A program made the position numbers and the translations under genes. Below, in pieces: positions 1-64,000 of a stretch of DNA of 64,000 nucleotides (the first letter of the stretch is position 1; every line of letters begins with the position of its first letter). The DNA comes from Camelus dromedarius (lineage: Eukaryota). The notes under the pieces are model-generated. The model saw only the letters and a program-made list of their open reading frames with translations, made no database searches and was not told the DNA's origin. Location: assembly GCF_036321535.1 (NCBI RefSeq), contig NC_087451.1, positions 47,306,001 to 47,370,000 of the forward strand, given 5' to 3'.

Positions 1-37
1 AGCCTCCCGACTCTGCCCCACCACCCGCCTGCCTGAC

Positions 38-181
38 CTTGGCCCCTGAAGACAAAGCTACGGTTCCCTCGCTGCCATGTCATGTGGTCAAAGCCCAGGA
101 GTGTGGTGTCTACCCGCAGGTTCTGCCCACTCTTCCACACTTTGTAGGTGTCACTGGGGCAGATCTTAGACACCAGGGGCA
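38..181 (-). CDS. ANKRD13B: ANKRD13B coding exon 5 (gene continues beyond the left edge)
   Basis: (V)[47 protein letters not shown]; TAG acceptor, GTCAG donor. Confidence 0.95.
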
Positions 182-414
182 CTAGGTGGGAGAGAAGGTC
201 AGAGGTAGCTTCAGTTTGCCTGCCCCACCCAACCTGGGCCACCTCAGGACATGGGGGTCAGGGTAAGGGATGTGGCTGAGAAAAAAGGGTGGGAGAGCAG
301 ACCCTTCCCCAACTCCCCACACACAAATGTAGACCACAGTCACTCAGATGTGAGCAACCTGAGGTTGAGGACAGGCATGTCTGAGCTGTGACCACGTCCC
401 TAGTATCCACTATT

Positions 415-750
415 TAATTCATTCACTCAATCTTTCATCCAATCTTCCAACAAACATTTATTAAACACCTGCTGTGTGCCAGGCACTGTTTCATACACTG
501 GGGATACAAGATTGAACAAGACAGGACACCTGCCTTCTTGGAACTTACCTTCTAGCACGGGGTGACAGGTAACAAACAAATGAGCCAATCATTGCAAAGT
601 GAAGGAAATAATAATAATGAATTGAGGCAGTGTGGAAAGGACTCAGGAAGGGGTAGTACTGAGCTGAGAACCAAAAGGTGAGAGGGAGCCACGGGAAGAG
701 TGCACCAGGCAGAGGAGCAGCAAGCGCAAAGGCCCTGAGGTGGGAGAGGC
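415..750 (-). mobile_element. LINE-2 3' fragment
   Basis: aacaaacatttattaaacacctgctgtgtgccaggcactg is the reverse complement of the L2 3' terminus; boundaries approximate. Confidence 0.7.
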
Positions 751-768
751 CCCGTTAGCCCCTCTTAC

Positions 769-814
769 CCCAGCTAGTGAACTCCCATTTCATCTCCACG
801 TAGAAGTCCTGGGC
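769..814 (-). CDS. ANKRD13B: ANKRD13B coding exon 4
   Basis: AQDFYVEMKWEFTSW; 46 nt, CAG acceptor, GTAAG donor. Confidence 0.95.
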
Positions 815-901
815 CTGAGGGGTGAAAAGGAGAGTGGCTAAGCCTGCAGTAGAGCTAGGGTTCAAGGGCTACAGTGGGGAGGCTGAGGGGCTGGGCCTCA
901 C

Positions 902-1026
902 CTTGCGCAGCTTCTCCAGGAGCACAGGGATACCCGCCAGCCGCTTCACCACCCGTTGGTAGTCGCGATACCGCAGCACGAGCTGCACTAGCTCCAGGTC
1001 CCGGGTGCTCACAGCCTCCTGAAGTA
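902..1026 (-). CDS. ANKRD13B: ANKRD13B coding exon 3
   Basis: (V)LQEAVSTRDLELVQLVLRYRDYQRVVKRLAGIPVLLEKLRK; AG/GT boundaries, phase consistent. Confidence 0.95.
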
Positions 1027-1129
1027 CTGCAGGGAGGGGGAGGCAATGTCACAGGGCAGGACCCTGCCTGAGGCTCCCTTCAGCCAACTAGAGGTGAGGA
1101 TATGATGCTGGGGATATTGGGGTGCCCAC

Positions 1130-1265
1130 CTGTCCAGCCACTGCGATTCTCCCTGCCCACGTCTGCACCGTGTGCCAGGAGTACTCGGGCACACTCAAGG
1201 TGCCCCAGGGTGGTGGCCAGGTGCAGGGGAGTCCGCCCACGGGGATCCAGTTGCTCGATGTCCAC
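1130..1265 (-). CDS. ANKRD13B: ANKRD13B coding exon 2 (ankyrin repeat)
   Basis: CAG acceptor; [45 protein letters not shown], ankyrin TPLH motif; 136 nt, GT donor at 1129. Confidence 0.96.
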
Positions 1266-3215
1266 CTGGAGAAGGAGGTGAAGACATCACCCTGGTCACT
1301 TCTAAGGCAGCCCATCTGAGCCCAACAGCCTCTGAGCAGGCAGCAACCACCTGGCCATCCTGCCTTGCCTATCTCAGAAAGCAATGGAAAAGACAGATAC
1401 AGTCAGCTGGGGTCAGGTGAGTAGAAGGGCTTGCAGGACAGGGCAGGAAGTAACTCTGAGAAAGGGAGGGACTTCCTCCTTTCCTGTTCACCCAGGTCCC
1501 CTGACTCTTCCAAGGCCCAGTAGGCTGCCTGAAAAGAATAAGCCTCGGGCTCTAGAGAGGCTATTGGCCAGGGAGGGCACCTGAGGTAGAATTTATCCTA
1601 GGGGTCCAAGACCACACCTTCAGAAAGGGCCCCTAATTTAGATCATTGACATTATCACTGAGAGGTTTAGCAAACAGTTGCAGTAATACATTGATGGAAA
1701 TGAAAGAATATGTTCATGGTACAACTTCAAACCCATGTCCTGTGACTGTGTTAACATTTTTTATAAATTCTATTATTGTTTTGTGAATAGCATGATTATA
1801 TTGCATTAGATTTTTGTTGGGTGATAAATGCATATGTATCTTAAACATAAATATTTTTATATATTTCAAGAGGATAAGACTTCTTGTTAAATACACTGAA
1901 CTGACCACATGCATGTAACTCTTCCTCTCCTCCCCAAAACTTGATTAAAACACCAGTAAAAAGTTTCTACTTCAACATGAAGAGATAACTGAAATTACCC
2001 TCCTACCAGAAACAGAGAAAACTATTGCTTCAAAATATATGAAATAATTGCTTTTGAACACTAGGCAAAAAGAAGTTCAGGGCTGTGATCCCTGAAGTAA
2101 GAAAAACAAACAAGGTGGGCTCTATGATTGCCTAGATTTCTACCTGAAGGAGTATTCCAGATTGCAATTCAGGGAGGGGAATTTCCAGCAGAGTATGGTG
2201 GTCTCACTGAGGAGCTGAGAAGACAGAGACAAGAGATCAGGAAGGCTGAGATAGGTAGAAGTTTCAGGGCAGAGTTCCAGAAAGAAGTGAGCTATGCAAA
2301 AAAAAAAAAAAAAAAAAAAGAACCTCCAGAAATCTACATGTGGTCCCTTTAAAGTCTTCACCCAATCCTAAATGTCACGTATAGAGTGAAACTCAACAAA
2401 ACCAGGCAGAAAAGGAGCAATAGGCTGATAAATTCTCAGAGCTCACCCATGGCAGGGAGACATTCAAGCTCCAACCTGCTAGAGTGGAGACTCCTTGTTG
2501 ATTACCCAGGATATTCAGTAAAGACCTGAGAAGGGTTATGCCTTAGGAGTAGGGCTAACCTATCACTAGAGAAAAGGCTCACCCAGACCTAATATAATAA
2601 AGGTTAAAAATAAGCTCAAAAGGATCAAAGGATTACTTAATTTGCAAGTAACTTAACTTAGTCCGCCAGAACAAAGCCTAACACGCTTTAAAGGAAGACA
2701 AAGAAATCCCAATGCTTAACATCGCAACATTTACAACATCCAACATCCAGTTAAAAACTACTAGACGTGCATAGAAGTAGGAAAATATGACCCATAATCA
2801 GGAGAAAAATCATTTAATAGAAACATTCAGAAATAATAAAGATGAATGGGTCCATATGCTCAAGAGTTTAAAGAAAAACATGAACACAACATTCACAGTG
2901 AAAGAAATGGGAAATAAGTACAATATCTGAAATGAAACATTCACTGGATAGAATTAACAGTAAATTAGACACTACAGAATGAAAAAAAATCAATGAATTT
3001 GAAGCCACGGCAATAGAATTATACAAACTGAGACTCACAGAGGAGAAAAAAGTAATCAAAAACATTCAAACAGCCTCTGCAATGTGTGAGACATTATAAG
3101 GCATTCTAACATATTTGTAATTGGAGTCCCACAGGATAGGATAAGAATGTGGAGGAATAAGACAAATTTAAAGAAATATCCCCAAAATTTCCAAATTTGA
3201 TTAAAAAAAACTATT

Positions 3216-3342
3216 GTTGGGGGGAGGGTTTAACTCAGTGGTAGAGTGCACACAAGGTCCTGGGTTCAATCCCTGGTAGCTCTGTTAAAAAATAAATAAA
3301 TAAACCTAATTACCTCCCCCTCCAAAAAAAAAAAAAAAAACC
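3216..3342 (+). mobile_element. tRNA-derived SINE (camelid type)
   Basis: A-box-like TAACTCAGTGG, B-box GGTTCAATCC, AT-rich tail and poly(A); flanked by direct repeat AAAAAACTATT (3205-3215, 3343-3353). Confidence 0.85.
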
Positions 3343-3352
3343 AAAAAACTAT

Positions 3353-3801
3353 TATAGTGAGTTGAATGGTGGAGCCACAACAAAATATACGTCTACATTC
3401 TAACTGCTAGAACCTGTGAATGTGGCTTTATTTGGAAGGATCTTGGCAGATGTAACTAAGCTAAGGATCTCAAAATGAGATCAGCCTGGATTATCCAGGT
3501 AGGCCCTAATTCCAATTATGTGTCTTTATAAGATACACAGAGGAGAGATACACAGAGAGAAAAGTTCCAAGTGAAGATGGAGGAGAGACTGAAGTTAAGC
3601 AGCCATAAGCCAAGGAATGCTTGGAGCCACCAGAAGCTGGAAGAGTCAAGGAAGGATTCTCCCCTAGAGCATTTGGAGGGAGTGGAGCTGACACCTTGAG
3701 TTTCGACTTTAGGAGGTTTCCAACCTCCAAAATGATGAGAGAATAAAATTTTGTTGCTTTAACCCACCCAGTCTGTGTAATTTGTTGCAGAAACTAATAT
3801 A
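3353..3801 (+). mobile_element. MLT1 (ERVL-MaLR) solo LTR
   Basis: Hallmark segments agaacctgtgaatgtggctttatttgg, agccaaggaatgc, ccaccagaagctggaagag, gagagaataaa, gaaactaata. Confidence 0.85.
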
Positions 3802-4299
3802 ATAGTAAATCCACAAAACCAAAAAACTGAATGAAGTCCAATTAAGACAAACACCAGAAAACCTACAGACCATTGTAATCAAATGCTGAAAACTAGCGAT
3901 AAAAAGAAAATCTTAAAAGCATGTTGAGAAATGAGACACAGTATGTATAGAGGGACAAATATAGAAAATACTACATACTTTTCATCAGAAACCATGCAAG
4001 CTAGAAGGCAAGAGAATGAAATCTTTCAAGTCCCAGGGGGAAATTGTCAACCTAGAATTCTATATGCTGTGAAAAATATACTTCAAAAATGAAAAGGAGA
4101 AGTAAAGACTTGTGGACAAACAAAAGCTAAGAGAATTTCTCACCAGAAGACATCCAAGAAATGTTAAATGAAGTTATTCAAGTGGAAAGAAAATGATAGC
4201 ATATGGAAACATAGATCTATACAAAGGAATCAAGATTGCCTCAAATGGCAAATGTGTGGGTAAGTATAAGAATGCCAATAGAATATTTAAAACCCACAA

Positions 4300-5070
4300 G
4301 AAAATGGCTGGGGCATCACAACTGACTTAGGGGAGCAGAGGGTACCAGAACCCAAGCATTCACAGAAGGGGAGTCCAGTGACTAGCAAGCCAGATCTCCC
4401 CTTAGAACCCTTGAAAGGTGCAGAACATGCAGGCAATGGGGACAGCAGAGGTGGAAGTAAGGCTTAGTACTGAATACAGGGGGTCTGGTTAAAATTCAAA
4501 ATCCCTGGCCCCCTCCCCAATCTTGTATAGCTGGGAGATGATCCCCTTCCCCTCCGCAGAATGCCAGGGGTTTATTTTCTATAGAAATTGAGCCTGAGAT
4601 GCATTGGACTCAGGGACATTGGTCTGAGGATGAGGTCATGGGGCTAAAAACAGATGAACGGTGAGAGCCCAATCCCTTCCCTGCCTCAGGTCCTGAAACA
4701 CTGGCAGCCAGACTGCATACAACACTGCCCCATCCTACCCCTAGCAGAAGATTGGAGAATCCTTCCTTGGAGAAACTAGACCTCTGAATACAGGCATCTG
4801 GAGATCCTATAATACGCAGGCCAGTCATCTTACAACAGCACCCATGCATTAATAAGCTCCACACCTCCATCTTTAAATGCCCCAAGAGCCGAGTGCTGGA
4901 CACTTGAGGAAAGCTGCCAACATGAAAGAGACCAAAACATGCAAATAGATGCTAAAAACCCAGAGGAAACAGTGGTCAGTGCAGGAAATAGGGGAAAACT
5001 TAGGGGGTTCTAGGGGACAGTAACTTACCTCCTCAGAAAAACATGAAAAGGAAGTTGACTTCATGAAACA
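4300..5070 (+). mobile_element. Probable degenerate L1/HAL1-like fragment
   Basis: Purine-rich degenerate text resembling an L1 5'/ORF1 start; family not securely assigned. Confidence 0.35.
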
Positions 5071-5089
5071 AAATAGGACATTCTGACCT

Positions 5090-5925
5090 CCCGTGACTTC
5101 TCTTTTTTCCCCTTGCTTTCTTCACTCTAGCATTCCTGGACAGCTTCACCTGCCCCAGTTTTCCCATCATGGTAAACAGTACCTCAGTTCACTCCCTTTC
5201 CAGGTCAGAAACTTTGAGACTTTTTCTCTCTTCCTTTTCTCTTATCTTCCATACCTAATCCATCAGCAAAATCTGACCTTATAGGCTCTACCTTCAAAAC
5301 AGATCCCAGAGTCTTCTTAGTTTTCACCCCCTTCAGGATACCCTTCTGGTCACAGCCACCCTATCTCTCACCTGGCGGCCAAATTCCTCCCACTCCCCTC
5401 TTGGCTCCTTAGGTCTGTTCTCCACAAGGCCTCAGGGCAGGTGCTGTCATCCTGTGAAATGTTCCTCAGGTCCTGATGCCCTGTAGCTCAAAACCTCTCC
5501 GTGGCTTCCCATCCTCTTTAGAATAGAATCCAACAGCCCTAGACTTCTCTTTGAACTCACATGCTCTCCCCTCTCTCCTGCAAGCTTTCCCCTGGAGCAC
5601 TCTCCTCCTACAGGCTTTTCTAGATAGCCACAAATGTCCCCCCCCCCCCCCCGCACTTCATTCAGGCCACCGCTCAAATGTCACCTCCTTAGAAAGGTTG
5701 GCCTTAACCCCTCTCAAATGACAGTTGCTATTTATCTACCTCTTGTCCCTTCTCCTGCTCTAGTTCTCTTCCAGCACAAGTTGCTTGTTTATTTTTTCAT
5801 TGTCTCCCTCACCTTGACTGTAAGCCCCACAAAGGGAGCGTCTGTCTGTTTTGTTTGGTGCTATCTTCCCAGTCCCTGGACAGTGCCTGGCACATAATAT
5901 ATATTTATGAAACAAATGCATAGAT
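5090..5925 (+). mobile_element. LINE-2 3' fragment
   Basis: gctcaaaacctc..gtggcttccc, ctcaaatgtcacctcct, cagtgcctggcacata terminus. Confidence 0.8.
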
Positions 5926-8900
5926 GACTGTTTTGAAGGGACATGGGGAAGGAAAGCAAAGTAATACAGTACAAAGCTGATAAACCAGTAAATGTCTGTA
6001 GACAGTTTACTGTCTGTTTACAGTTATGGAGGCAAATAACAGAAGAGCCTAAAGAGTTCAAAGTGGTTGCCTCTGAGGGATGAGATGGAGAGGTGGGGGA
6101 GGCAGAGTGAGGACTGCCATCTTCTAGCAACAGCTGAGTATTTTAAACATGAGTAGAAACTCCCTTGTCAAAGTAAAACATTTTAAATAATTTAAGTTAT
6201 TTATATAATTTTATAACCCTGTGTTGGTATTTCTTCATTTTTAAACATACTAAGCCTCAAAATAATACAAAAAACTTCCTGGCCCCTGTGGCCCTCTGAG
6301 CTGTAGCTTGGAGCTGTGAGCAGCCCCCTACAGCTCCTTTGCACCAGCTCCCCACAGAGGAGGGGAGCATTATTTACTCTTAGCCCATTATGGGTTAGGC
6401 TGGGCCCCTGGGGTCTGACCTGGATGGGGTCCTGAGTCCTGGGGTGGGAGTGGTGCAGGATCCACAGACCCTGAGCTGGCTGGGCCACATGGGATGTCAG
6501 AAGGTGGCCTTCCCTTGGGGCCGCAGCGAGCCATCCGTGCCTCCCACCAGCCCTGCCCCAGATGCTGCTGCTGCTAACAAGGCCCCAGGGAGCCAGCAGG
6601 GCACCCCGCCTGGTCCCAGGCTCCAGATGCTGCCTCCCTCCCCCTCAGGTACCTCAGCTCCAGGCTCCAGAGAGAGGCTGGCACTGCGTGTGGGCGGGGG
6701 TGCCCTCCCCACCCTGACTCCTCAGCTCTACCCACGGTCCCCAGGGCACTGCTGTTTTCCAGGGCCGACTTGAGCCCTGCATACACTCAGTCTGGCCCCA
6801 AATAAGTTCTCTCCACCCGTCAAAGCAGGGCCTGCAGTGGAGGCGGCACTTTGCCCTGGGCCCAGGGGGGAGAATTCATTAATTTCCTGGGCAAAGGCCT
6901 GCAGCCATTTAATTGCTGGGATGAAAAGGTTTCCCGTGAAACCCAATACCCAGCCCTCCCCACTAAGAGAACGGAAACTCCTCAGCTGGAGTCAAAAGCA
7001 GGGGTCTTTTGCACTTAGGAGCTGGGTCTCCCTGGGCAGAGAGCCTCCCTGCTCCCACTCAGGCGCACGCCAACGCATGCGCGTGCGCACACACATGCAC
7101 AGGTACCATAAGGACATACACTTGTACTCCTGCCTCCACACTCACAGTACACGTGACATCTAAGTTTACAAGCACATGCGTGCCTAGCTGCCCTCTGGCT
7201 CTGCAGGCCTCTACTCATGTGTAACACATGTGTTTGCCAGCGCACTTGCACGTGCACACCCCTTGAACTCACAAGCACTAGCAGGGTATTTTTCAAAGCT
7301 GTTTAGCATTAGCAGAGTCCTTTTGTTAGGTAAAATCTTGTAAGAACACAGCAAATATACAGGCTAAACACAGGTGCCGGAGAAGTTAGGTGAGGGGCCC
7401 AGAGCTTGGGGCCTTCCTGCTCTGCCTTCATCCCCTTTCCCTGCCCCGCTCCATCCCCCAGCCCCAGGGAGGACAGCCCATCAGGTATGGCCACTGCTTC
7501 TCTGCTCTCCCACCAGGTCTGGATGAGCTCACTCAAGGGGGATGGAGGCAGGATGCTTCCTCAAGTTGAGTTGGGCTGATGGGGGCAGCACCTGCTGACT
7601 CTCCCTCCACCCGGGCCCCTCCATCCTGCCCCACGCAGCCCCTCCCCCCTCATCCCAGCTACATTGATTTTTGGTTTCTGGGGTTTGTGGCTCCCTCTCC
7701 TGAGCTTCCCAGCTCTCCAGCTGTGGTGATGGCCTACACCTGGGCCTGCCCCCTTTGAGGGGAGAGGGGATCACCAGTGCTCTGGACCCAACAGGGACAG
7801 AGGGGCAACCTCTGTCTGAGCACAGGGCCCACTGTAATCAAATGCTCGTCACAATCCCATCTCGCCCACCTCTAGGTCAGAAGGATGAACAGGGGAAAGC
7901 AGGAAGGAAGACCATGGTGGAGGCAGCCCCAGGAAGAAAGAAAATGTTTCCCAAGACCACAGTCTGGCCCCTTCCAGAGTGCCTGTTGGAGGAGAAGAAT
8001 CCTGCTCTCCTCAGCCCTCCCACAGGGAGCTATTCAGTCTAAACCTCCACCTCCCACCCCCAGGGAACACCAGGGATGCGTGACTCCAGAACCAAGGCTG
8101 TGCCCAGCTGTCTGGACCCTGGGGCCTCACACCAGCCAAGGGGGAACAGGCATATCCACTGCCCTACAACCCCTTGCTCCCTCCCAACCTGGCAGAGCAG
8201 GTGCGTGGCAGGAAGCACTGCTGGGTGTCAGCTAGCGGTGATCATGGACACTTCCCTTCACCAAAAAACACCCGCTGAGCACCTTCCCTCTCCCTGCCAC
8301 TCCCTGCTTCCGGCCCCTGTGAACCTGCTCTGAACCCTGCCGTGTCATCCCCCTCCTCCTTGGCCAGCATTGCCAAGCCTGCCCACGGGAGGGCCTCTGC
8401 GGGGCTTTCTTAGAGTGAAGAAGAGGCAGCTATGCCAAGTGAAGACCAGGGAAACCCAGCTGCTGTGTGCTTGAGGAAAGCCTGGCTGTTTTCTGTGACA
8501 GTAAGTACCAGGAGGATCAGAAATCAGGGACCCCCAGCTGAGATGTCTAGGGGTCTACAGGGTTTCATTTGGATGTTAGGTGACTGCCCCCAGGCCCATC
8601 ACCTGCAGGAAATGGCTGGGTTGGGCACCCTCTGCTCTCCCTGGGAGCCCGAGGCCCTGAGAACTAAGCAGTGCACATCTGGATACCAGCATCACCCTGC
8701 ATCGGTCCTAAAATCAGGAATACAGCCAGGGGGCTGTCCCTCCCAGACTGATGACATTCCCCTTTTTGGCACTCCTGGAGCAAAGGGGAGGATAAGTCTG
8801 ACTCCTTTGTGGTTGAACCAACAAACCAGTGCCCTATACTCACCCCCTGGCCCTAGCCTAGGTCAGGGCACGTAGTGTCTGTTTCAAGAAGACACAAACT

Positions 8901-10449
8901 CACCAGGGTGGGGGGATGAGTGGGTGGGGACGGGGTGAATGTGGTGCCTGGTTTCTGTGGCAGCCTGAGGGGAGCAAAGAGGGACACGCTTAGTGGTCCA
9001 GACCACCCCTACCTGCAGCGGGTTCCCAGCCCAACCTCACCCCAGCAAGATGGCTGCTGACCTGAAGACTATCATTCAGAGAGGCCTGAGTGAAAGAACC
9101 TTTTCTTCTAGGGCATTCTGCCTCTATCCAGTCTCTGTGAAAAAGGACCACCAAGCCTCCCAGTTGCAAGGGAGTGCAACTGAGGTATTCTGGACATTCA
9201 GCCACTAGCCTTCTGCCTAATAATCCTTCACCCAACCATCAACTATCCCATCAGGAAGCTCCTCTCAGATCATACCTAAATTCCTTCAGCTGTAACCTCC
9301 ATCAGAGCCTTGACTTCTTTCGCCCTCAGGGGAGGAAAGCAGAGAAGAGCCAGAGGAGGTGGCCTGTCTGTCTTATCATCCTGCATGTCACACTGTACTT
9401 CCCTGTTCACACTTGCTTCACCAGAACAGGGTCTCCTGGAGGGCACAGGCTGTGCCTGGTTTGTTCATCTTTGTTCCCCAGGACCTACCACTGTGGCCTT
9501 GCTTCCTTTACCAGACTCCTATGGCCACAAACCACTTCCTTTATAAACAGAGACATGGTCTGAGAAGCAACCTGGAGCATCCATGTAGAAGCAAAGGTAG
9601 AACAGAAGTGGACATCCCAACCAGCCTAAAGGCTTGGAGGCTCAGGTCACCCCAACATTTCCTGGGACTGCTATACAGAGCTGGATGCCGTCCTGGTCTG
9701 AGGGCTCAGTGGTAGACTTCAGAGACACTCTGACCCTCACTTCATCGCCATCTGGCAATGCCCTGCTCTTCACCTCACCCTTCCCTTGCGAAGCAGACAG
9801 CTCCTCAAATTGAACTTCCTGTGACTCAGGAAGTGGCCCTCAAAAGGCACATTCCCAAAGGAGGTTTTCAACTCCTGAGCAAACCACTCCCAGCCCATAG
9901 CCCCAGAGTCTCAGATCCAGGCCAAGTCTGCAGGCCTCAGCCAGAGGCAAATCAGGGCAGGCTGGGCCCAGTTCTGGCTCCTGCCTCCCCACCCTGGAGG
10001 GTGAGTTGTCTGGAGGGAGTTGCCATGAGAGCTTACCTGTGACCTGGAGGCCAAGGGCAGAGTTGGGAACTACCTGTGGCCTGTGCCTGCCTTGGTCCTG
10101 AAGAATGGCCAGGAGACCCCATCCCTTACCTTATCTTCTTGGAGGCCACCGCCCAGTCAAAGCTGGCTGACTTACCCATTCTCACTGACTAGAGGAACCA
10201 GGGGGCCCACTAGGTGCAAAATCTCAAATCCTTCCGGGGACAAGTGGCCCTCTAGCTTCCTCAGCGCCTAGAAGCCAGGGCCCAGCACCAGAGGGCAGGA
10301 GAGCGTCTTTCAGCACTTGGACAAGGCCCTTCACCCAGGAGGGTCTCTCTCTCCACTCTACATCCCTGAACCCAGCGCGCTGGGGTCTGAGGGATCCAGG
10401 AGCTCTGCCCAGTCTGAGGAAACAGAATAGCGTTCGCCTTTAGAGTAGA

Positions 10450-11750
10450 GGGCACTGGGTGGGGCTGGGATGTCTGGGAATGTCAAAGCCTATTCTCTGA
10501 TCCTTGACCTGTGGCCCCCCTTCCTACGCAGGCCTTGCCCACCTCCGCACACTCCCGCGGGAGGTGTCGCTGCTGGGCTGAGTCGGGCGGACTCTCCCAC
10601 CGCGTGGAACACAGACGGAGCCGAGAGCCCCTTCCCACAGCCCTCACTGCCCCGGCGAAGGAGGGGCACGATGTCACCAACCCCAAACTGGGAGGGTCCG
10701 AAGCACGTGTGGGCCGCCTGTCCAGGACAGAGGGGAGCGGGCGGGGGCTGCTCCCATCACCCTCTCCAGTCCACAGCACAAAAGCGGCGGCTGCGAACAA
10801 AGAAGCGCTGCAAACTCGCCTGGGAGGCGGGACAGCCCGCGCCGCGCCCCCTCCCCACGCCGGGCGGGCGTGCCCGTCGGTGGGGTCCCGGCAGCGCCCC
10901 GACGGCGCTCTTACCTGGCCGGCGCAGACTTCTTTCTCCAGCTCGCGGTGGCGGTTGTGCCACACGAGGTAGTGCAAGGGATACTTCCCCTCTGGCCCCT
11001 TCCTGGCGGAGGCGTTGGCAGGGATCATCGCCCGCTCCTCATGCCGGGGCCGCGGCGCCCGGCCCGGGAGGAGGGACGGCGCCAGAGCCGGGGCCCGGGG
11101 CCGCGGGGCTGGGGGCCAGCGCTGCCTGCTCGCAGGGCTGCGGCTCGGGCATGTGCGAGCGGCGCCGGCGGGCGGGGGTGGCGCGCTCGGCGCGGTGCGG
11201 GTGGTGCGGGCGGTGCGGGCCGCGGGCGTCCTCGCGAGGCGGCGGCGGCGGGTGGCGCGGAGAGGCCCCCACCCGCCCGGGGAGGGCGCGGGCACTCGGC
11301 GGCGCGGCNNNNNNNNNNNNNNNNNNNNNNNNNNNNNNNNNNNNNNNNNNNNNNNNNNNNNNNNNNNNNNNNNNNNNNNNNNNNNNNNNNNNNNNNNNNN
11401 NNNNNNNNNNNNNNNNNNNNNNNNNNNNNNNNNNNNNNNNNNNNNNNNNNNNNNNNNNNNNNCGCAACTGCATAGCCCGGCCCTCAACACGAGCGGCCGG
11501 CGAGGGATGCGGGGATGCGGGGGAGAGGGGAGGGGGACGCGGGTGCCCGGGCAGAGCTGGTTATAACTCGGCCCCGCGGCATCATGGGGCTTGTAGTCTG
11601 CCTCGCGGAACTGGGGGTGGCGAGAGGACGGAGAGGGTCCCGCACTGTCCCCCGATCCATCGAGAGGGTAGGGAAAGAGTAAAGCCTGGCCAGAACGGAG
11701 GCAGTGTCCTGAGGCCAGGTGGATTAGGGCGCATCCCCTCCCGCTGGCAT
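10450..11750. promoter_or_regulatory. CpG island / ANKRD13B promoter and exon 1
   Basis: Very high GC and CpG density, GC boxes; contains N block 11309-11462. Confidence 0.9.
10915..11028 (-). CDS. ANKRD13B: ANKRD13B coding exon 1
   Basis: ATG at 11028; MIPANASARKGPEGKYPLHYLVWHNRHRELEKEVCAGQ (38 codons) then CAG|GTAAG donor; matches recalled mammalian ANKRD13B N-terminus. Confidence 0.96.
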
Positions 11751-12334
11751 TTTGCTTTTTGCTGGGGAAGGAGGGGGCTACAGGCCTTGCTCAAGCATTA
11801 GGGGGCACGGGAAGGTGTGGCCTTCAGAATTGAGTTTAGGTCCCAGCGGAACGTGGGCAGGGATCTAGATCCCAAGAAAAGAGTAACTGATGGGAAGATA
11901 CTGGGAAAGGTGCAGGACTTTAGTGCCAAGGGTCATTGGAGCAACCAGGAATCTGGCACCTGAAATACTACGTAGGAGTCTTCCTTGACCTCTTATAAAA
12001 TTAAGCTTCATCTTCCACAGTTGACACTAGAAAGGGAATATCCATTAAAGCAGAGGACAGCCCCCTCCCCCCAGACGCTGTCCTCTGCAAGGACCAGAGA
12101 GGGGCTGGGCAGAAAAAGCAGCAGGTGGCAGCTCGCCACCTCCACCCCATGTGGTCCCTTCAGGAGAGGGAGTGACTGATTCCAGAGACTCTCCTTCCTG
12201 AATAACCCCAGGGCAGGGAGGTCTTTCCAGAAGGGTTCCAGCTGACGCTGTGGTAAAAGTGGAATTGGCCTCTGGGGCTGACTATTGCAACGGCTATTAG
12301 GACCTAGAGGCTTGACCCAGTCCCTGGAGGCAGC

Positions 12335-12400
12335 AGGTCAAATTCCTCCTCACCAACTGCCTGACCTTAAGCAAATTGCTTAAATTTTCTGGTTTCTCAG
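12335..12400 (+). mobile_element. MIR fragment
   Basis: tcaaattcc...tgaccttaagcaaattgcttaa..ttctggtttctc MIR core-like; approximate. Confidence 0.5.
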
Positions 12401-14749
12401 ACCACTCACCTCCAAAATGAGACTCTAAATACTACTTCCTGGGGTAAGCTAAAGATAATGACTGCCCTGGAAATGGTGCATCCCTCCCCTGTCCAGGAGG
12501 ACTGGGACAGGTGGTAGGACCAGGCACAGTGCCTTCTTGAGCCCACCTTAGAACAAGACAGGAACAAGGAATTCCATACCAGCCCTACAATCCAAGAAGC
12601 GTTTGTGTGGGAGGTGCTAGCAAAAGCTTGCAAACTCTCCGCGCCTCTCTCAGGTTTCTTTGTGTGGTCTTCTTTCCTTCCTCCTCCACACCCATCGGTG
12701 CCAGGCCCGGGCGGGAAAGGCTGAGGGAGGAGTAGACTGCCTCGCCCCTTTCTCCAGGCTGGGAGGAGCTAGTTGGCGTCTCCAGGGTTGGGGACCGCTG
12801 CCCACCTCTACCACGAGGGGTCAGCAGAGTGTCGTGGCTGCAGCCGAAGTTGGGGAGGGGGCCGGAGCGGGGGAAGGACGGCTAGGAGTGGCCGGGAGAA
12901 TGCCTGTACATTTTTCATTAAATTGTTTTTAGAACCTTGTTGTGATTTCTTTTTAACTGTCCTGCTTCCTGAGGTGGCGAGGTCTCCAAAAGGAAATTCC
13001 GAAACCCTTTATCCCTAGCCCCAGACCCAGAAACTGATCTCCGTGGCGGGGCTGGGGGCTTCGGGAACAAAGTTTGGAGAATGGATCCGTGCTTGGGCCA
13101 CTCCCAGGTAGTCCCAGGGCCAACCAGGAGATGGGGCTAGTGGGATGCGGGGGGTGGGGGTGGGGGTGGACAGGGTGACTCATCCTTATTCCCCAGAAAA
13201 GGCTCTAGGAGGCGGGGAGGTCCTCCTGGAACGGGGGGCCTATACCCTGGGCAGCCGGAGCTTCTCTTTTTGCCAGGTGGCCCTGGACTCTAAACCTAGG
13301 TCGCTTTTTCTCCGGCCTGCGCGCTCCAGCTGCCACGTGCTCGAGACGCGCCCACACAGCAGAGAAACAAAGACAGCCAAGCAATGGGGCTGCCAGCACC
13401 CGCCTCGACATTTAATAAATGAAATTCCATAGCTGGGGGTCGATGGGGGGTGAACGGGCGGCCACCGTTCTTGGGCTGTGCGCCCGGTAAGGGCAGACAA
13501 GCCGCTCCTCCCATTGCCAGTGATGGGGCCACCAAGTCCCCGGTCTGACTCCTCGGTGGGGGTGCAGCACGGGGCGGCAGGTGGTTACCCCCACCCCTCT
13601 GTTCCCTGCGAGGTGTCTTTGCTCTTAGAGGCCCTGCCAGCTGAGCGGCTGGCTATGGGGGGAGGGGAGGCCTGCAAGATTTTTTTAAAGGTGCGATTAT
13701 AAATATATCCCATGGATCGCGATTTCAAACAAATTTGTCAATCTAGGGTGCAGCGAAAGGCGATGGAGGCAGCTTTGCATGTATTTCGGGTGGTGTGACT
13801 CATGAGCATTACTTGTCTCCCCCCAGGGAAGCAGCCTGCCCACCCACAAGTCACTGCTGCTCTGGCACCGCTGGGACAAAATCAACCAATTCCAGCACCC
13901 CTGTCCAAGGACTCCCCTCCTCTCTCCCCTTGTTACTGAGCAGGACTTCCTGCTGCCGGGGAGTCCTCCCCTAATCTGGGGAATCCTCCCTTAATCGTGT
14001 CACCACTGAGCTGCCCCCCCACCCCCCATCCCCGCCTGGTCCTAAGCACTCCCACCCTCTCCCCAGAGCAGAGCGCTCTGGCCTTTTGCTGCTGCAGGGA
14101 TGGGGGTTGGGTGCACGCGGGGCACACGTGTATGGGGGAGCATGCTCAGTGCAGGGGTGCACCCACGTGCGGCTTGCCCCTCCTCTCCCTGTCCCCCCTC
14201 CACTTCCAACCAGTCTCCACGTGAAGTCCAGGAAGAAAGGCCACGACAGAACCTGTCCATGTATGTTATATCCACATGCCCTGAACACACACACCCCTCT
14301 GGTGGCTCAGAAACACCGTTGATGCATACAAGACCGATGCCAAGTGGATATTACTGCACCCAGGCACAGTGGTCACTCCTCAGGAGGTCTTCAAAAACTG
14401 CCAAGATTCTTTCCTCTCTGAATGAAAGCATGGAGGAGGGATCGATGTATATTTAGCCTGGAGGCAGGGGGATACACTGCATGACCTCTTTGGCACTGGG
14501 CATCCATATTGTTGGCGGTGTGCGTAGTCAGCAAGAGTGTGACCAAACATACACCTGGACACACAGATGTGGACACATAGGGGACCAGGACGCACATCTC
14601 ACCCACACGGGGACGGGCGGGTACCCCTGAACCACAGCCCCTCAATGAGGAGGGGGGCCTGGGCCTCCAGCTCCTTACTCTCTTCTCTGATCTCCAGGGG
14701 TCACTGTCCCTGAGCCCGAGAGATCTCTGGGCCACCCTCCTCTCGAAAG

Positions 14750-15750
14750 AGGAGGGGATGGAGCTGTGAGGTTAACTCAAACCGTCTCGGGGCCAGGGGT
14801 GCGTCGGGGCCGAGGCCAGGGCCGCTGGCGGCGATGCCTGGTAAGGCCTGGCGATGGCCGTGGCCCCTTTAAGCACCCCCGCCCCCTCTCCCCCGCGCTC
14901 CCGGCTTCCTTTCTCCGGGAGGTGCGGCCGGCAGGGCCCGGCGGCGGGGCGGGTGTGTAGGCTGCCCCTCCCCCGGTGGGCCGGGCCTGCGTCGCTTCCT
15001 GCAGGAGCGGCCGGGAGCCGCGCAGGGGGCGGAGAGAGCGAGAGGCGAGCGGCGGCGGGGCGGAGGGCGCCCGAGGGCGAGCGGGCGGGCGGGCGGGCGG
15101 GCACGGCGGGTCCGGGCCANNNNNNNNNNNNNNNNNNNNNNNNNNNNNNNNNNNNNNNNNNNNNNNNNNNNNNNNNNNNNNNNNNNNNNNNNNNNNNNNN
15201 NNNNNNNNNNNNNNNNNNNNNNNNNNNNNNNNNNNNNNNNNNNNNNNNNNNNNNNNNNNNNNNNNNNNNNNNNNNNNNNNNNNNNNNNNNNNNNNNNNNN
15301 NNNNNNNNNNNNNNNNNNNNNNNNNNNNNNNNNNNNCGGGGGCGGGACCGCGCACGGAGGCACCGCCGGGCGGGCGCCGGGGCCTGGCGGGAGCGCCGTG
15401 CGGGGCCGGAGGGCGGGGCGGGGCTGGGGGCTGCGGCCTCCGGCCTCGGCCCCCGCCCGGACCACTGCGGAGTCGCGTCCTTGGCGGGAGGGCCGTCTGA
15501 GGGGCCCTCGTTTCCTCGCGTCCGTGGACGAGCGAGGAAGGACATTCCCGGCGCCGCCTCCCACCCCTCAGTCTGAGGGAGGCGGGCAGCTCTCTGCCTA
15601 CCCCCTCCATCTCAGTATCCAAACGGAAGCGCCAGCCTACGGTGGCAGGAGGGCTGTGGCGGAGGCCGGCCCGGTTTAGGAGGTGGGGGCGAGAGTGGTT
15701 TTGTGCCATCTCAGTGCCACCCCCGCGTCTTGCACCTGCTGCTTGCATGG
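14750..15750. promoter_or_regulatory. CpG island / GIT1 promoter, divergent from ANKRD13B
   Basis: High CpG density, GGGCGG boxes, GGGC repeat 15082-15101; contains N block 15120-15336. Confidence 0.9.
15120..15336 (+). other. GIT1: N block presumed to hide GIT1 coding exon 1 (MSRKGPRAEVCADCSAP)
   Basis: Exon 1 peptide not found elsewhere upstream of exon 2; block lies in the CpG island; exon 2 starts in phase 1 as expected. Content is inferred, not seen. Confidence 0.7.
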
Positions 15751-18109
15751 TCTGCCCGCCCGCTGGGGTGGCGGAGGGCAGGGGGCAGAGAACTGGGCAG
15801 ATGGGCCTGGGGACCTAGATACTGTTTCCTCAGGAGCAGATGAGGGGGTGGCTACTCCTAGGATTCCCTGCACCTTGTTCCCAAAGCTGGGGCTCCTCGC
15901 AGGGCCTGGTATTAAGGGCTAGTACGAGCCTGGGCATCTTCCCCTGAGGCATCCCTTGGCCTGGTGACTGGGAAAAACTAGACTCAGCTTTTCCTGTGTC
16001 CCAGTATGGCCTGCTTGGGAAGGTGGGCTTGGCATGCCTCAGCTTGGGCCCAGACCCCTCCTTGTCTTCTAGTCCAGTCTGGCCAGAAATGGGTAGGGAG
16101 CAGTGCTGAGGGGGGCCTAGATTCCCAGGATCCACCTGGCTTCCTGGCCTGCCTCCTGGCTGAATTTACCATGGTGTTTCCCTTCTCCTTCCCAGCAGAG
16201 TCAGGTCCAGGCTGATGTGAACCCCCCCCCCTGACCTGCTAAGGAAGTGAGGAGCAGTGACCTGGAGAGGCTGCTCCCTTCTGATGTGGGAGGACACTGC
16301 CAGTGATGGGGCTTAGCAACTGGCCTGGGGAAGGAAGCCCTGGCCCTTGTCCCTCCTGTCTTTAGGAAAGGAACTCTCTCTCTGGGAGACCTTTGGGAGG
16401 GCTCAAGGGGTCCGTGAACTCCAGGGGGACTGTAGGCACAATTAAGTGAGAGTGTAGGGTGGTGTTTTGTGGACCCATAACTTCCAGCCACCCTTTGGAC
16501 AGGTCCAGGACCCCAACAGGTGAGACCCACAGATACTCTAGTGGTTCCAGTAGCTCTGAGCTAGAGTGTGTGGGAACTCTGGGTGCCTGGCAGAGGCATG
16601 GTGGTCTGAGTGGTTATGACCCTGAGGCCTCCTTTCAGGGCATGTCATGGTCTAGAGGGCCCTAAAGAAGCTACTTCGGCAGGTGGAGGTGATATGTGTC
16701 CCACCCCTGATTAGTTAGAAACTAGTTATCTCCTTCCCCCAACCATAGGCAGGTCTGGGGATGGAAGGACTAAGAGGAAAACTTGCCTTCTATATGTCTG
16801 CTCCAGGCTGTTCTGCACCTTTGCTGGGTGGGCGTAGCAGTGGAGGGAGGGCAAGTCGGGATGGGAGGGGGGTGCTTAGCAGACACTTTATCAGGGGATT
16901 TTAAGTGTTGCCTTTGTTTCTAGCTTAGTCTGTGACTCATGGTAAGACTTTCCTCACTCTGGGTCCCAGTTTCCTCAACTCTGACGCAAAGAAGTTGGGA
17001 GTAGAAATGGTTTTTGAGGACCGTCCCATCTACAAGTCTGTGGTCCTGATTCTGGGCGAGGGGGACTTGGGGCAGAATTAGCAAGGCAGTTGACCTTTCT
17101 CCATTGCATCTGACTCTTTGGCTGAAGCCTCCAGATGCCCAGTGGGCATGGGGAGGAATGGTATGTATCTGATGTGTGAGCTGCCTAGCCCCTATCCCCA
17201 GTCCTCATCCCACAGAGGCATTTGTGCCCCAGGTACCTCCTTCCCCCTGATCCAGAATATGGGTTGGGAAGAGGCAGGTGGTGAGAAGGTGAGGTGGGTA
17301 GGGCGTTGACAAAGTCTAACTCTGCACCACGCCCCAGCACCTAGCATCGTGTCTGGCACATAGCAGGCACCCCCGCCAAGTGTGTATGGCTATTTATCAG
17401 GACCCCAGCTGGCTACTTTGGGCTACCCCGTACCCCTGCTCTATGAGGCATGGAATGGCAATCTCAGTCTAGGATCTGTAGCAACCCAGGTAAGAGGCTT
17501 GAGGGAAACCAGCAGTCTGGAGCCCAGGCCCAGAGCGACCTCCTTAGTGTATCCTCCTCACTGTGATAGGAGCCCTGTATTCCCAGCCCTAGGAGTGGGG
17601 TTGTGGCCTCTTTGTGGCTGGTTAATTTGTGAGCTCATGGAGGTGAGAGGCAAGAGGTGAGATGCAGTCTGACTTCAAAGGCCCCGTTCTCCCTCTGCTC
17701 CCAGGCCTTGGCACACAGGGGACAAGTGTGAGTACGTTGTGAGGCAGATGGACATGACATGGCTGCTCTGGCAACTGGTACCATCTCATCAGACACCATC
17801 TGTGTCCCTGCCTGCCTTGGGAATCCAGGAGAGGCGCAGGGGTCAGGGAACCCTGGAGAATGTGTGTTTCCCCCTTCCTGCCCCTCCATTCACCCCGTCA
17901 CACAGTCCTCGCCCAGCTCTCAGGGGTCTCCTCACACCGTGTGCCTCCTTCTCAGCCTTCCCACTTTGGCAGCCCCAGGCACAGGAGTGATGCCCATCCT
18001 GCAGGAACCCTGAGTGAGCAAGGCTGGCCATCAGCTAGGGACATTTAGGAACCTGCAGGCTCATTTGTCTCTGCATAATGTAGATTGTGAGGTGGGGTGA
18101 ACGGTGGGC

Positions 18110-18340
18110 TTTCTTCTTCTCTCACTGAGGTATAACTTGCAGCAAAGTGCCTCTACCCACTGTTCAGCCTGATGAGCTCTCACCTGTGTGCATACATACA
18201 CCTGTGTAACCACCACTCTGCTCAAGAGGTAGAGCATTTCCATCACTCTTGAGGGCTTTATTGTGTCCCCTCTTAGCCAATGCCCCCCCCCCCAACAACA
18301 GCCGCCATTCTGACCTCTATCCCCGTGGGTTACTCTTACC
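18110..18340 (-). mobile_element. Old L1 (L1MB/L1MC-like) 3' end fragment
   Basis: tgaggtataactt...tgtgtaaccaccact..tcaag..agagcatttccatcact..ttctgacctctatc typical of antisense L1 3' UTR. Confidence 0.6.
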
Positions 18341-18354
18341 TCCTTTCAAGAGGG

Positions 18355-18450
18355 TGGGCCTTTCTTGTCCAGTGAGGATCTTGTCCCTAGGTCAGAAGAG
18401 GCTGGGCCTCTCTTGTCCAGTGAGGATCTTGTCCCTAGGTCAGAAGAGGC
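18355..18450. repeat. 48-bp tandem duplication (2 copies, 47/48 identical)
   Basis: tgggcct(t/c)tcttgtccagtgaggatcttgtccctaggtcagaagaggc at 18355-18402 and 18403-18450. Confidence 0.95.
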
Positions 18451-20169
18451 TGGCTGCTGGCTGCTGGCCCTAGAGGCCACTAGTGGCTTTGGGTGGTGAC
18501 ATGAATTCACGTTCATATAGGCCTCCATGGTGCTGGCACTGGTTAACATTATCCCAGGACCCCTCCTGCCACTTGCCCACACATACCAGATCCCCTACCC
18601 TGACTGAGGCAGAAGCCTGGGGGTGGGTTGGCAGGAGACTGAGGAGGTGACTATATCCCCTAACCCTTATGTTCCCTGTCCCTTCTGCCCTGAGTTTGGT
18701 CCAAGGAGCCTTTTGGGGGCAAGGGTCCCTTAACCTCAAACCACAATAGCCATTTGACTTTCAGAAACCCTTCCTGGCCCTTCTGTGTAGGAACTGACCT
18801 ACATGGGACCTGGGGCTCCTGCTTGGGTAGGCCCAGGCCCCTTGGGCATAGAGAGCCCATAGGTTAGGGTGGGCTTCCCACCTGTGTCATCCAGAACTGA
18901 GCTGGCACCAGTGTGCCCCACCAGGACAATGTCCCCTGCCCATCCTTCCTATTTCAGGTCGCTGTGGAAGAGAGGGAGGACCCCTCTTCCAAGCTGGGAG
19001 AGTGCCGAGCAGAACCTTTGACTACACTCCCCAGATCCTGGTCTCTTGGTCACTGCCACCTTCAGGGACTTATTGTGTCTGGTCTGGCCCTGGATGTCTG
19101 GCCAGATCTGTCGTCCCAGGCCTGGCTTCTCTGTTAGAGCCACAGGCCTGGGGTGGAGGCCTCAGGGCGGCCCATTTGTGATCCTGGCCTGGGCGGCTCC
19201 CTACTGACAGGAAACCCCACCATTTCAACAAGAGGAATTTAGGCCACGTCATTTCCAGCTTCCTGCCTGGGCTGCCAGGAGGTGGCTGACAGGCAGACCC
19301 CTGACCCAGTGGTGTTTGGGAGTGGGGGGAGTGAGTTTTCCATGCCTGGGGTGCCTTACTGTCTGGGGAAAGTCAGCACTAAAGTTTGCTCTAGGGCTCC
19401 CTCTCTTGGCACAGGTGGTGGGTCCCTTCCTCACGGGCCCCTAGAATCACCCCCAGAAAGGTGTATGGGGGGTACCATGTACATCCCTCTGTTGCCCTGT
19501 TTTGGGGGATCCCTAAGGAAGCCCAGACCTTAAGAGCTGAGCCCCCCTTTCACTTCCTGTTTCCACACCATTGGAGGGGACATTTGACATGGGCAGCGTT
19601 GAAGCCGTGTCCTGACTCAATCTCTTCATGAATCTCTGGGGAACTTTGATGGAAGTCCTTGCGGGGAAGGGTCTCGGAAATGCCTTATGGTTGGAGGGGC
19701 TCTCATTATCCTAAGCCTGTCCCTCCCTGGAGGGGGCACTTCTGGACTCCTTGAGCATTATGGAGCAAGGCAGAGAGCCGGCCCACTCCCACCTCACCCC
19801 AGGACAGGGCTTCCTGAGATGGGGCGGGGGCCTGGGCAGAGCACAGTGTCCTGGGAGAGAGGCTCCCTGCCCCCACACTCCAGCGACACACAATGGCTGC
19901 TTTCTCCCCCGTGACCTTTCCGCAGCCTGAGCTGTGTGCAGCTGTCTCCTCCCTCTCTCCCAAGGGGCCTGGGATGGGTAGCATCTCCCCTGCCCTTGAG
20001 AAGGACCCCAGAAGCTCCCCTCCTACTCTGGCACCCCTTCTTGCTTCTAAAGCTCACTTTTCCCCAAGGAGTGGAGAGTGGCTTCCAGGGCCCTCACCCA
20101 CTTGGGGGTGCCCCCTTTGGAGCTGCAACAGCAGCAGGTGTGGACAAGGCATGGTCTCCAGCATCTTAA

Positions 20170-20350
20170 GTGCCTGGGTTCACATCCTAGCAATGCCACT
20201 CATTAGCAATGTGACTTTGAGGAAGCACCATAACTTCTCTGAGCCACTGTTTCCTCATTGTTAAGGCAGAGTAGCATCTCCCACCTTGCCTGACAGTTGC
20301 AATCGGCTCTATACTTGAGGCATCCAGCTGGTACACAGTGGGTACTCAGT
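20170..20350 (+). mobile_element. MIR
   Basis: cctgggttcacatcc..gccactcattagcaatgtgacttt..aacttctctgagcc..tgtttcctcatt. Confidence 0.75.
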
Positions 20351-20978
20351 CAGTGTTAGTTCCTGTGCTTTCTCCATCCTTCTTAAGAGGAGCTCCAGCT
20401 CACTCCATCAGTGATGGTGGCAGGAGGCTTGATCATGAAAAGGCCTCTTGCCTGCCAGCATGAGGGCAGAGGCAGGAGCCCCTGGAGGGGCGCGATGGGT
20501 CAGGCAGGTGGACCAGTAGTTCCAAAAAGCCTGGGTACAGGAGAGATGTGGCACTGACCCAGACACAGGAGGAGCGCCTAGGGATGTGTAGCAGGCGGCA
20601 TCGCGGGTGCATCCCCTGGGGGACTCCCACTCCCTGGGGAAGGGCTAGGGCGGCAGGCTTGTTCCCCGGGGAGAAGCTGTGGGACTGGTAGCGGTGGCTG
20701 CAGGACGGGAAGCTGTTCCCACCGAGTAGGCCCTGGGGACCACACCTCCCTAGAGGGGCAGAGACTCTTGCAGGAAAGGGCTTGACTCTATCAGTGGCCA
20801 CTGGCTGCAAGCCTTTGGGGAGTCCCTGCCACCACCGGAGCTCAGCTTCCTCATCGATGGGCCAGCTCCCTGAGCCTTGAGCAGCTGAGTGAGAGAATGT
20901 GCGTGGAGTACTAAACATAGTGCAGGTCAGGGCAGGTGCTCAGGAGGCCTCACCATTGTCTCACCCTAACCCCGGCAG

Positions 20979-21112
20979 ACCCCGGCTGGGCCTCCATCAG
21001 CAGGGGTGTGCTGGTGTGCGACGAGTGCTGCAGTGTGCACCGGAGCCTGGGACGCCATATCTCCATTGTCAAGCACCTCCGCCACAGCGCCTGGCCCCCC
21101 ACCCTGCTGCAG
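20979..21112 (+). CDS. GIT1: GIT1 coding exon 2 (ArfGAP, second CxxC and Arg finger)
   Basis: (D)PGWASISRGVLVCDECCSVHRSLGRHISIVKHLRHSAWPPTLLQ; CAG/GTATG. Confidence 0.97.
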
Positions 21113-21289
21113 GTATGGGCTGGGCTGGGCGGTTCTTCCTTCCCCACAGAGTGTACGGAGTCGGGGTGCTTTTTCCCAGCACCCTCATACACAGCTGTCT
21201 GGATCCTGCAGCTTCCAGGGGGCAGCACCCACCTGGGGCAGAGCCTGACCCTGTCTCTTTCCACCTGCTTGCCTACACAGAGAAGAGGC

Positions 21290-21430
21290 TTCCAGGACTG
21301 GGGTCATACACACCTGGGCTCTCACCCCAGCTCTGCCACCTGCTAGCTTGGCCATGTGGCACTGAGTGAATCACTTAACTTCTCTGAGCCTTGGCATGCT
21401 CACCATGTCACCCAAAGTGCTAAACAGGAC
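21290..21430 (+). mobile_element. MIR
   Basis: ccagctctgccacctgctagct..tgagtgaatcacttaacttctctgagcct. Confidence 0.65.
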
Positions 21431-21573
21431 CCACACCCTTAGGTGGCCTGCCTGGATGGAGGCACGACGGCATCAGGCATACAGCAGGCCCACTGGTACT
21501 GTGTCCAGCCCGGCCCTCGGAGGTGTCCCCCTGCGCTCAGCGGGCACACTCACTTGGCACCTCTTTCCCACAG

Positions 21574-21686
21574 ATGGTGCACACGCTCGCCAGCAATGGG
21601 GCCAACTCCATCTGGGAGCATTCCCTGCTGGACCCTGCACAGGTGCAGAGCGGCCGGCGCAAAGCCAACCCCCAAGACAAAGTCCA
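21574..21686 (+). CDS. GIT1: GIT1 coding exon 3
   Basis: MVHTLASNGANSIWEHSLLDPAQVQSGRRKANPQDKV; CAG/GTGAG. Confidence 0.97.
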
Positions 21687-21807
21687 GTGAGTCGGGCTCA
21701 AGGGGTAGTGGCTGGGGTTGTGTGGCTGAGGACCTGGGCCCGGGAGGGGGCCAGAGGCCTGGCCTCTCCTGCTCTGCTCCCCATTTCCTCCTGTGTGCTC
21801 CATGCAG

Positions 21808-21913
21808 CCCCATCAAGTCAGAGTTCATCAGGGCCAAGTACCAGATGCTGGCTTTTGTGCACAAGCTGCCTTGCCGGGATGATGATGGAGTCACCGCCAA
21901 AGACCTCAGCAAG
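21808..21913 (+). CDS. GIT1: GIT1 coding exon 4
   Basis: (H)PIKSEFIRAKYQMLAFVHKLPCRDDDGVTAKDLSK. Confidence 0.97.
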
Positions 21914-22139
21914 GTTTGTGGGGCCCCGTAGTGGGAGGGGTGGGCTTCTCCTCTTCTCACACACTACACCATCACCACTGACCTCAGGCCCCCAAGGGAG
22001 ATAGGTCAGGGGGGAACAGTGGGCACAGTGGAGGAACAATATTGCATGGTCAGGCCACACGTGATCAAGGCCCCTCAGCTCCCATGTGGACACGCAAGGT
22101 GAAAATCCCCCAGCTGCCACTTGAAAGCTGGAAAACTCT

Positions 22140-22250
22140 GGGCAGTTTCTGAGCCTCTCAGAGCCTCAGTTTCCTCATCTAGAACATAGGAGAGAAATAG
22201 CATCTACTTCATAGATAGTGTCTGTTCTAAGCAGAGCACTCTGCCTGTGC
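22140..22250 (+). mobile_element. MIR
   Basis: ctctcagagcctcagtttcctcatctagaacataggag..aatagcatctacttcatag. Confidence 0.65.
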
Positions 22251-22408
22251 TGGGTGGTGCCTGACTGCAGCTATGGTTAATTGGCATGAACTCCCTGACA
22301 ACCCAACTTGGAGCTGGTAGGAGTCCCAGGAGTGGCCTGGACTAGGTGCCACTGGGAGTGGGGAGCACCCCACACACACACATTTGTTGTAAACTCTGCT
22401 CCTCGCAG

Positions 22409-22626
22409 CAACTGCACTCAAGTGTGCGGACAGGCAACTTGGAGACATGTCTGCGCCTGCTGTCCCTGGGTGCCCAGGCCAACTTCTTCCACCCAGAGAA
22501 GGGCACCACACCTCTGCACGTGGCTGCCAAGGCAGGGCAGACGCTGCAGGCCGAACTTCTCGTCGTGTATGGGGCTGACCCTGGCTCCCCTGATGTTAAT
22601 GGCCGCACACCCATTGACTATGCCAG
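22409..22626 (+). CDS. GIT1: GIT1 coding exon 5 (ankyrin repeats)
   Basis: QLHSSVRTGNLETCLRLLSLGAQANFFHPEKGTTPLHVAAKAGQTLQAELLVVYGADPGSPDVNGRTPIDYA. Confidence 0.97.
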
Positions 22627-22711
22627 GTGAGGGTTGGTTGAAAGGTGAGGCTTGGGTGGGAGTGGGGAGTGGGTTGCGGCTTCCTGGCTGAGCCGTGCCC
22701 CCTCCCCACAG

Positions 22712-22806
22712 GCAGGCGGGGCACCATGAGCTGGCGGAAAGGCTAGTCGAGTGCCAGTATGAGCTCACTGACCGGTTAGCCTTCTATCTCTGTGGACGCA
22801 AGCCGG
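22712..22806 (+). CDS. GIT1: GIT1 coding exon 6
   Basis: (R)QAGHHELAERLVECQYELTDRLAFYLCGRKP. Confidence 0.97.
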
Positions 22807-23142
22807 GTGAGCAGAGTGTGGGGCCAGCCTGGCTGGGCCAGGCAGGTGGGACCCAGACACACCCCAGCAGCAGGTGCCATGGTGACAAAGCTGGCTGGGG
22901 AACAGTGTTGCTAGGCAACTGGCTCCTGTGAAATTGCTGCAGGCTCTGGGCTGCAGCATGTTGGGATAGGGGGTGGGGTGGGCATAACTTGCAGCCAGCT
23001 CCCAGGGCTCTTGGGGGTGTCCTGCCCTCCTCCCCTTCCTCTGACACTTCTGGGTAACAAGCCCTGCTCTGGGCAATGAGGTGGGCTCCCAGCTGCTAAG
23101 GCCACCCAGCACCAGTGACTTGCCATTTTTATTTTTGGTCAG

Positions 23143-23185
23143 ATCACAAGAATGGGCATTACATCATCCCACAGATGGCTGACAG
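23143..23185 (+). CDS. GIT1: GIT1 coding exon 7
   Basis: (D)HKNGHYIIPQMAD; 43 nt; CAG/GTGAG. Confidence 0.96.
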
Positions 23186-24309
23186 GTGAGTACCCACCTG
23201 ATACCCCTTCCCAGAGGCTGCTGGATGCCATGTGGGTGCCCGACCCCCAGAGCCCCCACCCCTCCCCTCTCCAGGCTTTAGGGGCCTGGGACCCCACCTC
23301 CAGCCCCCTTAAGGGGCTGGAAGCTTAAGCATATCACAGCCCAGCCTTTACTCCCTAGAGCTGGGCCCTAAAGCAGGTAAGAAATGTTGGCTCAGCATGT
23401 GGCTGACACAGCCTAACCCCCATGGCTGTGAAGTAGACAGGGCCTGAGTACAAGGAACAACCCCCTTATGAGCAGTGGATTCCTGGGTTCTGTTCCCAGT
23501 GACAGTGATCCCAGTGTAAAATCTTCAGACAAACCTTTGCTTTTCAGTAAGAAGGTTCTCGGCCCCAGAGAGTTGACTAACTTTGGGACTCTGGCCAGGC
23601 CTCTGTGATGTACTCAGAAATTGGGCAGGGGCTTGGAGACAGAGCATGGGCTCAATTGAGGTGTTTCTGCCTTTTATCTGGGAGTCCCCCGGGTGCCCAG
23701 GCTGTGGGGGATGCTCACCCAGCTCACACGATGGATGCTGGCTCCACCTGGTGGCTGCCTGTGACAGCCAAGCTGTGCCTGCTGGCCTGGATCTGGAGAG
23801 AGGAGGCTCGCTCCTTCTCCAAAGGCCAGTGTGGACAAGTGGGGATGGTCAGGCCTGGGCACCTCGGTCCCTGAAACCCTAGACCTTCTCTGCTCTGAGA
23901 CTCTAAGACTGCCTCTTGCTTCTCTAGTCTTATTCTTCCTGGTGTGTGTCCAGGGGTGTGTGTGTGGTAAACACATACAGGCATGTTCTCAATGAAATGT
24001 TAACCAGGCATCTCCCCAGTGCCAGCTGTTCCTGGCACTGGGACACAGAGGGAACTCACTCGTGACTTTTGCCCTTAAGGAGGTCACAGTCTAGAGGGGG
24101 AGGCACCCTAGTCCACTGTAGTCCAGTGTGGGCAATGCAGCCAGATGTCAGAAATGCTGCACCAGGAACTGGAGGCAGGGCGTGTTCCTGGAGCATCTGA
24201 GAGGCAGGGAATCCCAGGAGCAAGACTGGAGGTGAGACAGTGGCCAATCCTGAGGGCCCCAACAGGAGCTGTGACCATCCTGAGAGCAGAGATGTTCCAA
24301 GCATAAGTG

Positions 24310-24470
24310 GAGTCAGTTCTGCCACTTACTGGCTGTGTAACTTCAGGCAGGCTCCTTATCCTGAGCCTTAGTCACCTCTCCTGGAAATGAGGGCAACTGT
24401 ACCTGTCTTTCCACGCTGTTGAGAGGATTTTAAAAGATAATGCATGCAAAGTATGTAGCATATCTTTATT
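24310..24470 (+). mobile_element. MIR
   Basis: ttctgccacttactggctgtgtaacttcaggcagg..ctgagcct..ggaaatgaggg..ctgttgagaggatt. Confidence 0.75.
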
Positions 24471-25160
24471 GAAGTGTGATTGAAGTAATGCCATACATAA
24501 CCTGTTATTGAAGAGTTTTTAAGGCCAGGAGTATTGTAGCCAGATGTGTCAAAAATATCACCCTGGTTTCCGGGTAGAAAAAGGATCATAGGGGCAACGC
24601 TGGAAGTGGGAAGATGGATGAAGAAACTGTTGCAAAAGCCCAGGCAGGAGGAAATGATGGCAGAACCTGGGAAAAGCTTTGCTTAGGCTTGAGGGTGAGG
24701 GAGGTTGCAGGTGTCTCCCAGGAGCTGACCCTGGTCCTGGGTGAGTGGGTCACTGAGAGAAGGGGCAAGCTGGCCAAGGAGCAGGTTGTGGGGAAGACAA
24801 GTTTGGTTTTGTACACCTTGGGTCTGGCGTGTGCACGGAGATGGGTCTGAGCTNNNNNNNNNNNNNNNNNNNNNNNNNNNNNNNNNNNNNNNNNNNNNNN
24901 NNNNNNNNNNNNNNNNNNNNNNNNNNNNNNNNNNNNNNNNNNNNNNNNNNNNNNNNNNNNNNNNNNNNNNNNNNNNNNNNNNNNNNNNNNNNNCTCTGGA
25001 GGTTGGGTGGGGCAGGGAGGCACCTGGTTTGCGGCATCTGGGGTGTCGTCTCCCTGGGATCCCTGCATGTTTGGGAGGTCACAACAGGGTTTGAGAGCCT
25101 GGCTGCCTCTCACGTCTGGCCTCTCCCCTCTACCCTATTCCCATTCTCCTCCTTCCACAG

Positions 25161-25209
25161 CCTGGACCTGTCAGAGTTGGCCAAAGCTGCCAAGAAGAAG
25201 CTGCAGGCG
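25161..25209 (+). CDS. GIT1: GIT1 coding exon 8 (short-isoform numbering; start of SHD)
   Basis: (S)LDLSELAKAAKKKLQA; long pyrimidine tract, CAG/GTGAG. Confidence 0.96.
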
Positions 25210-25598
25210 GTGAGTCTGCTCAGTTAGACCCCTGATGCTTGGAGCTGCCCCCATCTCTGACCCCCCGACCCCTGGGATTGCACCCCCTTCCTCTGACTTC
25301 CTGCCCTTTTCCAAGTCTTTGACCTGCCCCTTACTTTAGGCTCCCCAGTCATGTGTCCTTCACTTCCCCACCCTTTGTCTTTGATGCTAGCTATGGTCTC
25401 CCTCTGTCCTCTCCCTCCTTGGAGCTTGGCAGACAGACCCCTAACCCAGTTTCCAGTTCTGAGACTGGGGGGAGGGCTGGGCGACACAAAGGACACACAA
25501 GTTGTTTCCCACCCTTTGTGACATCCCAGTGAGCTGGCCTGGTCGGCATTGGGGGCCAGTTGATGAGACAAAGCCTGGATCCCCTTTTCTGCCTCCAG

Positions 25599-25671
25599 CT
25601 CAGCAACCGGCTTTTTGAGGAACTTGCCATGGATGTGTATGACGAGGTGGATCGAAGAGAAAATGATGCTG
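25599..25671 (+). CDS. GIT1: GIT1 coding exon 9 (Spa2 homology domain)
   Basis: LSNRLFEELAMDVYDEVDRRENDA. Confidence 0.97.
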
Positions 25672-26246
25672 GTGAGCCAGGAGGGCATCCAAGCCTTGGG
25701 TGGATGGGACAGAGCACCTGCCTGCAGGGGAGGGTCTGGGACCTGGTGTGGCTCTTGGGTCCTTTTACCAGGACAAAGGGGTGCCTGGGATTGGTCTGCT
25801 CAGCAGGCTTGCACATAAGCCCCTGCCGGCTGGCTGTGAGCCCAGCGGGGCAGTGTGTGCTGAGCTGGAGGCAGCCAGCCTGCTCCTCTCCCCACCCTCT
25901 GGACTGGGGCTCCTCTCTGCCCTGGCTGCCTCCCTCCCACTTTGGCTCTCTCTCCAGTCCTGCTCCGCCCCCTGTGTCCCTCCTTCCTGGCCACAGCCAG
26001 ATTCCAGCCCAAGCTCCTGGCTGGAGGGAGTCGCCTTGTTCTGTTTGTCAGTCCCCAGCGGGCCTCACCCAGCCTTGCCCTGACCCAGCCTTGCTTCCTG
26101 TGTCTGAAGACCACCCCTGTTCTGATCACCAGTGCGGACTTGGTGGGCGTGGGGAGGAGCTAGGAAGGCTGTGCTCCACACTTGCCCACCTCCGCCCCAT
26201 GGGCCTGGCCACTGTGGGTGATCTGCTCCCTGCCCCTCCCCCACAG

Positions 26247-26344
26247 TGTGGCTGGCGACCCAAAACCACAGCACCCTGGTGACGGAGCGCAGTGCTGTGC
26301 CCTTCCTGCCTGTTAACCCTGAATACTCAGCCACACGGAATCAG
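26247..26344 (+). CDS. GIT1: GIT1 coding exon 10
   Basis: (V)WLATQNHSTLVTERSAVPFLPVNPEYSATRNQ. Confidence 0.97.
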
Positions 26345-26769
26345 GTGAGGAGACTGGACTGGATGGGTGGCCTGGGAGATCTCCTCCCCTCCTGGGGTCA
26401 CCAGCTCAGGGGGCCCTGCCCTTCCCGTCCTAGCTGGCTATTATCTGGGCCAGCATGGCCTGCTTTTCCCCATTCCTGGCCAAGGCCTCTCTCCGGCCCA
26501 CTGGCTCTGGGCTTCGTGAATGGGGAAGAGGCTGTTCTTCTGAGCACTTGGTGAGCAGCCTCTGAGAGGTGCTCCAGCCTCTTCCTGAGAGCTCCCCTAG
26601 GCACCCCAAATCTTTGTCATCCTTTACCCTTTGGCCTGGTGAGCTGGGCTGGGCTGCTCTAACTGTGGTTAAGTCAGCTTTTAGAGGGCGGCGTTGCTGC
26701 TTTGTCTCCACCCCTGTGTGTCAGCCATAAGGGTCCCCTCACGCCAGCCTGGCCCTGTCTGTCTCCCAG

Positions 26770-26881
26770 GGGCGACAGAAGTTGGCCCGCTTTAATGCCC
26801 GAGAGTTTGCCACCTTGATCATCGACATTCTCAGCGAGGCCAAGCGAAGACAGCAGGGCAAGAGCCTGAGCAGCCCCACAG
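26770..26881 (+). CDS. GIT1: GIT1 coding exon 11
   Basis: GRQKLARFNAREFATLIIDILSEAKRRQQGKSLSSPT. Confidence 0.97.
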
Positions 26882-27001
26882 GTGGGAGGGGAGGGGATGG
26901 GGGTGCAGGCGGTGGGTGCTGTTCCAGGATATTGTCTTTCATGGCTCCCTTCCGGGGGTAGCTGTATGGCTGAGCCCTGAGAGACAGGCCTGTGCCCTCA
27001 G

Positions 27002-27135
27002 ACAACCTCGAGCTGTCTGCACGGAGCCAGAGTGACCTGGACGACCAGCACGACTACGACAGTGTGGCCTCGGACGAGGACACTGACCAGGAGCCCCTGC
27101 GCAGCGCCGGTGCCACCCGGAACAACCGTGCTCGG
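27002..27135 (+). CDS. GIT1: GIT1 coding exon 12
   Basis: (D)NLELSARSQSDLDDQHDYDSVASDEDTDQEPLRSAGATRNNRAR; weak donor CGG|GTCTGA. Confidence 0.94.
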
Positions 27136-27298
27136 GTCTGAGCCCTGCCCCTCCCTGGCCTCTATCAAGGCCCTGCTCTATCCTCTTGTACCCTGGGGCC
27201 TCAGGGACAAAGGGGCTGGTCACAGCCTCTAGAATGGCCTTTAAAAGGCGTTCATCCCCAGCCCCTGAGGGCTGATGGGCTCATGCCTCCCTCTACAG

Positions 27299-27451
27299 AG
27301 CATGGACTCCTCAGACCTGTCCGACGGGGCCGTGACGCTGCAGGAGTACCTAGAGCTGAAGAAGGCCCTGGCAACCTCCGAGGCAAAGGTGCAGCAGCTC
27401 ATGAAGGTCAACAGCAGCTTGAGTGATGAGCTCCGGAGGCTGCAGAGGGAG
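27299..27451 (+). CDS. GIT1: GIT1 coding exon 13 (coiled coil)
   Basis: SMDSSDLSDGAVTLQEYLELKKALATSEAKVQQLMKVNSSLSDELRRLQRE. Confidence 0.97.
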
Positions 27452-27586
27452 GTGAGGGCTGCAGCCTGGGTGGGGGTGGGGGTGGGGACCTCCCAGTGCC
27501 CCACGCTGGGGAGGCACACCCCTTCCTAGAGGTGGTGGTGCTATTTGGACTCTCCGAAGTTTCTGACTCCACTCTGCACCTCTCAG

Positions 27587-27817
27587 ATCCACAAACTGCA
27601 GGCAGAGAACTTGCAGATCCGCCAGCCACCAGGGCCAGTGCCCACACCCCCACTCCCCAGCGAACGGGCAGAGCACACACCCATGGGGCCTGGCGGGAGC
27701 ACCCACCGCAGGGACCGCCAGGCCTTCTCCATGTATGAACCGGGCTCTGCCCTGAAGCCTTTTGGGGGCCCACCTGGGGATGAGCTCGCCACCCGGCTCC
27801 AGCCTTTCCACAGCACC
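27587..27817 (+). CDS. GIT1: GIT1 coding exon 14
   Basis: IHKLQAENLQIRQPPGPVP...LQPFHST; 231 nt. Confidence 0.97.
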
Positions 27818-27909
27818 GTGAGCTGCCTACTGGTCTTGGGGGGGGTGAGGGGACGGCATTGGGACCACCACAGGGCCCTCCATGATGCCCCCTGTGCTGC
27901 CCTCCCCAG

Positions 27910-27963
27910 GAGCTGGAGGATGATGCCATCTATTCAGTGCACGTCCCTGCTGGCCTTTACCGG
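27910..27963 (+). CDS. GIT1: GIT1 coding exon 15
   Basis: ELEDDAIYSVHVPAGLYR; CAG/GTAAG. Confidence 0.96.
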
Positions 27964-28151
27964 GTAAGCAGGGCCTGGGGAAGGTGGGTCCATTCCTACA
28001 AATAGGTTCTGATCCCCAGTGGGTGCCAGGCCCTGTGATGGACAGTGGGCGCAGGGATGGCTAGACACACATGGTCCCAGCCTCACCACAGGGAAGCCAG
28101 AAGGTGGGTGGTGGGAGGAGGAGACTGACTCCAGCCCTGCCTGGGTTTCAG

Positions 28152-28238
28152 ATCCGGAAGGGGGTGTCGGCCTCAGCTGTGCCCTTCACTCCCTCCTCCC
28201 CACTGCTGTCATGCTCCCAGGAAGGAAGCCGCCACACG
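28152..28238 (+). CDS. GIT1: GIT1 coding exon 16
   Basis: IRKGVSASAVPFTPSSPLLSCSQEGSRHT. Confidence 0.96.
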
Positions 28239-28366
28239 GTAAAGTTGAGCCCTGGGGATGAAGGGCTGGACTGAACTGAGACGTGTGCTTGGGAAGGTGA
28301 TGGGGGGGGGGCTTTGTGGGTCCATGAATGTGCACTCACCTTCCTCCTGCTCCCTGCACCCTCTAG

Positions 28367-28440
28367 AGCAAGCTTTCCCGCCACGGCAGCGGCGCTGACA
28401 GTGACTACGAAAACACGCAAAGTGGGGACCCGCTGCTGGG
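28367..28440 (+). CDS. GIT1: GIT1 coding exon 17
   Basis: SKLSRHGSGADSDYENTQSGDPLL. Confidence 0.96.
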
Positions 28441-28527
28441 GTGAGGCACCCAGGGGAAGGGGGCTGAGCAGCCCCAGAGTGTCTTTAAGGTTGTAGGCAA
28501 GGGCCTGATGGCTCTCTCTAACCCTAG

Positions 28528-28710
28528 CCTGGAAGGGAAGAGGTTTCTAGAGCTGGGCAAGGAGGAGGACTTCCACCCAGAATTGGAAAACCTGGATGGA
28601 GACCTTGACCCAGGGCTTCCCAGCACAGAGGATGTCATCCTGAAGACCGAGCAGGTCACCAAGAACATTCAGGAGTTACTGCGGGCTGCCCAGGAATTCA
28701 AGCATGACAG
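28528..28710 (+). CDS. GIT1: GIT1 coding exon 18 (paxillin-binding domain start)
   Basis: (G)LEGKRFLELGKEEDFHPELENLDGDLDPGLPSTEDVILKTEQVTKNIQELLRAAQEFKHD. Confidence 0.97.
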
Positions 28711-28844
28711 GTATGGCGGAGGGCATAGGCTCATATGGGCTTCTGGGGTGTCGCAGAGGGTGAGAAAGGGACCAGTGTGCCATTCTCCCTGGGAACCTTC
28801 CTTGAGAGCCCACTTCCTAATTTGCCGTCCTCTCCCCTCCACAG

Positions 28845-28908
28845 CTTTGTGCCCTGTTCAGAGAAGATCCACCTGGCTGTGACTGAGATGGCCTCTCTCT
28901 TCCCAAAG
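28845..28908 (+). CDS. GIT1: GIT1 coding exon 19
   Basis: (S)FVPCSEKIHLAVTEMASLFPK. Confidence 0.97.
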
Positions 28909-29070
28909 GTATAGGGGCCAGAGATGGGATCAGGACTGGGGGATGGGTGCCTGGGGTGGGCAGGGGTGGAGAATCTGACTGCTACCTGGGTGGAGACGTG
29001 GACCCACTGGGCCATGATCATGGCTCGTGGTTTTAAGTCCAAGGCCCAGCTCCCTCTGCCCTTCCCCCAG

Positions 29071-29283
29071 AGGCCAGCCCTGGAGCCCGTGCGNNNNNNN
29101 NNNNNNNNNNNNNNNNNNNNNNNNNNNNNNNNNNNNNNNNNNNNNNNNNNNNNNNNNNNNNNNNNNNNNNNNNNNNNNNNNNNNNNNNNNNNNNNNNNNN
29201 NNNNNNNNNNNNNNNNNNNNNNNNNNNNNNNNNNNNNNNNNNNNNNNNNNNNNNNNNNNNNNNNNNNNNNNNNNNNNNNNNNN
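29071..29283 (+). CDS. GIT1: GIT1 last coding exon (only RPALEPVR visible; remainder and stop under N block 29094-29297)
   Basis: Acceptor cttcccccag; end coordinate inferred from the recalled mammalian C-terminus, which would give a 761-aa protein. Confidence 0.75.
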
Positions 29284-29297
29284 NNNNNNNNNNNNNN

Positions 29298-30475
29298 CCC
29301 TCACCCGCACCCTGGGACCTCACTGGCCATGGGAGCTGGGCCACTCCAGACACTAATCCCCACCCCAACAGAGCCGCTGGCACAAGTGCCCTTAGTGCTG
29401 CCACTCTCCCCTGGCAGCCAGGCGCCCTGGTGCCCGTCCCCCTTGAGCCCCCAAGGATGGGGAGGTGGGGTGGCAGAAGTTTCTGTCCCCCACATTCCAT
29501 GCACCTCCCCCTGTACATAGCATCCCCTCCCCTTCTAGTGTGCAGGGGCATGCAAGGCATCACTCCCAGCCCCTTGCCCTCCAGGGCACCCTCAGCAAAG
29601 GGTCGGGTGGGGACACTCCAAGTGGGGTAGTTCCCCTACATGCACCCCACCCCCATGAGCCAGTCCAGCCCTACTGGGGGCTTGAGCGGGGGCATCCCCC
29701 CCTGTACATAATACCTGTGGATGTCCCCACCCTGTAGCCACCAGCCCCCTGCTGCTCTCCTTTAATGCCAAACGGCCCCAGCCTAGGGCACAGGCCCCAA
29801 CCTGTGTTCCAGGGGCCCCCAGCAGCAAACACTGGAAAATCTTTTTTTTTTTTCTCTCCTCTCTTCCACCCCTTAATTTTAACGTTGTGGTAACTGAGTG
29901 TCCCTGCGTGCCTGCGTGTGAGTGTGCGGGGCGGCAGTGCCGTTCCGGAGGCCTGGCCCATCTGGAGTTGTGTGAGGGGTGAGGGGACCAGAGCAGCGGG
30001 ACCAGTGTTGGGGGTCAGCCCCCCTCCCCCATCCTGCCAGGGTAACCAGGATCCTGCCTGCTGCCTCCCCTCATCGCTCCCCCCCACTCATACCCTTTCT
30101 CTATGAACTTAAAAGCGAAAACCACTTCGCACCATCTCTCTGCCCCTCCCTTGTGGAGGGGGAATGTGCTGGCTGGGGCAGGGAACTGAGCACCGGAGCC
30201 TGGGGCTGGCTCCCCGGGGTCCCCGAGTCACTGAGAGCCCCTTCCCTGTAACCGCTGAGAGGCCAGCAGCACCTGCGGTATCTGGGTCTCTGGAGCCTGG
30301 TCTGCATGCAGCCTGGGAAGGCTGAGAGGCAGACGGCAGCACCAACCAGCTCCTCTCCCCATCCCACCTCTGTCCCAGGGGCCAGGCTCTACCTGTGTGG
30401 TGGTGGGTGGGCTGACTGTCAAGATGTGTGTCATGTACATTTGTATCAAAAATAAATAAGTGACCATGTGTCGTC
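29298..30475 (+). other. GIT1: GIT1 3'UTR
   Basis: Follows the last coding exon, ends near the AATAAA at 30451; end approximate. Confidence 0.75.
30451..30456 (+). terminator. GIT1 polyadenylation signal AATAAA
   Basis: Canonical hexamer with upstream TGTA motifs and downstream GT-rich tgtgtcgtctct. Confidence 0.8.
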
Positions 30476-30907
30476 TCTGATGCTTAGGGAACTTTGGTGG
30501 GGGCCAGGGAGGGGGGATGCCAGACCTGAAAGGGAGAAAGACCAACCTGGCAAAAGTATGAAGCAAGTGAAGACCACGACTGCTCCAGTCCCTGTCCTTG
30601 CGGGAAGGGAAGCCCCTGTGTTGTCTTTTAGAGAAGGAGTCCTGGAAATAACAATGTTTCAGTAACTACCACCACCATTCCCCTACCAGGAGCAACCCAT
30701 GGTGGTGGGAGGCGGGGTCTACCATGCTCCTAAAACCCAGCCTCTCAGGCCAGGTTGGCAACAGGAGGCAAGTCAATGGGTGCCCAACTTGATTTTATAA
30801 ACCCCCTACCTCAGACACAACCTAAATGGCATAGGACAGTGTCCCAGGTGGGAGCCAGTGTGTCTGTGGCAGATGCCCAAGCTCAACTCCAGGATCTACT
30901 AAAATAA

Positions 30908-30913
30908 TTTAAT
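30908..30913 (-). terminator. TP53I13 candidate polyadenylation signal ATTAAA
   Basis: TTTAAT on +, about 230 nt past the stop codon, in a local AT-rich patch. Confidence 0.6.
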
Positions 30914-31042
30914 AAGAAAAACATGGGAGTCTTGACAATGGAGGCTAAAACAGCTCCTTTTTCTCCCCACCCCACCCCCATTTTGGCTAACCACACACCA
31001 AGGACGAGCCCCTTTGCAGCGCTTAGGCAGGACTGCTCCATC

Positions 31043-31060
31043 TGGCCACCAGGGGGCGGC
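31043..31060 (+). promoter_or_regulatory. CTCF motif, near consensus
   Basis: TGGCCACCAGGGGGCGGC versus consensus TGGCCACCAGGGGGCGC. Confidence 0.75.
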
Positions 31061-31144
31061 CCTGCGCGCGGTCCACGTGGCAGAGGTCGCGGCCTCGGGC
31101 GGGAGGAGGAGCCCGGCCTGCCACAGTGGCAGGCCTGGAGCAGG

Positions 31145-31257
31145 TCACTCGGAGCTGTCCCCATCCGGGCCGCTGTCCGGTGTGGGCGGTAGGAGGGGTC
31201 TCCTGCGTGAGCGTTTGACCCGGCGAGGGGGCAACAGCAGCCTCCGCTTCAGTACGG
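31145..31257 (-). CDS. TP53I13: TP53I13 coding exon 7 (last)
   Basis: (A)[36 protein letters not shown]; TGA at 31147-31145. Confidence 0.94.
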
Positions 31258-31341
31258 CTACAGACAGGGTGGGGAGCGATCAGGGGCAGGGAAGCCATGG
31301 TGGGGGTGGGCCTGGGTGGATGAGGAGGGGGCACTTCTCAC

Positions 31342-31897
31342 CAGCCACTGTGTCCCGGCTGTCCACTGTGGGCTCCCAGTAGATGCTCTCCCCACGTCGG
31401 AAGTTTCGGTGCAGCCGTGTGCAGAGCGTGGCCAGGGTGAGCAGCACCAACAGGAAGGTCAGGGCCATGGCAGCCCAGGCAGCCTCCTCTGTGCGGGGGG
31501 TGGGGCCCCGGGCTGCCCGCGGAGGCGCTGCTGCCCGAGGGGCTGCAGAAGCCTGATTTGGACAGGCACAGCCCCCTGGGCTGCTTTGCCCTTTGGGCAC
31601 CTGAGCCTCTATCCTGGCGCTGGCATTGCCTCCAGGCTCTCCAGGCAGCAAGGGGACTGTGGGCACAGATGGGGCATTTCCCTCTTCACTTTGGGGTCCT
31701 AACATGGGCTGTTTGGCCTCCAAGCTCCATGGGGAAACAGAGGGGAACCTCAGCGCTGAGGGGGTGGGCTGGAGACCCAGGGCAGCCCGAAGCCCACGCC
31801 TCTTGGCACCACTGGGAATGAAGTGCCTAGGGCCTCTTGATACCACCTCTGTGCCTGGGGGCCGCCAGCTTCGCAGAGCAAAGGCCAAAGCCGGGGC
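31342..31897 (-). CDS. TP53I13: TP53I13 coding exon 6 (includes transmembrane helix)
   Basis: [15 protein letters not shown]...[36 protein letters not shown]...DTVA; TAG/GTGAG. Confidence 0.94.
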
Positions 31898-31987
31898 CTA
31901 CGAGGAGAAGAGACAGCAGTCACCCTTTCTCTGCCCAGATAACCCAATGACCCCATCACTTACCAAGCCTGGGCCAGCACCCCTCAC

Positions 31988-32185
31988 CTGCACACACCCT
32001 CTCCAGCACAGCCTCCCTCTGCCCGGCAGTGACACCAAGGAACAGGGCCCAGAAAAACTGTCAGAGCGAAACCATGCCTTCTTCCTCTGCTTCCTCTGCC
32101 GCCTTCTCTTCAGCCAGTGGGCAGCCCAGGCTGGCTCCACCCATGCCATCTCCAGCACCACCCCCCATGCTGCCAGCACCAGGGG
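31988..32185 (-). CDS. TP53I13: TP53I13 coding exon 5
   Basis: [38 protein letters not shown]...CWRGCVQ; 198 nt. Confidence 0.93.
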
Positions 32186-32322
32186 CTAGGAAAGGAGATA
32201 ACTGTTAGTGCTAAGATGAAGGTGAGGAACAAGCAAGAGGAAGCCCCTGAATTTCCCTTGCCCTGCACATGGGGCTGCAGCCTCTGCCAGTGCCAGACAA
32301 CCACCTTTCATCAACCACTTAC

Positions 32323-32451
32323 CCGATCCTGAGTGAGGCTGGAGTCAGGCACCAGTGAGGGCTGGGCCACACAAATATGGGCTAGGAGGGCAAGCTGCAA
32401 CTTCAGCCAGGGGTGGACACAAGGGTGGTAGAGGAAGTTGACATCCTCAGC
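32323..32451 (-). CDS. TP53I13: TP53I13 coding exon 4
   Basis: [43 protein letters not shown]; CAG/GTAAG. Confidence 0.94.
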
Positions 32452-32929
32452 CTGGAGGAAAGGAGTGTAAGTATTAAGCCAGGGTCCCTCGCTGAGAATC
32501 CCAAGTTCTCTCATCCTGGAGAGCCAGCTTAAAGGGCTCCCAGGATGGGCAGATGCTCCTTCCATCTTCAGAGCTCAGGAAAGGATAAAGGGATACTGGT
32601 GTGCACTCCCTCTTGCCTCCAAGTGTTCCTTTCATCCCTCCTCTCCAGCAATGCTCACAACTTTCATGACAGCAGGCGTGGTTAACCCTGTCAGACTCAG
32701 ATGACATTCTTTAGCTTTATTCCTCTGGACCTGCCACAATGGCTCTACAGGTCCCCACTCTAGAGGGTAAGCACCCCTCAACTAGAGACCAGGTCTTCTG
32801 TGTATTGACCTTATCTACATATTTAATCTCCCAAAGCATCCAAATACAGGGAACATAGGCAGCAGGAGCACAATCTCAGCATGGAAACACTTCATCAATT
32901 ATTAATTATTCTTTGATTGAGCTGACCTG

Positions 32930-33500
32930 ACACAGCTCTAGTGCCAGGTGCTGGAGGAGATGCCAAAAGAGAACACCTGGACTCCGCTTGCAGGGAATGT
33001 AAAGGAAACTCAGGGAAACAGAATTAATGCAAATGAAAGCGCAAACTAACAAAATTCAAAGTGATTAGTTGTTAAAGTATAAAAGGTAATTATAAACATT
33101 ACACAAATTCGGAGAAGGTGACAGATGAGGGCTGATATGATTAGGAAAAGTCTCAAAGGAGAGCTGACTCCTGCACTGGGCTTTGAAGATGGAAGGGGAT
33201 GGATGGCAGGAGGGCCCAGAGCTGCCTCCTTCAAGTCAGGACAGGCCAGGGGTGGAGAATAAGCGGGAACAGTGGTACAGCCATGGGAATAAGCCTAGCA
33301 CTCATATGTGTGGTGAGCAGACCAATATGATTGGAGAGGAACCGAAGATTTGGAGAGGTTGGACAAGGTTTACTTAACTAGGTAGAGCCTGAAAAACCAG
33401 ACAGGGAAGTATGGCCATGATAAAGTGGAAAATAAGGAGCCACTGGTTTCTGAACAGTGGAATGAAAGGGCTGCTTGGGGAAAGGAATCAGGTAGGTTCC
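32930..33500 (-). mobile_element. Degenerate LINE-2 fragment
   Basis: tgccaggtgctgg..., ctgggctttgaagatggaagg..., ggagccactgg; approximate. Confidence 0.5.
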
Positions 33501-33714
33501 ATGAGCTCTTTTGGCTTGGAGCTATTACAAGGAGCAAAAAAAGTTAGATATTTTAAAAGGAAAACCCTACGGACGGAGAAGCTATCTGACCACTGGCAAT
33601 GAAAACAGGCAGCCACACAAGGTGAACCCGCAGTTTGGTTGGTAACCTGAGGTACCTACACTCCTTACAGCTTCCTATTTTCCTAAGTGCTGTCCCACAG
33701 TATTTGTTTACTCC

Positions 33715-33800
33715 TAATGGGGACAGACATTACTAATAACCTCCCTTACACAAAACTGGGCTCCAGAGAAGTCAGGAGACTTCCAAAGTCACACAGCAGA
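33715..33800 (-). mobile_element. MIR fragment
   Basis: aaaactgggctccagagaagtcagg.gactt.ccaaagtcacacagc. Confidence 0.6.
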
Positions 33801-34056
33801 GCTGGAGAATAGGTTGTTTTTTCCTGCTACCTTCAGAGTTCCTCTTGCAGCCTCCTGCCCACACAGCCAGCTACTCAACAACATTCCTGACACAGCACTG
33901 CACAGGACAAAAGACTATGGCTTACCGTCCTGGGACTAAGAACATTGCTTCTTCCCCAGGGAAGTGGTAAAGAACTCTGCTGGTGAGCAGAAAAAGCCTA
34001 CAAGGAGCTCGCTATTTTCAGCGCAGACACCAAGGATGCCTCCTACTTGTACTTAC

Positions 34057-34098
34057 CTGCCGCGGGCTCATCCGTGTGTAGGTTACTCTTGGTGACAC
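34057..34098 (-). CDS. TP53I13: TP53I13 coding exon 3
   Basis: VSPRVTYTRMSPRQ; TAG/GTAAG. Confidence 0.93.
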
Positions 34099-34301
34099 CT
34101 ATACATGGGGGTAGAAGACAGCTTAGAGCCCCTGGGGAACTCAATGGGAGCGGAGAGAGACAGCAGGCCCACAGCATCACGTTGGGATGGAGGCGCTGGT
34201 GATTTGAGGACCGGAGGAACTGGCAGAGGTGCAGACGGTAGCTGGGCGGGACTGGGCTACCCCTGCACACCCCTCTCTCCCACCGCCCTCCAGGCCCCTA
34301 C

Positions 34302-34370
34302 CTGTGGGGGCAGAGGCCACAAGCCCTCGGGACAACGGGTTCCCGCCTCCTCTGCCGGCTCAGCCACCAC
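34302..34370 (-). CDS. TP53I13: TP53I13 coding exon 2
   Basis: [23 protein letters not shown]; CAG/GTAGG. Confidence 0.93.
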
Positions 34371-34561
34371 CTGTAGGCTCAAGGCGCACAAGAGCTGGGG
34401 CGTTCGGCCTTGGCGAGGGCCCGGCCCTCTCCCTCCCAGGCCCAGCCCGCTGGGGGAGAACTCCTAGTCCCATCTCCGCACGCTACTCCTTTCAGGACGA
34501 ACTTTCGGCAAAGCGCTTTGAGATCCCGGGCCGAAGGCTTCTCGGGAGCGGGTCGCCTTAC

Positions 34562-34633
34562 CTCACTGGGACCCAGGAGCCCCGCCAGCGCTGCCAGGAG
34601 CAGCAGCTGGGGCGGAGGCGGAGGAGGCGCCAT
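34562..34633 (-). CDS. TP53I13: TP53I13 coding exon 1 (signal peptide)
   Basis: MAPPPPPPQLLLLAALAGLLGPSE; GAG|GTAAG; total CDS 1179 nt = 392 aa. Confidence 0.95.
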
Positions 34634-34656
34634 CCCGGCCCGCCCCAGCCCAGCCC

Positions 34657-34684
34657 GCAGCCCGCAGCCCGCAGCCCGCAGCCC
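34657..34684. repeat. (GCAGCCC)4 heptamer repeat upstream of the TP53I13 ATG
   Basis: Four perfect copies plus degenerate CAGCCC units. Confidence 0.9.
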
Positions 34685-35949
34685 TGCGAGCGAGGGAGCG
34701 CGCGCCGCCTCGCCCTGCCCCCGCGCCCTCGCGCCGCCCGCGTGCCCACGTAGGCCCGGGCTCGCGCGCGCGCCGTCCCACCCCCGCCTCAGACCGCGCG
34801 CTCCGAATCCCCAGGCTCGCGCGCCCCTCGCCTCGCCCCGCCCCGCAGCTCAGGGTCGCTCCCGCCGCGTCCCCGCCCCGCCCCAGTGCCCGCCCACAGC
34901 CCCAGATTCTGCGCGCACGCGTCCTCAACCCCGAGCCGGAAAGTTGTGTGAGAGCCGGTGTCCTGCGCACTGCGTTGGGAGGCAGGCGGGACCACCTCCT
35001 TCGCCCTGGCACTGGTCCCAGCGGGTCTCCACGGCCTGCAGGGCGCAGCTGCAGCGCATGGGTGGGATCGTGGAGCCGGGAGAAGGGAGGGAAATGAGAT
35101 CCCTGTGAACCGTATGGCCCAGGACGGAAGTTGGGTCCGCGCCTTCGGCAAACCTGCTTCAGACTCATCGATGTGACCTGCAAATTGAAGAGGGGCAGAA
35201 TCACGAAGTCCGAGCTGTGGAAAGAAGAAGGTCCCCGCTCTAAAGGGTCCCCTTCAGCTCATCCCACTCCTGCCCTCGCAAATAGCGCCCGAACCTGGAG
35301 GAGCCTTGGAAGGTCTCATCAGGCTTCCACCCTCCCCAGGCCCAGAAGTCCCGGGAAACTGGAACCGGGCTGGGGGCTGCTTTGCTCCCCACGTCAGCCT
35401 CCGCTCTCGTGGTTGGCTCAGCGGTGGTCAGCGGGGTCCCAGGAGACCTTGGTCACCTTGAGGTAGAGGAAGCACAGGCCTCAGCCCCAGCAGAGAGCGA
35501 AAGCCGGACGTCCCCTGAAGCGAGGCGCCTACTCTCCTGCCTTCTCCCCGCTGCCCTTCTTTTTGGCCCAGCTCAGAATTTTGAGGAAAGATGGGAAACA
35601 AGTGGAGGGTGAAGATTGAGATGCATAACCCAAAACTTTGAAATAGAGCAAAAACGTCTCCCACGTGATTTACATGGGGGGATTTATCCTTCTCTCGTTC
35701 CCCAGTAATTGCCAGTTATTGAATTGATGGGCTGTGATTTATTCCCTGACATGGCCAGGTCGCCCCTGGAAGGGCACCTGAGTACTTCTTTTCCTCCACC
35801 TTATCGTCGGAGGTTTGGGGCTGTTTCTTTTAGGGAAGTGCTTCCTGGGGAGCGGTGTTGATTTCCTCTACCTGAAGCCAGGTTCCAGGGGAGTCCCACA
35901 CTCCCAGGGGGATCGGGACAGCGTACTGATGCAGGAAAGGGAATGAGTA

Positions 35950-37620
35950 TTCCTTGGCTCTCTAGCCTCCCGCTGCAAACCCGCCGTCGGGGCACGACGC
36001 CTGTGCTGGCTCTCGCTGGCCGAGCCAGACCCCCGCCTGACCAGGTTATTGGGCAGTTGGGGATGCCCGCGGAGCCAAGACAAACATGGAGGTCAGAGAG
36101 CACAGCCGAGTTCGGGGACGGAGACGCGGTTGGTGGCTCCAGCTGCAGTTGCAAGGCGCCCGGCGGAAGCCCGGGAGCCCACGCCGGGAGCTGCGGTTTA
36201 TTCACGTCTTCCTTTTGCTACTTCTCTATAGCGGCTCCTGAGGGCTCAGCGACGCAGGGTCTCCCCGGCAGCTACACACCCTACACACCCCACGGGGTGG
36301 AGGGACGGGGACAGAGGACTCTGAGACTCATCGTCGTCCCCCAAGCCTCAGTCTCCGAGTCTCCCCCACTTCTCTGCTGCCCACACCCCACTCCTCGGCT
36401 CGCTGCCCTCCCCACTCCCTTCCCGCTCGCCAGCGCATCCTCGCTCCCTCTCCGTGGCCTCGGCTCCTTTCACCTTCTGCTCCCGCTTGTCGCAATCGCT
36501 GTACAAAGGGCCGGGGGCGGGAATGGGGGGCGGGTGAGGGGAGCCGGGTCCGAACTGGCTGCCTCTGCGGGGCCGCGGCCAATCCGGAGCGCGCCCCCCC
36601 GCCCCGCCCCCCAGCGCGGAAAGGCCCTGGGCAGCCGCCGGGGCCGGGCGGAGCTGCGGACAGAGCCGGGAGCTCGCGGAGGGTACGTCCCCGCACTGCC
36701 GCCCACCGCTCGCCGGGGACTCTCCCGCCTCGCGATGCCGCCGTGGGGCGCCGCCCTCGTCCTGTTGGCCGCTCTCGCTCTGCTTGGCCTTCTCGCCCCG
36801 TGGCTGCGGCGCCCCGGGAGGCTCGCCGTCGGAGCGAGGACCTTGCCGGGGGCCGGGGGCCAGGGCCACAAAGAGGAGGTGTATGGCCGAAGCCCCGCAG
36901 ATCAGTTAAGCGACGGGCGTGAGCCGCTTCCGGGAGGATGCAGGCTTATCTGTAAGCCGTCGGCGCTGGCCCAGTGCCTGTTGCGCGCCTTTCGACGCTC
37001 GGCGGCGCTGGAACCCGGCCCGCGGTCCTGGCTCTCCGGACCCCACTTGCAGACCCTCTGTCACTTCGTGCTGCCAGTGGGGCCGGGGCCTGAGCTGGCC
37101 CGGGAGTACCTGCAGTTGGCGGACGACGGGCTGGTGGCCCTGGACTGGGTCGTGGGACCTTGTGCCCGGAGCCATCGGTTCACCAACGCCGGGGGCCTCC
37201 CGGCAGTGCTGCTGGTGATCCCCAATGCGTGGGGACGGCTCACCCGCAACGTCCTCGGCTTCTGCCTGCTGGCCCTGGAGCGCGGCTACTACCCGGTCAT
37301 CTTCCACCGTCGAGGCCACCACGACTGCCCGCTGGTCAGCCCCCGGCTGCAGCCTTTCGGGGACCCGTCCGACCTCAAGGAGGCCATCACTTACATCCGC
37401 TTCCGACACCCCGCGGCTCCGCTGTTCGCGGTGAGCGAAGGCTCAGGCTCGGCGCTGCTGCTGTCTTACCTGGGTGAGTGTGGCTCCTCCAGCTACGTGA
37501 CCGGCGCCGCCTGCATCTCGCCGGTGCTACGATGCCGCGAGTGGTTTGAGGCCGGACTGCCCTGGCCCTACGAGCGGGGCTTTCTGCTCCACCAGAAGAT
37601 CGCCCTCAGCAGGTGGGTAA
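35950..37620. promoter_or_regulatory. CpG island / ABHD15 promoter and exon 1
   Basis: CpG-dense; CCAAT at 36579-36583 followed by CCCCGCCCC GC boxes about 140 nt upstream of the ATG. Confidence 0.85.
36735..37612 (+). CDS. ABHD15: ABHD15 coding exon 1 (alpha/beta hydrolase domain-containing 15)
   Basis: MPPWGAALVLLAALALLGLL...GPHLQTL...DDGLVALDW...HQKIALS; AG|GTGGG donor. Confidence 0.96.
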
Positions 37621-38329
37621 CGGAAGCTGCAGACTGGCAGGGAGGGGATTAGAGGTTTGGGGCTCACGGAGAAACAGCTCTGCCTGGTACTGAATCAAAC
37701 AGGTTTAGAGCAATTGGGGCAAAGTTCTCACACGTTTTTCTGAAGCGTCCAAGCCCTCTAGTCTGGACAGAATCAAGGAAGTAGATTTGAAAGCCACAGA
37801 CGACTCAGTCAGCTTCATTAACTAAAGCAGGGACTCCTGCCCTGGGGCCCTCTGGCCTCACCTCAGCCCCACTGTATCCTAGCAACCTGAGCACTTGACC
37901 CACCAGAAGCAAAGGCAGCACCTGACATGTACATCACTTAGTCCATAGCTTGTGAAATCAGCAAAGAGGGCTCTGGAAGCAGTTGCTTACTGATGATCTG
38001 TCCAGAATATTTCCTTATGGTCTCTGAGCTTGGAGGTGACAGAAATAAAAAATTTGGTGGTATTTGTTAAAATTCTTTAGATCTGACAAATGCTTTGCAT
38101 ATTCCTAGGTATGTACTCAATATTTAATACAAAAACTTAAAGAATACTTAAATATAATTTTTAAAATTTTCTTAGAAGGTAGTAACCTACCGTCAGGGTG
38201 AAAGGGGAGACTTTTCCACTGAGAAGACCTAAGTGACACTCCCACAGCAAATAACCAGGCCTCAGCTTACACCGTTGTTCTCCTAGGAGATGGCAGAATG
38301 AGGTCAAAGACGTAATAGCAACAGTGTGG

Positions 38330-38620
38330 TGTGGCAGAAAGACCTGGGATGTGGGGTCAGACCCACTTGGGTTCAAATCCTGAATTTCCAGCAACTTAGT
38401 TAGCCCCTTTGAGCCTCACATCCTTCTCCAGTTCAGTGGAGTTAATAATACAAGATGGTTATAAGCGTAATAGGAGTTAAAGAAAGTGAGGGGCCTGGCA
38501 TTAGCCTGGCAGCAATACATGGTAGCAACTGTGATTTTCTTTCCTTGCCCCATTTTGCCTCTTGTTCTGAAAAGGTCAGCCCTGAACTCAACAACAGACC
38601 ATGTGCTTCCATGGCAACCC
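38330..38620. mobile_element. MIR fragments (both orientations)
   Basis: ttgggttcaaatcctg..caacttagttag..tttgagcctc (+), followed by antisense MIR-like text; approximate. Confidence 0.55.
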
Positions 38621-39617
38621 AGAGCTGCCAGAACAGTCCAGGGGCAAGATGCTCTCACATGGCTTAATTGCCAATTTCCATCCCCAAATGACCACCATCA
38701 CTGTTGACCCTGGGTACCAGCTGGAGGATCAGGTGAGGGAAGTGGAAAGGAAACCTGGGCCTTTAGGAACTGCCCTGCCTATGAAAATTTGGGATTGTCA
38801 ACTTGGGGCAAATCTTTTTGAATGTTTGCAGAAGGCATCTATCCAAATTCAGCTGGCTAAGTCTGGATTAATCCAAACAAAGTTCTGAGCTGCCCATCCT
38901 GGCCTCCTTGTCAATGTTCCAGGACCTCTCCATGGAGGTGGAAACGGCAATAATGTCCCTCTTTTCCAGAGCAGTTGCTCTCAGGTTCCTATTTGGAAAC
39001 TCACCCTGTAAATTAAGTACACTCCCAGTCACTTCCTCTGCCACTCAGCCCTCTCTAGGAATACCTGCCCCGCTGATCAAGGTCACACTCCTTTGTTATC
39101 ATCTGGACAGCATATTAACTTTCAAAGAACAAACTAACTACTACAACTTAAAGTAAAATGTCACTTTGCTGGCTTGAGTCAGTGAGTTCTTCTAAGAGGG
39201 GTTCAGGAGGTAACAGTTCATTGCAAGTTCCCTATAGAGGTTCAGAAGTTGGAGTCAAAAGGAGAGCTGTCACTGTAGCTCAGCACCTGGAAAGTCAAAT
39301 GCCCCAGGGCTGGACAGGTAATGCCATGAATGACAGGCCTGGTAGGAACTGTAACACAGGAAGGAGGGAGGAAATACCTTGATTGTTACCATGAGGAATG
39401 TTAGCCCATTTCACCAGATCTCCTTATTTCCCCCGAGAAGCCAGATAGCTGCATTTAACTGATGACAATGAAATGGAAGTTTTAAAATAGACTGTATGGC
39501 CAAAGAAAGCCTCTGACTCTGGCCTGTGGGTTGCCACTCTGTGACTTCTGCTGTCAGTTGTTTTCCCTAATTCTTCCCTCTCTTTCCTACCTTCTCCATT
39601 CAACTTATTGCTGCCAG

Positions 39618-40143
39618 GTATGCCACCGCCCTGGAGGACACAGTGGACATCGGAAAACTGTTCAGGAGCCGTTCCCTGCGAGAGTTTGAGGAGACCCTCT
39701 TCTGCCACACCAAGAGCTTCCCCATCAGCTGGGACACCTATTGGGACCACAACGACCCCCTCCGGGATGTGGACGAGGCAGCTGTACCTGTGCTGTGTAT
39801 CTGTAGTGCTGATGATCCCGTGTGCGGGCCCCCAAACCACTTTCTGCCAACTGAACTCTTTCACAGCAACCCCTATTTCTTCCTCCTGCTCAGCCGCCAT
39901 GGAGGCCACTGTGGCTTCCTGCGCCAAGAGCCCTTGCCAGCCTGGAGCCACGAGGTCATCTTGGAGTACTTCCGGGCCTTGACTGAGTTCTTCCGAATGG
40001 AAGAGAAGATGAAAGGGCTGAGCAGGCGTCGAGCTTCTTGCCTAGGGGGCCGGCGCCGCTGGGGAACCCTGCCAAAGTGGGAGGTCTCTCCCTCTTCCTA
40101 TCTGGAGGAGATCTTTAGCTGGAAGAGATCATATACAAGGTGA
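39618..40143 (+). CDS. ABHD15: ABHD15 coding exon 2 (last)
   Basis: (R)YATALEDTVDIGKLFRSRSLREFEE...SADDPVCG...HGGHCGF...WKRSYTR*; total 1404 nt = 467 aa. Confidence 0.96.
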
Positions 40144-41395
40144 GACATAACCCGAGAACTATCCCCAAGCCCTGCAAGGAAGAACAGAGCTGGTCATGGC
40201 TAAATCCTGAGAAGGTGGTGAGGACTGAACGTGGCAGGCAGCTCCAGCTGACTCAGCTCCTTCACTCTTAAACTGGTCTGTGGAAAGAGATGGAACTTCC
40301 AGCAAGCTGGTGTTCACTTTCCCCTGAGCAGAACTCCTGCCTGGGCCCTGTCCTATACATTTCAGCTCATCGTGGTTCAGCAACTGCCCGTTTCCGGTCA
40401 CTGTTTCCTGTCACCAGCCTCATAAGTCAAAGAATAGCACCATTTAAGTCCCTGGACTCAGGAGAAGATGCTCACTCACTAGCAAAGACTACAGAGAAGA
40501 TGAAGATGAGTTTTTGTGAGCCATTGGGCAGGTCTGTCCCACATAAGTAATCAGCTCTATGACCCTGGTTCTCAAGCTGGAGCCACTTGATGTAGTGGGG
40601 ACAGGATGTTTGTGTCTTGGTCCCACTTCCCTCTTTTTCTTCCTGCTGTTGTGGTGCTCTGCTGACTTCATGTGGCGGCAACTATGGAAGCAGCTCACAG
40701 AGCTGTGTGGCTGCATCAGTCTTGCTTGACTATGAGAAAGGCCCAGAGACAGTAAGTGCTGTGCTGAGACTGGGTTGGTGAGGGTGACAAGGTTGAGAGT
40801 GTGAATGCCTGTGTCTGGAATACTAAGGTCCAGTGTTTTGGACAAGTTCTGCAAGTCCTCATTGGGAGTGGGGCTGATCTGGGGCTTTAGCCTAGAACCT
40901 CAAGACTCACTGGAGAGATTCCAAGGATGACTTATTAATAGGAAGTCCTTGCAAGCAGAGTCTGCTTGACTATGGCTCAAGGAGCCAGACTCTCAGACAC
41001 TCTAGCTGCTCCCTCCAGGAACATTTTAGGGAATTACTCCAAAGAATTCTAGTAAGAGTTGTTTTTTCCCTGGGATGTGGGCTTTCTCTAAGTGGTAAAA
41101 ATATAAACCTCATATCTTAAGTGTTTTTTGGTTCATTGCCCTCGTTTCTGACACTACTTTAGCTTTTCCCTCTCCAGAGCCTGGAGGGACATCTGGGACC
41201 AGAGAAAAACAAACAAAATTTCCAGGAGATTGGCTAGAGCTGCCTCAATGATTTACTGATATTTCACAATACCATGCTTTTTCTGCTCAATTATTCAAAA
41301 GGACATCCATGTAGATACAGAAAAAGCTTCCTCCTGGATCTGGCCACTCAGTGACTTGGCTCTTTGGTTTTATGAGGACTAATGCTGAAGGTCAG

Positions 41396-41401
41396 AATAA
41401 A
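41396..41401 (+). terminator. Candidate ABHD15 polyadenylation signal AATAAA
   Basis: Canonical hexamer about 1.25 kb past the stop; a second ATTAAA at 41451-41456; actual site unverified. Confidence 0.4.
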
Positions 41402-41819
41402 ATAAGGCATTGTACAGACAGATCCACAAAACATGGATTTGGATTAGGCCATTAAACAATACAATAGGACATCCAGTTACCAAAAAAAAAAAAAAGCTTT
41501 GCCAGCAGCTTTATTTTAATTTGTCATCAAGAAAGAGGGTAACTGTTTTGACAGGAAGCTCCATCCTGGCAATTTTAAGGAGGAAAGATGTTTACCAAAA
41601 GCCATATCCCAAGGCTTGGTATGAAATTCCCGGGGCCATGATTTCAGGTTTGTATAATCTTAGCTCATCCTTGTTCTTCTAGATCAAATAAGAAGAAACT
41701 TTGAACTATACAAGAATCTGAACTGAAATGCAGACAACACTCAATTGTCTAAGGCACATTATTCTGTCATGAAAAAATTACTTCCATCCTTCCCCACTTC
41801 TTGTTTCTCCTCCTCCACA

Positions 41820-42000
41820 TTTTTTAAAAAATTGAAGTACAGTTAATTACAATGTGTCAGTCTCCGGTGTACAGCACAATGTCCCATTCATGCACATACA
41901 TACATGCATTCATTTTCATATTTTTTTCCATTAGAGGTTATTACAAGCTATTGAACCTAGTTCCCTGTGCTATACAAAAGAAACTCACATTTTTCATCTA
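41820..42000 (-). mobile_element. 5'-truncated L1 3' end
   Basis: aattgaagtacagtt..tacaatgtgt..ggtgtacagca..ggttattacaag.tattgaa..tagttccctgtgctataca. Confidence 0.8.
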
Positions 42001-44589
42001 AAATTCTTTCAACCATTTGTAAGCAGGAGAAATAACAAGGGAGTGAACCCTAAAGAAGCCGTTCTACTTCTGGTTAACAGCTGTGGTATGAGGCTTGGTG
42101 AAGAAGAATTACTGACATCTGGCCACCCCTCTCCCCTAGCATCTGGTACAGTGGAGATTTCAGTTAATTAGGTCCTGCAGTCCCATATGCAAGATCCTAC
42201 AATCATTCAGACCTCATGGCAAAATGGGAAGCAGTCTAGTGTTTTTTTTTAACACCCCATCCCCCACCCTTCCCAGGGTTAAGGGGCCCCTAAGGGCTAA
42301 AATCTAGATTGTTTCTCTAGGCCAGATACCTCAGACTCTGGTTCTTTAAGATAATAGTTTTTGGAGAAATTGTGGTTCCTTTTTTATAGGAAAGAAAGCT
42401 TGTGGCGGTGAGGTAGGGGAAAATACATATATTATTTTATACATACATCAGTTGTTGGTTATTTTTTCGCCTATAGTCTTAAAGCTCTCAGAACAGCAGA
42501 ATAGCCCTAATCCGGGCTCCATTGATTCCCTTGGATCCACAGCCTTAATGACCTAACCCTTAAGTAGTTGTCTTCCATGCCCCTTGTGCCTGTGCCAGAT
42601 ATACTCAGCTGATCTCAGGAAGCTCCTTCTCTCTCATCTTTTCATCACCATTTAATGAAAGCTCATTTTTGCCAAGAAAGTGTAGTCCCTGTCCAAGCAG
42701 GTTTGGGTGACCCTGTCTTTCAGTCTACCGATGAAGGAATCACCCAAATTGGCTCTGCTTTGGTTAACAGCTAATTATATGAAACCAGCTGGAGGAACCC
42801 CAGGCACACATTCTGAGAGATTGCATGGCCCTTGAACAAACTGACAAGTTACAAGTTTGAGGAAGCAAGAAATAAACAACAAACAAAAACCAAAGAAATA
42901 CCACTGAGTTGGGAACTTTCCAGGTAGTGAATCTTTACGATCCTCTCAGGCCTCATTCACTTGCTTGCCTCCCTTTTGATCTCTTCATTATTTATAAATA
43001 CCTTCAAATGGTAAAAGGAAAAACAAAGACAAAAACAGAAACAACCCAATGACAATAAAGGTAGCATTATCTCAGAAGGAGAAACTGAGTTCTGTGTCTC
43101 CACCCACTGGATCAGAATACAGGAAGCAGACAGTTGCTTCTGAAGGTTTCTTTGAGTTTTACTAAGCTCTCACCTCTGATACCAAAGCCTGTGCTAAGCT
43201 ATAACTTAATTCTCTCAAAGATTTAGTATTTTATGTATTTATAGATGGGTCTCTAAGGTGGCTTGGCCAGAGATGACAATATGAAAAACATGGCATCAAA
43301 TCCTCATTTTGAGAAGACATCATCTCTATTTTCAGTGAAGATATCTTTGCTAAGACTTGAGTACTGTTAGAAAAGAGGTCTACACAGGAAGTGTCTTCTT
43401 GGCTTTATAAATAACCTCAAAACCACGTCAGAGTCAGAAGGTCCTCTGTGCTCATCTTCCACCCAGACTGCAAGATCCTTTGTCAGTCACTCTTAGTAAT
43501 GTCAAGGTTTCTTCCTTTAGAACTAAACTTTAGTATAAATTTCCCTCCCTGTTTAAACAAGCAGATACACTTGGCCACTTTGGCAGAACGTGCCAAATGA
43601 TATCAGTGAGCATTTGTGACTCTACAGCCAAGCCACAAAGGATGACATCAGAAAGTTCTCACGAGTTATCTCAGTTTGCAGAGCTAAAATTGAGGAGTTT
43701 TACCTAGGGAGTGCCCAGAGATGGAAGGAATGCCTCAGGAAGCAGGAAGTCTCACATCATTGGAGGGATATGCAGGCTAGACTGCCACTTGGCACACATC
43801 ATGGAGGGGATGTGCTGAGAAATAAAGGTGGTCTAGATTAGATATAAGGTCTCTTTTCATCCGAGAGTGGGTAAACTGAAATAACACTAATGAGCTCAGT
43901 GGGTTGTAAAGACTTCAGTTGGTTTAGGGGCTTGAGGATCAGATCACAGACCTGATCCAAATTCTGGGAGTTGGGACATGACATAAAAATTTTAATGAAA
44001 ATAACTGTGCCAAAGTGATAGGGTTTTAAGACATCCAATAATTATGCTCTAAAGTATCCAGGAAGACAAAAGTTTGAAGGAAAAGTGGAGTGTCATTAAA
44101 ACAATAAAAGATACTAACACATCAAAAACAAATGTATCCAGCTCCTCCAGCCTTCCTGTGTATGTAACAAGGTAATACCTTGCTCTGGTGTCTATCGCAG
44201 TGTGGTTGAACAAAAATTTCTCTCCAACTTGTTTGCCTCTGAATAATAAATTGCAGTCTCCCTGCAACAATGGAATGTCATTATTTTTTTTTAAATCTCC
44301 AGAAACAAATGAGCTGTTTGTCTTCTTAAGTCCTCTGTCTACTGAGCCATGCTTACCTACCTGTGAAGTTAACAGGGCCTCACTGCACATTCTTTATTTG
44401 CTGGTCGTTGCTTCACTTCTATACATCTAACCTTGTGTGCTCTAACACTAACCAGTGGCAGCTCTGTTTAATCAACAACCAGGCCTCCTGCTCTAGACTA
44501 ATAATTTCCCAAAGGCTCAAAATTCCCTGATGATCAATGGTACCTACATAGAGATATTTTCCAGTGGGCAATTAGTAATTTGTGTGTTG

Positions 44590-44790
44590 GACAGAGTACT
44601 GAAGTAGTTTGGAGAAGTGGGTTCTAGTTTCTACTTCAGATCTGTGACTCCTATGACTTTGGGGAAGTTATTTTATGAGTTGTTCCATATGAAAAGACTG
44701 AGACTATAAATAGGCCTTAATTTAGGTCTGTCAGGATAGAGTGAAATAATAAAAGCAGGTGGATCCTAACTATTCAAGTCCATTTAACTC
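44590..44790 (+). mobile_element. MIR
   Basis: gggttctagtttctacttc..ctatgactttggggaagttatt.. Confidence 0.5.
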
Positions 44791-46599
44791 CTCAACCAGA
44801 GCTCAAAGACCTCTATCATGAGGCAGCATCTGCTTTCAGATCAGAATCTTATTTTCCAGTTCTTAAAAAGCCAAGAAATTGCAGTTATTAATTCCACTGC
44901 AAACTTGGGAAAGGCCTGGAAAAGCAGCACCTTAGAGTCTCACACACTGGGATGCTGGGTTGCCCAGTTGAGGGCAAACCCTCTCCACCCCTTTCCCAAA
45001 CACATACACACACTCTCTCTCTGATAACTGTGTTATGGCCAATAGGTTTCACATTGCTTCATTTGCTCCAGCCAAAAACCATCCACTTTCCTATTTCTTA
45101 TAAGTGACAGTCGATACAGATGTGACTTTTAAGATCTCACAGTAAGTAGTAATGGGGCTAAAGACCAGAACCCAAACCAGTGCTCTTTGTGCCGTACTTT
45201 GCCTTTTCCTAGTCAATCACTGGCTGAGATGACAGTAAATAATGCTCACTTTACACTCCATAAAGTAAAGGACATCAACAAAAGGAGAATGTTTTCAGAG
45301 CCGCTGGAGTGCACAACTCCACGGGGGAGCATACACATTAATCTATAAATGGCACCCCAAAAGTTTATTGCATAGCCTGCATAGCCTTAACACCCTCGGC
45401 AGCCTTGTCTCCCTCTTATCCGTAAGAACAAGCATCTGAAAATAAGCAATTAGTCACTAATTATCTGGGACATGTACAGGGAAACCGTGGTTCTGCAACT
45501 GGCATCGAGACGTAGCACTGCCTTATAACCACTGGGGCTGCAGAGCTAGCTGACCACCAGCTGACCACTTTTTTATGTTCAAATTTCTTTTATAGTTAGG
45601 TAGGATAGCTTTAAACTCTAAGCATAACTCAGAGCATCTTTGGTGTGTTTAGTCAATGACATTTGTTTTGGGCTGTTGACATGGCTAGAAGCACATGTTT
45701 TATAATACTTTTCTTCCACTGTAGTTTGAAGAGCCCAATTGTGGGGATAAAGCAGAAAATAAATCTTGTTTTTTAAACCCTTTTTGAGTTCCTACAAATT
45801 CAAGGTGGGATGTTGGCAATGTTGGAGATAGAACACTTGGAATCTAATCTTGGTTCTGCTAACGTAGTTGTTCAACTCAGGCAAATTAAACACTATATAA
45901 ATGTTAATGTCAAAACAGCTCAATATCAACATTCTGGGAGTTTAAAAGCCATGTTAAAAAGTTAAAAGAGCCATTTTTCTGATAACCTATTCAATAAAGT
46001 AGATCATCTGAAAGTCTACTTTTTAAAATGACACTTAAAATGATTTTCTAATTAAAAAGACATATAAACCCAGCCCATGTCACCCCCCTCCCTCCAAATT
46101 AGCCTTCTGACAAAATAAGTCATTTTAATACTGTTTCAGACAACAGGACTGGATTAGAAATTCTACTCCACATAGGGCTAAAATGTGATGATTTTCAAAT
46201 CTGGAAGATAAACCCATATAAAATCACCTGGGCAATTCTGAAGCTTTGTACAAGGTCCAAGACTACATATACCTACGTGTCCACGTGTGTGGGAGGAGAT
46301 ATAGTTGTACAGACCACAATATATGTCTACATAAAACTTAAGAACCTACATCAAATCGTCAGAACCTACAGTAGAATTATCTCACACCCACAACACAATA
46401 AGCCACTTCACTGTCTGGGCAAACAGAACCTGAGGGAACTAGACCAGAGGGTTTTTGTCTACATTAGGCAGCTCTTTCTTACCCGTATCTTACTCATTTT
46501 TATTAACCCTAACATTCAGCACAGTGCCTGAGATTCAGTAATTATCCAACAGACAGTCACTGAAGTGAAATATACTTTATGCGAATACAATTACTTANN

Positions 46600-49500
46600 N
46601 NNNNNNNNNNNNNNNNNNNNNNNNNNNNNNNNNNNNNNNNNNNNNNNNNNNNNNNNNNNNNNNNNNNNNNNNNNNNNNNNNNNNNNNNNNNNNNNNNNNN
46701 NNNNNNNNNNNNNNNNNNNNNNNNNNNNNNNNNNNNNNNNNNNNNNNNNNNNNNNNNNNNNNNNNNNNNNNNNNNNNNNNNNNNNNNNNNNNNNNNNNNN
46801 NNNNNNNNNNNNNNNNNNNNNNNNNNNNNNNNNNNNNNNNNNNNNNNNNNNNNNNNNNNNNNNNNNNNNNNNNNNNNNNNNNNNNNNNNNNNNNNNNNNN
46901 NNNNNNNNNNNNNNNNNNNNNNNNNNNNNNNNNNNNNCTTCTACTTCTTTGCAACCCTTGATAAGCCTCCACTGTGGGCATCTGTTTGGTCCAAAAATTG
47001 AGAGGACTGTGTATATTTAAAATTAGTCATTGGTAAAGTGGTAGAACATCACTTTCAACATGATAATCTCTCGCCAAAAAAATCAGTCCTAGTTTCAAAA
47101 GACTACAGGTCCTTCGTCCACCACGAAAACCCTACAGGCTCAAGGGCGTTGGGAGATGAGAAGATGAAGGCTGCCAAAAAAGGAGGCAANNNNNNNNNNN
47201 NNNNNNNNNNNNNNNNNNNNNNNNNNNNNNNNNNNNNNNNNNNNNNNNNNNNNNNNNNNNNNNNNNNNNNNNNNNNNNNNNNNNNNNNNNNNNNNNNNNN
47301 NNNNNNNNNNNNNNNNNNNNNNNNNNNNNNNNNNNNNNNNNNNNNNNNNNNNNATTGTGAATATATACCACTTTTAGAAAAGAACCTCTTGCTTATTTAA
47401 AATATTCCCTTTAGCCACCAAAGCTGGTCCTGGGCTATTACAGGTGTGCATTCGTCTCTTAATGGTCTACTCAGAAATGATAAGGTTACAGCTTTTTTTC
47501 TTTTCTTTTTTCTTTTTTTAAATAAAAAAGCAACTGACTGAAGCATTTTTCTTTCTTTAGGTAAATAGCAAAAATAAAAATAAAAACAAACCCTTGTATT
47601 TGCATAAATAATGCAAATGGAGCGATATGGCCTTTAAGGTAAAGGGTTAGTAGAAAGGAAGAAAGAAGTGAAGAAAATCCAGAGAAAATGATGTATTAAT
47701 TTTTTAAAATTTCTACATGTGCAAAAAAATCATGCTGGTTGAGGAAAACAAAAGTAAATGAGTATATAAAACTAAAAACATAAATAATATGTTTGGGATG
47801 ACTGGNNNNNNNNNNNNNNNNNNNNNNNNNNNNNNNNNNNNNNNNNNNNNNNNNNNNNNNNNNNNNNNNNNNNNNNNNNNNNNNNNNNNNNNNNNNNNNN
47901 NNNNNNNNNNNNNNNNNNNNNNNNNNNNNNNNNNNNNNNNNNNNNNNNNNNNNNNNNNNNNNNNNNNNNNNNNNNNNNNNNNNNNNNNNNNNNNNNNNNN
48001 NTTAATGCGCATTAGGCTGTCTTTTTCATATACTAAAACAAGGGGGTTCTGAAAGCTAAATTGCTCAGAGTAACCCATCCATTATTTAAATGTTTACGTT
48101 TTAAATGGGTTAAAAATTTTAGCAGACTTACATAAATAGGATTTAGCAACACAAGTGTTAATTTAAAAAACTCTAAAGCATTTACTGATTATAAGGTTGG
48201 AACAGTCTGGGGAAATTATGTGCACTATACTTCAAAATGTTATTTACATCAGACCATCGCTTTTGTAAAATTTTCCCTAAAAGATAAAAAGAAAAAAATT
48301 TGGAGAATTAATCCATTCTAACCTAGCAGAGAAGGATAATAAAAGGTAAAACAATAACAAAATTATCTCCTAATAGAAACCCCACATATCCCTCTCCGCT
48401 TGGATTTTGCCCTATGAAACCACCTGCAACTCCTAATAGGCTCATATATCAAGTGTTAAGATAATGTGGTAAAATACTTTGTTCAGATAAATTACTGGCC
48501 TTGAGTGGACTTTAAAAAAAAAATTTTCCCACTTGTGTCTCTGGCTTGGATTATTTTAGGACACATGTATGTAATTAATTGGAAGGGCACTCTAAGTAGG
48601 CACAATTCCCATCTAATGTGGAATAAATGGTATGACATAAAATGCTGTCGGGGAGAAGGGGTGGTGGTTTCTTTGATATCATGAAATGCAAGAAAGCACA
48701 TTTGGAATGGGCACCAAAAAAGAGCTTTCTGGCAACACACCAAGGGCAGCCAACATCTTAATAAACTAAATATATTTGTGTAAGACAAAAAAGGGGCTAG
48801 AAGGGTGCCGATATTTCCCCCCCAGGTTTGTCTGATATGTGCTAAACAGTCACATGGCCAACTGGAATTTGCAAACATTAAGCCGTTCCATCCTTTTTAA
48901 TCACATAATTCACTTCATGACCATGTGTAGTTTATAGAAACAATAATGTTCATGCTGAGGCAATGTATTTGAGGGCTCAGAAAAAGCAAAATGTGCCACC
49001 GAGAGAAACCTGTTCCCATACAACCGGTCTTCATGCTTTCAAGTGGCTCTAGTATACCTTTGATGCTAAGCCAAGCCATGCAAAAGCAAAGAGTACACAC
49101 TTTTCATTAACACTGGTATCTCATTTCTAAACTCCACTGACCTCAGAGTTGCCATAGAAACATATAACATGAGTAATGAAAGCATACAAATGAAGGTTCA
49201 TGGATTTCAAAAATGCATTTCCCTCATCTATATTCACCAGCTTTTAATACCTTAGGCTAAAAGGCATATCAAGAGATAATGACAAAGGAACACACGTAAT
49301 TCTGGAAATATGGAAAATGCTCCAGAAATGGGATCACTGTGCCAGCAATAAGCATAGTTCATTTCATTTGAAAATTCAGCTAGAGAGCCCAATAAACAGT
49401 TCCAAGCCATAAAGTTATCACCTGCAATAATTTACATACACATTAAAACTCTTGCACTTTATAGACAAAACACACTTCTGTAAACATGGCCACTGGGGGA

Positions 49501-52500
49501 GGGAGGCTCCCTACCTCATTCATGACTGAGGACATGTAACCATTATATTAAATCAAATGACTTCGCTTCAAAAGATTTTTAAACCTGACCAATGATTAAG
49601 TTTTATTTCCCCCTGTTTAACAACATTTAAGCATTAATTCTAAAAAATGTCACCTAGGATGGTTTCAGGGTTAGATGCTAGGACCACAACTGGCAATGAC
49701 AGCAACTCCTCTCTAGCTGGCACAGACTTATAAACTTTAGTACAAAAACAAAAAAATACAGAAACTAGGTCAATTTGTTAGCTACATATTTACAGATAAT
49801 TACATGATTTTTTCACCCATAATTGCTAAAAACTATGAGTGAAAAGGAGAACTGTGCAGGTTGAATTACCCGTACTTTGGGGGGAATTCTTAGGTATCAA
49901 GATACCCTTTTCATTCATTCACAAGTCTCATCTTCTCTACTTTTTCATGGCAAACTACCTACAGATGTCCAGATTGGTATATCCAGTGGGCATCCTGTTT
50001 CAGAGAGGATTAACCTTTTTCTCTATTTAAAGTAAAATCTCTTGTATATTTAAAAACAAAACAACCCCAACACAATCAAGCGCAAGCACATACACACACA
50101 ATCTCTGAAACCTCAAAAAGTTATGATTGCTGGGTAACAGTTAACAGTGATGGTGACATAGTAAATGGCTTCCCCAGTTTTAATTCTCTGCCTTTATTTT
50201 CTTTAAAGAGTATCTATTTTGGGGTGGGTGGAAAGAAGTGCAAGTTTAAGAAACCCACAACAGGCAGATAAGGTGCATACTAATTTACTTATTTCTCATG
50301 ATCTGAAGACTAACATTAGGCCAAAATGGATTCTCTTCCCTTGCATGAGTGAAATTTTGAAAATCTGAATATAAACGAGGGAAAAATTAGTCAATGTGAC
50401 TTTAAAGGGGGCTACCAGAATTCAGTAGAAAATACAAATGCACAATAAAGGAAGAGTTCTCAGCTTCACTTTTTCTAGACAGTGTTTAATAAAACTTCTT
50501 TACAAATTAAGTCATTTCCAATGTAGACTTACTGTAGTAATTTCATAAAAGTGCAGACAACATAACCAGACACACAGCAAAACAGACTTCAATCAGTAGT
50601 CCTGGCATAAAGAGGCAAGTCTGCTAAGTGTACAGCATACTCTTCATCCTTTAAATAATCTGAGGATGGAGAATTTCCAGTTCTTAACAACTAAGAGTGA
50701 CTGAGTACCTTTTCAAAGGCAATGCTACAATCTGGTTGGGGGCACTATCATGTTAGATAAGGAAAAACAGAGAATTTGTTTCTCTTTGATAATAATCTGT
50801 ATTTTGGTAAGGAGCTCCAAGATGACAGCCTAAGTTTTGGATTTGTTCCTTAGAGAAGGCAGTTTTCTAAGAAACAAAAGCCCCCTCCTTCCATCCTTAC
50901 AGGAGATTCACACTTATACCCTTAAATATATTATCTTCTGACTTGAATACACACTAGACACTTCACATTGTAAGCATGGGACAAAACACAGGACCATATA
51001 AACCTCCTAGTAAAGGGTTGCTGTGTTGGACCAAATCTGTGCTTGAATGGTAGTGGCTCCGAAGGGGTGGAAGGTGCATGAAGAACTATCAGCAAGCAAG
51101 AAGCAGCAGCTAAAGGGAGAAAGCCCCACACTAACACCAAATCCTTCTCTCCCAGTGGCCATTTCCTGTTGATCTTTACAGTTTATAAGAACCTTAGATG
51201 CCTTAGCAGTAATTCCTTTCTTGGCTGTTTTGGTCCTTGGCAAAAATTTGTAATTGTTAGTATTAATGGAGTAAAAAAAGTAAGCTCAATGGCACCATTA
51301 CTAAGAAATATGTATGGAGTGCACATGAAGATTATGTGATCTATTGGTTTCTTTTCACCTCTGCAGAGGAATCACCACCAGTGTTTTTAATTTCCATGGT
51401 TCATTTTTCTCTGCATCACTTATCTTTCATGGCATTATTTGACAAAAACTCACAGAAACACTAACAGGCTCCTCCCCAAGCACTATTTTACTGCATTGCA
51501 ACTTATGGTTCCACATTTTACTTAACTTTCTTTCCACCCATATAAGTGCTAAGAGGGGATTAAAAAAAAGAAAAGATTGCATCTAATGATCACCTTCTCA
51601 TAAATATCAACCCAGAATACTCATTCTTAAGAAACACACGCATTCTTGCCTTAACTGAGGACTGAAATAACTAAACAAATTAACAGAACCTTAAGTGCCC
51701 TGATGGAAATGTACAGTATGAGTTACATCCATCTACCTATCTATACACACATATAGACACTCATATGTATATACAATATATACATACAAATGATAACAGC
51801 TATACCAAAAATGTGCATATTTAACACAGTTTTTAAAAAAGCCAGTAGATCATGGTATAATACAATTTATTTCCACTAGTGAATGGCACAAATGGAGAAA
51901 TGCAAAGGAGGTGTTTCAAGTACGATAAAGTCATTTTTCACAGGTGAAAATAAACAGTATTATTCCAGTGTCCAACACAATGTATTCTATAAAAGTTTAA
52001 AATGCCAGACATTTAGTACTTAAAGAAACAGAAAGTTACTAAAGTCTGCTTAATGGTCTGGAAAAGACACTCATAGAGTTTTCAATTTTTGAAAAGGGGG
52101 TGAGGAAAGATAGCTGGGAGTGGGAGGGAGTATCAAGGACAGTTTCTTTAGTGTACTGAATGATGTTTACCTGTTGTCTAGGCAGCTGAATATTGTAATA
52201 ACTATGCTAAGAAGTTCAATTTACCCATAAATCCTTGGCCTAGAGTACCAAGCATATAATATCTGTGGGTGTAGCTTCAAATAAAAGACTATTCATCTCT
52301 AGGCACAGAAATGATTAGAAAGAATGGCAGCTCTGAATAAAAAATAATATAAACACATTTTCCAGCTGACTATCTATATAATGAAAATACTTCCAGATAC
52401 TTTAATTTGGGGTTAGAGCTGACTTTAAGCAGAGAAAAAAATATGTGCAAAAGGAAGGGAATCCAATTAGGAACAATGTATTTCCAGGTATGAGGTTTTG

Positions 52501-55500
52501 CATTTTTTAAATGCTAACTTTAAAAAAGGGAGAAAGGGAGAGAGAGTGAACACAAGAAACTTTACTGCCAAGCTCTGGATACCAGACATAGCATTTACGA
52601 CTTTCTGACATGCCGGACAAATTTCCCATACTTTTATTTTCTTAAACACATATATATCAAGTGAACACCAACACTGGGGGGAGGTAGAAGTAATTTGATC
52701 AAATGTTGACATCTGTACACTGATTCAGAAGTGCCTGCTTCCTTCTTTAGAATCTCTCAAAACATTTCAAATTTTCCTGCTACAAGCTTTACTCTTTGAT
52801 GATTCCTACCATGTGTGAGATTCCTCAGAAGTCAGATCTTGCAAACACACACAAACCAATTAATTTGAACCATTTTTGCAAACTATACATATTTTAATTA
52901 AAATTAAATTAATGGGATAGTCCAGGTATAGTCATGACCTACATGTAAAACTGGTTGCCACACAATCAGATACAAAGCCCTACTGGATAGACATGTGGAG
53001 TCAGTATTCAATCACAATTTTGCAAGTACATATGATCTGCATGAACTCAGTAACTCAATTTGACTAATTTAAGTCCACGAGTGGACTTTAACATGTATCA
53101 CTGGTAGTATTTTTTTTAAAGAGTTTTGAATGTAAAACTGATCTGCACTCCTATTCCACCCCTCCAACAGTACAGAGGGGCTAGATCCAAAAAGAATTTT
53201 TAGAAGGTATCAATTCATATTTTTGGACATTTTATTAATTCTAAAGTTCTTTCCTATCATTTTCCTCCAAATAGGTAGATATCTCAATATGTCTGAAATA
53301 CTATATAATAAATACGTGAATGCAAAAAATATACTGAGAAAATTTAAAAATCCCCTTTCATTAGATAGACAAGTAAGTACGTATCATGCTCACCTAAAAA
53401 CTGGTGATCTCGAGCATGGCCAACAGAACACTGTACCAGAGTGCTACAAAACCCTGACTAAAATTGTGTGTGAATTCTACTGCGAACTTGATTTTAAAAA
53501 GACTTACATTAAAATATTAATTTTTCTTCTAGTTACCTTTAAATGAATGTCAGAAACTCCTAAAGGGGGGGACTCACGGGGATTAGACTGACATACCTGG
53601 GGAAGACTTAAATTTGGTTGAGAAAATCAGGATTTCAACAGTGACAGATTACTGTTTGGTCATTAATCTGGTCTAATTAAAGAGTATCACTGAGAGGGAC
53701 TTAAGAGAATTCTACCTTGGAGCCCTCTGACTATATGAAAAAAGCAGGATCCAGAGTTAGCAGCAAGGGTTCTTCAAGACACCTGGGGAGGGGGCAGGAC
53801 AATAACTTGTAAGAAACTCTCATCTGTCACTGAAAAGAACAATTTTTTCCTTCGAGTCATACTCACATCTTCCTACCCACCCCACCTTCAACTCAATTTC
53901 CACATTAGCAGTGGAATACCAAGTAACATCTAACTTTCAGCATTGGGTTGATCCTTCATTATAAAACAAAACAAAACAAAACAAAACAAAACAAAACAAA
54001 ACAAAACATATCCCTCTGTGGAAAAAAAAAAGTTAGCTTTTGTCAAGAGATTCCCTGACCACTATAACTTATTATTTTTTTAAATTTGCCAAACTTGCTA
54101 GTTCTTTTTCAGTAGTACTTTAGCACTGAGGCTAGAGACTTCCGGAAGTGGTGTTTCCTATTGTGTGATGTTAACATGATGCCAAATGGTCACTAAGTCT
54201 CAAGGAACTAGAAGTTTGCAAAGTATTGCAGCAACAAAAACAGCAATTAAAAGGAAAAAAAAAAAAAAAAAGAGGACCTGCATGTGCAGCAAAATCTACA
54301 GTGGTGATGAGGATTAGTCAGCAGCTGGTAAGTCATTGGCTCAGTGACTCCTGGTTCACTATGGCAACTAAACATTAAATAATTGGCTATTCTACTTGTA
54401 AACAGGAAATCCCGTAAGCCAAAAGAGGGTAATCAAATTATGTTTATGTAGTGTGGTGAGAATTCCAATAGACGGCAGTTTGCAAATATGGCATCATTCA
54501 AATACCTCTGGCATTTGATTTATATTGGCTATGTGTCTTTGTTCTTATACAAAGTAAAAGTACTGTTTGGGGTCTTGGGAGTTATAGAGCTTAGCTAGGA
54601 TGAGATATCACAGTATAAGCAACAAAACGTCAGGATATATAGGGTTCATGTCCTCACTCTGCTGCTGAACATACCCACCATATGAACTTTCAGGGGCCTC
54701 TCTCACCCTTCCGGTCTTCCCCTTTAAAGGCTCACAGGTTCGTTGATGCAATTCCCACACAACTTGTGATCTCCTTAAGCACCTCCATCTCACCATGCCA
54801 TAAAGAAGGCACAATTGAATAGACCAAAAAAAAAAAAAAAAAAAAAAATTCACTGACAGATCTATGCAGCATTCAGAAAAAGAATTAAGTTGTTTTCTAC
54901 TCTCTGAAAAAGTCAATGCAACCCTTTAGTGTTTGTGGATTTCTGTGTTCTTTTTTACTCCAAATGAGGCTGAGAAGTCAGACCAATTTAATAAAGAAAG
55001 TACACTGGTAAGGGGATACAGATGTGTTTCCATAGCAACTTGTTTCAGTATATGCTGCCTGCTATGAGTGGCTTATAAGAATCTGGGGTATGGAGAAAGG
55101 CTTTAGATCTCTTCACAAACTTCTTAGGATCTAATTGTCCAACAGTGATGACTCAAGTCACATCACTGCATTCTATTTTTGCAGTGTTCAGAAAATACCC
55201 CCTCTCTAGCCAATTTCTTTTAGCTATGCACGATATGTATGTGTGTGTGTGTATATGTATACACACATACATATCAAATCCCATTTTCAAAATTTCTCCA
55301 AAAGTTAAAAACAAAAAAACAAAAAACAAAACCCGGCAGCCAAATACTATGACATCCCAGTTAGTAAACACANNNNNNNNNNNNNNNNNNNNNNNNNNNN
55401 NNNNNNNNNNNNNNNNNNNNNNNNNNNNNNNNNNNNNNNNNNNNNNNNNNNNNNNNNNNNNNNNNNNNNNNNNNNNNNNNNNNNNNNNNNNNNNNNNNNN

Positions 55501-55524
55501 NNNNNNNNNNNNNNNNNNNNNNNN
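46600..55524 (-). other. TAOK1: TAOK1 long 3'UTR (extent inferred)
   Basis: About 9 kb AT-rich stretch after the stop with no interspersed repeat I can recognise, unlike the flanking intron; length agrees with the recalled long mammalian UTR; distal end lies among N blocks. Confidence 0.6.
53963..54007. repeat. (AAAAC)9 microsatellite
   Basis: Nine perfect pentamers. Confidence 0.95.
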
Positions 55525-56034
<510 letters not shown>

Positions 56035-56199
56035 CTATAAACTAAAGAAGTTAATAATTACTCAGCTTTGAACTGAATCATAAAGTTCACTCTGGCTATT
56101 TTATGGATGTACATTTAAAAATCAAAAAGATGTACTATAGGAATCATAATTTGTATTTCTAAAATGTGTAAAATCAAATTCTTCAAAGAAAAGGCAATA

Positions 56200-57270
56200 A
56201 TCTTAATTGAAACAAAAAATCAAGGCAATTATCATCAATGACTATTTAATCCATTAGGCAAAGCATTGAATAAAAAATAAAATGGGTGAAGGGAAACTTG
56301 TCTTATCAGATATACCAAACAGTCACTCTAATAAAATAAATATGGTATTCGTGTAGGAACAGATCATTCATGAAACAGAAGTAGAATGAAGATCTCAGTT
56401 TGCAGGTTTTTGATGCAAGACAAAAGCAGTAATTAATTCACTGGGAAAAAGATGGATTTTTAATAACACAGGCATAACTGGCCAGCCATCCGCAAGGAAA
56501 TAAAAATGGAACCCTATCTTATACTGCATTCCAGATAGACCAAATCCTTAAATGGAAAAGCAAGCAAATAATCAAAACCACAAAGTTTTCATTAAAAAAT
56601 TAGGAGACTATGTATCTAGAAATTAGCAACTGGAAAACTGGAAGGTATTACAAATAAATGTAGTTGACTATACATAATTTATTAATGTAAAACATTTCAT
56701 ACTAAATAAAGTTAATAGGCTAAAAAAAGTTGATGGAGAACTTTTCTTTGGATGATCGAATTGACAATTGCCTGTTATAGGTTAATTGACTTAAAAGATA
56801 ATTAACTAAAGCTGTATGAGGACCTTGTTTGGGCCCCAATCCAAATAAGCCAACTTTAGATATTTTTAAGATAAAAGGGGAAATGTAGGCAAGGACTGAG
56901 TATTAGGCAATACTTAAAATTTATTATTAATTTTATTAAATATCAAGATGGAACTATGCTTATTTTAAATTAAAAAAGTCCTTATTTATGTTTAGGAGTA
57001 AAATGATGCTGTGCTGAAATTTGCTTTAAAATATTCCACTCTCCTTCCTTCTACCCCCTCCAAAAAGTTGTGTATGTGTGCAGCAGAGGAATAGATAAGA
57101 AAAAATTAGCAAAATCAAAAAGATGTACTCTATGCAGAATATTGGTAACTGTTGAAGCTGGGTAATGAGTACCTGGGATTTCACTGTACTCATTCTTCCT
57201 ATTTTTGTGTATGTTTGAAATTTTTCTTGAAAAAAAGTTAAAAAAAGGAAATAATGAGAATTTGTAAAAA
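56200..57270 (+). mobile_element. Old L1 (L1MC/L1ME-like) ORF2-end and 3'UTR fragments
   Basis: caactggccagccatcc..gaaataaaaatggaaccctatctt; ..actgttgaagctgggtaatgagtac..tgtgtatgtttgaaatttttc..poly(A); approximate. Confidence 0.65.
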
Positions 57271-59243
57271 AAAAAAAAAGAATTAACTAATCAGACATCA
57301 GGAATATTTGAGGACTTAAGCCAATAGTCTTTGTTATCTGCAGATATCTAGCTCTATAAATGTTTACATTTTATGTATCAATTTTTAAGTGCCCTCAAAA
57401 AAACCCCATAGTTTAGCATGGGAAACACATGCAAATAAAAAATTACAACAGAATGTGGTTAAGATGTAATAACAGATTTATAAGGTATAGCAGAAATACA
57501 AAGGGATGAAGTGATTCGCTCTATAGGGGAAGGAGAGAAGGGCAAAGAAGCCTTCTTAGAGGAGGTGGCAGAAACTGGATTCTGAAGGAAGAATACCAAG
57601 TTTACCAGAAAGATGTGGGGAGGGAAAGATATTTTCAGCAGAGAGAACATATGCAGGTACACAGAAAAATGGTAAAATAAGAAGTGTCTGAAGAATTACA
57701 AGTCAACCAGATAGAGACTCTAGTAAGAGTCTGAAAATTATTGAAAGTTCTAAATACTAAATAAAGTGTTATAAAGGTTGAGAGAGGGCCATTCATTAGA
57801 AGGTTGAAGGAGAACTTAGATTAAACATGAATGCTTCTTGTGAGGGAAAGACATCAAAATGTTAAATGTGGTGATTCGAAGCAGAGAAATTAAGGACATT
57901 TCAATTTATACTTATGTTTCTCTGTATGTGCCAGGTTTTTAAAAAAAAAAGGGTTGCGTATTTGTAAAATAATTTTTCTACTAATATCTATATATAAAAG
58001 ACCTGATTCTTTTGAATTAAACTTATGTATCTCTAAGGATTCAAAGAACTTCAAAATTTTAAAATATTTTATATGTAAGAATTTTAAAAATCCATTTACT
58101 TAAAGCACTTATTTTAATTTGAGGGATCTAATGATAGGAAAGCACTTAGCATGTAACTGATCTGAATTCCTTGTATACAATCTGAAGGAAACTCATGATA
58201 AAAATATTAAGCACATTAATGCTTATCAACCTTTTATCCAGTAAATACTGCTTTAATTTTGTTTGCTGATTAGTTCTGTCATTTAAGAAATGCAGAATAT
58301 TTTACAATTAAATAAAAATAAAACCTAAGAGTTATGACAGATTACACTAACCCCCGTTTCTTTTAAAATATATTATTTATTACCACAAATTAGAAAGGTG
58401 GTTTCACTGGGTGGATAAAACTTCCCATAATTAAGACTTTTGAGAAGTTCTTTCAAACTATCTTTAAAATCAAATGCGGTATTTTCGTGTGACTATTTTC
58501 AGATCCACAAAGAAAAAGGCTGTAAGATGTTCCAATCATTAATTCTAATGTTGTTCATACTAAGTGAAATATTGAGAGAAAATTAATTGAAATGATAAAA
58601 CTAAAATGAAAACATTTACATTTTTGGAAATACTACCACTTTCCATGTGTGTATAAAATTCAGATGGATTCTAACATTTACAGTTGTCATTTTGCTGAAA
58701 TTTTAATGTAAATGAAATATGAGAAAAGTTGTAATAAGAACTCATGTGAGTCAAGTGAGGCTTACTTTACTTTGTTGGTGTCTCAACCTAAAGGAGCAAA
58801 TCTTGGTTTATTTGGGCACTTAAAGCAACCTTCAAAGAAAATTATTATTCATCTTGAAACAACTAACATTCATTCTGGCTCCATCTCTATTTATTTTCAG
58901 ATGACTGTTATTTGTACAACCAATAAGCACAAAGTGTAGAAAATACAGCTGTAACGATTTTTCAGTTTCTGCAGAGAGGGTACATGGCCTTGGTAGCTGC
59001 CGACTGACCCCAAACTACTTTAAAATCATGCACTTCATTTGAAATGTAAATTTTAGCCCTGAAAAATCAAGTAGCAACTCAAAGCACTAGAGATTTGTCA
59101 CCCTACTGTACCTCTACTATTTGTAATACTAAATAATCTTATGCAATTCCCCATCAAAGTAATATAAACCACAATAAAAAACAGAAAAATGAACCAATCT
59201 ATTATATTAATATAGCCACTACTAGCATTGCTTCAATTCACTT

Positions 59244-59297
59244 CATTTTTTGTATATATGTATTTTTATTGAAGTATAGCCAGTTTACAGTGTTGTG
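59244..59297 (-). mobile_element. 54-bp L1 3'-terminal insertion with 11-bp target-site duplication
   Basis: tttttattgaagtatagccagtttacagtgttgtg between two copies of TCAATTCACTT (59233-59243, 59298-59308). Confidence 0.75.
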
Positions 59298-59782
59298 TCA
59301 ATTCACTTGAAGTGTAATTTGTCTTTTTTTATTTTATTCAACACATCATAAGCATTTTTCAATACTAATATTGTCTTTGTAGCCATCATTTAAATGGCTG
59401 AATAAGGTGTTATTAAGTGGCTTGGCCATAATTAATAATTACTTAACTATATCTCTATTTTAGATGGTTATGTATTTTAAACCACCATAAAACATGCTAT
59501 AATTACCATATTTACACATTTTGTTTTTCCTATATTTGGATTTCTTTCCTTGGAATAAACTCTTCAAGTCTTATTAAATACTTAACATTTCCAAAGCTCA
59601 ATATATACTTCCAAATTGCTTCCCAAAATGCATTAATAATGTATGAGAGTGCCACTCCACCTTCACCAATGTATATCAGTTGTATGCTCACATTTTACTA
59701 GGCTTTGTAGAACATGTAGGCTTTGGTTCACGTATTGAAACAAGACTGTACCTAAGATACTAATTAGCACCGTCTAACTGAA

Positions 59783-59797
59783 CCACTAGATGGAGCT
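59783..59797 (+). promoter_or_regulatory. CTCF motif
   Basis: CCACTAGATGGAGCT; fits CCASYAGRKGGCRS except A at the C position. Confidence 0.5.
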
Positions 59798-59810
59798 AAA
59801 AATATAAATA

Positions 59811-60133
59811 CATAGTCATATCTCAGTATCGTTGGGAAAACGGTTCCAGGACCCTTCCTCGGACACCAAAATCTGAGGATGCTCAAGTCTCTTACATAAA
59901 TTAGCATAGTATTTGTAAATAAGCCACATATGAGCCTCCCATACTTTAAATCATCTCTATACTTATTATACCCTATTCAATATAAATACTATGTAAATAG
60001 TTTCTGGGGGATGTGGCAAATTGCAGTTTTGCTTTTTGGAACTTCCTGAAATTTTTTTTTCCCAAATATTTTCAATCAGAGGTTAGCTGAATCCATGGAT
60101 GCAGAACCCACAGGTATGGGGGAGCCCACTGCA
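59811..60133 (+). mobile_element. MER2 (TcMar-Tigger MITE)
   Basis: tagtcatatctcagtatc..ggttccaggaccc..accaaaatctgaggatgctcaagtc..atccatggatgcagaacccacaggtatggggagcccactg. Confidence 0.85.
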
Positions 60134-60664
60134 ATAGTACCAATATTTCTTCTACAACACTATTCCCGAAATACTATAGCGAGTTTTCATTTTAGTGATA
60201 GTTTTTTGAAGCATAAAAGACAGAACTTTAGATTGAACTTTAATAAGCTGGAATCAGATTTATGAAATCTGTTCATGGAACAAACTAGATTTTTCTCAAA
60301 ATTTATATGTGTTTCTATCTTTCCCATCTTGAATGAGAAACATAATTGAGATAATTTTTAGAGGCAAGAACCTCTCAAAGAAGCCAGTAATGGGAGCTGT
60401 GCCAGAGAAAGAGTAACACCTTATTTTGGTGGGTTTTTTAAGAATATAGTTTTTAATTTAATAAGGCATTTTATTTTTATCACAAGAACTGCAGGAAATA
60501 GAAGAAAATCTATGGGACAATGGTCCAGAAACCATGACAACTTTTAATAAGTTAGGCAAGTATTAACTTACAAAGGACCAAAGGACCTAAGATTATACCA
60601 GCTATTGGGGACTTACAGCTCAGGAATTCCAGAACATAGCTCTGAATCCTGGATACAATTTATT

Positions 60665-60804
60665 AAAATATTTTTATTTTTATTTTTAAGGAGGGGAGGT
60701 AATTAAGTTACTATTATTTATTTATTTTAATGGAGGTACTGGGGATTGGACCCAGGACCTCATGTATGCTTGCATGCATTCCACCACTGACCTATATCCT
60801 CCCC
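60665..60804 (-). mobile_element. tRNA-derived SINE (camelid type)
   Basis: Reverse complement ggggaggatataggtcagtggtgg...gaggtcctgggtccaatccccagtacctccattaaaataaataaa...taattacctcccc; same family as 3216-3342. Confidence 0.85.
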
Positions 60805-61525
60805 TAATCTGAATCCTGAATACAACTGATATACTACTACTTCTCATGATAAACACCTTTTCTCTCTTTATCTTTCAAAATCTAAAAATCTTCTGCCCAT
60901 CAGCCTTTCTCTAAAACACACACACACACACCCGTATAATGACTTAAAGGAAGGAAATGAATTTGGGGATTCTGGTTCTATTCTCTAATATATCTGACAA
61001 AGAATTTTTAAAAAAAGATACATCTAAAAGTAACATTTGCAACCTGACTTCACTTATGTAGAACTGGTTTTTACCTTCTGTCCGCTAGTAGTCTTCCATC
61101 AATCTATACAGTTCCAGGAACAGGATATATGAGTAAAGTATATACTCCAGATCCTGTGCCCTCGCCTCTCTCAGCCAGTTACTGAAGTTCTTCTTCACTA
61201 TCTGAGTTTTTCTCCAATCTCTTTAGGTAGAACTAGGTACACAAAACGTGAAGAACCATGGAGCCAAGAGCTATTCTCTCCCAATTCAACTGTCTTCACA
61301 TAACTCCGTATCATTCCTCTAGCACTTACTACTTAATTATATTCACCTGATGTCTAGAATTCATCAATTATAAGGCTCATTACTGAATCAATAATTTTAA
61401 AGAAAAGCATTACCAAAACTAGAATTAAGGAAATACGGTATTGTGAAAATAATTAATGCTACCTCTGTCAATATGAAAATGTACATATAAAACGGTTCTT
61501 ATAAAAGTAAATACTAGCGCAATTA

Positions 61526-61759
<234 letters not shown>

Positions 61760-62029
61760 CTACTGTAAGCTATCTATTCATGACCTACAGAAAGGAGGTA
61801 TGAGAGAAGACAGACTCCTTTTTTGAAGAGTACACAATTGTTCACATTTGTATCTTAGAGTAAGCATATTTGAAAAAGGAAGGCACAGTAACCAATGATG
61901 GTATTACGAAGGTAAAGCTATCATAAGCTATTTGGAGGATGCCTGAACAATCATATTTTTCTCAAGAAAAATCTAGAATCTGATTAGGTGGTGAAACTTT
62001 GAATCTCTTCTCCACAATGGATATAACTT

Positions 62030-62275
62030 AACAAGGACCAGCAAACTACAGCCTCCAAGCCAAATCTGAGTGGCTGTTTTAATTAATTAATTAATTAATT
62101 AATTAATTAATTAATTAATTAATTAAATAGTCCACTAGTTAAGAATGGTTTTTACATTTAAAATAACACATAAGCACTTTAGATAAGTAACCACATAATA
62201 TCCTCAATTTTGCATCCTGGCCCCCAACACCTAAAATATTTACTATCTGAGAATTTAAGAAAAAGTTTGCAAAAC
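62030..62275 (+). mobile_element. MER58-like hAT-Charlie element
   Basis: cagcaaactacagcc..ccaaatct; taagaatggtttttacattt; cctaaaatatttactatctg..gaaaaagtttgc. Confidence 0.75.
62079..62126. repeat. (TTAA)12 self-complementary microsatellite
   Basis: 48 bp of perfect TTAA units. Confidence 0.95.
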
Positions 62276-62561
62276 TATACAGAAAATATTTTGTATTTGC
62301 ACTCACTAAAATGTGACTGTTTGGATTACCAATACAGTACTACTTTTTGCCCACTACTTAATAAAGCTGCTGCTCTAATCCTCATATATGCTATATATGC
62401 TTTATATATGCAATATGGGATACGTGCTAAACACCTGAGAGGCACTGGCAGAGCGCTTATTTAGAACCTTATGTCTAAATGTATCAGTGAGAATTCTATA
62501 TACATCATGACTGCTTCCAAGCAATGCTGAGAACAGGAAAAGTACAGACCACCACCACTTA

Positions 62562-62969
<408 letters not shown>

Positions 62970-64000
62970 CTAGTAGGACAAAGGGAGGAAAAATAAAAAG
63001 GTCAGATCATAAGGTTGAAGGTATAGTACTTTTGTACTTGGTTATTAGGTCAAACTATTGGATTCTATGTATTTTTATTTCATAAACACTAATTTAACAC
63101 ATTAAAATATCAAGAACTTCATTTTTCATAGGAATTCAAGTAATACTCATTATTTTGCTAGTAAATTTAGTTATGAGTAAATATTAAAGTTAGCTTTGAT
63201 CACTCTGCACATTGATGACAGAATATTAAATTTCTTCTCATGCATTAAGTATAGTAGATATAAAAGTAGTTTATTGGCCAGACAATATTTTATTAGATCT
63301 GAGAGAAAAAATAAGCATATTTACTGTTCCTTATCTGAGACATCTTGCTCCAATTTCTTTCAATGATAATCTCAACTCCAACTACACAGTCTATGATAGA
63401 CCCTATAAAAGTAGGGTATTAGTAGTTGACTATATATTGTTATTATAATTATCTTTTCTTTAAGGGAATAAAACATGTAAAGACATATTTATTAAGGTTT
63501 TACTCTTTAACACCACAAGCAAAAATCTGTAAGTCAGTCAAGTCAACCGATCCTTCAAAGGTCAAACAAAAGTTACGGGGCAAAGGAAGGGACAACCATT
63601 ATTGGTGTGATGATAACAGATGCGAACTAATAAAAATTTCTGAGATAAAACAATTTTAAGTTCAGAGACAAAAGAGGTTTGGATTTAGTTTTTGGTTAAT
63701 CACAGGTTAGTTATTCTATGAATTCAGGCTTTAACAAAATTTGATGAGATATATTTCTATAAGGTATACTGGTCAAGCCTATAAGTGAGAATTTACTCAT
63801 GTACTATACTAAGGCTACAGTTGAAAATTTTTTACCTTAATATAAAATGACAAGATATTGATTGGTTGATTTAGTGTGCAACAAATGCATAGATGACCAA
63901 AGTAACACACTTGTCAAGGAAGTAGTTGTTCGTCCTCCTGCCACCCCGCCAATACTACATCAAATATACCCTTTCCATATTTTACACCAACCAAGGCACT

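What the first reader, a model, noticed from the sequence alone, without database searches (positions are those of the whole stretch)
14770..14846. Candidate upstream GIT1 first exon encoding a zinc-finger-less, probably GAP-dead isoform
Seen: ggcggcgATG CCT G|GTAAGG; ATG at 14834 with G at -3, donor at 14841 matching 7/9 consensus, about 280 nt upstream of the block that hides canonical exon 1. It ends in phase 1, as exon 2 (20979, AC...) requires, giving MP-DPGWASISRGVLVCDECC... in frame. A 3-codon uORF (14758-14769) lies just upstream. Knowledge: the ArfGAP C4 zinc finger needs the first CxxC (CADC), encoded in canonical exon 1. Inference: promoter choice could yield a GIT1 that keeps ankyrin, SHD/PIX, coiled-coil and paxillin-binding modules but lacks Arf GAP activity, i.e. 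a pure scaffold or dominant-negative. I cannot confirm whether it is already annotated.
Basis: partly seen in the sequence, partly recalled or inferred. Interest (0 to 1): 0.7.

Follow-up and report, generated by a model that had tools for sequence, protein, structure and literature searches.

The report
Doubtful upstream GIT1 first exon
The ATG and splice-donor motif upstream of camel GIT1 are really there and the area is transcribed, but nothing shows it makes a zinc-finger-less GIT1. The one database protein with that start comes from a gene model built over an assembly gap.

Summary
The arrangement is only mildly unusual. Shuffles give 5-9% per 1-2 kb at the same donor strength and 21-37% at 8 bits or more.

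The predicted N-terminus MPDPGWASISRG is already in GenBank as EQB78266.1, a Camelus ferus model. In that assembly a 1,158-N gap replaces the CpG island and canonical exon 1, so the model was built without sight of exon 1. Models from other species that lack canonical exon 1 each start at a different small first exon.

Camel RNA runs hold this single-copy stretch. Four runs read straight on past the donor. Five others hold upstream words but almost none just after it. That second pattern fits donor use, but the strand and the acceptor partner are unknown.

A ruminant-like model suggests the donor is not conserved.

Verdict: most likely a 5' leader or upstream non-coding exon with an upstream ATG. 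I give the GAP-dead isoform about 0.2.

The parts
14671..14697 (+). Polypyrimidine tract followed by AG (14696-97): a strong 3' splice acceptor-like site
   Evidence: One search gives the sequence. The crude acceptor score is 13.6, which ranks in the top 2 of 4654 AG sites on the + strand of the window. The ruminant-like ab initio model P0153 starts an exon at the orthologous point.
14698..14840 (+). It holds the uORF and the ATG. Use as an exon is not shown.
   Evidence: Only 4 pairs with acceptor >=13 and donor >=9.5, spaced 50-300 nt, occur on both strands of the 64 kb. Of the other three, one has a real ANKRD13B acceptor, one is an open probable exon and one looks like a pseudo-exon. RNA runs hold words in 14500-14810, and that stretch is single copy in the genome.
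14758..14769 (+). 3-codon uORF (Met-Glu-Leu-stop)
14834..14840 (+).
   Evidence: It equals the gene start of the C. ferus model EQB78266.1 (L001:3001).
14841..14846 (+). Donor-like GTAAGG
   Evidence: 9.58 bits; sites this strong occur about once per 2.3 kb on the + strand. An identical 9-mer is also at 55008.
14834..14872 (+). 12-codon ORF (MPGKAWRWPWPL-stop) read from the same ATG if the donor is not used
   Evidence: RNA run X5 holds 14 of 14 words of 14811-14992, which is unspliced sequence.
14800..15700 (.). CpG island of the GIT1 promoter. The candidate sits on its 5' edge.
   Evidence: GC 0.77-0.89 and CpG observed/expected 0.76-1.15.
15120..15336 (+). Masked N block that should hide canonical exon 1. 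It was not filled or looked up.
   Evidence: Orthologous proteins start MSRKGPRAEVCADCSAP before DPGW.
20979..21112 (+). GIT1 exon 2, holding the second CxxC and the arginine finger of the ArfGAP domain

Best explanation
The stretch is part of the transcribed 5' leader region of camel GIT1. I read it as a non-coding upstream exon-like unit (14698-14840, or a start site somewhat upstream, up to 14840) at the edge of the promoter CpG island, and not as a coding first exon.

The ATG at 14834 would then be an upstream ATG. In transcripts that read through the donor it opens a 12-codon uORF. If the donor is used, the nearest competent acceptor is the site with exon start 15005. That would make a 164-nt 5'UTR intron and leave the canonical start codon and zinc finger in the mRNA.

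The protein starting MPDPGW that exists in GenBank reflects gene finding across an assembly gap and is not a transcript.

Shown: the letters, the splice-signal strengths, RNA-run word shares, single-copy status, and the gap in the C. ferus assembly. Inferred: the strand of the RNA, any use of the donor, and its partner.
For: -: all 14 sampled words of 14811-14992 either span the donor or lie just 3' of it. RNA runs X5, X3, X1 and X2 hold 14, 11, 9 and 9 of them. If sampling is random, the chance that none of the 14 spans the donor is about 0.04. The assembled form in these runs is therefore unspliced at 14840.
- X6, X7, X8 and X9 hold 22, 20, 19 and 17 of the 56 words of 14500-15119. None was listed, so each holds under a twentieth of those 14 words, taken here as none. 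X4 holds 30 of 56 but 2 of 14. At most about 12 words start at 14963-15089, so these runs hold RNA in 14500-14840 that stops at or before about 14850. That fits a splice at 14840 into either 15005 or exon 2.
- the best acceptor between the donor and the N block has exon start 15005 and scores 8.2. Exon 2's acceptor scores 6.0.
- EQB78266.1 starts MPDPGW, its gene start equals window 14834, and its assembly has 1,158 N over window 14859-15518.
- five other models that lack canonical exon 1 (hamster, deer, macaque, pangolin, sperm whale) each use a different small first exon.
- the chance of such a pair is 5-37% per 1-2 kb.
- no paper describes an upstream GIT1 first exon.
Against: - The strand of the RNA is unknown, because contigs carry no strand.
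- No read-level junction was seen for any model.
- The donor is strong (9.58 bits) and would be close to the cap, which favours its use. Exon 2 is the gene's proven acceptor.
- The splice matrices are approximations written from memory.
- Part of the missing words could reflect poor coverage of the 78% GC stretch.
Confidence: 0.5

Rival explanations
1. Transcripts start upstream of 14834, or enter through the acceptor at 14698. They splice 14840>20979, skip canonical exon 1 and encode MP-DPGW..., a GIT1 without the first CxxC. Such a protein would probably be GAP-dead and act as a scaffold only.
For: - The join is in frame and in phase 1.
- The donor is strong and an acceptor lies upstream.
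- RNA words lie upstream of the donor, and five runs hold almost none just after it.
- Exon 2 is the next proven acceptor.
- No PAS hexamer lies on the + strand in 13600-14992 that could otherwise end a + strand RNA there.
Against: - No junction has been observed.
- Four RNA runs read through the donor.
- A nearer and stronger acceptor exists at 15005.
- The Kozak context is only adequate (G at -3, C at +4).
- uORFs lie at 14645 and 14758.
- The GTAAG is absent from the orthologous stretch of a ruminant-like model.
- The only deposited instance comes from a gene model built over an assembly gap.
- A domain missing two of its four zinc ligands may simply misfold and be degraded. This last point is an inference from PMC2542466.
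Confidence: 0.2
2. Chance motifs in promoter-upstream DNA. The RNA seen in the runs would be upstream antisense or other unstable promoter-associated transcription, or a minus-strand exon, so the + strand ATG, donor and acceptor have no role.
For: - The strand is unknown.
- Divergent transcription from CpG-island promoters is common (general knowledge).
- Decoy donors of 9 bits or more are frequent: six lie in intron 1.
- Minus-strand acceptor-like sites lie at 14741, 14457 and 14417.
- Shuffles give 5-37%.
Against: - The acceptor/donor pair is as strong as only three other pairs in 128 kb of both strands.
- An antisense start within a CpG island would be expected to include 14811-14900, yet the runs that lack those words still hold the upstream words.
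- Runs of only 0.18-1 Gb assemble the stretch, which argues for a fairly abundant RNA. This is an inference.
Confidence: 0.25

Closest known systems
GenBank EQB78266.1, 'ARF GTPase-activating protein GIT1 [Camelus ferus]' (879 aa)
   Same: Its gene start maps to window 14834.
   Different: It is an automated model on an assembly where 1,158 N replace the CpG island and exon 1. It also carries intron-like insertions, making it 879 aa against 761 or 770. It is not transcript evidence.
Sperm whale GIT1 isoforms X1/X2 (XP_028342655.1, XP_028342650.1)
   Same: These are annotated models with an alternative first exon joined in phase 1 to exon 2. They also lack the first CxxC (MEWHFQSGTCSSP-DPGW).
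   Different: Their exon maps to camel intron 1 at 17450-17489, not to 14834. Whether RNA supports it or the annotator filled in a missing 5' end is unknown.
ArfGAP domain (PF01412), motif CX2CX16CX2CX4R
   Same: Exon 2 encodes the second CX2C and the arginine.
   Different: The proposed product lacks the first CX2C, so it fails the defining motif (PMC2542466). It would not be an ArfGAP in the catalytic sense.
Upstream ATGs, uORFs and 5'UTR introns in CpG-island promoters (general knowledge)
   Same: Short ORFs at 14645, 14758 and 14834 lie in sequence that RNA runs hold. A 164-nt intron 14841-15004 is possible by its signals.
   Different: Neither the leader's strand nor the intron has been seen in reads.
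Laboratory GAP-dead or ArfGAP-deleted GIT1 constructs, and the many GIT2 splice forms (own knowledge, not checked here)
   Different: Those are engineered constructs or internal splice variants. No natural GIT1 isoform from an upstream exon was found in the papers searched.

Membership tests
Protein-coding alternative first exon of GIT1 | ATG in frame with exon 2 through a donor in the right phase | tested here: met
   ATG CCT G | GT, and G+AC gives Asp, then PGWASISRG.
Protein-coding alternative first exon of GIT1 | + strand transcription starting upstream of 14834 | tested here: inconclusive
   RNA runs hold words of 14500-14810 and the stretch is single copy, but contigs give no strand or start.
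Protein-coding alternative first exon of GIT1 | Junction 14840>20979 in RNA | not testable with these tools
The span also exceeds the 6,000-letter limit.
Protein-coding alternative first exon of GIT1 | ATG and GT conserved beyond the genus | tested here: inconclusive
   Both are present in C. ferus, which is 99.6% identical here and so uninformative. In the ruminant-like model P0153, CALGP stands where camel has CLVRP, so no GTAAG fits that frame. That is one protein-level comparison from a species the source does not name.
ArfGAP domain (PF01412) | Complete C4 zinc finger CX2CX16CX2CX4R | tested here: not met
   The proposed product starts MPDPGW and keeps only CDEC...R from exon 2. The first CADC is in the 17 residues before DPGW in orthologs. 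The motif is from PMC2542466.
Internal spliced exon | Acceptor and donor signals at both ends | tested here: met
   Acceptor 13.6 (top 2 of 4654) and donor 9.58, with a 143-nt spacing. The matrices are approximate.
Internal spliced exon | Both splice sites used in RNA | not testable with these tools
   There is only indirect word-share arithmetic.
uORF in a 5' leader | ATG and in-frame stop inside transcribed leader sequence | tested here: inconclusive
   The ORF at 14834-14872 exists and X5 holds 14 of 14 words of 14811-14992, but the strand is not known.

The most novel reading that the evidence does not exclude
Camels, and perhaps other cetartiodactyls, make zinc-finger-less GIT1 proteins from alternative 5' exons. 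The exons would be 14698-14840 and/or the whale-annotated exon at 17450-17489, and both join exon 2 in phase 1. The result would be a natural GAP-dead scaffold form of GIT1 set by promoter or splice-site choice.
Probability: 0.12. Interest if true: 0.5.

Novelty: new member of a known kind. Interest (0 to 1): 0.22.

Why it matters
A natural GIT1 lacking GAP activity but keeping its PIX- and paxillin-binding modules would separate GIT1's scaffold role from its catalytic role in vivo. That would interest people working on focal adhesions and synapses.

As it stands, the main lesson is a caution. When canonical exon 1 is hidden by a mask here, or by an assembly gap in C. ferus, both a human-like reader and a gene finder settle on the same 7-nt "first exon". 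The product then enters databases as a GIT1 protein.

The strong exon-like unit at 14698-14840 and the RNA-run pattern make a small, testable question for camel transcript annotation.

Tried and rejected
- **Read laying.** There is no read-level test. The only later use of that place was a local splice score that returned numbers only.
- **The look-up of encoding contigs with the minus-strand ORF 14391-14735.** Nothing on record.
- **The search for homologous proteins with exon 2 alone.** It returned two irrelevant short ORFs.
- **The search for homologous proteins with the open frame 14691-14957.** No hits, so no multi-species comparison by that route.
- **The search of protein representatives.** The top hits were genomic ORFs across exon 2 and fragmentary models. 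None starts MPD.
- **Papers.** No upstream GIT1 first exon or natural ArfGAP-less GIT1 isoform is described.
- **Rfam and repeat search.** No known RNA family or repeat explains the RNA cover. The genome search shows 14500-14810 is single copy.
- **Bacterial promoter/terminator scan.** Not relevant to a mammal.
- **ANKRD13B overlap.** I considered that 14770-14846 lies in ANKRD13B and rejected it. That gene's ATG is at 11028 on the minus strand, about 3.8 kb away.

Full report
**The observation.** One search shows ATG at 14834-36 (G at -3, C at +4), then CCT, then G at 14840, followed by GTAAGG at 14841-46. This lies 280 nt before the N block 15120-15336. The three-codon uORF is at 14758-69. 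Exon 2 begins at 20979 after an AG and ends at 21112. It hits Pfam ArfGap at E 1.9e-12.

**Setting.** The site lies on the 5' edge of the promoter CpG island, about 14800-15700. The neighbour ANKRD13B is head to head on the minus strand, with its ATG at 11028. The stretch is therefore not part of that gene. The genome is a Camelus: the locus is 99.3-99.8% identical to C. ferus scaffold KB017029.1.

**Chance.** I scored donors with an approximate matrix written from memory.
- The candidate scores 9.58 bits.
- Twenty-eight + strand sites in the window reach that score, and six sites of 9 bits or more lie in intron 1 alone.
- Dinucleotide shuffles of the 1-2 kb before the N block give an open, phase-1 ATG-donor pair in 5-9% of cases at the candidate's own score. 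At 8 bits or more the figure is 21-37%.

This is mildly unusual at best, and the threshold was chosen after seeing the candidate.

**Is it already annotated?** Yes, in one sense. A search with a GIT1 protein returned P0175, which is GenBank EQB78266.1, GIT1 of Camelus ferus. Its sequence starts MPDPGWASISRG. Its gene start, L001:3001, aligns to window 14834. In that assembly a run of 1,158 N covers window 14859-15518, which is the whole CpG island and canonical exon 1. The model also carries intron-like insertions, making it 879 aa.

So the gene finder had no view of exon 1 and took the nearest in-phase ATG-GT. The first-stage reader was in the same position because of the mask. Models from other species that lack canonical exon 1 each start at a different small first exon:
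- hamster: M|DPGW
- deer: MGQT|DPGW
- macaque: MDSGDCMSQR|DPGW
- pangolin: a 46-residue start before DPGW
- sperm whale: MEWHFQSGTCSSP|DPGW

This shows how easily such exons are found.

A polypyrimidine tract at 14671-14695 with AG at 14696-97 scores 13.6 on a crude acceptor matrix. That ranks in the top 2 of 4654 AG sites on the + strand. Together with the donor it bounds a 143-nt exon-like unit, 14698-14840.

Only four acceptor/donor pairs this strong occur on both strands of the window. Of the other three, one has a real ANKRD13B acceptor, one is an open probable exon and one looks like a pseudo-exon. If the unit is used, it may be an internal exon and not a first exon.

**RNA evidence.** What remains is the share of sampled 31-letter words held by RNA runs.

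| Runs | Words held of 56 (14500-15119) | Words held of 14 (14811-14992) |
|---|---|---|
| X1, X2, X3, X5 | 38, 36, 36, 26 | 9, 9, 11, 14 |
| X6, X7, X8, X9 | 22, 20, 19, 17 | not listed (taken as 0) |
| X4 | 30 | 2 |

Every one of the 14 words in 14811-14992 either spans the donor or lies just after it.
- The first group carries the unspliced genomic sequence past the donor.
- In the second and third groups, at most about 12 words can start at 14963-15089. These runs must therefore hold RNA within 14500-14840 that stops at or before about 14850.
- The stretch 14500-14810 is single copy.
- No Rfam family or repeat explains the cover.
- No PAS hexamer lies on the + strand.

The second pattern is what a splice at 14840 would give. 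It does not say which acceptor is used. Exon 2 fits, and so does an acceptor-like site with exon start 15005, which scores 8.2 against 6.0 for exon 2. The strand is also unknown, and part of the drop could be poor coverage of the 78% GC stretch.

**Conservation.** Only one indirect comparison was possible. The ab initio model P0153 is ruminant-like by its sequence, and its source names no species. It translates through the orthologous stretch, giving RRRRCALGPGGGGGPFK where camel has RWRRCLVRPGDGRGPFK (window 14742-14903, E 1.5e-8). No GTAAG can be encoded there in that frame, so the donor seems absent in that species.

[quoted passage not shown] Orthologs carry the first CX2C in the 17 residues before DPGW.

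**Verdict.**

| Reading | Probability |
|---|---|
| Transcribed 5' leader or upstream non-coding exon; the ATG is an upstream ATG (a 12-codon uORF when unspliced) | about 0.5 |
| Chance motifs with antisense or promoter-associated RNA | about 0.25 |

Noticed in passing
window 17450-17489 (+), donor GT at 17490: A second in-phase mini first exon lies in GIT1 intron 1. It reads ATG...(MEWQSQSRICSNP)+G | GTAAGA. The donor scores 11.2 bits and the Kozak context is good (G at -3, G at +4). It is the ortholog of the first exon of sperm whale GIT1 isoforms X1/X2 (MEWHFQSGTCSSP-DPGW) and would likewise give a GIT1 without the first CxxC. RNA support is unknown in both species.
   Followed up: partly
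window 14854 onward (+), frame open to the N block at 15120: The ATG at 14854 (G at -3, G at +4) opens a frame with no stop up to the masked block, and the ORF listing carries it through to 15576. If transcripts start upstream, this is either an N-terminal extension of GIT1 or a uORF overlapping its start. The frame relation to the canonical ATG is hidden by the mask and was not looked up.
   Followed up: no
L001:3026-4183 (C. ferus KB017029.1), equal to window ~14859-15518: The C. ferus assembly GCA_000311805.2 has a 1,158-N gap over the GIT1 CpG island and exon 1. Its deposited GIT1 protein EQB78266.1 is therefore wrong at the N-terminus, and it also contains intron-like inserts.
   Followed up: yes
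window 11507-11631 and 12705-12907 (+): The ruminant-like ab initio model P0153 strings + strand pieces of the ANKRD13B-GIT1 intergenic region into an N-terminal extension (51-60% identity to camel translations). The intergenic DNA is therefore alignable across artiodactyls. A + strand divergent transcript from the ANKRD13B CpG island could feed the acceptor at 14698. That idea is speculative.
   Followed up: no
window 10915-11028 (-), N block 11309-11462: ANKRD13B exon 1 coding part (MIPANASARKGPEGKYPLHYLVWHNRHRELEKEV...) has its donor after 10915. The masked block just upstream probably hides its 5'UTR or promoter.
   Followed up: partly
window 18348-18453 (+), GIT1 intron 1: BLAST cross-matches between the camel genomes show a short tandem duplication in intron 1. 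Two 58-nt matches lie offset by 48 nt.
   Followed up: no
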